Positions 1-64,000 of a stretch of 64,000 bases of DNA are shown here, piece after piece (the stretch's first letter is position 1; every line of letters starts with the position of its first letter). The stretch spans positions 706,523,799-706,587,798 of the forward strand of contig NC_058130.1 of assembly GCF_016433145.1 (NCBI RefSeq), read 5' to 3'. The notes beneath the pieces were generated by a model, which was given only the letters and a program-made list of their open reading frames with translations, made no database searches and was not told the DNA's origin. The translations under genes and the position numbers were made by a program. The DNA is from Gracilinanus agilis. Taxonomy: Eukaryota.

Positions 1-411
1 TCCCCCTTTCTTTCTTTCAAAATCTTTATTACAAGGTATACTTCTTTGGGTAAGGGAGGAAGATATATATATATATTTATTGATATAGATAGATATGGAT
101 CTGGAAGTAAATGTAGGATTTTAATGTGAGATTTAAAAAATTTTTTAAATGTTTTTAAAGGAAGATAGTCAATTTGAAAAATGTTAAGAGTTTGAACTAA
201 GTTGGTAGCTGTGAGTAGATGGAAGGGGACAAATTTAAGAGATGTTATATGGAGGTAGAATTCAGAAGACTTGGCAATTGATTGACTATGAGAGATAAAG
301 GAAGAAATAAAGATAACTAGAAGTATGGTGGTACATTACAGTGGCTAAATCATAAGCTTAGAAGACGACTGTGAGGTCTTGAACTTGGATGCCTTGAAAG
401 AGGGCAATTTC

Positions 412-1116
412 AAAGGGCTTTAAAGGAATGCCTACCTTTGACTCAGCCATACCACTGCTGGGTTTGTACCCTAAAGAGATAATAAGGAAAAAAACTTGTA
501 CAAAAATATTTATAGCCGTGCTCTTTGTGGTAGCAAATAATTGGGAAATGAGGGGGTGTCCATCAATTGAGGAATGGCTCAATAAATTATGTTATCTGTT
601 AGTGATGGAATACTATTGTGCTCAAAGGAATGATGAACTGGAGGAATTCCATGTGAACTGGAACAACCTCCAGGAATTGATGCAGAGTGAAAGGAGCAGA
701 ACCAGGAAAACATTGTACACAGAGACTGATATATTATGGCACAATCTCATGTAATGGACTTTTCTACTAGCAGCAATGCAATGATCCAGAGGAAATTGTG
801 AGAAAGAATGCTGTCTACATCCAGAGAAAGAACTGTGAAAACAGAAATGCATTAGAAAAATATGTGATCAATCACATAATGTGATAGGGATATGATAGGC
901 TTTGATGTTAAAGGATCGCAGCTCTGAAGCTATTAATAACATGGAAATAGGTTTTGAACAATGATGCATGTATAGCCCAGTGGAACTGCTTGTCAGATTT
1001 GGGAGTGGGGAGGAAAGAATGAGGTTGGGGAAATCATGGATCATGTAACCATGAAAAATATTCTAAATAAAAAAATAAAATAAATTTTAATCCCTCCAAA
1101 AAACAACAACAACAAC
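412..1116 (+). mobile_element. 5'-truncated LINE-1 (ORF2 C-terminus, 3'UTR, A-rich tail) with 15-bp TSD
   Basis: ORF 428-754 resembles the L1 ORF2 C-terminus (AIPLLGLYPKE..., CPSIEEWLNKL). A-rich tail ~1067-1116. AAAGAGGGCAATTTC is duplicated at 397-411 and 1117-1131. Confidence 0.93.
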
Positions 1117-1421
1117 AAAGAGGGCAATTTCTTCAATACAGAAAAGACTGGGGAATGGGTAGGTTTAAAGGGAAATGAAGTTTGATTTTAAACCAATTAA
1201 GGGAGATAATATGCTACAGTGGAAAGTGTACTGGATTTGGAGTCAGAGGACCAGTGTTTAAATTCTAGGTTGGCCACTTACTACACACATCTCTTCACTG
1301 GGCCTCACTTTTCCTTATCTAAATAAAACAAGGGTGTAGATAGAAGACTGACAGCCTAATTTCTAGTTTTCTAATATCTCCATCAGTGATTTTAAATTCA
1401 TTAAATGATCTCCCTCAGTTT

Positions 1422-1719
1422 TGTGAAATTAGAATCTGTTGCCCTAAAAACTATGATTCCCAGTAAAACTATGATCCCCAACAAAAACCTACAATTCCCA
1501 GAACCCCACTCACTTCCTGTCATTAGGTACTGACATAGACAGGATAAAAATTGGGTAGAGTTCCCTGTCTAGATTTTTTTTTTTCCTTCCTATCAGGGGC
1601 TTTGGTGGGGCAATTTTTGAGTCAGTAGAAAAACTTAGACACAGTGGATCTGTTTTGTCAGATAATAAACTTTATAAAAAATAATATTAGGGTTATTGGA
1701 CATTAATTTTAATCTTACA
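1422..1719 (+). mobile_element. Short solo LTR (marsupial ERV type)
   Basis: Starts TGTGAAATT and ends TAATTTTAATCTTACA, with AATAAA near the 3' end. The 3' end resembles the element at 22474-22963. TSD imperfect (GTTT/ATTT). Confidence 0.6.
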
Positions 1720-2009
1720 ATTTCCATATTTATGGGGGAAAGTATCTACACCCTAAAAGGGAAGCAAACAATTCATAATGAAACAATGCTTCAGAGATCA
1801 AAATAATATGCTTTAATAAGTTGCTACCTCACATATTTCCAAACAATGTGGAACTTTAAAATTAAAACAATTTTATACTAAAGTCTTAAATTTAGAGGGA
1901 ACCTAAAGACTCTGTTAGAGCTACAATAGGAAACTTGGGACTTTTGTAAAAAGTAAAAAAGTTCTGATTTCTAAATCTATGCTTTGTGACTTAGTTTATT
2001 ATATTGTAG

Positions 2010-2180
2010 TATATTGTTTTATCCTTGTGTCCAACTGCTCAGCCTCATTTGGGGTTTTCTTAGCAAAGATACTGAAGTGGTTTGCCATTTCCTTCTCCAG
2101 CTCATTTTTTTACAGATGAGGAAACTGAAGCAGAGTTAAGTCACTTGCCAGTTAAGTGCCTGAGGATGGATCTGAATACT
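2010..2180 (-). mobile_element. MAR1-like (CORE/RTE-tail) SINE fragment
   Basis: GGGGTTTTCTTAGCAAAGATACTGAAGTGGTTTGCCATTTCCTTCTCCAG is the reverse of the RTE-derived tail, followed by CORE sequence. Confidence 0.7.
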
Positions 2181-2989
2181 AATAATAAGTAATATTTATA
2201 TAGCTCTTTTACAAATGCCTTATTTTATCCTCACAACAATCGTTGGAGATAGGTGCTATTATTATTCCCATTTTACATATGAGAAAACTGAGACTGAGGA
2301 AGGTTAAACCAAGTTGAATAAGTATCTGGGGCTGAATATGATTTCAGATCTTCCTGACTCCAAGTCCAAGGATCTTTCGACAGCACTACCTGTCTAAGGT
2401 AATTAGTTAGGGGCATGAATCACTATTGGGCTATCTGACTGGCCTAAAGGACCCCCTCCCTTCGTGTAGGGGGCTCAGCGGTATGCAGGAAAGAGGCTTG
2501 AGCCCCCAGGAATACAATTTCAGCTAGCTGAAAGCAAGGAAGTGATCGCAGTCAGGAGCAGAGAGAAGAGAGCGCAGTACAGAGACCTTGGCGGCGCCTA
2601 AGCTTGGGGACGGAATCAGGAGTGAGCTAGAGCCAGCTCCTCCTGCCTCAGAAGAGGTGATGGTTTCCATTTTCCACGGGAGCGTTTACGCCTCAGAAAT
2701 TGTCTAACTAAACGAACGAATCCAAGCTCGATTAATCGTTTTTCTCATTGTCTAGATAAGGAAATGATGGGGGAAATGGGATAATACAGATCAAACTTAA
2801 AAGTGAACTTGTACCAAAAAAATTCTTGTTAAACATTTACAAGGGCACCCCTAGAAGGGGTAAGAGGCTGCAGCCTCTGGGACAGGAGAGTGGTCTACTG
2901 GGTTTGGTCCTGACCGAGGCAGGGGCGAATCCCAGCTGAAGACTGCTCTCTTCTTTTGGACTGGCTTCAAAGGGAGGTGCAGGGCTGTT

Positions 2990-3860
2990 GTATAGAATAC
3001 AGAGACCTCCAGTCCTCCTCTCAGCGTAGAGCAGCCCCAGTGTGCCGAGAACGGAACTTCCGGTCTTCTCTGGTTCCACCCCGCCCTCTGAAGCCGAGAG
3101 GCGGAGTTTTAGGGTGGCCGAACGGGCGTGGCCCCGACGTCCTGGAGTCTGACCCGCCCATTTTACACATGGGGAATACTGAGTCCAAGCGAGGCTCAGG
3201 CGCTGGTCCCACGTCACCCCGCGAGCCCCGGGTGGTGTGTGCGTTGGGTCCCCGAACCTGACCTTCGGGCTCCGTGCGTCAGGAACGTCCCAGGCGCAGC
3301 AAGCGAAGGAGCAACCGAGGCATCGAGCGCGCGCTGGGCTATGGCGGCCTTCGGGGTTCGGGTGGAGCCGCCTCCCCTATCTCAGCCTCTGCAGCCTCCG
3401 CCACCGCCTCCTCCCCAACCTCTGCAGCCGTCTCTCCAGCCTGTACAGCCGCAGCCGTGGGCGGCGTCGGGCCCCCGCTTCCGCTGGTACCGCTACCAGG
3501 AGGCGGCCGGGCCGCGGCAGGCGCTGAGGAGGCTCCGGGAGCTGTGTCGCCAGTGGCTGCGGCCCGAGCGGCACAGCAAGGAGCAGATCCTGGAGCTGTT
3601 GGTGCTCGAGCAGTTCCTCACCATCCTGCCGGCCGACGTACAGGCCTGGGTGCGGGGCCGCAGCCCGCGCTCCGGAGACGAGGCGGCCGCGGGCGTAGAG
3701 CTGCTGCTGCGGCTGCGGCTGCAGCAGGAGCAGGGGGCCGAGCCGCAGGTCAGCGCCCCGACGGGACGGGCTGAGGGAAGGGGGAGGGGCGGCGCGGGGA
3801 GCAGGGAGGGAGGTGAAAATGTCTGCACGCCCCCGCCCCCAGCGGGGGACCCCCTTCTTG
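2990..3860 (+). promoter_or_regulatory. CpG island / promoter of the SCAN-ZF gene
   Basis: Dense CpG in an otherwise CpG-poor window. ETS/GABP-type ACTTCCGGT at 3056-3064 and GC boxes (CCGCCC). The island spans the SCAN exon. Confidence 0.85.
3341..3748 (+). CDS. SCAN-zinc-finger gene (ZSCAN family), coding exon 1: P/Q-rich N-terminus plus SCAN domain
   Basis: ATG in strong Kozak context (GCTATGG). SCAN motif [47 protein letters not shown]. 136 codons ending CAG|GTCAGC (phase 0). Confidence 0.92.
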
Positions 3861-5724
3861 TCACCACCACGACTGCCTCCTTGTTGGGACCCTTTACAGT
3901 AATTCCAAGAGCCAGCACTAATGTCTTTTATTATATTATACACTTGGTATATGCCCTATCTTACATAACATCATTATATATGTCATATCTTAAACATTAT
4001 GTCACATCTATCATCATACGATATGACCTCATTATATCAGTTCTATTCTATCATATGACATTATACATTCTATCATATAGCGGACCTTACACTATGAGGA
4101 AGCTTGGATAGTGGATAGAATGATGGACTGGAGTTCAAATCCAGCCTACAGATACTTGCTAGCTAGTCACTTAACCTCTATCTGCCTCATTTTCTTCAGA
4201 TGTCAGAAAAGAGTAGCACTTACCTCTCAGGATTATTGTAAGAATAAAAGGAGGCTAAAATATGTCAGGTGCCTAGTACATACATTTTATGGGCGCAGAA
4301 ACTGAGGCAGTCAGGGACTTGTATGGGATTACCCAGTTAATAAGTGTCTGAGACAGGATTTGAACTCTGCTCTTCTCATTACCCCTGACCACCTCCCAGC
4401 CACCCTATGTGACTATGGATAGAGAGCTGGCCTTGAGTCAAGCCCAGTTCTGTCCCATCTCCTACTGTGCAGCCTTGGGCAAGTCAGTTAAAATGCTTCC
4501 TGGGGAGCCTCTAAGCCTACAAATTGTAGAAAAGGTGTCAGTCCCTATTGGTGGAGCTTCCCCACTTTGATGAAATCTTCTTAAGAAAACAAACAATACA
4601 CTACCATAAATGCTTTAGAGAAGTATAAACTAGACACTATGAGATCTGTGTGAAAAGCTCATTCCTAACTGGGGAGGATCCCGGAAGGCTTCATTGAGAA
4701 ACTTGAAGGTCGGGTTGGATTTGGAAGGGAGGGAGCATTCCAAGCTGGGCTGGCCTGCCTGAGAAAAAGTATGGAATGGAGAATCAATCTTAAAGCATTT
4801 ATTAAGGGCCTACCATGTGCAAAGAAACAAAATGTTACAATCCTTGCCCTGGAGTCTGTGATAGGGACAAGAGATAAACAAAGTCTGACCATGTTTATAG
4901 GAATCTGTAGTTAACCAGGAGAGAGCTGGAGGCTGAAGATTAGAGGAAGGGGAGAATAATTGTGCTTACTGGGAGGGAACAGAATCAAGGAGATCATCAA
5001 GGGGTTGGTCTTGGCAAAAGAAGAGCAGATGTGTTTTGGAGACCAGAGAGTAGTCTTGTTTGCCAGAAATGGAGGATTCATGGAACAGTGGGTGATGATG
5101 GAAAGAGCACTGGGCGTACAGTGGAGGTAACCAAATGCTGGCTCTGCTACTCACTAATTATGTGATTTTGAGTGAGTTTTCAACTAGATGACTTCTTAGG
5201 TTTCTTCCAGTGTCGATCATCTATGACCATGACCAACTCTGTGAAGCTAAGGTTTGGTGTCAGCCATATTGTAGAGATCTTTAAATGCCAGGGAGTTTTG
5301 AAGGGTCCTGTAAATGGACTCTGGTTTTAACAGTAGGTTCTCACTATGTGGGTCTACCCATTTGTATCCATATGAGAACAGGTGCTGTTTCAATCAGAAC
5401 AAATCACCACAGAAATTGGAGCCCTGCATTTAGTTCAGCAGATGTTTTCCCATTCCTAAGACAGATCTCTTTCGCCTGTGGACAGGTGCACAGGCTGCTC
5501 ATTTGAGCTGGAGTTTTCCTGGGTGGGGGTGGGTAAACTGGCTGCCCTTTCCCCACTTAGCTATAGTCTCCAAACCACTGCCTTTCAGGATTCAAAAATC
5601 CTTAAAACAGACTTTTCTCTTTGAGTTCTGGGCATACTGCTAATTGTTCTTCTGCATTTCTCCAACTGAAACAATCTCAAGAACTGACCATTTCTCCTTT
5701 TTTTTCCTCCAAGCAAAGTAGATC

Positions 5725-5725
<1 letters not shown>

Positions 5726-5760
<35 letters not shown>
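5726..5760. repeat. (TC)n microsatellite
   Basis: Direct reading of the sequence. Confidence 0.95.
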
Positions 5761-5765
<5 letters not shown>

Positions 5766-6479
5766 CGCTCTCTTGCTCTCCCTTTCCTGCAACACACATT
5801 TCTATTCTCTTTTTGTCACATCTAACACATTATGAGCAATTGGACTGCAGAATGATTTTCCTATTTGGACTTGGCTTTCTGGTTTGCTCTTCAGACTGTG
5901 TGTAGCTGTACCTGAATCTTTTAGCTGTTGCTAGAAGCATATGAAATGGTGAGTAACCCTGTAAAATTATCACAGAAAGACAACTGTCCTAGCCAAAGCA
6001 TTTCTGAGTGTTTTGCCTCAGTGTACTGCTCAGTCTGTACCCAGAAAGTGTGAGAAGCTTTCAGGACCTTCTATGAATGATTTCTTTACACTGAAATATT
6101 TCCAATTTCCCTTTGAAAAGTGATACATTTCCTGAACTGAGGCTCCCTTAAGAGATTCTAAACTCCACTGTGGAATTTCTAGGGATTTGAGAATGATATA
6201 GAGGCCAGTCTTATAGATTCTAACACCATCTCATCCAACCCCAAAATCCTTTCTGCATCTTCTCCAACAAGTGGTCCTGCATCTCTCTTCCCAAAATTTC
6301 TCCTTCCCTTCAGTCTTCTCCTGACTCAGCGTCCTACAGAATCTCATTGTGACCTTTGTGGTCACTCAATCCAGGAATCCCTTCTGCAATATCTCCAACA
6401 AGTACTTATCCTGCCCTACTAGAAGACTTAGAATGAAGGAAACCTGCTTCCTTCTGAAGTTTTACTTCCTAAATCTGAT

Positions 6480-7560
6480 CTCTGATGCTTCATGTCCATT
6501 TTTGAGTATGGGTCACAGTTTCCATAGTGTGCATGTTTTCTTAAAACACATCTTGTATGCACCTTAAAAATCTGTTCTGGATTTTGCCTGGAGGACTTAT
6601 AATCTGCAAACTAAACCAAGAAGAAACTGAATCCCTAAGGGAAAAATCCAAAAGGCAATCCAAATATCTCTTTAAAGAATTTGAGAAGTAGAACAACTTT
6701 TGCCTTTGGAAATAACATGTACATAATTCTGGAATGGTACTTGACAACAGAGAAGATACAAGAAATTTTTGACACTGCTATCAAACATGGCAGGGCCAGA
6801 TGATTTAAGTTCTATCTAGACTCTGTGACTTGAATCCCTTTACCACCACAGGTAGAAGTGGAAACTACTAGGGCAGTGATGGGCAAATTATGGCCCCCTG
6901 AAATGTTCTTTTCAGCTGGTGACATTATTCCTAATCTGACGAATACAATGAGTAGGATACAAGTACAATGAAACTTTGAAAGAGTTGCCTTAGAAACAGA
7001 CTGACAGATGAGCATTTCCTTTCCTTTGGCCCCCTCTTTAAAAAGTTTGCCCATCACTGTACTAGGGGATTTGGAAGGGACCATCACCAAATAGATTGAG
7101 AACAATCCATCTATCTAGATCTTAAACTCAGTAGATGTTAGTAGTAAGTGTCAAGAGAATGTATGTCAGACATATTTTAATAAAATCTCAGCCCTATGCC
7201 TATCATTTTCATTGTTTTAATTACATAGATGTTTTACACTTTTCCAGTATCTTACCATAGTAATCAATATTGCCATGCAGATATACAAGTAGATACTTGA
7301 AAATTTTAAAGGTCCATTTCATCAGCATTCTCAGGGCCAAGTGAAAATGTTGGAGCCTAAAATTTGAGTGCTGGCCTTGAAGCTGTCATACTTACACAAA
7401 TCTACTTGAACTTGGGTACATCAAAGTTAGTGTTTTCCCTTTGAATCATCTGCTAGAGGCTTTAAAATTCTTTGGAGGTCATCTGTATACTGATTTCAAA
7501 CAAGGCTTGTAACACCAGCAAGACAAGAAAAAATTTTTTAATGTCATCACAAGGTCTGCC
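6480..7560 (-). mobile_element. Possible highly decayed hAT (Charlie/GTF2IRD2-like) transposase remnant, interrupted by a MITE
   Basis: Minus-strand fragments (KFKxICVSMT, RHRAEILLK, HLLL, RQKLFYFSNSLKRYL, KIQNRF) appear in the order expected for hAT transposase segments. Many stops and frameshifts; weak similarity. Confidence 0.35.
6874..7059. mobile_element. hAT non-autonomous element (MITE) with perfect 8-bp TSD
   Basis: TIRs CAGTGATGGGCAAA / TTTGCCCATCACTG. TSD TACTAGGG at 6866-6873 and 7060-7067. The interior keeps a KSCLRNRLTDEH-like piece of the hAT dimerisation domain. Confidence 0.93.
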
Positions 7561-8028
7561 AAATCCATGGACCCAGAACTATTTGTAATCTATGCCAAGA
7601 AAATGAGAAAAAGGCTGGTAAAGATTGCTCAGAGTAGATAGGAACGAAATTCATTCGACTACTCCTAGAGTGGATTTTTTCAAATCAAATTAAATGCAAC
7701 AATCGCCCGTTATTATATAGGATGTGTTTGGACATATTTGAATGTGTGTTTGAATATATATGTGTAGGCACATATATGTGTATATTACATATATACACAG
7801 ATGTAATTGAACCCATAAAACCCCATTTCCCCCTTACACAGAGTACTGTGGCCCAAGGACAGTGTTACGTATACATATAAGTATGTACTGTATGTATATA
7901 CATTTGTGTGTGTGTTGTGTGTGTGTGTGTATGTGTACACAGACATTGGAGTAATTTCCTAATTAGGTCCTGGAGATCTTAGCTCTGATGGATGGAAGGG
8001 AGTTTCAGCTGCCAGCAATTAATGATAA

Positions 8029-8203
8029 GGGCCAGCTGGATAGCTCAGTGGCTAGAGTACCAGGCCTGGAGATGGAAGATCCTGGGTTCAAATCTGACCT
8101 CAAACACTTCCTTAGAGTTGATAATTATCATTGCAAGGCACCAGGTCTGGATACTTAGTATGGACACTAAGACAGAACAGAAGAGTTAAAAAAAAAAAAA
8201 AAG
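8029..8203 (+). mobile_element. tRNA-derived SINE with poly(A) tail and 12-bp TSD
   Basis: GGGCCAGCTGGATAGCTCAGTGG head with B-box-like GGGTTCAAATC and an A tail. AATTAATGATAA at 8017-8028 and 8204-8215. The 3' body differs from the other SINE1-type copies here. Confidence 0.9.
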
Positions 8204-8219
8204 AATTAATGATAAAATA

Positions 8220-8458
8220 TGGGGGTAGCCAGGTGGTACAGTGGAGAGAGTGCCAGGCTTGGTGCCAGGATGAATCATCTAATTGAGTCTACAGCTGGCT
8301 TCAGACACTGTGCAACCCTGGCCAAGTCACTTACCCTCATTTGCCTTCATTTCCTCATCTGTAAAATGGGCTGGAGAAGGAAATGGAAAACCACTTCAGT
8401 ATCTTTGCCAAGAAAGCCCCAAATGGGGTCACAAAGAGTCAGACATGACTGAAAACAA
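8220..8458 (+). mobile_element. MAR1-like SINE (tRNA head, CORE, RTE tail)
   Basis: Ends GGAGAAGGAAATGGAAAACCACTTCAGTATCTTTGCCAAGAAAGCCCC...GAGTCAGACATGACTGAAAACAA. Confidence 0.85.
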
Positions 8459-8555
8459 TAGCAAAGAATTATAGAGTTAATTTTCTAAAACTAAAGTTTG
8501 ACAACCTTTTGTTAACTTTAGAATTCATAAGTTAGCACTCCTGTACTAGCTGGTT

Positions 8556-8760
8556 CTTTTATTTGTTTGTTTGTTTGTTTTTTAAACCCTTACCTTCCAA
8601 GTATTAGCTCCAAGGCAGAAGAGTGATAAGGCCTAGGCAATGGGGATCAAGTGACTTGCCCAGGGTCACACAGCTAGGAAGTGTCTGAGGCCAGATTTGA
8701 ACCTAGGACCTCCCATCTCTAGGCCTGATGCTCAATCCACTGAGCTACCCAGCTGCCCCC
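8556..8760 (-). mobile_element. SINE1_Mdo-like SINE
   Basis: Reverse of GGGGCAGCTGGGTAGCTCAGTGGATTGAG...AAGGTAAGGGTTTAAA, plus a T-rich tail. Confidence 0.9.
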
Positions 8761-11492
8761 TTGTTTTTTTTTTGTGTGTGTGTTTGTTTGTTTGTTTGTT
8801 TTTTAATTTTCAATTGTCTAGACCTGTATGAAATATTTCAAGCTACCAACACTCACATACTGTATGTTGTTTTATTTAAACAGAAATGTGTAATTTTAAA
8901 GATTACATGTATGACCATGCAGGAATACATTATAAAGATGCAAACCATAATGCTTAAGAGACTATTAAATAAAACTCTGTGGTTGAAATCCTTCTAACCT
9001 TTGCATAGTACAGTTAGTTCCACAGCCCAGGAAGGTTACCTTGGTCAATGTCAGCATATTAAATCTGGCTCTTATTTTACTTCTTTGGAGATCAGGAGCC
9101 AAGTCTTGTTTTAACTGTCCCTCAGGCTTGGAATGCATTCTTTCTTCCTCTTCATTTCTCAAAATAGCTCTTTTGGGAGCTCTGCTCCAGTGCCACCTCC
9201 TACATGAAGTCTTTCTTGATCTTTCTTCCCACTTGCCCCACCCCATCACCTTGTAGATATTTTGTCTACCTCTAGATACTTATGTGTAGATAGTATCCCC
9301 TGATAAATCCTCAAGGGCAAGGACTTTTCCCCTTTTATCATTGTGTTCCTACTATCCAATATACTGTCTAGCACATGTTAGAGCCTAATCAATACTTGTG
9401 AATTTCTTAATAACTTCAGGATAAGTAAAACCACCCACATAGACTACAGCTTTTCTGTAATAGTAGAGCTGGGAATGTAGGATTTATCTTTTGAAGTGTG
9501 TGCTTCTTATCTCCCCAGTGAATTTATACATTTCTTAAGGGCAAAGACTGTCTTCAGTGTACTCTGGCATCTAGTACAGGGCTACACACTGAGGAAGTAC
9601 TCAGGGAAGACAGGAAATCATAGAAACCTTGTTTGGTAGAGATATTAGAGAGCATCTAGTCCAGCTCCCTCCTTTTACAGGTAAGAGAAACTGAGGCCTG
9701 TAGAAGGTTACACAGTTTGATTCATTTTGTGCATTTGTTCAGAGCAGAACACCATTCTAGATTCTTGGAGTAAAAAGTCTGAAGAGATTGTGAGATACAA
9801 AGTTTAGATAGGCTCCTAGTCTAGTAGGAAGATAAGCTATAAACTCAGAGGGTTCTAATATGCAAAAATTCATGATAAATTTCAGAATTACAAAGCACAG
9901 TGTGATATTACTTCTTGGTTGTTACCAACAGATTACAAATAAACCTCTGGACAAAGTGGCATTTGAGTTGAGTTTTAAAGGTTGGTGGATTTTGAGCTGG
10001 AAGGACCCTCCTATGTCATCATTTTCAGGCAAGGAAACCAGCACAAGGAGTCGGATGGATTCCCCAACACTGTAGAGCTAGTTGTCAACTAAGAAGGGGT
10101 TGAACCAGTATTTGAACCTACATTGTTGGACTCCAAATCCATACTTTCTACTATACCACATATGTATCTCAGGAAAGCGATAGGATGAGGAAGTGGGAAG
10201 GAGGATCTTCCTGGCATAAGGACCAGGGTAAAAAGGCATAGGAGCAAGAGTACAGAAAGTTTTTGGTAGGGGAAGTAGTATATTAAATATTCCTATTCTG
10301 AGATTTGTCCTCAACATAGAATGGTGCCTAGAAGCAAGCTTCTGACTCCCTACACCTCTCTCTTGCCTCTATACCATATGATTTCTGCCTACTACTTTAG
10401 AAAGAAAACTGGATTTGGAATAATAAAACTGAGCTTGAATCCTTGAATGCCTATGACTTTGGGCAAGCTGACTCTTTGTCTCCAAAATTCTACTTCCTCA
10501 TAAAAAGGGGTTAAAACAAGAGTATCTCTAGTGCCTTCCAACGCTGAGGTTCTGTGACAAATTATTGATATTTAGGTTGTTTCCAACAAATCAGAAGCTG
10601 TCTTGTCTCATGAGCTTAGGGACTTCTTGCCCTGAGAAGTGGTAAAAATATGAATGCTGATAGAAAGGTTGAGGCAAATTCCTACAGATCAGCTCTCATG
10701 GATCTGTTTACCCTTTCTTATAAAACAAATGCAATATAGCCATCTCTGCCAACAAAAGCTCTTTCAAAGCAGGAATGATATAAGGCAGGGGTCAGTTTTA
10801 ATTAGGGCCAGGCAGATTTAATAGGAATGTAGTTTTTCTTCAAAATGTTGTAGGGTAAATTGTAAGAAAGTTTAAAATGCCATTTATATTAATGCTATAG
10901 TTGTTCACCTGAATCTCTGGTGGTTGGAATTCCTTCTAGTCTCTCTGGAGTACAGTGAACTTATTCTGCCATTTCCATGGGGCAGTAGATTTGATAGTAG
11001 ATAGAGCAGTAGATTTGAAGTCAGAAAGACTTGAATTCAAATTCTACCTCAAGACACTATCTATAATTTTCTGGACAAGTCACATAACCTAGACCTTGTT
11101 TTCCTTCTTTATAAAATCAGGAGATTGAACTCAGTGTCTGGAGTCCCTTCTAATTCTGAATCAATGATCTGTGCCTATTCCATGTACCTTATCTGTTAAT
11201 AGCTCAGTTCCATTGCCTGCAGTCCTACACCCCTGAATGCTTCACAAGCCCTGCTGGGCCTCCTCAGAAGCCTTCATGCCTCACTAGTATTTGTTGTCTT
11301 TTGTACATGCCTGCCCCTTTCTCTAGGGAGCAGATCTAGAGGCAAAAGCTCTAGGCATAGACTTGGCTCCAAGTTCCCTGAGAATTGGAAACCACCCTGA
11401 ACCCAGGGGATGGTTTCTATCACTGCTAAGAGGGGGCTTCCTCTTTTCTCACAGATCCATTCTCATCTGCCATATTCCTAATTGCTCCCCAG

Positions 11493-11667
11493 GTTCCAAG
11501 CTTTGCCCAGCAAGCAGAAGTGCTGTCAGAAGAGAAAGTGACAGAAATGACACTCTTGGGAGCAGTACCAGAGTCATCTTCTTTGCCTTCGATCAGTGAT
11601 TCTTCAAGAACAAAGCCTGAATCTCTTCATCATGGAACCCTGGTGTCCCTCCAGGATCCCCAACAAG
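11493..11667 (+). CDS. SCAN-ZF gene coding exon 2 (linker, VPSFAQQAEVLSEEKV...QDPQQ)
   Basis: Acceptor TTGCTCCCCAG|GTT and donor AAG|GTATTC. 175 nt, open frame, phase 0 to 1. Resembles the post-SCAN exon of ZSCAN/ZKSCAN genes and joins exons 1 and 3 in frame. Confidence 0.82.
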
Positions 11668-12829
11668 GTATTCCTTCCTTCCCATCAATGGGACTTAAAG
11701 ACTTAAAAAAATCTATGATTTCTTTAGTGCAAGCATTCCATCCTTGCATCCACTGAATGCAAGTCACAGCCTCTCCGCTCCATGAGTTTCTGTAGCCAAA
11801 ATATCATTTTTCAGCCAACCAGGATTGAGTTCTGCTCAACTTGGCTAAGCAAGTCCTTTGACAAGAGATATACATTCCATCACTGGGCATGAAGCTTTCC
11901 CAGCTTGGTAGAACTAGTATTCCACTTCCATAAACTTTGAAAGCCCAGTCACCTCTATGCCACAGGTATAATAGGACTTTAATGGAGATTAGATACAGCA
12001 TGCCACAGTGGTATTGCAGACATCTATAAAGCCCTTCATTTTCAAAGAGCTTAGCCTGTCTCACAACAACCCCATGAGAGAGGTGGTAAAGTAATAATAT
12101 TCACTTAATAGAGAATGAAACTAAAACCTAGAGACAGAAAAGGGGTTAGCCTAAGATTATGTCTAACTTAGGACTTTTTTCTCATAGTCAGTGATCTGTC
12201 TTTTATACCATTCAGTCCGAGAGGAGGTGCCAACATATAAACAATAAGTGGGCCAGCTGAGAAAAAGAATCACCCTAGCCCTTCCTCATGGCTACACTCC
12301 CTATATTCCTTCCTGCCTCTTCATCCCTCTCCATTCTTCAACTCATCATCTTCTTTTTTGACAAATGTTGCCATGTTCTGGGAATGCAAAGAACAGATAA
12401 GGCACAAATCCTTTTGATAACTCTGACAAGTATACAATGACTTGGATACAAAGAAGAGGGGGATATTTCTGTACCACAAAGAAGTGGTACAGAATAAAGG
12501 GAAAGATCACTTAAACCTATGGTGGGGATAAGGGAGAGAGGGACAGCCAGGGAAGTCTTCATAGAGTCGATGACTTTTCAGTTGGCCATGGAGGAAATAG
12601 GATATACTTCAATAAATGGAAGTTGGAGGGTATCTTTTCCAAGGTTGAAGATTAGTGTGAGCAAAGTAAAGGAGATTAAGGAGAGGGCAAAATGGAGACC
12701 AGCCTGAGATTAGCCCAGTTTATTTGGAATATAAAGTACTTGAAAGGAAGTAGAAGAAAATAAAATTGGACTAGCAGATTGGAGCCACTTTGTGTTGGGC
12801 TTAGAATGCCAGGGTCAGGAGTTTGTTGT

Positions 12830-13040
12830 TTTGATTTGTTTTTAAATAACCCTTACCTTCTGTCTAAAATCAGAACTGAATACTGGTTTCAAGGCAGCAG
12901 AATGGTAAGTGAGGGCTAGGTAGTTGGAGTTAAGTGATTTGCCCAGGGGTACACAGCTAGAAGTGTCTGAGGCCAGATTTGAACTCAGAATCCCCTGTCT
13001 CCAGGCCTGACTCTCATCTATTGAGCAACCTAGCTGCTTC
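12830..13040 (-). mobile_element. SINE1_Mdo-like SINE
   Basis: Same consensus as 8556-8760. Confidence 0.88.
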
Positions 13041-13750
13041 TCCTGAAGGTTTTTTAGTAGAGAATGGACTTGGTCTTGCTTTTAGATTACTAGTACATCA
13101 TTGTGGAGTAGGTGCTGATAAGAAGAAGCGAAGACTTGAACTGTTGAGAACAGGGGGTATAAGGGTTAGATTGGAGGGTTGTTATAGGATTTGATGATGA
13201 GAAGTGTTAAGGGCCCAAATTAAGGTGGTTTCTGTGAGCAAAGGGAAGAGGATTAATTTGAGTATTTGTATGGAGGTAGCCTAAACCAGATTAGTAATAG
13301 GCATTTAAATGTAGCTGATTGGATCTGGAAGTTTCTATAAGAAAGAAGAGTCAAATGATTTCTGGTGCTTATGAGCCTAGGATATTGGAGGAATAATAGT
13401 ACTATTAAAAGAAATAGAGTTTTGAGGAAGAGTCAGGTTTTTGAGGTAAAATAATGAGTTTGGATTGGAACGTTATTATATTTGAGTTGCTGTCAGAACA
13501 TAATGACAGAAATATTAAATAGGAGATTCTAGAGAACCACCTACATTTAGGAGGTAGGTATAAGAGTAGACAGTAAGAAACAAAGAAGTAGACAATGGGA
13601 GAAGAATTATGATAGTGTGTCTTAAAAGTCAGAGGAGGAGAAATATCAGCTAGCAGGAGGTGGTCCATAATGCCATATGCCAAAGAGAGGCTAAAGAAGG
13701 TGAAGGCTGAAAAGAAGTCACTGCATTTCATAACAGGGTGACCTTGATAA

Positions 13751-14404
13751 TGTAAGAGGGAGATTTTAGGTATTTATAGATATATATTTAAAGTGTGGTC
13801 GCCAGGAATCAACAATTCAGATTGATTCCATAATTAAAATAGACCCAAGTCAGGATCAGGTTTAAGGTAGTTTATTTATAATTAGGAAGGTAAAAGATAG
13901 AGAAATAGAGGGAGAGGCCTGGACTGAGAGAGAGGGTTAAAAGTCTAATTAAACTAGGCTGCAAACCACAAGACCTTAGAAATCAGAGAGGCTATAAGCC
14001 TACTTAAGGCAGAGTTTGGAAACGCCAAGGTAGGCCAAGGAAGTCAGCCTAACTTACCCACGTGACAATTCAGAGTAGAAGCATTCTGAGGTCTCAGCCG
14101 AGATCCTTCAGCACCAAGTCCAAAGCTGGAACTCCTTCACCAGCTTGTAACCCACATATTTATAGAGATAGCATCTCTTGTCATTTCCTGTGGGCCCACC
14201 TCTAATTCAAGTGGACCAATGGCAGCCTCTATACTGGTTTGGACTGCCCAAAGGGCAGTCCCTTGTTCTCATTTGATACTTATTGTCACGTGTGATTAAC
14301 TCATCTCCCCTCCACACTAAGGGAGGTGGGGATGATATAATCTAGATGCCTAGGGTAAGTAGAGTTTTGACTATGAATGGGCTTGAGCTAATTCCATTTA
14401 CACA
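13751..14404 (-). mobile_element. ERV1-type 3' LTR, full length, preceded on its own strand by a polypurine tract
   Basis: Minus strand reads TGTGTAAATGG...CTTACA. PPT AGGGGGGGAT at 14405-14414. Internal ERV sequence continues to ~14578. Confidence 0.92.
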
Positions 14405-14642
14405 ATCCCCCCCTGATAATCATATTGGGTGCCTAGTCACCCAAAGTGATCATTTTACATAATCATCTTATACCCACAAAGGTCTTCTAACTACAATAGT
14501 TAGAGGTAAGAGGGGAATGGAAGAGAGAGAAAGCAAAACCAATGTTTACTAAGCATATTGACAAGAAACCAAATTGGGACTGCCCCCAATTGGTTTCTTG
14601 TCAATGCACTTAGCAAAACATTGATTTTGCTTTCTCTTCCAT

Positions 14643-15256
14643 TAGATTATATCATCCCCACCTCCCTTAGTGTGGAGGGGAGATGAGTTAATCACACGTG
14701 ACAATAAGTATCAAATGAGAACAAGGGACTGCCCTTTGGGCAGTCCAAACCAGTATAGAGGCTGCCATTGGTCCACTTGAATTAGAGGTGGGCCCACAGG
14801 AAATGACAAGAGATGCTATCTCTATAAATATGTGGGTTACAAGCTGGTGAAGGAGTTCCAGCTTTGGACTTGGTGCTGAAGGATCTCGGCTGAGACCTCA
14901 GAATGCTTCTACTCTGAATTGTCACGTGGGTAAGTTAGGCTGACTTCCTTGGCCTACCTTGGCGTTTCCAAACTCTGCCTTAAGTAGGCTTATAGCCTCT
15001 CTGATTTCTAAGGTCTTGTGGTTTGCAGCCTAGTTTAATTAGACTTTTAACCCTCTCTCTCAGTCCAGGCCTCTCCAGGCCTGGACTAGCCTCTCCCTCT
15101 CTCTATTTCTCTATCTTTTACCTTCCTAATTGTAAATAAACTACCTTAAACCCGATCCTGACTTGGGTCTATTTTATGGAATCAATCTGAATTGTTGATT
15201 CCTGGCGACCACATTTTAAATATATATCTATAAATACCTAAAATCTCCCTCTTACA
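14643..15256 (+). mobile_element. ERV1-type LTR lacking its first ~60 bp; mirror image of 13751-14344
   Basis: TATAAATA 14823-14830, GTAAGT donor 14930-14935, AATAAA 15135-15140, ends CTTACA. Reverse complement of the left LTR. Confidence 0.93.
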
Positions 15257-16749
15257 ATAATCAGTGTTTCAGAGAAGTAGTGGGACAGAAAACAGATTGA
15301 AGGAAGCTAAGCACCAAGTATATTATGAAGGAATAGATCCAGAAAGTTTCATAGTAGAAATGTAAAAGCGAAGATGATAACTTGAAGAATGGCATAATCA
15401 AGAAAAAGTTTTTATAGGATAGGGTAAACTAGAATATATTGTAAGTTAAAGGCTAGGAAGCTGGAGAGAGATAGGATAAAATGCAAACACTTTAGTGAAT
15501 AGAATTTAAGGTCTTCCTTAAGGTCTAGCTTTAACCTGCCTTTGTAGCTTGGTTTCACATTATTCCCTTTCATCAGTCAATCAGTTAATAAACATTTATT
15601 ATGCTAAATGCCAGGGATACAAAAAGAGGCAAAAAACAATCCCTGCTCTCAAGGAGCTTATATATAATTTACTAAGGGAGACAATATACAAATAAATATA
15701 TACAAGGCAAGCACCTATATACAAGATTAAATGGGAAATAATTAATAGAAGGAAGGCACTAGGATTAAGAGAGGTTGGGGGAAGACTTCCTGTAGAAGGT
15801 GGGATTTTAATTGGGACTTATAGGAAACCAGGGAGGTCAGTGGTTGGAATAAAGGAGGGAGAATGTTTCAGGCATGGGGGACATAGAGAATGCTGGGAGT
15901 CAAGAGATGAACTGTCTTATTTGTGGAATAAGCCACAAATAACAGGTCAGTGTCCACTTATTTGAAGAGTACATGTTGGGGAGTGAGGTGTAAAAAAACT
16001 GTGAAGGTAGCAGCAGGCCAGTTTATAAAGGGCTTTGAATGCCAAATAGAGCATTTTATATCTGCTTCTGGAGCCAATAAGAAGCCACTGAAGTTTATTG
16101 AATGGGGATGGGGTGACATGGTTGGACCTGTGTTTTAGGAAAATCACTTTAGCAGCTGAATAGAGGAAGGAATGGAGTAGGGAGAGATTTGAGGCAGACA
16201 GACCCTGTGTTGAGGGCCTGCCCTAGAGTGGTTACAGTGTCAGAGTAAAGAAAGGGCTCTATTTAAGAAATGTTGCAAAAGTGAAATCTAAATGCGTTGA
16301 CAAGAGATTGGGTTTTGGTGGGGTGGGGAAGTAAGGGGTAGTGATAGATAACGAGGAATCCAGGATGACTTTCATGTACTTTTTGTTCCAACTGGCGTTC
16401 TCCAGCTATGTGTTTGAGCAGACAGGCTCCTATCTCTGAGATATACTTTTTCCTCAACTAAGGCTAAACTCAGTTGCCACCTTCTCTATTAAACTTTTCC
16501 CAGTTCCTATAGTGAAAAGTGTTCTCTGCCTCCTTAAGTTTCCTTGACCATGTTGTTCAGATCTCTCTTATGCTCCCTTCAAATCCAACCTTGTATATAC
16601 CCCAAAGTAGAATCTAAGCTCCTTGAGGCTAGCAATTGTCATTTGTTATCTCTTTTCCCCATTATCTTACATTTAATTGGGACTTAGTAAATGTTTATTG
16701 ATACCTTTTTATTGAATTAACATTGAAAAAAATAAAATGTTTATTGAAA

Positions 16750-17648
16750 TTGATTAGGATTAAGGATCTAGGAAAATAGGTGATCCTTATCAAGGAGGAG
16801 TTCTATTTATGAGACTGAGGGAAAAAAGGAAAGAAAGAGTGTTTTGAGAAGAGTAGAAGATAAGTGGAGCTCTTCTCAAATAGCCTTAGTCTGTTCAAAA
16901 GCTTAAGGTCATCAATTAAGTGTGAGAAATGTAGTAGGATATTTGGTAATTATGAGTTAATTAAGTAAGAATTCATTAGGACATAGAGATAAATAACATA
17001 AGTGATTTATAAATGCATAAAGAGAGGTAAGTTAGGTTTCTTTAAATGGAATGTTAGAGAGTAATAATGGGTGAGAGAATTTTCCCAAAGTGCCTTGGGA
17101 GACAGTTACCCAACTGTCTTTGCATTTTGGGACTGATCCTGTGGTGATAAGAAGGTCTCAAAGGTGGCTTGACAAAACCTGGGAAATTCTCATTTACTTT
17201 GCTATGACAAAATTCATCTAGCGAACCATAACATCGAAGGGGATTGCTGGTAGAAAAAATCTTTGCCAGCCCAGCTGGTTTGCTGTGAGTTTGGAGAAGG
17301 CTGTGGAGAATCTGAACTGTTGTTTCCAACTAGACAGCTAAGAAGAAAGACTAACTTACTCTTCTTTTGTGAATAAGTTAAAATTTAGTGTAGGATAAGA
17401 TAAGAATAGGGTTTTGGGGAATTTAGATAGAGAGGTAGATTGAGTAGCTTCAACTTTGTTAGAGACTGAAGAGATCCTTGCAAATCAGAGGGTTTGGGGC
17501 TATTAGGTAAGATTTATTAGCTTAGGGATTAATATATTCTCTTCCACTTATTTCATTTTCCTATCCCCTTTCCTTAGTTTTTCTTTTTATCATAATAAAT
17601 ATATTCTTATATATTACCGCCTAAGCCAGAATTCTTAAGACTGCTACA
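16750..17648 (+). mobile_element. Probable solo LTR of a different ERV family
   Basis: LTR-like composition, AATAAA near the 3' end, ends CTGCTACA. 5' boundary and TSD not resolved. Confidence 0.45.
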
Positions 17649-18060
17649 AGAAGCCATCTTGTTTCAACAGTCATAACATACAGCCTATCCATCAGGACAA
17701 ACTATAGTGATACCACACTATACAAATTATCCAGTAAGGGGTAGTAACTCCTTACAACAGAAGGGAGGCTTCAGGAGAAAGATTGAGTATGAAAGAATCA
17801 GTCCTTACTCATCCTTAATATTCCTATTGCACTCCTGCTTCTTGCTTTGTCTATTGCCCTGGCCACCCTTTTACCCTGATTCTTTTCCCAACATCTCTCA
17901 CTCCATTTTGGTCCAATGAACCCCTTTTGTTCTTTTCTTTCTCATTGTTTCACCATAATGAGATCAATATTAAGATGGGCGGTCATCACCTTTTTATTGG
18001 AATTTTTTTATTGCCTCAGCTACAGGGGAAATAAATTGGGCAAGGATAAATTAAAATTAA

Positions 18061-19077
<1,017 letters not shown>

Positions 19078-20670
19078 GCAACTATCTGGAGTAGCAGCCT
19101 TCCTTTGTGAAGGAGGCCATATTGGATCAAATAGACCATCATCTGAGATAACCCTAAAACATTAATCTTACTTGTACCCTTTCTGCCCAACAAAGACCTA
19201 TGTTAGTTCCTCTTTGTATCAGTGTCTTACTTATAAGACCTAGTGCAGAGGAGAAATTGGAGATCCAGAGTGCCCTGGAAGGAGACTTCCTCACTGAATG
19301 GAGGGAGAATGCAAAAGCACCTGTCTTGAGTACAAAAAGGAAAGAGGGCTTGGTGAGGCTCTTAAAACAAAAAGATACCGTGGTAGCTGAGTCAAGAGAG
19401 CTGAGAGACCAAATCCTCTGACATTCCAGTGAACACCAGAGAAAACTTGTTTTGTGATGCTTGTAACTTTCCCCTCATTTGTTCTTTTCATTGATCTTCC
19501 TCACCTCTCAAGTTCCGAATCCATCTTCCCATAGTTAAAATAGCAAAAACCTTCAGAAACCCCCTGTACCTGCCTCAGGGACAAGAGGGTAGGGAAATAC
19601 CAGAAAATTGGGTTCTGTTTTTGGAGGGGCCTACATACAGTAATGCCACCTAGGAAGGAAGCTGGCAGGAAAGAAAAAGGGGTGATTGGGAAGTCAACCT
19701 AGAACTAAGAAGTACCTCTAAGGTTTACCCAGCAGGAGGCCCCCAAACCTACTGGGATGAGTATCCAGAAAAAAACAGAGGTGGTTATAGGGAACAGTGT
19801 ACTACCACTCCTTATTCCTGCTCTATATTGTGCCTGCCACTTGAATACTTCTTCAGGATTCAGGTAGCCCAGGTATGGCCCTAGCTTTCTTCCAGACTTA
19901 AGAGTAGCTGGTGAATCTGATCTCAGATCTGTGGGGCCTTTGAAGCCCCTCTTCAATTCTGTCCCCTTCAGCTGGAGAAATATAGATCGCCTATAAAGTT
20001 CTTTCCAGTTGTAATTATTGATCCTATTATCTTCTATACACCAGACTATCTCTTACTTTTCCAGCTTCCAGAATGCTTTTTATGGGGATATCTAGTAGAC
20101 AGAATTGTGATTCCATGTAAGACGATACATATACATAATTCCCAAAACACTGATTTGGAGTCAGAAGATTTAGGTTAAAATCATGGCTCTGCTGTTTACT
20201 ATCTGACCTTGGATGATTCTCCCATCTTCTGTGGGCCTCAGTTTTCTCATCTATAGTGTTAAAATGTATTTAAAATTTATAAGCATGTGTTTGAGCCTTC
20301 TTCTAAGCTGGTGGAAACAGTGAATGTATGGGTCAGGTTTAGGGAGGAAAAATGAAATGAGCAGCCATATGCATCTGTTTCCTCACTCCCTAATTCCAAA
20401 CAGTATGATTTTGGATCTCATTCCGAAACTCAAACTGCTCTTTCCAAGGTTAACAGTGATTTCTTTAACCGTCCAATGTGATGGCTTTTTTCATTTCTCA
20501 TGCTTTCCCTCTTTTGATCATCCCCTTTCAGGATACTTTCTTGGCTCAATTTGTTGTTCTCTCAAGGTTCTCCAGTCTAACAAGTTCTTAGTCTTCTTTG
20601 CTGGATCATCATTCATCTCCTGCCATAAGTGTGGATGTCTGTTACAGCTTTGCCCTAGTCCTTCAGTCAG

Positions 20671-20773
20671 TCAACAAGCATTTATTAATACACCTTTTGT
20701 GTACCAGGCACTTTGTTCAGTTAATCAACAAGCATTTATTAATACACCTTTTGTGTACCAGGCACTTTGTTCA
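20671..20773. repeat. Tandem duplication (period 54, 49 identical bp) in an L2 3'-end fragment
   Basis: 20671-20719 is identical to 20725-20773. Confidence 0.92.
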
Positions 20774-22473
20774 CAAAAGTGAAACAATCCCTGTCCTTGA
20801 GAGGCTTCTACTCTAGCTGGGGAAAACTACATGCATATATAGATATTTATAAACTAGATATAAATGATTTGAGGGAAGGAACTAGTAACTGGGGAGCAAA
20901 GAAAGGCTTTAATTTGAAGGGGGTGCTTGAACTGAGCCTTGAAAGAAATGAGGGATTCTAAGAGGCAGAGATGAACTGTAGTACATTTCAGGCTTGGAAG
21001 AGATAGCCAGAGCAAAGGTAAGGCTGAGAGAGTATAAGGAACAGCAAGAAGGTCACTTGGTTCAGCTCTCTTCTGTCTTGATGACCGCACATCAATTCTC
21101 AGAAAGTTTAAGTGTCATTTGGGTTCCAGGTTTATAAATCCAATCATAATCACTTTCCTGAATTTCTGTCCCACATTCAGTTCAATTCAGCAAACACTCC
21201 TTGAAGGCCTACTGTACTCCAGGCACTGAAGATATAAGGACAAACAAGATGGTCTCTGTCCTGAAAGAGCTTTTCTTCTCCTTGTAGAAAACAACATATA
21301 ATCAGATAAGCCTTTGCAAAATACATACAGAGTGATTATGGAAGGGAAAGAAGAGCACCAACAACTCTAGTGTTCAATCAGAAAAGGTTTTCTGTGAGAA
21401 GTAGCCCTTGAACTGAGCTTGTAGGGATATTTTATTAGGCAGAGATAAGGGGGAAAAGGGCTTCCTGGTGAGGGGTCATAACCTCTGCAAAGAGGTAGAG
21501 TTGGGATATCATGCTGGAGGAATAGTACAGTCATTTGAGCCAGAATGCTGATTGTATGAGGAGGAATAATATGAGATCAGAGAAGTTGGGGCTAGGTTGG
21601 AAAGTGCATTAAATGCCAAACAGAAATACTATCTTAGAAGCAATAGGGAGTAATTAAACTAAAACCAACTGCCTTTCATACTGTCCTACCTGGATTCCCT
21701 ATAGTGATCCAAAATTCAAATTGAAAGCAGAAGCCACATTTTCTCAAAGACCTGTCCATCCTATTCACTCAGGTTTATCCTCTTCTTTGACTCTTCTTTT
21801 CACCTCCCAGTTAAATCTATTTTACTTCTTCACCTTAATGGCCTTCATATCAATCTCCTTCACTCAAATTGCCACTACTCCAATTTAGGATCTCATCACC
21901 TGTAACCTGGACTATGACAATAGTCTCCTACTTGGTTTTTTTTTTTCTATTTCCAATTCATCTTATATACAGCTACCAAAACTATTACTAAAACAGGTCT
22001 GGCTATGTCACCCCCCCTATTCAAAAAATTTAAGTAGCTCCCTATTGCCTTCAGGATAAAATTCAGATTTCTTATTCTGATCTTTAAGACCTTCCATAAC
22101 TTCTACTTATCTTTATTGTCATTTCATAATACCCTTCTTTGTACACTAGTTTTGACCAAACTGGCATATCAGCTATTTCCTGAATTTGATGTGCCATCTT
22201 CTATCTCCCTGCATTTGTATTGACTTCTAGGCCATACCTAGAATTTCTTCCAGGTTCAGCTCGGGTTCCAATTCCATGAAGCCTTCTCTGATCCTATCAG
22301 TGATTAGTACTAGCCCCTCAAATTGCCTTGTTTTGAGTTACCTGCATACTTAGTTTAATGTAAATTTGAGGACAAAGTTGTCTCTCATCAGTACCATGCA
22401 CATAGAATTGGCTTTAAAAATGCCCACAGAACCTCAGAATTGATAGGGATCTCATAGACTATCTAGTTGAGCT

Positions 22474-22963
22474 CGTGAAATCAAAAGAATCTAAATGAAT
22501 CCTTATTGAATCTCCTTTTAGTCCACTAGAGGCAGGACTTAAGTAATACAGAGTTTAAGTAATCTCAATTCATAAGAAGAGTGGTAACCAACCAGTTAAC
22601 TAATTAAAAATCTCATATGAGACCATAAGAGAGGAACAACCAAAGTTGAACGTAGGTGAGTTTTCCAGCTTAGTTTCTTGATTGTGCCCCACCCCCCATC
22701 TCTTTTCTACCCTGTATAATTAGAATCTGCTCCCCAGGACTTTAAATTCCAGCATCCCACTTTCCTTCTCACATTATGTCCTTATGTCTTGGAGATAAAG
22801 TTTGTGTGTGATCCCGCCCCTCTTTTCCTGAGAACACAGCTGGTAAAACTTTTCATTACTCAAACTTATTTTTGTCCCTTTATTTCTTCTACTTCAAGTG
22901 ATTATTAATAAATCATATAAAATATAATACTTGGAGTTATTGGATATTAATTTAAATCTTACA
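22474..22963 (+). mobile_element. Probable solo LTR related to 1422-1719
   Basis: (C/T)GTGAAATC start, AATAAA, ends TAATTTAAATCTTACA. No TSD resolved. Confidence 0.55.
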
Positions 22964-25899
22964 ACCCTTTATTTTTTGGACTTCAAGTAAGAAGTCTTAT
23001 GTTCTAGTCTAGGTTCTGAGATTAAGTCCCTTCATGTTTTCTGGGCTTCAACTTCTCCCTCTATAAAATGAGTATTCAATTGGATCTCTTTTTATTTTTG
23101 GCCTTTGATCCCAGTTCATTTTGAGGGGGAAATTGTTCCCTTCATTAAGCCTTTTCTCTTCAGACTCCTGATTCTCTTTGCCATTGCCTGAAAACATGCC
23201 TGGGTTTCCCCCATCCTTAAATATCCTTCACTTGATTTGTGGATGTATTCAGGCAGAAAAATCTAACATGATTGCATTCACCAGAGAGATGTCTGATTTC
23301 TGTAAGAAATCCTTTCTCCATTTTCCATGTAGATAGAAGCTTTCTGTGCACATGCCAATGCCTTAGGGAAATGTTAAGTTGCTATAATGCCAAATAATAA
23401 TGTTGGGGGTTTTTGTGTTTTATTCTCTGTAGAAGGCAAATTTGATCTCACAATTAAACTATATAAAGCTCATTAGACGTTGTTGACATAGGAGATGTGG
23501 GCATGTTTATGTCTCCATTGGTTGAGATAACTTACTGTTACAAACATAATTTTACTGTGAAAAAGACATTTAATTTTATGACTGGTCATTATAGGAAGGG
23601 GAAGTGATTTTTGTGGAGTGGGAAATGTTTTAAATAATGTCAATTCAGTAACTTTTATTACATTAAAATGTTGACAAAAGAAAAAAATCTTCATCTCATG
23701 CTATGAACTGTATTCTCCCTTTTATAGTCAGATTCATCCAAAAGGGTTATCTACACTTTCTGCCTCCATTTCCTCACCTCCTATTCATGTGTCAACTCCT
23801 TGCTTTCTGGCTTCCTACTCAATCACCTAACTATAATTGCCCTTTCCAAGGTTACTAACAATCTCCCTCCTCTAGTCCAATGACCTTTTCCCAGTCCTCA
23901 TTCAGTTTTGCCCCTCTGCAGCTTTGACACTTTGGAACACTCATTCTTGGATACCATCCTTCCTTGATTCCTCTTACTTTGTTCCCTCATTTGGTCTTTC
24001 TACCTGCCTGATATCTCTTCAGGATCCTTTGCAGCTGGATCATCATCCTCCCACTAAATGTGTACACCTCCTAAGGCAGTGTTGTCGAAGATTTAAAAGT
24101 TTGTGTGCCCAAACTGTGACATCAAGCTGCCTGTGCCCCCCGCCCAATTATCCCAGAGAACAGAGGGAGGAAGCACTCACTTTGGGCAGCCGGTCAGAGG
24201 GGTGGGACATGTAAAAAATGTCCTCTGGTGCTGGGAAGAGGGGGAATGGAGCAGCTACCCCTTGCCAGCTGGGCACATGTGCCAATACTTCATTCTAGTG
24301 GGCTCTTACATTTATACTTATGACATCAGCTCCCATGGTTTCAGCCATAACTTCTAAGGAGATGACACTAAAATCTCATCTTTAATCTCCCTTAAATCTT
24401 CACCTGCTGCCTTTCCTCTTCCAATATCCTATAACTATTTTAAATTAAACATGTTCAAAACAGAACTCATATTTTCCCCAAAAACCTTCCCTCCAAATTT
24501 CACAAGGATAAAGTCATCTACATCTCATCCTTTTCTCACCTTCTAGACTCAACCAGTTGTTAAGCTTTGTCAATTCTGCCTCTTTTTCATTCCATTCCTT
24601 CTTTCATTTCAGGCAGCTTTTTACTTTTCAGGCTCTTGTTACTTCTCTTCTAGACTATTAAAATAGCCTTCCAATTAGAATCTCCAATTTCTCCCCACTC
24701 AACTCCATCTTTTACACAGCTGTCCAGTGGATAATCCTAAAACACAAGTCCAGCCATCCTACTCCCATTCTTAAATTTCAGAATTTACTGTTACTACACA
24801 GATAAGATACCTTCTGACCCTGACATCCAGTATTTGCTCCTTTCCATCTATTTTACTCGAGGCAAACTAGTCTTTTACCTACAAACGCTATTCCCATTTC
24901 CTATTGTGACCCTTGTTTAGGTATTTCCTGCATGTCCTTAGAATCACCCAACTCCCTTAGAGCACAATTCAAGTGCCAATTTTTTGCATAAGATTTCTGA
25001 CTATTATTTTTAAGTTGCCTTTCTGTAGAAATTCTTTTGTAGTATGTATATTGTTTGTTAAATTGAGTTGAATGGCCTAGGTATTTTTTAGCTTTAGCCA
25101 GTAGACCCCAGGTTCCTGTTGATAGCCCACTCTGGTCAGATCTCACATACCCAAACTTGCCCCATTCTGTATTTTCCCTGTACCAGTCAGAGAATCATTT
25201 TCCTAGCTCTAATGAAGCTTCCAAGCACTCAATCTATTCTCTCATTAAACTTGTACAGCCACAGACTAGTTCTCTGTCCAAACTCCTTCCTTTACCACCC
25301 TCAAGGAAGTTTTCTAGTTCCAAGATGACCAACCACAATTCTCCAGTTCATGGGGAATATAGCTCCTCCTTTTTTTAGATCTTCCACAAAGTTCTGCTTT
25401 GGTGACTTGAGGGAGAGAGAGAGCTGTCACTAGACTGCAGTGGCACATGAGGAGAAGTATAGAAAATCTGAAGCATTTACTGGACTTAGATTTTACTTAG
25501 CTTCTCCCTATGGTTTCTTGTATTGATAGAATGTAAGTCTGTGGAGCAGGGAGTGTTTTGTATTTGTATCCCTAGCCAGTCAACTTGCATTTGTTAATCA
25601 TCTACTATGTGCCTAGCACAAAGCGCTTAATAAGATACTTGTTGATTAATACTGCTTTTCTTCTGAGGACTTGTGTTGCTGAGTAGAAGCCCAATCCTTT
25701 CTGTAGCCTAGAGGATTATACTTCTTTGTCAGATCTGTTCTTCAAGGTGATTTGAAATCAGAAGATAGGTCCATAGTTCCTTTCTTAAACTTGGATATAA
25801 AGCCCCACTCTCTTGAGGGGAAAAATAAAATATTCTCCCCCTTTCATGTTCTGTTCCTTATGTTGAGCACTCAAAACTTCTCTGATAACACTGGATTCA

Positions 25900-27460
25900 A
25901 GCTGCCAGTGGATCCTAGCCTGAGAGTCCAGGTTGATGGAGGATAATTACTTAGCTCTTTCATTAAGGAAGGAAGGTCTGCTTGTATCCACAAGCCAAAT
26001 GTCTGGGCCCCTAAATGGAAAACATGGGCTCTAAGACAGCCCAAATGTAGCACAGTTTATGTACCTTGGATACTGACCCATAGACAGTAGTTTACTTTTA
26101 CTACTACAAACTCTTCTTTCTTATCTTGAGTCTCTAAGATGTGCTTAAAGTACACACTATATCTTGTGCATTCTGCCAACACAAAATTGATTGTCAGTTC
26201 CAGGTATATGGGCTTGGGATTTATGTTGCTGGTCCTTGAACCCATTATTTCTTATAAAGCCTTTTGGGGTTACATTCTTGCCCTCTTCTCTAATGTTGCA
26301 ATCTTGTCCGGTAGGACAAACACATCCGTCAGACCTATCCAGTTACCAGAGATAGAGTACCCTCCATAGTGTTTTGGAGTACATCACTCAGTCCCTGCCT
26401 CCCAGGACTTTCCCTAACTCCCAACCCCAAACTGACTTCAAAATGTCTGAACTCATGCCAGGAGTAGCCTCACCCTTGTCTGATGCTACATAGTGACAAT
26501 CCTGGCTGCCCTGTACTGTCCAAGATAATGCAACATTAGCATTATCTATGACAGAAGCTACCTAGACCTCAGTTGTAAAAATGTTGAGCATCACTTAAGG
26601 TGATTAAGGATATTGTCCCTGAAGTGGCAGGGTCTCTTATTTCCCTGGAAAATATGTGAGGATATGATTCCAGGCTTTTGCAGCATGTGTGCTAAAAGCA
26701 TTCTAGGTCCTGAGTTGGATCATCCTGCTGCTCTAAGAGTTTAGTGCCAAGTATATGGTACCATTCCTTTTCCCCCATGTTCTGTACCACCATCCTTACT
26801 TCCTCCAGGTAATAGGCAGTGGAAGCTGGATCCCTTGTGATCTGAACAATCCGGTCACTTGTGGTTGTACTCTTGCCTGATGCTCTAAGTTCCCTTGTGG
26901 ACCTTGCTCTTCCCCAAACAGCTAATGAAATGGTTTTAACAAGAGATATAAATAACCAAATCTGATTATTAGCCTCTAATCTTGCTTTCTTCCTGATGCC
27001 CTTAAATTAGCTAAGGAAATCAGGGATAGCTGTGTAGTCCTATAACTTTTTTCCTTTGAGAGTGAAAAACCCCACAAAACTAGAGAAAGAGTAAGGAGAG
27101 GCAGTGGAAGTTACCAGAAACCTTTCATGGATCTTTATTGGCTCCCTGGCAGAAGAAACCTTCCCCAATCCACCTACTCTGCAACATATAATTCTGTTTC
27201 CTTTAACATCCAACCCCATACTTTATTTCAGAATCAGAATCCTGCTAATGTCCCTTTACCCCCTTTGTTCTCTAAACAGTTTTGTTTCCTGAAAATTGTC
27301 CAAGGGTTTGGGTGGTGCCTCATTACCACTGTTATTGACTTCTAGAGCTATTTGCTAGCTCCACCACAGTGGTCATGGTCATCACATGCCTGGAGTTAAA
27401 GAATTCAGGCAGGGAGTGGCCAAGCAGCTGTTGCCTACACCTGCTGTCAAGTCTCGTCTT
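25900..27460 (-). mobile_element. Possible decayed ERV env-like internal remnant
   Basis: Minus-strand fragments GNWIG..VLPD..LEKRAR (SU end / furin-like) followed by VVVKVNYCLWV (TM CX6CC-like). Heavily disrupted. Confidence 0.3.
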
Positions 27461-28659
27461 CAACATTTAAGGGTGGAATAATTCTTAGTAATCAAAATGT
27501 CTTCCAGATCAAATCACCAAGTTGTTTTTTTTTAGTACAAATTTGTTGTTAGAAGAATCATTGTAATGGAAATTATTGTGATGTGACTTAGGTTACTAAA
27601 ACCACCTGCACATTGCCAAAATAAGAACAAGATGAACAGAACAACAGTTTGCCCTATAATTCCCTTCCTATAGTGCTTTCTTATAGTCCCCCTTCGAGTT
27701 TGAGGAGTTTTGTTTTTTTGTAAATAAAACTCCTTTTCTTGTAAAAAAAACAGCTCAATCTTCTCTGTGTGCTAAGAAAAAGGGTATCGTGGTTGAGTGG
27801 AAAGAGTACATCATTTGTAATTGGAGGATGGTTCAAATCTCGGTTCTGTAATTTCTACTTTGTATGACATTGAACAAATCATTTCTCTAAATTTCATTTT
27901 CTTCCATTAAATTAAGAAGTAGGATTTAGTAGTTTGAGAACCATTTGACCCAAGGACTCCTTTGTACGCAATAATTACTGAGGATTCCTCCCAAAGAAGT
28001 TTTGTTTATATGGGTTATATTTATCAGTATTCATGTAGGAAATGGTTTGAGCTGAGACTTGAAAGAAACTAGGAAACAGGGATAAGAAGGGAGATCATTC
28101 CAGGCATAAGACAACCAGTTTAAAGGCACAAAATTGGTAGATAAAGTGGCCTTCATGAAGAACAGGAAGGCCAGTGCTGACAGTAGCATGTCAGAGTGTA
28201 AAAGGCATGAAAAACCAAATAGAATTTTATACTTGATCTGAAGGTACTAGGGAGCAGCTAGAGTTTATTTGGTAGGGCAGTGGCATGGTGAGATCTTTAG
28301 GAAGATTACTTTGGCAGCAGAGAGGAAGTTGGACTTGAGTGGAAAGAGACTTTGGTCCATAGAGACTTGCCAGAAAGCTCTTGCCATCATCCAAAAATGA
28401 GGTGATGAGAATCTGTACCAGGGTGGTAGCTGTGACAGAGAGGAAGTACATATATGACTGATGTGAAAATAGGGGTGACAAGACTGGCAATACATTGTGC
28501 ATGTAGAGCAAGTAAAGAGGAAGATAACACCAAAATTGTGAGCATGGATGACCAAAAGGATGATGGTACCATGGACAGTAATAGAAAAGTGACTTGATGT
28601 GTTAAAATATGCATGGGAGGCACCTCACTGAAGGAGACCCTTTGAGGTGGCATTTTGCC

Positions 28660-28850
28660 CTATGAAATAAAATGATATTGCATAAATAACACAATAAAAA
28701 TAGTAGGATTTTGTATTCTCAATTCCTTATAATCAATCGTGTGACTATAAAGATGTGGTCTGCTTTAGAGTACCATTTGCCCATCTATTGCCTTCTTAAT
28801 GTTCATCAAAGATGCCTTTGGTATGTTTGTAAATTATTCTCACATAGATT
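28660..28850 (-). mobile_element. RTE-clade LINE reverse-transcriptase fragment
   Basis: Minus strand translates SKADHIFIVTRLIIRNxEYKIL, similar to the DHIF...REY motif of RTE RT. Confidence 0.5.
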
Positions 28851-30865
28851 TTAAGATGGGAAAGGAGGCACATGGGTCAGCAGTTATTGATATTTTCTTG
28901 TCTTTTTTTGGTAGTAATATCCATGATTAAGATGTGGTCAGTTTTTCTTTCTTTTTTTGGTGATATTTGGTGCTTGCCGGGTTTAGTACTTCTAGACGCT
29001 TCTCAAAGAAAGTATTCATGAAACATGAAACCTCCCCACAAACCTCTTTTACTTCATAATTTTGAGCCACATTTTCTGATGTATTTTTACTGTTCTCCCA
29101 TGTTTCTGCCTTTGTATTAAAGTCACTGGGATTAAAGTATATATTGATTTAATTTGAAGGATCTTAATGCATTCTTTCTTGAACTTGTTTACAGACTACA
29201 CCTATGAAAGCCTTTTATGCTTTTCTTTTTTTATTTAATGTTTATTTAATTTAACATTTAAAATTTTTTTTTTACTATAACACATTTATAGTGCTCTCGG
29301 TCATCAGAATTGCATGACTTTTGTCAGTTCCATTCATCAGCATTCTAATAAGATCAAAGGTAACAGATATTGTAGTCCAAGGTTGGAGCTTAGCAAGGCA
29401 AAATTGGTGATAGGACAAAGGGATTTGGATTTGAGTATAGAGTTAAACTGATTTCACCAATGCCTCAAGTCATCCAGGCTTTATTTTTCATGAAATTGTT
29501 TCCTTCAGATATATGGGCACTATCATCTGACTTGATGGTATATCCTAATATACCCTAAGCATTGCCACCCACCCTTCCTTTATACTCTTGTGTTTAGAGG
29601 GGCATTTCTAGCCACACCAAGGCAGAATTTTCCATTATCGTTCCCTTTGTGTTGTCTTCCCCATTTCAAGTGTGTGTTCCTTGAATGCAGAAATAGACAA
29701 TTCTTTTCTATTTGTTTTTTTATCCTCTCTCTGTTGGCACATAGTAAGTGCCTAATAAATGTCTTTTTCATTCATTTATAAATAAGAGGCAATTGGAAGT
29801 GGGAAAGAGTACTCATAATTGGGCCACCCCCATAACACTTCCCAGAGGAAGTAGCACCTAACCTGAAGGAAAAATAATTTTTCTGAAAGGCTAGGATGAG
29901 AAAGGAATACATTCCAGACATGGAAGATGACTGGTGTATATTACACCTGGGACACCGTCCTCTCACATAAATGACTCTCACAGTTTCAAGGGAATCTGTG
30001 GGTCTACATCCATTTAAAATGATAGCTCACAAGCTCTCCCTAAAGTGTTCACTTTTTGCCTAGTTGGCTAGAGAATGCAATTATTTCAAAACAAAGGCAT
30101 CTAAGGAAATAAATAGTAAGATCTGAAATAGAGCACTGCCCCCATAAGTGTAGGGCATACTCTCTCACAAATACAAGAGTGAACACACAAAGGGGCCCAC
30201 ATAGACAATATATATGGAAGGAGAACATTCCTCTCTGGTGGTGCAACATTAATGATGTCTTCTAATGATGTCATTGTGTTGCTCTCATTAGACCCTATGC
30301 CTGAAGGTATTGTGTCTCAGTTGAGCTAATAGGTTCCCCTGATCTTTGCTGACATCATAGTGATTACTAGGCAGCTGATGTTGCCCTGCTAATCTGGTAG
30401 CATCTTGGACACATTCCTCTTCTGGTCCTCAAAGTCTCAGCTGAGTGTTACTCTACTGTATAGCTCCCTTTGACAATTCTGACGTTTCCCTGGCCCTTAC
30501 TACCTGACAGACACTCAACTCAGTTCACCCAAGCTGTGGGTGAATGGAACCTTAACTCCTGGAAAGAGCAAGACTGTCCCAATCTGGTAGTATTACAGTC
30601 ACAGCCAGTGAAGAAGTTTCTTACACACACATGTGGTTCAGAAGGTCTCTTAGAAGCAGGTCCCTACCCAAATCCCAGGTAGGGAGTGAGAAAAAGATAT
30701 ATCAGTCCTCAGTTATAGATCATTTAATTTAGGGTCAATTACTTCCAGAATTCAGGCAGCACAGAAATGAATTTGAGTAAGAACAAAAGGTTAGCTAAGG
30801 AGACAAAGTCAATGTTCTAAATTCACATAGCCCACATTCTAACATTTTACACATATATCTATGAG

Positions 30866-31110
30866 CTAGTTGTTCAGTCCTGTTGGAGTATCCTATATTT
30901 CATGAATTTATTTGGGGTTTTCTTGGCAAAGCTACTAGAGTAGTTTGCCATTTTCCTTGCCAGCTCACTTACAGATGAGAAAACTGAGGCAAACAGGGTT
31001 AAGTAACTTACTTTGGGATACTTACCCAGCTAGTAAGTATTTGAGGTCAGTTTCGGACTCAAGTCTTCCTGAATCCAGACCTAGTACTCTGCTGTGCAAA
31101 ACCTGGCTTC
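30866..31110 (-). mobile_element. MAR1-like SINE
   Basis: Reverse RTE tail (GGGGTTTTCTTGGCAAAG), then CORE and tRNA head. Confidence 0.75.
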
Positions 31111-32257
31111 TTTGATGCAGTATTTAACATGTAAATACAAGAAGAGGGGAGATGGAATGCTGCTATGCTACCTTGAGGTAGCCACCAATTCTTGTGGTAG
31201 ATGCTACAGAAGAAGCTATCTCCAAGTTCATGATACTCCATGAGTACACATCTGATAAAAAACAACACAACTCTACAAATATGAGTCTTTACCCATGTGT
31301 TTATTTTTACTAGATAGCTTAGTAACATTATTCATTCATTTAATGAAACAGCATAGAGAACTACCAATAGAACACTTCCCAGAAACCTGGATTTCACTCT
31401 CCAACAAATACACACACCTGTATGCATATGTATGTATACAATTTATAAATACCTGTGTACATATATACTTAAAGCTATATAATATACATTATGAAATATG
31501 TTTTCATATATACACATAGATATATAGATATATAAATATCTACATCATAGTACTGAGATCAGCCACTCGTAAAGAATATGTGAGGAGATATACACGTGAC
31601 AGAGGAGCAGTGCATATCTCCATTGCTGGGTGGCCAAAACTTTTTGCTCCAACAGATCCTACTCCCTGATAGTCTCTGGAGCATGCAGGCTCTTTACAGT
31701 TATGTAATCCCTGAAGACATAGAGGCATAGTATGTGATTTCTTGTGAGCCTTACTCCATGCTGTTCTCACAGAATCGCTGCTCTGCTGGTCACTACCAGC
31801 TGCATCTCCACTGACCATAAAGTTGTGGGCAACTTTGCTCTGCTTCCCTTTTCAAATGGACTCCTCAACAGAGGTGCTATCTCATTGCTATGGAAGAAGA
31901 ATGGATTCTGCCATTCTCATTTCCAATTTAAAGTCCAGGGCCTTTTTGCTTTAGGTTTCTTAGAAAGGCAGGAGACCTCACACTAGGGGAAAATTTCCTC
32001 TGGTGCTGTTTCTCTTCGTCAGTCACAGTCTTTCTAAGGAGTCCTTACCCCAGGAAGCTAATTCTTTGGAACTCAGAACCCAATTATTAGTGCATTGAAG
32101 CTTTAAATTTTTGTTTCTGTTTTTTTCCACCTTAAATCTCAACTTCCATGTCACTAAAGAGAGAATGTCAAAAGCCTTAATCTGCTTTAGCATTAAAAAT
32201 TGTTACTCTGATTAATGTCCACTTGCTAAACTGAACCCAGTTACCAAGAGTTTAGAG

Positions 32258-32461
32258 CAGGGGTCTGCTACGTATGGCTCTCGAGCCATATCTCTTTTGA
32301 GGGCCAGATATGGCTCTTTCTGCAGGAGCCATAAAGTCAATTTTTTTTTCAGGCACTGTTACAGGAGAGCGCACTGTGAGCACTGTACGGCTCTCACGAA
32401 ATTACATTTTAAAAAATGTGGCGTTTATGGCTCTCACGTCCAAAAAGGTTGCCAACCCCTG
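32258..32461. mobile_element. hAT MITE (CAGGGG-type TIR)
   Basis: CAGGGGTCTGCTAC...GGTTGCCAACCCCTG. TSD GTTTAGAG / ATTTAGAG (7/8). Confidence 0.88.
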
Positions 32462-34849
32462 ATTTAGAGGATAGACCTTCCAACAAACTGCTGAGAGTTC
32501 TCTGGGATCAAACTGTTCCTTCTCCCCAATCCAATTTTCTAAACCTTAAATTCTTTTGTCTCCCATTCAAATAAATGGGATTAAGGAAAGGCACTAGAAC
32601 AAAACAGACCAGGAGGCAAAATCAAGGTCATTGTTTTCCTCAAGGCTGATACATTCTTGCCCTTAGTATATGTGTAAGTGGCATATAACAAGAATTCCTA
32701 CATGGAATTCAAGGAGTAGGTAAAGGAGAAGAAAGGATTATATAATGCCAGGCACTGTGTTAAAGCACTTTACAAACACTATCTTATTTGATCCTCTAAA
32801 CCACCCTGGGATGTAGACGCTATTATAATCCCCATTTTACAGTTGATAAACCTGAGACAAACCCAGATTAAGTGTCTTGTCCAGGGTCAAATGGCAAGTA
32901 AATATCTGATGCTGGATTTGAACTCAAGTCTTCAGGGCCTAGCCCTCTATCCACTGTGCCAACCTACCTACCTAGTAAGCTGGTAGGTCAGTTTGGCTAG
33001 ACTTTAGAGCATATGAAAGGATAATATGAAATAAACTTAGAAATGGCAGTTGGAGCCAGGTTAGGGAGAGTCTTAAATGCAAGGTTGAGTTTGCATTTTT
33101 CTTATAGACAGTCTAAAAGGTTGGCCTTAGAATCAAGAAAACCTGGATCTGAGTCTTGTTTCTGATACTACATTACTATATGAGTGACTTCAGGCAAGTC
33201 ACTTAATCTTTCTAAGGTCCCTAGGCAATTCTCTAACACTGAATATGGCAGGAGTGCCTCACACCAATTAGGTCATAGATCCAGACCAAAATATAAAAAT
33301 GGGGGAGCTACTGAAGTCTTTTGAAGAGGCTAGTGACATGGTTAGACCTATGCTTTATTAGGAAGATTATTTGTATATTTCTATAGAGGATGAATTAGTG
33401 AGAGAATAGAGAGGGCACTTGTTAACAGGGAGCTCAATTAGAGAATTAGAATACAAGTGAGAGATGATAAGCACTTGTACTAGGCTGGTGTGAGTAAAGA
33501 AAGGAGGGTACAGATTGGACAGATGATGTGGCGTTCAAGCCAGCAAGATTTAGCACCTGATTGAATGGTAGGGAAGGGGGACGAAAAAAGAATAAGGGAT
33601 GGTGTGGGGGTTATAAACCTGGGTGGTTGGGAAAATGGTAGGTCTTCTGACAAAAATGGAGAAGTTTGGAAGCAAGGTAAGTGTAGAGTGAATGATGAAT
33701 TCCATTTTGGACATGTTGAGTTTGAGATGTTGAAGCATCCAGGTAGAGCTGTCCAGCTTAAAATTACTGATGTCTGATTTCGAGTTCAGAACACATGGAA
33801 TATATAAATTGACTAGTCATCTGTATAGAGGTGGTAAATGTTCTCATAAGATTACCAGGGAGAACTGATAGAGAAAAGAAGAGTCTATCATTATCACCCT
33901 AGAACACCACCCACATTTAAAGAACAGGAGATATTATTTGTGACAACAGAATCTAAAAAGAAGCAGTCAGGTAGGAGGAAAATCAGGAAAGACAAGCTCA
34001 CAGAAGTCAAGGGAAGAAGGAAAGAGTGTCTAGGAGGAAAGCTGGTTGTGTGACAAGCTACAGAGAAGTCCAGAAAGATGAGAACTGTGGTGGGAGGATG
34101 AGGGTAGGGAGTGGTACTGTCTGATTAAAAGATAGCAGGACAGAGTCCTATGCTGGACTTAGAATTAGGAAGACCTAGCTGGATTCAAGACTTTTCTCAG
34201 ACACTAAACTGTACACTCTGGGTGGGACTTCCTTATAAAATAAAAAGGTTAGACTAGATTATCTCAGAGATCAAAATCTGTGATCCTATGAGTTAGTACT
34301 TAAAATCATATAGCTTTGGAGAGACCTGGTCAAGCCTGAGTAATAACATCTGAGATAAGATTGTAAGAAGTCAGTAGCATTTCCGACAGTGGATTCTGTG
34401 ACTCCCCTGGCTGTCAGTAGACATCCCTTTAAGTAAGTTTAGTTATGGAAGAGGGTGGGGGGAGATGGAGGAGTGGGGACAGCTTTTGCATAAGAACTTG
34501 ATGGAATGGGATGCAAACGAAGGCTTTTTTAAGGATGGGGGAGCTGGAGAAAACTGGGCATGTTTAAAGGTAGCAGAAAAGAGTCATTGGAGAAGGAAAG
34601 AGAAGGGAGAAGGGAAAGTGGGTTGAGAGAGAAAAATTATTCGGGAGGATAAGCTCCTAAAAGAAGATAAAAATACAGAGAATCAATTCTAATGAGCAGG
34701 AATGGGGAAGGTTGTCTAAAAAGACTCAATCAACCTCAATTTCTTAAAACAGTCAGGCGAAAAGACAGAAATGGGTACATAACGGGAGCCTGACTACAAA
34801 CAGCCTAGGAAGTCCTCACATAGGACTTTGAAACTGTAGGAGGAGCAGA

Positions 34850-35300
34850 GGCCGGCCACCGAGATGTCGAATCCTCCCAGTGCCTAGAGCGACCGCGCGG
34901 GCCCTCCCGGCCTGGGAAAACACCCAGACCCTCGCTTCCGGTCAGAGGTTTCTGTCTCTCGGGGGGCGTCTCTGGAGCGGCGGGTGAGTTAGGGGGTGGC
35001 AGAAACCAGGGGAGTCGGGGGGAAGATGAGTGCCTCAGGACTGCTTCCGCATGCTCCCGCCAGGATGGGATTCCCCAGGCCTGCCCCTCGCCCAGCCCCC
35101 TGGGAGAGAAGGGCGGGTCCGTCCCCAGCGGCCAGACCTGGCCCTGCGTTCCCAGCGGGGGGCGGGCCGCGAGGTGGGGCTTTGGGCTCCAGGGCGGCTC
35201 CGTAGTGGAGCGGCTCTAACTCCCGAGGACCTGAGGCTGACCCTGCCTCCGCCCTCCTACGGACCCGGGCACGAGTGCCCCGCCCTTCTGGGTAATGCTG
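34850..35300 (+). promoter_or_regulatory. CpG island / promoter of the KRAB-ZF gene
   Basis: CpG-dense. ETS-type CTTCCGGT at 34935-34942 and a consensus donor CGG|GTGAGT at 34984. Confidence 0.85.
34940..34983 (+). other. Probable non-coding first exon of the KRAB-ZF gene (5' end approximate)
   Basis: Lies between the ETS motif and the GTGAGT donor, the usual layout of KRAB-ZNF first exons. Confidence 0.65.
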
Positions 35301-36007
35301 CTGGCAATTTGGCAAGCTAGCATTTAATAATACTATATATGCATATATTTTATGTAGATATACATATAGACGCTTTCTTTTAAAATGTATTAAGCGTCTA
35401 CCACGCGTTTGGCACTCTGCTAAGAGCTAGAAATACAAAGAAAAGCAAAGGGCAGTCACAAAACACAAAATCATTGTTTGGGTCACTAACAGCTGGGAGA
35501 ACCGAGGGAGGCTTCTTAGCTATGGCTTTTGAGCTGCGCTTCCAAAGGAGTTTGGGAGTTCCAAGAGGGAGAGGGAGAGAAGGAATGGCAGCTGTTTGTA
35601 ATGGGCAGCTGCTGAATGCCAGAGGAGATACAAAGCTTAGATCACACTTGCAAGGTTCTCTTAGAGCTCTTGGTTTAGCCTGGGGATGAAACAATGACAC
35701 ATAATTGTAATACAGAGTTTTACTTGGTAAATGGCAAATAGGTTGTGAATTAGTGCTAAGCCCGAATTATAGAGAAAAGATGACTCTGCTGTCACTGCAG
35801 CCAGAGGCACCCCCAACCGTTAAAAAAGTTCTTTCACACAAGGCTGTCTGTGCCCAGTTCCTGGTTCTTTGAGTTCATATCCACCTGAAAATCATAGCTT
35901 ATGAGCCAAAATTGATATGTTTACATTTACTAATCAGTTAGAGGATATAATTAGTTCAAGGTAAAGGCATTTGTTGAAGTAATATAATTAGAAAAGTATC
36001 CATGAAA

Positions 36008-36093
36008 CATTTCCCTCAAATCTGAGGCAAATTTTTTCAAATATGCTATCATTTCCCTCAAATCTGAGGCAAATTTTTTCAAATATGCTATCA
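36008..36093. repeat. Perfect 2 x 42-bp tandem duplication
   Basis: CATTTCCCTCAAATCTGAGGCAAATTTTTTCAAATATGCTAT repeated with no mismatch. Confidence 0.95.
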
Positions 36094-37741
36094 ATGGGTA
36101 AAGGAGTCATTTAGGGAACATGTGCGTGTAGTATATAAGAGGAAGGGCAGCACCACTGATCCTAAGGACTTCAAAAGGCCCCCATTGAATTGTGTGGTGA
36201 CCGAGATCTGTGTCTTCTTTTGAGTTCTAACTCATCTCTGGATGTCAGCCTATTTTGCTGACTCTCCTGCTGTCTCTGCCTTTCCACTGACACCCTTTCC
36301 TATGCTTTCCAAAATCAAACCTATTTTTTCTCCTTAAACTTGTTCTTCAGACTTGGTTATTTGAGAATCTACCATTCTTTTACCTAATCTACTATGGTAC
36401 TTCTCTCTCTTCTTCATATCCATTTAATTGTCAGATTCTGTCAACTATCATCACAAAATCTTGTATACATATCCTTCGCTCTGTCCCCCAATACAGGTCC
36501 TCATTATCACTTGCCTTAACTATCATAAATTTTAAAGTGCTATATACTATGACATTTTAATGGATCTCACTGATAATAGATTTGCCATCTACTGGTTCAT
36601 ATCACAACCCACCCAAGCTTTCTCATCCTGTGAGATTCTTGTTTATGTACAGAACTATATAAATGTAAGTTGTGGTCATTTATTGTTTTAATGACTAATA
36701 TAGAGAATTAGGCCTATTTTGCTTAATCCCAGAGTATTGAAATAGGAATAGTAGTCTTGCAGAGGCACAAATTTCATTTTAATAGAAGGAAGACTTTCTA
36801 ACAATTACAACTGTTCCCAAATGGAGAAGGCTACACTCAGAGGGATTCAGTTTGCTATCATTAGAGGTGATAGGATCACAGACCTCAAGCTAGAACTCGT
36901 TTTACAGATGAAGTTGGAGGCTAAATGATTTGACCAAGATCATAGCAGTTAAATCAGAAAGAGACTCATGACTCCTGGTGGATTTGGAGCTGGGAGGTAT
37001 GTTATAGCCATGGAATTCACCAACATATGAGAAAACTGAGGCTCAGAAAGATAAGTGATTTGTCCAATGTCACATTGGTATTGGGTAGTAGAGGTGTGAT
37101 TCAAATCCAGGTGTCCTGGGCTCTGACCCCACTGTATACCCTGGTACCTCCCATATTGTAGAGGACATTTTTATTCTGGTATCAGTTGATTGGATTCCCA
37201 CCACCAAGTTTTCTTCTTCCCCTTTGAGTCTACAGTTATTATGATAGCTCTTCACAATTGCAGGCCTAGTGAATGCAGATTGTCAGAGTGTCAGAGTTAT
37301 ATTGGACTTCAGAGATTATCTTGTTAAACTCCCTCACTTTAGAAATGAGAAACTGAGGCCCAGACTGGGGCAATGCTTTTTTTTACAGTCACATAATAAG
37401 TTAGTAGTAGAGCTTGCCTAGATACTAAATATCTTGCCTCAGAGGATAGATTCTACAGTACCATATGAGTCTATCCTTGGAATCATGGGCTCAAGATTAC
37501 TGAGATGGGAGGGAATTTAGAGTCTTTGTTGTTCATTGTTTCCCAGACACTGGTCCCTGGCAAACTTTGAAAGACCAGTGTTTTAGGAGCAAGTCTTTAC
37601 AGGCTTGCCATAGGGAGACCTGGCCTGCTAATGGATTCAATACAAGAAGTATTCATTAAGCATCTATTGTCTGCTGAGGACCATTCTAAACCCAGGGAGT
37701 ATAAACACAAAAATTAAAGTCTTTCTTTCAATGAGCTTATG

Positions 37742-37875
37742 NNNNNNNNNNNNNNNNNNNNNNNNNNNNNNNNNNNNNNNNNNNNNNNNNNNNNNNNNNN
37801 NNNNNNNNNNNNNNNNNNNNNNNNNNNNNNNNNNNNNNNNNNNNNNNNNNNNNNNNNNNNNNNNNNNNNNNNNNN
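37742..37875. other. Assembly gap (134 N)
   Basis: Run of N in intron 1 of the KRAB-ZF gene. Confidence 0.99.
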
Positions 37876-38323
37876 GTAATTTGCAAAGGGGAACATTATC
37901 AACTGGAAATTAGGATAGATTTCCTGTAGGACATGGCACTCAAGATATCTTTAAAGGAAATTAAATATGCTATGAGCTTGAGATAGGGTTTCCCAACTAT
38001 TTCCCTTTTCTGCCTCAAGAACAGCCACCCTGGCTGGACTCCATGGCTTTCTTTATGGGCTGTGACCCTAAGCAGCATTTTTTGAGACATCTGAAGATGT
38101 TCTAGCTCGGAACTTTGAAGGCTTTCTGGAGTAAATGTTTTAAGAATTGGCTTAGAAGTAGCTGAGTGGTTTAGGCAATGAAGAGAGCACTTTTCATGTA
38201 GGGGGGTGACCTATGCAAGAGTTATAAATTTAGAATCTGTCCTCGTCTCTCCAAAGCTCTTTTTTTCCCCTTAAAGCTGCCTATGTTCCTGTTCATTGTA
38301 CTATAAGAAGACAAGGAAAACTG

Positions 38324-38359
38324 ATGATGGAGTCTGAGTGCCTGTCAGCCAGGTCCCAG
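38324..38359 (+). CDS. KRAB-ZF gene first coding segment (MMESECLSARSQ), within exon 38277-38359
   Basis: Acceptor TTTTTTTCCCCTTAAAG| at 38276 and donor CAG|GTGAGC. The ...LSARSQ ending is typical of the exon before KRAB-A; phase 0 into KRAB-A. Confidence 0.78.
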
Positions 38360-38569
38360 GTGAGCAGTCTTTTACCTAATTGTTCCAGATTCAATGGTGA
38401 TCTAGGTTTCTTTCATTGACCAGGAATTTCTCTGCTTGGGATCTTCCCCTTCAGGGACCTGAGCCACAATACCCTTTCCTTGGGACTTGTACCAAGTCTG
38501 GGTGGGAGAGACACTATACTGTCATTGGAGCTTATATCCCAGGTGCCTAGGCTGTCCCCAGTATATGTG

Positions 38570-38578
<9 letters not shown>

Positions 38579-38613
<35 letters not shown>
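38579..38613. repeat. (CA)n microsatellite
   Basis: Direct reading of the sequence. Confidence 0.93.
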
Positions 38614-38621
<8 letters not shown>

Positions 38622-38763
38622 ATGTATATTTATACACACACACATCCTCTCTTTACCCATATAGCTACAGAGTTTGGAATCACTGATCTTCTGACCTTTT
38701 TTCTGAATCATTGTAGTTAAGAGTAAGAGATTTTGCCTGTTTGGGGATTCGAAAAGGATTCTT

Positions 38764-39081
38764 TTTTTTTTTAAGTTTAATAAAGATATTTTATTTTACC
38801 AATTATATGTAATAATAATTTTCCACATAAGTTTTCTGAAGTAATATGGTCCAAATTGTCTCCTTCCTTTCCTCCCCACTTCCAGAGATGGCAAGCAATC
38901 TGATATGACCTATACACATAACATATTTCCATAATGTTCATTTTCATAAGAGAATAATTATATAAAACCAAAACCCCAAAATAAAACCCCAAATAAACTA
39001 AAGTAAAAAACAGTATGCTTTGATCTGCCAACTCCAACAGTTCTTTCTCTGGAGGTGGATAGCATTCTTTGTCATAATTTG
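38764..39081 (-). mobile_element. Short L1 3'-end insertion
   Basis: T-tail followed by reverse L1 3'UTR. Imperfect TSD GAAAAG(G)ATTCTT on both sides. Confidence 0.72.
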
Positions 39082-39322
39082 GAAAAGATTCTTGGAAGCC
39101 CTGGCCCCTCCCAAAGTGTGAATATCCTCACTCCAACATCCCCAGCCCTCAGCTGAGGAAGGGACTTAGATATTCTTTCTAGTTCAAAACAAACATGCAT
39201 AAGTTGGACCTTATTCACATTCTTAGATATACTTAAATAGACGCACATGTTCAATTTTTATACCTTCTCTTCCCCTCCTCTCACCTTAGGGCAGAGCAGT
39301 GGGATTATGCTGGACCTACAAT

Positions 39323-39956
<634 letters not shown>

Positions 39957-40508
39957 TAGCAATGAGATCTGATGGCCTATTTGTTTGAAAAGTTCTGGAA
40001 TTAGAAATCACTAGTCTTATAGGATATTTTTGTTCTTTGTTCCCATTCCATAAGCCTATTTTGCCAAGCTGAAAATGAACAACTTCCTTAATGATCCCTG
40101 GAACTGAAATTTCATCCTCAAGTTCCCTATAGTCATTTTAGCTTTTCTATCTTAGTCACAGAATTCTTAGTATCCATTGGAAATGTTGAAGACACCACCA
40201 TCTATCTAGTCACTTACTTAGATTTACAACCTTGGAGATATCCTTGACTGTTTCCTCTCCCTTATACCTTATATCCAATCAGTACCAAGGCTTGATGCCC
40301 TGAGTCTCTGGAAGGCCCCTTTAGCCCATGTACCCCTCAGTCCTGTGATCCTTTTTGCATTTCTTGCTCTGGAAGCTGCCTGAGCACACCTCACCTAGCA
40401 CCTTTGGGGCTCTGAGAGGCCCCAGGACATAGTTTAATTAGAAAACTCAGATTCAACTCCTGCTTCTAATTCTCAGTAGCTGTGTGAGCATGGTGAGATC
40501 TTTTAGAT

Positions 40509-40701
40509 CAGTGATTCCCAAAGTGGGCGCCACCACCCCCCGGGTGGGTGCTGCAGTGATCTAGGGGGGCGGTGATGGCCACAGGTGCATTTATCTTTCC
40601 TATTAATTGCTATTAAAATTTTTAAAAATTAATTTCCAGGGGGATAAGTAATATTTTTTCTGGAAAGGGGGTGGTAGGCCAAAAAAGTTTGGGAACCACT
40701 G
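40509..40701. mobile_element. hAT MITE (CAGTGATTCCCAAA / TTTGGGAACCACTG)
   Basis: TIRs with TSD TTTTAGAT / CTTTAGAT (7/8). Confidence 0.88.
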
Positions 40702-42064
40702 CTTTAGATCCTCTGAACCTTGAAATGGAACTAAGGTCTGTAGTACCTATCTTACAAGATGATCAATTGAAATAATATATATATCATGCTTTGAAGAATT
40801 TAAAGCACATCATCAGATATTATTATGTAAAACATCAGATACAATTATTGTTCCTCTTCCTTACCCTCTGCCCAGCTTTCCTGAGACCTGCCTACCTTAA
40901 TTGCCATCATTGGATATAAAACACCTCCATTTACTTCTGGTACCTCATATCTATCTGAATTCCTCTTTTTAGAAGCTATCGAAAACCCTGCCATCTGAAT
41001 ATGACACCTTCATTTTGTCTCCTCATGATGTCATCTCCTATGTCCCTACTATGTACCTGATACATAGTAAGTACTTAGTAAATGCTAATGGATTTTAATC
41101 TTCACTCAATCATTTCTATTTGTCTTCTTTCTCCTTTCACACCAAAGCCACCTGGTCCAGGTCTCCCATTACTTGATTTTCTAATTGATCTCCCTCCATC
41201 CTTTCTCCTTTTGAATCCATTCTCTACACAGCTTTCAAATTGATCTTCCTAAAACAGATATGTGATCCTGTCACTTCTCTGCTCCAGTGACTTCCTGTTA
41301 CCCCCCAAAAAATACAAATGTCTCTCTTTGTTATCACAGTCTGGCTTCAACCCAGCCTTCCAGGTTTATTGCAGATTACTTAGCTTTGTAGGCAGAGTTG
41401 CCTGTTGGTCAGTTCCTGTACCTGACATTCCATCTCTGTACCTTTGCATAGTCTTTCCTCCATAACTAGAATGCATTCATTCCTTTCTAGCTTCAGTATT
41501 ATAGAATTCATGCCTAGCTCCAGGGCTCAGTTCAGGTTCTGCTTCCTTTAGGAAGCTGATCCTCTCCAGTTGCTAAGGCCTCCCTCTGCTCATCCTCATA
41601 ATGTCATATCTGCCTTGTATATGTACTTCGTCTACTTTTCTGCATATATGTTCCCTCACCCTGATAAATTGCAAGCTTATTGAGGACAAAGGCTTCTTGC
41701 TTTTGTCTTTGTATCTCCAACACCTAGCATAGTTCTTGACAGCATAGGAAGCCCTTAATAAATGTCTGTTGAATTGTGTACCTAGAGATGAGAATTTCTC
41801 ATCCTAAAAAGCACACTATTTCTCTTCTGTGCCCTAACTTATCTTCCCTTCCTTCCTTTGTTCCCCAAGACTTTCCACTTGGAAGTATAGTCTTCAGAGG
41901 GCATGCAGCATTTAATTAAAGTCTTAGCAGACTTTCCCTGGGCCTGCCATTCATAGTCTCTCTCTAATCTGTTCTGTTAGAGATCCAAGGTCTGGGACTA
42001 AGCTAGGGGCATCTCAGTGTATATAAGACAAATTTCCAGACACCATTTCCTTCCCTATGAGCAG

Positions 42065-42169
42065 GATTTCCAGTGTCTAAACCTGATGTGATTTCCCAGC
42101 TGGAGCGAGGGGAAGAACCATGGGTTGTGCACACACAAGAGAAAGTGACCCTAAAAGAAGACTGTTCAG
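42065..42169 (+). CDS. KRAB-B exon
   Basis: GAGCAG|GA ... TCAG|GTGAGT, 105 nt, phase 1 to 1, translating [21 protein letters not shown]. Confidence 0.95.
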
Positions 42170-44121
42170 GTGAGTGTGTGAGAACCTTTCCTTCATTCAG
42201 TTATTGAACATACCTTTATTTATTGAGTATCTCTTACATGCTTAGCAGGATATTAGATATAACTGTTGAATCAGATTTACTATAACTAGGAGATACAGGT
42301 TGTGCCTTACAGGAGGTCACTCTGTTTGGGGAAGCAGAAGAGGGAAAAATGATTTCAGAGAACAGGTAAAGGCAGTGAGGGTATGAAGCTGTGCAGGGGC
42401 TGCCTATGTCCATAAGTGTTGAATAGGTGAAGAGTTAGAGTGATCAGAGCAAAGAAGGATCGTGCACGGTAGGCTCATTGGGGGACGTGATGTTGATTCA
42501 AATAGTCAAAGATTGTAGGATTTAAAGTAGGAGGGACCTTAGATGCTATCTTGCCTAACCTCTTCATTTTATAGGAGTTGAGGTTAGGTAAGAAGTTCAG
42601 TGCACTTATATATATATATATATGTCTTGTCCCTCAGGAGAATAAAAGCTCATTAGGGGGCAGAGACTGTTTAATTTTTATTTTTTGTACCCATGGGCCT
42701 AACCCATAGGATAGGAATAGGGCCTAAACCTGTGGCTTCACTGATACAGGGAACTTCTGAATGAGTGACTCCTTCCACCAATGCAGATAGACACCTTCTC
42801 TTCAACTTATAGTCTTGCCTATAGTGCTAAGAGGCAGGTGTTTAATAAATGTTGACTCAAACTGAATTATGTTATTTGCATCCTCCATGCCTTTCCCTGT
42901 GGGCTTCTCACTTTTAAGAGACCTACTTCCTTTGTTAGATTGCCACATCATGGCTCTGTTGCATTCTGGCATCTGATACTTCGAATGCACTGGCCTTGGA
43001 GGTGCTGCCTACTGTGTTTGACTCCAGGCTCTGAGATTTGCCAGATATGTAACCCTTAAATCACTTACTGATCCTTAGAGCCCTTCTCATCCTGGGTTTC
43101 CTCATCATGTAAAATGGGATAATTAATAATACCCCTTCAACCTATTTCATGAGGTTATTGTGAGGAAAAGACTATGTAAATCTTAAAGTGCTCAGTATAT
43201 ATGACCTGATAGGAATACTAGACGTCATAAGGTGGTGGTGTCAGACCATACCCTGGCTTCCAAGTGCTGGGTGGCTTTTTAAGGAATGACCGTCTAGATA
43301 ACCAGCATTGCCCTCAGTCAACTCTAGTGACCCTGAAGACCAGGCTGGAATTTTTGAGAGCTTTGTTTGAGAATCTTCACAGAAAACTTTGTCTGAAGCC
43401 TTACCCATTAAGGTTTATTGTACTATAAATTTAGATGTCCAAAAACACTTAGAGCACTGGTCTATCCTAACCCACTGCCTTTTTACTCTGAATTCTTGTC
43501 TCCACAAAAACACTTATGTGAGTTTGTTGGACAAGTAATTTAACCTCATTGGGCCTCAGTTTCCTAATCTTTAAAATAAAGGAGTTGGACTGGTTGTATC
43601 CTCAGGTCCCTTCCAGGTTTAGAGCCAAGATCCTGTGATAATCTTTTTATCCCTCACTTTTGGCATTTGACTTTGTATTTCTCACTAAAGACTGAGTACA
43701 ATAGAGTAAATTATATTCATATTTATTTTGCTCATTTTAAACTGTACATACTTGGCGAAATAATAACACTTAATCATATGCCCCACAGTTAACCTGAGAT
43801 ATGAATCTGCTCCTTAGAGGGGCAGGGAGAGGGGATGGTGGAGTGGCACCAGCACTAAATGAGAAAATAAAGGGCAGACTACCATGTAGGAGGTGGCATC
43901 TCAACAAGCCTTGGATTATGCCCAACCTGCTTCATGCACTAGTACAATTGACCTAACCTTAGAACTAATATTTAACTTGAAGTTATTGATCCACACCGCT
44001 ATTGAAGGGCACAGCAGGGGCTTAGGCCCTGGTCTTGTCTCTCTGACTCAACTCTTTGTCTTCACTGCTGCCTGTCTACCTCTAGCAATTTCTAGAAACT
44101 TATCTTATATAGTACTTTAGC

Positions 44122-44348
44122 CAGTCAGTTCTCAAAATTTTTGATTTTATGATCTTTTAACAATATGAAGAATTATTGAGGATCCTTTCCCCAAAATGAG
44201 CTTTTGTTTATATGGGTTATATCTGTATTTACTGAATTAGAAATTAAAATGTCTTAATGTAAATATGAAAATGTTTTGACCTTGTGGACCCCCTAAAAGG
44301 ATCTTAGAAACTCCCAGGAATCTCTGAACCAAATTTTGAGAACTATTG
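44122..44348. mobile_element. Old hAT-Charlie (MER33-like) non-autonomous element
   Basis: CAGTCAGTTCTCAAA ... TTTGAGAACTATTG ends. The internal GAGCTTTTGTTTATATGGGTTATATC also occurs near 27990-28030. No TSD. Confidence 0.5.
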
Positions 44349-45295
44349 CTATCTCTATATTCTGTCACATAGAGAACCCATCTCTGTACATTTTGTGTAC
44401 AAAATCTGTAGCTTGGATTTTCTTCTACTAAGTCTTGGAGGGACTGACTATACATGGCCTTTACTAATTTTCAATATTCCACTCCACCTCTTATATTTCA
44501 GCATTCTAATATTAGTATATTTTTATGAATTTAATTCTGCTACTTATTTGCCCAGTTTCCCATTAGTTAAACAAATTATATAGTCATCTACGTTATTTTC
44601 CTTGCTGCCCTGTGTAGTGTGTCTTATTTTGGGGAAATTTTGCCTCCTTCACACTGGTTTTTCCCTACTGACCTCCCAGTACTTAGGATTAACAAGTATT
44701 TATTAAACATAAAGCTTGAATCAACATAGTATAACATATAGAGAGCTGGCCTTGGGGGATCAGGAACATTCGAGTTCAAATCTTGTGTCTGGTACATACT
44801 GGCCATTGTAACCCTAAAAAAGTTACTGAACTTTTCATCTCTTCTAAACAACTTTCTAACATTATAATTCAGAGAAACTACTGATCTACATTGGCAGAGA
44901 GAGTTTTCTTATCCAAGAATTCTCTATATTACTGAAATCACAGCTCCATACTTATACTTTTCAAGAATATGTAGACATAATACTGTATTAAACAAGGTTT
45001 TAAGGAAGGGCATATGCAACATTCTTTTTTGTTCTGTTTTCTATTAAATACATTTTTAATGATGCCTTTTTTCAACATTACCATAATTCCATACAGCATC
45101 CCTATATAGGGCCACCCCATATTAACATAATTATATTTTAAGACTAAAAAAAAAAAAGAGAAAAAAATCAGTATAAATGATCAATATATTTTAAAAAGTC
45201 TGAAAATATATATAATGTATAACATTTATGTATCTCCCACTTTTGCAAGGAGGAGGGATAGGAGGTCTTCTCATATTGTTTTTAAGCTATGCAAT

Positions 45296-45487
45296 TTTTT
45301 TTAACCTTTAACCTTCTCTCTTAGAATTAATACTAATTCTAAGGCAGTAGAATGATGAGTGCTAGGCATTTAGGGTTAAGTGACTTGCCCAGGATCACAG
45401 AGCGAGGAAGTATCTGAGGCCAGATTTGAACCCATGTCCTCGCAACTCCAGGGCTAGCTCTCTATCTACTGTGCTACCTAGCTCCCC
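45296..45487 (-). mobile_element. SINE1_Mdo-like SINE inside old L1 fragments
   Basis: Matches the consensus of the other copies. Confidence 0.85.
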
Positions 45488-46256
45488 TTTATATAAATTT
45501 TTATAATTTTATATTATCCACTTTTTTAAAAATAATTTTAATTGATGTCTTTTTTTTAATATCACAGTTTCCTCCAATATCCTTCTCATACATTAATTTT
45601 CCAATAATTCTAGGAGCTTTTTGACTTATACTTCATAATCCATCTTGACTACAGTATTACCCATGTGTAAAAATTAGCTAACTTATCAATACATATCTTA
45701 ATATTATTCTTATGCATGTCAGATAAGTATACAATTATCCATCCCAGAGAATCATCTAATGTAACAAATAATAATTTTAAGACAAGAAAAGAAGAGGAAA
45801 AAATCAACATAACTGATAAATATATCAAAGTCTGAAAATATGTATGGCAAAGTTAGAAAATATGTTGTGGACCTCCCATCTCTATAAGAGAATGAGGCAA
45901 GAGTGTGTCTTTATACCTCTCCTTTCAAACCATGTTTGTTCTTTATAATTTTGCCACATTCGCTTTTTTTGGTGGTAGTTCTTTACATGTGCATTATTGC
46001 AGTCATTATGCATGTTGGTTTTTTTGTCTCTGCTTACATCAGTGCTTCAGTTTATGTAGATCTTTCCATGTTTTTCCATATTCATCACATTCATCATTTC
46101 TTATAGCATGAAATATTCCATTATATTTATGGAGCTATTTGTTTATCCATTCCCTAGTCAATAGACCTCTACTTTGTTTCTAATTCCTTATTGTCACAAA
46201 ATGTGCTTCTATAAATATTTTCATGTATATGGGAACTTCTTATTAATGGTCTAGGT

Positions 46257-46315
46257 CAGTGATGGGCAAACTATTCCCCATGGGCCAGATCCAGGCCCTA
46301 GTTTGCCCATCACTA
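46257..46315. mobile_element. 59-bp minimal hAT element (two 16-bp TIRs and 27 bp of subterminal sequence)
   Basis: CAGTGATGGGCAAACT / AGTTTGCCCATCACTA (15/16 inverted match). Confidence 0.85.
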
Positions 46316-46382
46316 CCTTAAGCAATTCCCTAATCACTACATCTGGATGTGGGGGCATAGTGATTAGGGTCTAGGTCTAGGA

Positions 46383-46586
46383 CAGTGATGGGCAAAGTAC
46401 AGCCCACGAGCCAGATGCAGCCCCCTGAAATGTTCTATACAGCCCCGAGACATGATTCCTAATCTGACAAATACAATGAGTAGGATACAATACAATGAAA
46501 CTTCAGAAGAGTTGCCTTAGAAACAGACTGACAGATGAACATTTCCTTTCCTTTGGCCCCCTCTTTAAAAAGTTTGCCCATCATTG
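46383..46586. mobile_element. hAT MITE, same family as 6874-7059, perfect 8-bp TSD
   Basis: TIRs CAGTGATGGGCAAA / TTTGCCCATCATTG. TSD GTCTAGGA at 46375-46382 and 46587-46594. Confidence 0.93.
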
Positions 46587-47122
46587 GTCTAGGATATAAG
46601 CCTAGTAATGGAAACTGGATTTAAGGTTATAGCATTTTAGTCACTTTATTTGCATGATTCCAAGTTGTTTTCCAAAATGTTTGTACTGGTTCATAGCTTT
46701 ACAATGATGCACTAGTAATGCAACTCTCTCTTAATGCTTGTTTTTTTATACCTTTAGCTCATTTCCTCTTCATTCTTTTTGTCCATGGTTCCCTAATTCT
46801 CAGTTCACCTCTCTAATGTTGCTATTCGTTGTTTGTTAATCTTTCAATTCTTCTGTTTCTCTCCTCACACTTTCCCTTTTCTTCCTTGGGCTCTTCTTGT
46901 TTTCTGGGCTCCCCCAACTTTGATGTCTATTATCATTTTCTTCATTTTCCTCCTCCTTTTCATCCTTTACTGAGACTGTGAGGCTGGCATTTAAAATCTT
47001 TTAAAACTATGTCCCCTAAGAGATATTTGTTTTATTAGGTTTGTCTTGTTCATCCCAGCAATTTCCTTGTTGCCAGGATAAAGAGCAGGTAATATATATG
47101 TGTTTTAAATTCCTTATTACAG

Positions 47123-48651
47123 ATTGTGTGGCCAGGCCTGAGAATAAGACGTTGTCTGAAAAGCAGAAAATTCCTGAAGCAATGAAATTACAATCAGCAA
47201 CTTTGGAAAGATTTACAGGGCATCTTCCCCAGAAATCCAAATGTAAAGAAGCTTGTGAACCTAAAGACAAGTCAAAGGAATATCTAACAGAGGGACTGAG
47301 AAAACTTCTTTCACAGAAAAAGGGTTTCAAGCCAATGACAATGATCCATCAGAAATCTCCCACAAGGGAGAGAAGTCAGGAATGTAATGAATTTGGGAAA
47401 AGCTTCAGAAAGGAATCAAACCCTATTGGGCATCAGAGAATTCCTTCTGGAAGGAAAATTCAGTCATGTGACAAAATGAGCCAAAGCTTCAAGCAGAATT
47501 CAGACCAAATGAAAGTCCAAGTGGAAAAGAAATTTTGTAAACCTAATGTATATCAGAAAGGTTTTAGGCAAAGTTCCACCCAATCTGGACATCATCAAAT
47601 TAATTATGGAGAGAAATCCTATGAGTGTAATGAATGTGGAAAAACCTTCCGTCAAAGCTCAGCCCTTAATCTTCATCACAGAATTCATACTGGTGAGAAA
47701 CCCTATGAGTGCAATGAATGTGGGCAAACGTTTAGCCAGCTTTCTAACCTTAGTACACATCAGAGAATTCACACTGGAGAGAAACCCTATGAGTGTACAG
47801 AATGTGGAAAAGCCTTCCGCCAACATTCAGTTTTTATTCGGCATCAGAGAATTCACACTGGTGAGAAACCCTATGAGTGTAATGAATGTGGAAAAGCCTT
47901 TACTACCTGCTCATCCCTTATTCTGCATTATAGAATCCATACTGGAGAGAAACCCTATGAATGTAATGAATGTGGCAAAGCTTTCAGTCAGAGCTCATCT
48001 CTTATCCTGCATCATAGAATTCATACTGGGGAGAAACCTTTTAAATGTAATGAATGCGGACAGACCTTTAGCCAATTGTCAACCCTTATTAAACATGAGA
48101 GAACACATAATGGAGAGAAACCCTATTTATGTAATGAATGTGGAAAATCTTTCCGTCAGGACTCTCAACTTCTGTTTCATCAGAGAACTCACAATGGTGA
48201 GAAACCCTTTCAGTGTAATGTATGTGGGAAAGATTTCAGTGCTCGTGCATCCCTTATTCAGCACCAGAGAATTCATACTGGAGAAAAGCCCTATGAGTGC
48301 AGTGAATGTGAGAAAGCCTTCCGTAGACGCTCAGAATTTATCCGGCATCAGAGGGTACATACTGGGGAAAAACCATATGTGTGTAATCAGTGTGAAAAAT
48401 CCTTCAGTGTACACTCTTGCTTTATCAGACACCAGAGAATTCACACTGGTGAGAAACCTTATAAATGTAATCAATGTGGGAAAGCCTTCCGTCAGAGCTC
48501 TCATCTTCTTACACATCAGAGAATTCATACTGGAGAGAAACCTTATGAGTGTAAAGAATGTAGGAAATCTTTTTGTCACAGAATATCCCTCATTCAACAT
48601 CAGAGAGTTCACATTGGAGAAAGACCCTGTGAAAAAATTATCACTTCATGA
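47123..48651 (+). CDS. KRAB-ZF gene terminal exon: spacer, ~3 degenerate fingers, 12 intact C2H2 fingers
   Basis: Acceptor TCCTTATTACAG|AT (phase 1), open to TGA at 48651. The spliced CDS from 38324 is 1797 nt (598 aa). Confidence 0.96.
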
Positions 48652-51600
48652 CTTATCCACAACTCAAGAAGCAACCTAATTTATGTCTTCTCTTAGGTAT
48701 GTGGGGTGGACTGTATCAATCACATGACTCAATTTCTGAGACATATACCATCCCTGAAATATAAAGGCTGAATCACTGTGCAAACCCTAATAGACTTAAC
48801 CATAAGTTTCTATACCATTATATAGGCAGAGCCTGATTTATATACCCCCACCATATAACTGATTGCAACTGAGGGACTTCAATGTTAGCTTTCTTAGGAA
48901 GCAACTGATGTCCAGAGCCCCACTGAAACTCTTGTCATTTGAAAATGACATAAAAGTTGGTGCCTGTGAGTCCTATTTTCCCACCAGGTGCCTTAGGAAT
49001 GCTTTTCTGCACTCTGTAGTTTGCACTCCAGAGTTGAGGTCTGGAGGATCTGGGTCTGAGACCACTGTAAGTGTAGCTAAATAGCCCTTCCCTCCTAAAG
49101 GCTTATTATAATTCACGAGTCCTCCCCATTTATGGTTAGGGGATTCCCACTCAGTAGCTCTTTGTATTTACTGATCTCCTTGGCAACTTTGAGTTGCTTT
49201 ATGTTCTAAGAATCCTGGGATTTCTGTCTTAATTATCCCTTATCTCTCCCAATGCCCAGTACAGAGTTCTGCACATGGGAAAGACAGGTACTAGACCTGT
49301 AATTTCATTGGTAGAGGGAACTGCTGGCAGGAATGTAGGTCAGTCCCCTTTCTGCAACTTAGTGTCTTATCTAGAACACATTGGTTTAGTAACTTGTAGT
49401 GGCACAGACACTATGTTAGAGGCAGAACTTGAGATGTTTCTGGCTCCCAGGTCAATTTTCCACCAATATGCCATTGCTGCTTCTGAACAGAATGGTATAG
49501 TGGGAAAAGCACTGGATTTGGAGTCAAAAGACCTAAGTTTCAATTCCTGATATGACTTGCAGGAGCAAATCACTTAACCTTTTGGAGTTTAAATGTCTAT
49601 AGATAATTGTAGACTAATATTTATGTTAAATAGTTCTTTTAAAATGCAAATACTGCTTGTAATTACTATGTGGTTCTTTAATAGGAATTCAATCAGGTGA
49701 CCTTCAGAAGCTCTAGGGAATTGGTTTCAATTCAAAAAGCATTTATGAAATCCCTATTGTATTCACAGAACACTGCTAAACTGGGAAACAGAAAATTTAG
49801 CTATGCCCAGTTTGCTGTTTCAAAGATTCTCTTCAATCTAGTGTGGTACATATAGTTACACATAAATGCATAATTAGTATGTATTAGTATGTGATGTCAG
49901 GGAATAGGGAAAGGTAGAGGGTTGAATTCAGCTAGTCGTGAGGGTGGGAGAGAACATTCTAGGAATGAAGTGTTCATGAGGAAAAGCTCTGGCAGGAGAG
50001 CAAAGATGCTATTAAGGAAGAAGGCAAGTTGTCCAATATGGAGAATAGAGAATATGGTTAGGAATAATGAGATAAAGCAGGGAAGTAGAAGTAACACAAG
50101 GAGGGTTTTAAATGCCAGGCAAAGAAATATAAAGTTGGAATGTGTAAGTCAGAAGCCATGGAAAGGTTTTGAGCAGTCATTTAACCATATGCCATGATTT
50201 CCTGTACCTCAGGAAAACTATTCTGGCTTCACTATAAAGCAGTGAGAGATATTAGAAGCTGGAAGACTATTAAGTCAATAAAGTGGTCCTGGAAACTGGT
50301 AGTGAGGACCCTTTGGGAATGGAGAAGAGGGATTGTATTATAGGACTAATAGCTGCCAGATTTTTTCCTTTCTCCTCTCTCCCCCCAACATGAGTTAGGC
50401 CCATGCCTCTTCTGAACCCCTAATAAGGGATTAGTTTTTCCTAAAAGCTCACAAAGCTGCCCCTGGGACCTCATTGGCTCCTTTCTTTTGTGACACGGCT
50501 TCTTGGTAGCCTCTGACACTAGTCATTTACTCTAGTGACTAGACCAGTGATGGGGAATCTATGACAGGTGCCAAAGATGGCACACAGAGCTGCTCTCCCC
50601 ACCCCACAGAGTTTGTTACTAGAAAGGCTTGGGAGGGACTCAGGCAGAGCTTGCTCCCCTCTTCCTCTCCACTGTGCCTGACAATATTTTTCCTATCCCC
50701 TGCCCCTCTGCCCAGCAGTCCACTGGGAGCACACAGTGGGTAAGGTGAGCAACTCACAATCAGCAGAGCTAGAAGGGAGTGGAGCACTCGGGCCACTCCC
50801 CTCCCTTTCTCTATACTCACTGAGGACATTCCTCACTTCACCTGTCTCTCTGTCTAACAGCCCAGTGGGAGTGCTTCTTCCTTTCCCTGTGTTGGGTAAA
50901 GGCTGGACAGGGTGTACCCAGCACTTGTGGAGGGAGGGAGGGGCACAGCACTAGGTCTCTAGGTGAACAGGCATAGTGCTTGGTCTGGGGGTGGGTTGGG
51001 GTGGGGTCTGGTCTCTAAAAGGTTCACCATTACTGGACTAGACTCAGAGGCTGTGCCCACCAGAACTGAAGCTAAGGGCTACTGTAAATTTGCTATTATC
51101 ATTTCTATACTATATCTAAGTTAACCCCTTTGGTTAATTGTTCAATGACCTAAAAGTACTTCATTCCAATATTGCACCTGAAATAACAGCATCAGTCCAA
51201 TTCCTATCAAGATTGATGCAAAAGAGGTGCAGATATGAACTAGACACTAATTACCTCTAGATTAGATATGAGACATAGGTGAGAAAAACTAACACTAAGG
51301 TTTCAAACATGCTAGAATGAGTAAACAATAGAGCTGTCACATACAGAAATAAAAAGTCAGAATGATAAGTAGGTTTAATAAAACCAGAGGTAATGTCAGA
51401 AGAGCCAAGCAGAAGCAATTGGAGACCTTCAAAAGTCTATTGCTTTCTTTTAATATCCTGATAATTGTGTTTTAATATAACCAGTTTATTTTGTAATAAT
51501 GCATATAAAACATTATTCTAAGTAAAAGTCCATAGGCTTCACCAGACTGACAAAGGGGTCCATGATACAAAAAAAGGTTAAGAACCCCTGATCCAGTTCA

Positions 51601-52995
51601 ACCCCTCCAATTTTACTGATAAGGAAACAAGCCCAGAAAGGTTAAAGGCCACACAAGCAGTATGTTGTAGAACTGGAATTCAAACTGACCCTCTGATTCC
51701 AGATCAAGAATGTTTTTCATTTTCTCTCACTCAGTAAACCATGCCAGTTGTTTCAAATTGAGAAGAGAGTTCAAGGCAGGATATTTGGAAGTCATCCGCA
51801 TAGAAAGGGTAGTTAAAGTTTTATAGCACTTTATTTTAAAATGTTTGTTTCAACACCAAATAAAACAGACATTTCCATATACATAGTAGAACAGTAAAAA
51901 TATTGTATGTGAAATTGCAAATTTGTTATGTAATAGCTTTAAAAATAAATAATAAATTAGGTATATAACTTTCACAGCTTTACAGTTTGTCTGTGATTCT
52001 TGCATTCCATCTTTTCATGAGAATATTTTAACTAGTAGTAGTGATCCTCTTCTTCCTTGCTTCTTTCTTTTTCTCCCTTTTTTCTTGCCTCCCTCCCTCC
52101 ATCCTTTCCTTTCTTCCATCCCTAATGCTCCACCCCTACCACAGAACCCTTGTAACAAATATACATAGTCAATAAACAAATCCCCACATTGACTATGTCT
52201 GAAAATGTGTATCTTGTTTTGTATCACTTTTGGGAAGTGAGAACATATTTCCTTATCAGTCTTCTGGAATTGCAATTGGTTATTACATTGATAAGAGTTC
52301 TTAAGGGTTTCAGTTATTTTTCTTTATGTTGTTATTGTATAAGTTGTTCTGGTTCTGTTCACTTCATTCTGTGCTAGTTCATACTTGTATTCCCTGGTTT
52401 CTCAGAAACCATCCCTTTCGTCATTTCTCATGGCACACTGGTATTTCATTCCATGTATAAATCACAATGTGTTTAGACATTCCCCAATTAATGGGCATAT
52501 CCTCACTGTCTAGATTTTTGCTATAGCAAAAAGACCTGCTAAGATATTTTTGTATATATAGGTCCTTTTCTAATTTCTTTGATCTCTTTAGGGAATAGAT
52601 GTAGTTGTGATATTGATGGTTCAAAAATGTGCACATTTTAGTGACTTTGGAGCATAATTCTAAATTATTTTTGCCAATGGCTAGACCAATTCAAAGCCCT
52701 ACCAATAGTGCATTAGTGTGCCTGTTTTCTTGTAGCCCTTCCAGCAATTGTTATTTTCCCATTTTTTGTCACCTGTGCCAGTTTGGTTGGAATGAAGTAG
52801 AATCTCAGAAACACTTTAATTTGTACTTCTCTAGCTATTAGTGATTTGTAGCTTTAAAAAAAGATTTTGTTGATAGCTTAGATTTCTTTCCTTGAGAACT
52901 TCATGTTTATTTTCCTTTGAACATTTATCTATGGCAATATAGCTCCTGTTCTTATATGTTTGAATCAATTATTTATATATTTTGGATACAAGATC

Positions 52996-53443
52996 TTTTT
53001 TTTTTTAAACCTTAACCTTCCATCTTGGAATATCAATACTCTGTCTTGGTTCCAAGGCAGAAGAGTGTTAAGGGCTAGGTAATAGGGGGTTAAGTGACTT
53101 GCCCAGGGCCACACAGCTAGGAAGTGTCTGAGGCCAGATTTGAACCAGGACCTTCCATCTGGGCTTGACTCTCAATCCACTGAGCCACCTAGCTTTCCCC
53201 TATAAGATCTTTTTTCAAAGAAACTTCCTGCAAGATGTTTCCTTCAAGGGAAGCTAGATGACTCAGTGGATTGTGAGCCAGGCCTAGAGAATGGAGATCC
53301 TCAGTTCAACTCTGCTCTGAGCCACATCTTAGCTGTTCGACCTTGGGTAAACCATCCCATTACCTAGCCCTTATTGCTCTTCTGCCTTGAAATCAATACA
53401 CAGTATGGGTTCTAAGATGGAAAGTAAGGGTTAAAAAAAAAAA
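52996..53443. mobile_element. Head-to-head pair of SINE1_Mdo-like SINEs (52996-53200 minus, ~53248-53443 plus)
   Basis: Two consensus-like copies about 45 bp apart in opposite orientation. The first has a TA(C/T)AAGATCTTTT TSD. Confidence 0.85.
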
Positions 53444-53945
53444 GCCTCCCTCCAGCTGTTTCACTTCAAATTTTAATTAGATTCATTTTGTTGGTACAAA
53501 ATCATTTTAGTTTTATTTGATCATCTTTATCCCTTGTTTTGAACTTCTGTCCATGTAAGTGGAAGGTAAGTTCTTCCTTTATTTTCCAATATGTTTGTGA
53601 TACTTCCATTTATATCTAAGTCATGAAGCTATTTGGATATTATCTTGGTTTGTGAGGTGAGATATACATCTCTACCTAAGTTCTGTTAGACTGCTTTCCA
53701 GTTTTCCTATCAGTTTTTGTTAAATAAATGAGTCCTTCTCTGTGGGGTCATTGAATTTATTGAACACCATTCTGCTACAGTCATTTGCTTTTATATGTGT
53801 GCTTTACTCATAAAGCACAGCACCTTTTTTGGTGTGGGCATACCATGCTAGACAGTCCTGTGCCGGTATCTCCTATGTCTCACAATGATGCCAAAATTCT
53901 TTAGAACTTTGTCCAGATAGATAGATTCCAAATATTCTATAGTTC

Positions 53946-54549
53946 AAATTGATTCCGTAATTAAAATAGACCCAAGTCAGGATCGGGTTTAAGGTAGTTT
54001 ATTTACAGTTATGAAGGTAAAAGGTAGGGAAATAAAGAGAGGGAAAGGCCAGTCCAGGCCTCCAGAGGCCTGGATGGAGAGAGAAGGTTAAAAGGCTAAT
54101 TAAATTAAATACACGCCACAAGGCCTTAGCAATCAGAGAAGCAAGAAGTCTACTTAAGGTAGAGTTTAGTAAAATGCCAAGGTAGGCCAAGGAAGTCAGC
54201 CTAACTTACCCACGTGACAATTCAGAGTGGAAGCAGTCTGAGGTCTCAGCCAAGAACCTTCAGCACCAAGTTCAAAGCAGGAACTGCCTCAACAGGAAGT
54301 CACCAACATACTTGAAAAGATAGTGCCTCACGTCACTTCCTGTGGGTCCACCTCTAATTCAAGTGGACAAATGGCAGCCTCTACACTGATTTGGACTGCC
54401 CAAAGGGCAGTCCCTTGTTCTTGATTTGTTACTTATTGTCACATGAGGGTAACTCATCTCCCCTCCCCACTAAGGGAGGTGGGGATGATATAATCTCGGG
54501 TAAGTAGAGTTTAGACTATGATTGAGCTAGAGCTAATTCCATTTACACA
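53946..54549 (-). mobile_element. ERV1-type LTR of the same family as 13751-15256, U5 end missing
   Basis: Collinear with the other copies; the minus strand starts TGTGTAAATGGAATTAG. Confidence 0.9.
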
Positions 54550-56221
54550 ATTGTATAGTTATTTCTAATGGAATGTCTCTTTCTATCTTTTCCTACTTGG
54601 GGTAGGAGAAGGTAGGGAGTTAATATTCAGAAATTCTGGTGATTTACATGGATTTATATCCTTCAATTTTGCTAAAGTTATTGTTTTAATTAATTTTTAG
54701 TTGACTCAGGATACCTAATATGATCTACACAAAGCAATTATTTCCATTTTGCCTATGTTTATTCCTTTAATTTCATTTTCTTGTATTATTGCTATAATTA
54801 GCATTTCTAGACAAATTTTTGGTTTAATAGTATGTAATAATGAACATATTTGCTCTGTTGATCTAAATGGAAAGACCTCTTGTATATCTCTATTACCTAT
54901 GATGCTGGCTCTTTAGAGAGATTATTCTTGCCATCTTAAGGAAAAGTCTCATTCCTCTGCTTCCTTGTGTGTGTATGTGTGTACATGTGCATGTGTGTGT
55001 ATGTGTTTTAGTAGGTAGGGGTGTTGAATTTTGTCTGACTTTTTTTCAGCATCTATTGATATTTTGTGGTTTTTACAATTTTTTGTTACTAATGTGGGCT
55101 GTTATGTTTATAGTTTTCCTTATCCTGAAGCCACCTTGCTGTCCTAGTATAAATTCAACCTGGTTATAATGTATAATCTTTTTAATGTTGCTTAATATAG
55201 TGACCTCTTACTAACATTTTATTTAACATTTTGCAACAATATTCATTAGGGATAATTGATCTATAGTTTATGTTTCTCCCTGGCATACAAGACCATTTTT
55301 GTATCATAGAAAGAGTTTGGAAGGATCCCTTTGCTACTTCTTGCAGTTTATGTAATATAGGACTTAATTGTTCTTTGAATGATTGAAAGAATTCATTTGA
55401 AAATCCATATGATTATGGGATTTTTTCCCTTTGGGTGTTCATTAAGGACTTGTTAAATTTCTTTTTCTTATATATTTAAACTATTGATTTGCTTCCAAAA
55501 TGCTATCCTGGCTCTTTCTCTTGCTGTGGCCTAAAAGTAGCTGTCTGGGTGTTATGCTCCCTCTTCCTAATACACTGACTTATAGAGCCTTGGGTGGGGC
55601 TTCCTGGGTATGGTGCTTTGGGCTGGTTTGCCTCAGTTTTAGGATGACTGAGCCTAGGTGTGGTACCTCTTTCTGAGCACTACACTGCTTATAGTTTAGG
55701 CTGGGCTGCCCTCAGTGCTGCCTAAGTGCTGTTCTGGTCCTGTCTGTCTACTCTACTATTTATGCTGTTTGTACACTGCCTTCCTGGCTTGTTTCCTGGT
55801 TTGTCTCTGTTCAGAACTTCCTCAGGTTTTTAGTAGGCTTCTGCAGTTCTGGACTGAATGGAGAAGCTCATTTCTATTTCTCTTTGATTTTATCGTATTC
55901 CACAGGTGCATTTTTAGAGCTTTTCTGGGTTGTAGGTGAGATATTTAGGTACTTCCAGGTTCCCACTGTAAAAGGGAATTCTTTGTTCTCTTTGAGTTCA
56001 CACTTGTGAAAGGGAATCCCTTATTCTTTTTGCCTAGTTGGAGCTAATACTTTAGTTAACCTAACTTAAGTACAAACTTGAACTAGGTGGAGGAGCTAGC
56101 AAACTACTTGGTGAATTCACACCCTACTTAGTGCTAGGTGTGAAGCCAGCAAGATACTTGGAAAGCTCCACCTTTTTTTCTAACTATTCACCCCTCCAGA
56201 AGGTGTGAACTGGTTCCCACA

Positions 56222-58770
56222 AACACACCACATACCACCATTTCTTTCTTTGTAGCACTTTAAAAAAAAGACCAATTGCAACAGTTCATCAAATCCACAT
56301 ACAAAAACTTGTGAACACCATATGGGATGAAGAAGTGACTAGACAGAAAAAGCTTTCAGCAATGTCCTAAAGTTTGATGGGACAGAAGGGCCCTTACTAC
56401 TCTGCTCTTATATGGCCCAATAAAATTTCACTCCCCTAGGTCAACCATCAATTACCTTTTTATCCGTACCGTCTTTTAAAATCCATGCCCAAAGCTTCTT
56501 TAAAAAATATTCCATTATATGTTGATAGTGTTATGAGCAAAAAATACTAAGTGGATGTTGGCTGATGCAAACTCATAGCTGAAAATGTTCTTTAAAAAGA
56601 AAGCACGTGATCCAATAGTTCTAACACAAAGTGCTACAAATAAAAGGAAGAAAATTTGTTTTTGTAACTGAATATATGTAGAGTATACCAGATATACTTT
56701 GTAGCAACCTGCTTTTTATTAAAAAAAAAAAGTTGAAGTGTCATTGAAAGTGTTACAAGTTACTACACAGAACACAACTCATTTACAATGTTCTATTTGC
56801 AGTGTTGCCACCTTTAAATTTTTTAAAGCCAGAAAAACTCAAAATGTTTTTATGGTACAACTGATTTTATAGATTTCTATCCACAGGGGGAAGATAAGAA
56901 TTTCCATATTATGAAGTTACCTCCAGAATTAAAAAATCTTACCTAGAACTTCTTACAGCACAAAGTATGATCACCCTCTGCCCAGCTGATATGGTGACAG
57001 GCACCATGACTCCTCTCACTATCATCTCCAGACACTTATTTGTGTGGACAGGAGGCTTAAATCCAATCCACCAATCCAAACACTTTAAAAAAGTTTCACT
57101 TCCTTCCTTGCTGTCCTCTGTCAAGGAACTGGCATCTTTATGGAAACAGGTAAACAGAAGTCCCACTTTCATACACCTGAAAAGAGACAAAACTCTGGGA
57201 GCTGGGAATCCACACCGTTGATTGACAGATGAAGACTGTTGGACATCAGAATGTTCCCAGAGGCCACGAGGACAGGGGAGAAAGCGGTTGGCCAGGGGGG
57301 GTATAAATACCCTGGCAGCCCTGGCTTTTGGTTCCTTTCACTTCCCTTGGACCTGAAATCTGTGGATCCTGGTCTATTGGGGATTGGTGGCTTGCTTGGC
57401 TCAACCTTGCAAGAACCTCCTGTCTTGTACCTGATTAACTTTGCCAACCTGTACCCAGACGATCAATCTTCTTATTCTACTGTCCCCTAGATATTTAGGA
57501 ATTCAAATCATCTGTAGTTATCTAGGTATCCCAGGGCCTGGGAGGGATCCGGGAAGTGGGCAGAAGAAGAAGAGGATGGATAGGGGTGGATCCTGAAGGC
57601 TGTATAGGCATAACATCTAGCAGGAAGAAGAAGCTGAAAAACATCAAACAGCAGCTTGCTTGCTCTGGTTTGGCTGTGGCCAGGCTGAGCCAGAGGAGCT
57701 AAAATCTAACCAGAATCAATTACCTACCTACAGCTCTGAGGGTTTACTATTACCAAAATTAGTTTAGGGTTTCCCAGTTCCTCTTTCCATTTCCCAATAC
57801 TCCATCTTTGCTAAAATATAGATAAACTATTCAAGTACCTTCCTAGAGTGGTTGTTTCATAACTTCTCTGGGAAGGGAGTCACGCAGTCAGATAAACCGT
57901 TTCCAAGGCTAATAGAGCCCAATATCTATCATCAATCAACCCCAGGTGGGACCTGAAGGGATACCACCCATTGACCTGAAGGATCCTGCCTGGGCACTAT
58001 TATAAAGGAGGGAGGTGTTACATTATCTAACTAGGTGGCAAGCTTCAGTTGATCTTGCACTAGCAAATATCTGAACTTCCATTGCTGTCACACAATTAGC
58101 AGTGGTAGTATCCAGTTTACCCCCTCTCTCCATCTATACCCATTTATTTTATAACACCATCAGAAGCCTCCAATTGATTCAAATGATTTTCAAGACCAAA
58201 TCTGCAAATTCTCCTAGTAGATTCAATTTTGCAGCCAATAAATATTCTAAATCATCGTTATAATACAATTTTATTAACTCCACTGTTCTGAGAATTCATA
58301 GGCTGGTTATCTAATTTTCTTTTGCAGTCACCCAAATTCTTTAATCAGTTATACAGCCTCTGACTTCCCCTAGAAGTCCTAGAAACATAGGGTAGAGGTG
58401 GAGTAATAACGGACCCTTGAGGCTCTTTTTACTCCCTACTCTAATTGTCAGTTGTTACTACCCCCTATCTTTTTTCCTCTTTTATAGTACTAAGTTCTTC
58501 TGGGCTTAAGGAATTCTCTAGAGAAATCTTTAGATCAGAGTATGCTTTCCACCTGAAGGTTGATAGTCTTTGCTTCCATTAACATTGACTTTTGCACCTG
58601 GTTAATCAACAAACTCTTTAAATTGTCCTCTTTCTTTGAGGCATGATTTAAAGACCAAAAGTTCATTTACCTCTTCCTCTAAAAGCCTCATGTGCAAGGG
58701 CAATTTATTCTCACTCTCCTTGTGTTGACTATATACCTTTTCCATAGTTATTTATAAGAACCTGGGGAAG
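56222..58770 (-). pseudogene. Possible decayed retrocopy of an unidentified mRNA, split by an LTR-like insertion
   Basis: Minus strand shows broken coding-like text (58770-58020, 57215-56940) followed by AT-rich 3'UTR-like text with AATAAA. Parent gene not recognised. Confidence 0.35.
57216..58022 (+). mobile_element. Probable solo LTR
   Basis: (C/T)GTTGATT start, TATAAATA near 57300, ends GTTACA. No TSD found. Confidence 0.45.
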
Positions 58771-58834
58771 GGGTATATATCTGCATTTTCAAACATACAT
58801 CATGCTAACCCCACAGGATAAGTAGCATCCTCTT

Positions 58835-59059
58835 AATTTTTATTTTTATTTATTTAATTTATTTTAAAATCCCCTACTTTCTGCCTTAGAAATCAATACT
58901 ATGTATAGGTTCCAAGGCAGAAGAGTGCTAAGGGCTAGGCAATGGGAGTTGTGACTTGCCCAGGGTCACACAGCTAGGAAATGTTTGAGGTCAGATTTGA
59001 ACCTAGGACCTCCCATCTCTAGACCTGACTCTCAATCCACTGAGTCACCCAGCTGTCCC
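58835..59059 (-). mobile_element. SINE1_Mdo-like SINE
   Basis: Consensus match. Confidence 0.87.
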
Positions 59060-59214
59060 CCTTCTCTTTATTTTTAAAAGGGAAATTTCTCATTTCATTT
59101 TCACAAGTATTCTGAATGTATTAAACATCAAATAGGTATTTCTTTGTTTGAACTGAGGTGTACTAGGTATTTGGGGAAGACTAGTACCTCTGTTGTGAGG
59201 GCTTGCCAAGCTCT

Positions 59215-59708
59215 TTTCAGGGCTGCTTTGGTGTTTGGTGTCTGTCAGTTCTCACCTGTGGCTCTAAGAAGCGGTAACATGCATAGTGGCCACACCCTAG
59301 TAAACTTTCTTGGTAGGCAGGCTAAACATGGTTCAGGGTAACTGATAGGGCCTCAAACCTGTCCATGAATTAGGGGGTGTCTACCCAGGCATTCCAAAGA
59401 TTTCCCTCAGAGGAAGAGGGGGGGATGAGAACAATTTGTTCCAAAGACCACAGATGTGGATGAAGCAGCCTTTGTGGAGTACTTAGAGCTTGGTCAGATA
59501 TCAAAGAAGCCAAGGTCATCCAATGCTTCCTGAGCTATTGCTAAGTCATTTTGATTTGTCTTAGCCACTGGTCTTTGATGACTCCAGAAGAGGTGGTGGT
59601 GTTGGCTGACTTTATGCAACTCTGCTTTAATTAAATTTATTTATGCTCTAGTCAAAAAACATCAGCAGTGATGTCTGTTTTGGGACTCTTGGAGAATGAA
59701 GAACAACC
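59215..59708 (+). mobile_element. Old marsupial RTE-type LINE 3'-end fragment
   Basis: CTTAGAGCTTGGTCAGA...CCAAGGTCATCCA...GTGATGTC...GAAGAACAA resembles the marsupial RTE 3' end as recalled; not verified. Confidence 0.45.
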
Positions 59709-59806
59709 GCCACCATTTATATAAACATCACAGAACAGAAGGAAAGAATTATGTGAAACTGAATATCATGTAGAACTAGATTTTTATTTTTAAACATATA
59801 ACAAAT

Positions 59807-60048
59807 GGGGGTAGCTAGATGGTTCAGTGGATAGAGTGCCAATTCTGGAGTCAAATGTGTCCTCGGACGCTTCCTACCTGTGTGCCCCTGAGTAAGTCCC
59901 TTAACTGTGTCTAGCTCAGTTTCCTCCTGTGTAGAATTAGCTGGAAAAAGAAATGGCAAAATAGTCTAGTATCACTGCCAAGAAAACCTCAAATAGGGTC
60001 ACCAAGAGTCTGACGCGATTGAAAGGACTCAACAAAACGTAACAAATT
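59807..60048 (+). mobile_element. MAR1-like SINE
   Basis: tRNA head, CORE and RTE tail (GCCAAGAAAACC...AAGAGTCTGACG). Confidence 0.8.
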
Positions 60049-60149
60049 ATGCTCACTTTCAAAGTTGTCCGTGATTCCTTCTGGCCTTTCTACTGTTATT
60101 TTATTTTATTTTTTAGCTCTATCCTTTAGGTCTCGTCAGCTGAAAAGAA

Positions 60150-60600
60150 AACCCCCTGCAACAGTCAGGTATAGTCAGTCGAGTCAAACGAATTCTCACG
60201 AAGGAACCAGGAGGATAGGAGGGGGAGGGAGCACGGTCATCCCTGAGCATCTCGGGGCCGGGAGGAGACAAGTGAGCCCTCAGTCTTTCTATGCCATTAT
60301 TACCGGCCCCATTTTACTAAAAAAGGAGGGTCGGGCTGCGGAGAAGCAGCTAGTTCAGGGCCATTCAGCTAGTGAGTGAGAATGGGGATGGGGATGGCGG
60401 TCGCTCAATCCCGGCTCTATTCTTCTTCCCAGTTACCACCCCGCCCTCGTAGAAGGAGGCCATGCAGAGCTGAACCACCAAGATTGGAGGCTTCCAGGTC
60501 ACCTAGAACAGCGGGAGCAGCCTTGTGGGCGGTACTTCCTATCTGTGTCACTGGCCCTCCTCCCAGGGGCGGTGTCTGATTTGCGGGAGCTTGTCCTCAC
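60150..60600. promoter_or_regulatory. CpG-rich patch, possible third (orphan or decaying) promoter
   Basis: About 20 CpG in ~550 bp (counted from ~60070), GC boxes, ACTTCC(TA) at ~60534, + strand donor CAA|GTGAGC at 60272. Confidence 0.5.
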
Positions 60601-60619
60601 CCCTCCCTTTCTCTTTTAC

Positions 60620-60646
60620 AAATAAATAAATAAATAAATAAATAAA
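60620..60646. repeat. (AAAT)n microsatellite
   Basis: Direct reading of the sequence. Confidence 0.93.
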
Positions 60647-60871
60647 GATCTAATATAAGCCTCTAAGATTAATTTTAATAATAACAGTTCAAATCTAGCC
60701 TCAGACACTTCCTAGTTGTATGACCCTGGACAAGTCACTTAATCTCCATTGCCTACCCCTTACCACTTACCTTAGAAAGCAAGGTTTTGGTTATATATAT
60801 ATATATTATTATTATTATTCCCAACCTTTCCCAGGCAGTAACGTTTACATTTTTTTTTTAATTCTTTTAAG

Positions 60872-61615
<744 letters not shown>

Positions 61616-62578
61616 CCATTGTCAGAGCCTCCAGACTCCTGGCCTGGTTTCTATGCTTTGTGCTACCTAACTGCCCCAATTATGTAAAGAGAGGCCTAAA
61701 GACAGTAGATGCGCCTCCAAGACAAAGAGACTATACTTACACTTTTGCCAGAGCTTTCCTCTACTTAAGAATCCCAAAGGAGTTTGAGGAGTGAAAGTGA
61801 TTGAAGTTAAACTAATTACCCCTAAGGCAATACTGAACAGCATCTAGAGGGAAGTGGTGTTTTTGTCTGGAGAAAGAATAGGCTAGGCAGGAGATAACAA
61901 AGAACCTCAGAGCTGTGGTCTTGAATCAGTCAAAGGAAACAAGTTTTTGCCAATCTTAAAGGTCATTTTCCTAGCTGAAAAAAAAAATTAGCACTCCATT
62001 TGAAAAGGGTGTGGCAACGCTTCAACTCTCTATGACTACCTATTGATGAATAAGCTCAGTAGATCAGATACCAACCTGAACAGCACCATTGAATAGTCCC
62101 TGCCCAGTGATCAAGTGGTCTTCTGTGACCATTTGCTTCTTATGAGAAACCAGTATGACCACTAAGTGATATATTGCCCATCCAGCCTAGACCCCTTGTC
62201 CTAGGGGGAGAAAGCCCAGGTAAGCCACTACAGGAAGTTAGGTAGAGACACAGACGTATTCAACCAAGAGCCAGTTGAAGGGCATGTTGAGGACCTTCCA
62301 GAAAAATCAATGATATCAACCTTACAGTTCCAGAATTGTGAGTTATGTTGGTCTTATTTTTAGATGTGCTGATGTTATTGTATAAGTTGTTCCCCTTGTT
62401 CTACTCACTTTATTCTACAGCAGTCCACACAAATCTCTTCATTTTCATTCCATTCATGTTCCATAATTAGTTCAGCTATCACTGAATTGACAGATAGTCA
62501 TTTAGTTTCCAGTTCTTTTCCCTTCATGGTACTCCAGAGGTACCCTGCCTCCATGGACTATAATAGGAGGTTAGGCTC

Positions 62579-63248
62579 TGTGTAATTAGAATTGCTCTAG
62601 CCCATTCATAGTCAAACTCTACTTGCCCTAGACTTAGAAATGATGTCATCTTCACCTCCCTTAGTGGGAGGGGGATGAGTTACCCACACGTGACAATAAG
62701 TAACAAATCAAGAACGAGGGACTATCCTTTGGGCAGTCCAAATCAGTGTAGAGGCTGCCATTTGTCCACTTGAATTAGAGGTGGACCCACAGGAAGTGAC
62801 CAAAGACACTTTTTCTTCAAGTATGTTGTTGACTTCCTGTTGAGGGAGTTCAAGCTTTGAACTTGGTGCTGAAAGATCTCCTATCCTCAGGCAGCTTCTA
62901 CTCTGAATTGTCACATGGGTAAGTTAGGCTGACTTCCTTGACCTACCTAGGCTGCTTCCAAACTCTGCCTTAAGCAGGCACTAGCCTATCTGGTTGCTAG
63001 GCCTTGAGGCTTGTAGCCTGATTTATTTAGCCTTTTAACCTTCTCTCTCCGTCCAGGCCTCTGCAGGCCTGGACCAGCCTCTCCCTCTCTTTATTTCCTT
63101 ACCTTTACCTTCCTAATTGTAAATAAACTACCTTAAACCCAGTCCTGACTTGGGTCTAATTTAATTACGGAATCAATCTAAATTGTTGATTCCTGAAGGC
63201 CACACTTTAAATATATATCTATAAGATACCCTAAATCTCCCTCTTACA
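62579..63248 (+). mobile_element. Solo ERV1-type LTR of the same family, with 4-bp TSD
   Basis: TGTGTAATTAG...CTTACA flanked by GCTC on both sides. Confidence 0.94.
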
Positions 63249-64000
63249 GCTCTTAAATCCCATATAACTCTTTCTATCACTGAAACTAGTGGTCCCTATT
63301 ATCTTTTGCAATGTTCCAAGGTTGGAAAAACTATGGGCACACAAAGGTGCTAATAGAGTATCTTTAGGGATCACAAGAGATTCTCATTTCTCTACTTTAG
63401 TACTTCTCTTCTTCCATTAGGAAAACTGGGTCAATTCTAACAGGGATAGGACAAGAGAAGTCTGAGTGTTTACAGTGAGCCCCTGGCACTAGGGACCTCT
63501 TTCAGATCATCTTCAGGAAAATGCCTGGTTTAGAGAGCCGAATGAGATCCTGACAATGATTTTCGCAATGGAAACTGAAGTTGCCATTTGTTAATTGTGG
63601 ATGTTGACACCATTGCCCAGGTAATGGGGATCTGGGAGCATGGAATGGAAGGGAAAGGGTAAATGGATGAAGTTAAAGGGAAGTCCCCATTAAATTCTGA
63701 TTCCCTGAGTGTCTATCCATTGTTCCCATTTTACTCTGACTTCAATGGTCCCTCAGTCCTTGGAAAGTCCTAACTCTTCCTATCCCCCTTTTCCTATAAA
63801 AATTGTGACTTCTCCTGGTCCCTGTAAGAGCATGTGGGTCTCTCTTCTCTACGTGTGCAATGGGGAGCTCCCTCAAGGGATGCTGAAGAAAAGTACTTGT
63901 GGGGATAAATGAGACTGAATACAATGAAGTGTGTCAGGAAGTGCCAGAGATAATAAAGAAGGCCAGCTATGGTTGTGAGTGGAGGGTGTATGAGTAGGGC

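Follow-up and report, generated by a model that had tools for sequence, protein, structure and literature searches.

Several kinds of abnormal LTR retrotransposon insertion have been described, and they differ in what was inserted and by which route. The complex insertions produced by template switching (Sabot and Schulman, 2007, PMC1950507) have, in the passages of that paper used here, three LTRs, two cores and normal outer ends. The Ty1 composite elements of yeast (Friedl et al., 2010, PMC2939329) consist of foreign DNA joined to Ty1 pieces, formed through faulty priming and switches of strand during reverse transcription and then integrated; two U5 ends do not figure in the passages of that report on which we draw. 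In the portions of PMC8742673 available to us, purified HIV-1 integrase given designed donors in vitro prefers U5/U5 pairs and inserts them with a normal target-site duplication (TSD). Elements of the DIRS type have inverted terminal LTR-like repeats and a tyrosine recombinase (PMC7192593, in excerpt). Finally, gammaretrovirus-like (ERV1) proviruses and solo LTRs have TG...CA termini, a polypurine tract (PPT), a stem-loop early in R (PMC2664473, in part) and a 4-bp duplication, the last found in 13 of 15 XMRV proviruses according to the sections seen of PMC2857682.

Here we describe an ERV-derived element in a 64-kb window (the whole stretch of Gracilinanus agilis DNA that was analysed, 64,000 nucleotides) in which two LTRs of one family face outward, so that both host junctions are U5 ends. 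The TG...CA termini, PPT, 4-bp duplication and early-R stem-loop are those of an ERV1 provirus or solo LTR, whereas the inverted LTRs and the lack of any primer-binding site (PBS), of genes and of a U3 host junction are not. As in the complexes of Sabot and Schulman, there is a single TSD and the outer LTRs are highly similar (3 substitutions in 590 columns), and the element would likewise be an abnormal product of reverse transcription from two RNAs that was inserted once; unlike the complexes, as far as the available text of that paper describes them, it has two inverted LTRs with two U5 ends, no third internal LTR and no coding core. With the HIV-1 reaction it shares a U5 pair inserted with a normal duplication, here as a natural germ-line insertion rather than with purified enzyme, and with the Ty1 composites it would share the route of erroneous priming and strand switching followed by integration. 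The likeness to DIRS elements lies in the inverted repeats, whereas LTRs of this family also occur in the usual solo form, flanked by a TSD. To our knowledge, DIRS elements make no TSD; given the TSD and the absence of a long reading frame (hence of a tyrosine recombinase gene), this identity was rejected. A literature search of titles and abstract openings, with partial coverage, found no natural two-U5 ERV. The features of the element and of the related LTR copies in the window are as follows.

13747..13750, plus strand: left copy of the TSD, ATAA, read from the sequence
13751..14404, minus strand: complete LTR of 654 nt, TG...CA, with its U5 end at the host junction
14405..14414, minus strand: PPT with G7, immediately before the left LTR
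14415..14515, minus strand: 3′ internal (UTR-like) DNA, in the left arm only, with small stem-loops (z -3.7, 14408-14518)
14516..14643, minus strand: imperfect hairpin with a 6-nt loop (14579-14584) between its arms, 14516-14578 and 14585-14643
14642..14643, plus strand: inner junction from the hairpin base to LTR base 61, with 1-nt microhomology
14643..15256, plus strand: LTR without its first 60 bases, with its U5 (CA) end at the host junction
15034..15041, 15062..15087 and 15135..15140, plus strand: putative U3/R landmarks, namely an AT-rich box, an 11-bp stem-loop and AATAAA
15257..15260, plus strand: right copy of the TSD, ATAA
53943..54551, minus strand: third LTR copy, U5 end missing, ~11% diverged
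62579..63248, plus strand: solo LTR of the same family, ~12% diverged, flanked by GCTC/GCTC, the reference for termini and TSD length

The two ATAA copies enclose 1506 nt. The left arm comprises a whole LTR, the PPT and 3′ internal DNA, and since the PPT directly precedes the LTR, the left LTR is a 3′ LTR. The right arm begins at LTR base 61 and has no PPT; of the two 3′ LTRs described in an earlier note, the left one alone is demonstrated to be such. Its claim that both host junctions are U5 ends stands: the LTRs point outward and each ends in CA at host DNA. The PPT and the 6-nt loop also lie where it had placed them. However, the element is not the clean 1.5-kb palindrome that had been described. 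The arms are unequal, and 171 nt (14345-14515, comprising the PPT, neighbouring 3′ UTR and first 60 LTR bases) have no partner in the right arm, which implies a second junction at 14642/3; the internal DNA is mirrored over only ~59 nt around the loop. We consider the observation of two U5 ends probably real. The orientation of the LTRs is inverted, not direct, the U3 host junction of a canonical provirus is missing, and both U5 ends pass straight into host DNA with no PBS. We found neither coding sequence nor a long reading frame within the element, and with both LTRs facing outward and no primer site it is incapable of copying itself. This was the one inverted-LTR structure in the window, whereas a MITE or fold-back transposon family would have the same inverted structure at more than one site, and, as far as shown, it is a single dead copy. 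The left arm was also considered as a simply inverted 5′ LTR, and this was rejected because the PPT, not a PBS, follows the LTR.

Comparison of the two host junctions at duplication lengths of 2 to 8 gave a match at 4 only, in agreement with the shared 4-bp ATAA reported earlier, and the same comparison at the solo LTR again gave a match (GCTC/GCTC) at length 4 alone. The probability of a random 4-bp match at two fixed flank positions is 0.006-0.007, or 0.0125 for the AT-rich ATAA, which makes up 1.25% of local 4-mers. Exact CA ends together with a duplication of the length made by this family, which is 4 bp at this element as at the solo LTR, suggest insertion by integrase.

The flanks had also been read as one continuous L2-like sequence. 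One frame does run across the join: when the flanks are rejoined with one ATAA, the minus strand encodes an in-frame peptide that we take to resemble an L2/CR1 reverse-transcriptase motif. The search tools did not confirm this part of the claim. A Pfam search of the flanks found no family in any of the six frames, phmmer with the flank peptides returned a single match, to an unrelated repetitive protein and not to an L2 relative, a further protein search for L2 relatives retained none of 67 candidates, and atlas matches to the flank peptides reached at most 0.83, none of them named. A test of 17 registers was flat (171-193), with a score of 178 for the one-ATAA join, and thus does not favour a single ATAA. 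A second L2-like segment, on the minus strand at 23563-24125, is heavily decayed and weakly, not significantly, similar to the flanks. This segment (near 23.6-24.1 kb) aligns without gaps at the join with a score of 200 versus 192 for the best of 10 shuffles; against longer flanks it scores 263, under the shuffle mean of 288.

The two LTR arms are identical over 434 nt (14643-15076 and 13911-14344). They differ by the 3 substitutions (0.5%) and by two indels, a 24-nt deletion in the left arm and a 4-nt deletion in the right arm, all in the outer 180 nt and between 15077 and 15214. By comparison, the other LTR copies in the window are 11-13% away from the element. Each arm holds states absent from these other copies, so that a simple copying of one arm from the other does not account for them. 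The 24-nt deletion takes out one arm of the early-R stem-loop, which is kept in three of the four LTR copies in the window and lost from the left arm. The order of AT-rich box, stem-loop and AATAAA is that of the gammaretrovirus-like LTR layout in the passages seen of PMC2664473, which would place the start of R at about 15060. With this U3/R boundary, set from motifs after the clustering of differences had been noticed, all five differences fall in the putative R-U5 (195 of 614 nt, p about 0.003) and 0 of 419 nt differ in the putative U3. Two other processes would leave the same pattern. None of the differences is more than 180 nt away from unique flanks, as would be the case if the inner arms had been homogenised during assembly, and the identical tract ends at the 24-nt indel, as it would if gene conversion had stopped there. 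The third LTR copy, at 53943-54551, breaks off ~65 nt short of the U5 end and is followed by unrelated sequence.

The arms of the central hairpin differ by 5 substitutions in 55 aligned columns and 3 internal indels, significantly more than the whole LTR arms (3/590; Fisher p=0.0002) and more than the outer part of the arms (p=0.03), so that the hairpin probably predates the insertion, judging from sequence divergence. It folds with z about -13 on either strand, and is more stable in the RNA sense (-72.6 vs -64.6 kcal/mol), where four of the five substitutions form G-U pairs, an excess short of significance (p=0.19). The adjacent unmirrored UTR is likewise structured. A search of Rfam with the hairpin gave 19 matches, none at the gathering score and all of them generic hairpins. 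The window holds no other copy of the internal DNA, and pattern scans for the element found 0 loci in metagenome contigs and 0 in viral contigs. One 10-nt word has four occurrences in the window (14576-14585, 14725-14734, 14253-14262 and 54405-54414), which lie at the hairpin loop and, in the LTR copies, within a short U3 palindrome.

U5 ends derive from tRNA-primed strong-stop DNA. We suggest, with slightly more than even confidence, that the element arose when integrase inserted, in a single event, a defective product of reverse transcription that had a U5 end on each side. A tRNA-primed minus strand would have copied U5, R, U3, PPT and then 3′ UTR before it stalled at the long RNA hairpin's base. 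On the plus strand, 13751-14642 is ordered as such a nascent minus strand ending at the hairpin base would be, and the inner junction falls at this base. The 3′ end of the minus strand would then have reached base 61 of U3 by snapping back or by a jump with 1-nt microhomology. The gap of 171 nt could have formed at this step, or else through a deletion that stabilised the structure later, of the kind described for mouse palindromes (PMC8701086, in the sections available). The other strand would have begun at another strong-stop DNA, also primed by tRNA and templated by the second packaged RNA; this would provide a second and slightly different R-U5 while U3 was copied from a single source. Integrase would have taken the U5/U5 pair and made the usual 4-bp duplication of the family. 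Integrase insertion of a cDNA with two U5 ends, proposed in the earlier note, is thus still the best explanation. The simple fold-back at the 6-nt loop that went with it fits poorly, as 171 nt are skipped, divergence is greater between the arms of the hairpin than between those of the LTRs, and R-U5 differs while U3 is identical.

An unlikely alternative is an ordinary minus-strand provirus that was rearranged after integration, losing its 5′ part and regaining an inverted LTR, with later gene conversion. Repair could have copied the 3′ LTR in inverted form, or the 5′ LTR could have been inverted, with rejoining at the terminus. The left arm is indeed a normal proviral 3′ end, the few terminal bases common to the two LTR ends could have served as microhomology, and close inverted repeats in mammals rearrange and gain asymmetric deletions (PMC8701086, in part); the end of the identical tract at the 24-nt indel would suit conversion. 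However, repair would have had to switch exactly at the CA end on ~3 nt of homology and leave the duplication intact, and a second event is required for differences confined to R-U5.

It is also improbable that the structure is an assembly artefact or haplotype mosaic and that the true locus has a single LTR, a normal provirus or another interior. The reads came from one sequencing run, which may be the source sample and holds 0.63 of 269 words of the stretch. The comparison covered 14345-15950, with 8 pieces and 15 joints listed; beyond these there were 80 joints, 651 loose ends and 10,921 pieces. A 414-nt contig (15231-15644) matches without differences and runs unbroken over the right junction at a depth of 26.2, similar to the flank bins (26-40). 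It carries 26 LTR letters, fewer than the 31 of the bridging rule, and they belong to the U5 end; with an end of the U3 type, 9 of the 26 would agree. No piece among the 8 listed crosses the inner junction or the loop. Opposite-strand joints at 14345-14355/14642-14649 were set aside as evidence for the inner junction, as they reflect ordinary LTR continuity. Over the LTR and 3′ internal DNA, the depths add up to between hundreds and tens of thousands of times the flank value, a ratio that is not a copy number, and the sum drops about five-fold at the hairpin centre; by depth, one arm and two arms are indistinguishable. The perfect identity of 434 nt in a very high-copy family, the single run with its partial coverage of words, the recovery of one of three junctions, and the joints and loose ends beyond those listed are all compatible with an artefact. 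On the other hand, the right junction lies within a contig at flank-level depth, none of the 15 listed joints links 14404 to 15257, R-U5 differs between the arms, unlike in a read fold-back, and a chimera would need to land exactly at the LTR terminus. The window also contains an assembly gap of 134 N (37742-37875), and the assembly is thus scaffolded, which is relevant to the trust placed in its repeats.

Alternatively, two separate cDNAs could each have given one U5 end to one intasome, with the inner ends trimmed and joined by host end-joining, a possibility we regard as improbable. U5/U5 products arise in this way in vitro (PMC8742673, in the parts available), and two different R-U5 regions, unequal arms and a 1-nt junction would all be accounted for. 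However, different templates should also differ in U3, where the arms are identical, and a break at the hairpin base would be a coincidence. Two independent insertions with a deletion between them and a chance match of ATAA, an AT-rich word, are very improbable, since such a match has a ~1% chance, the arms are far closer to each other than to other copies in the window and the flanks share a frame over the join (that of the putative L2/CR1 motif), even though neither Pfam nor the register test supports flank continuity.

Two further origins were rejected. An L1-mobilised copy has a poly(A) tail, a longer TSD and an end at the polyadenylation site, and twin priming could invert part of it; here there is no tail, both ends are at the U5 terminus and the TSD is 4 bp. 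An autointegration circle was discarded because its ends would be consumed.

The element sits between the first two reading frames, SCAN-type and C2H2, of what we take to be a plus-strand zinc-finger gene cluster (3113-4108, 18061-19074, 39852, 47020-48648 and 61168-61791). The cluster presumably consists of a frame resembling SCAN, others that encode 7 and 12 C2H2 fingers, an exon similar to KRAB-A and an array of fingers in decay. Elsewhere in the window, 52995-53444 matches itself in inverted orientation over ~450 nt at 73% identity, apparently two facing SINE copies, and a 175-nt direct duplication (6893-7066 and 46420-46593) has 91% identity at a distance of 39.5 kb. The SINEs of the window look marsupial in type.

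U5/U5 integration in vitro and composite insertions made by reverse transcription are both known, which makes the element a variation on a known accident. If real, it would document, in a natural germ-line insertion, that integrase can take up two U5 ends, which we have otherwise seen reported for in vitro work only. An identical U3 beside different R-U5 regions would give a signature, open to testing, of two strong-stop DNAs having acted in the same reverse transcription. Such elements would escape LTR finders that require direct repeats and may therefore have gone uncounted. From its position the element is probably inside an intron, where a transcript reading through it could form a duplex of ~600 bp. 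Rather unlikely, in our view, is the broader proposal that the ~60-bp 3′ UTR RNA hairpin is native to the ERV family and repeatedly derails reverse transcription, giving rise to recurring U5-U5 fold-back insertions. In that case the two R-U5 ends of each insertion would preserve a trace of both co-packaged RNAs. Such a class would be a mammalian germ-line demonstration that integrase needs no U3 end, and would offer a way for LTR elements to become inverted-repeat elements, which give long double-stranded RNA in host introns.
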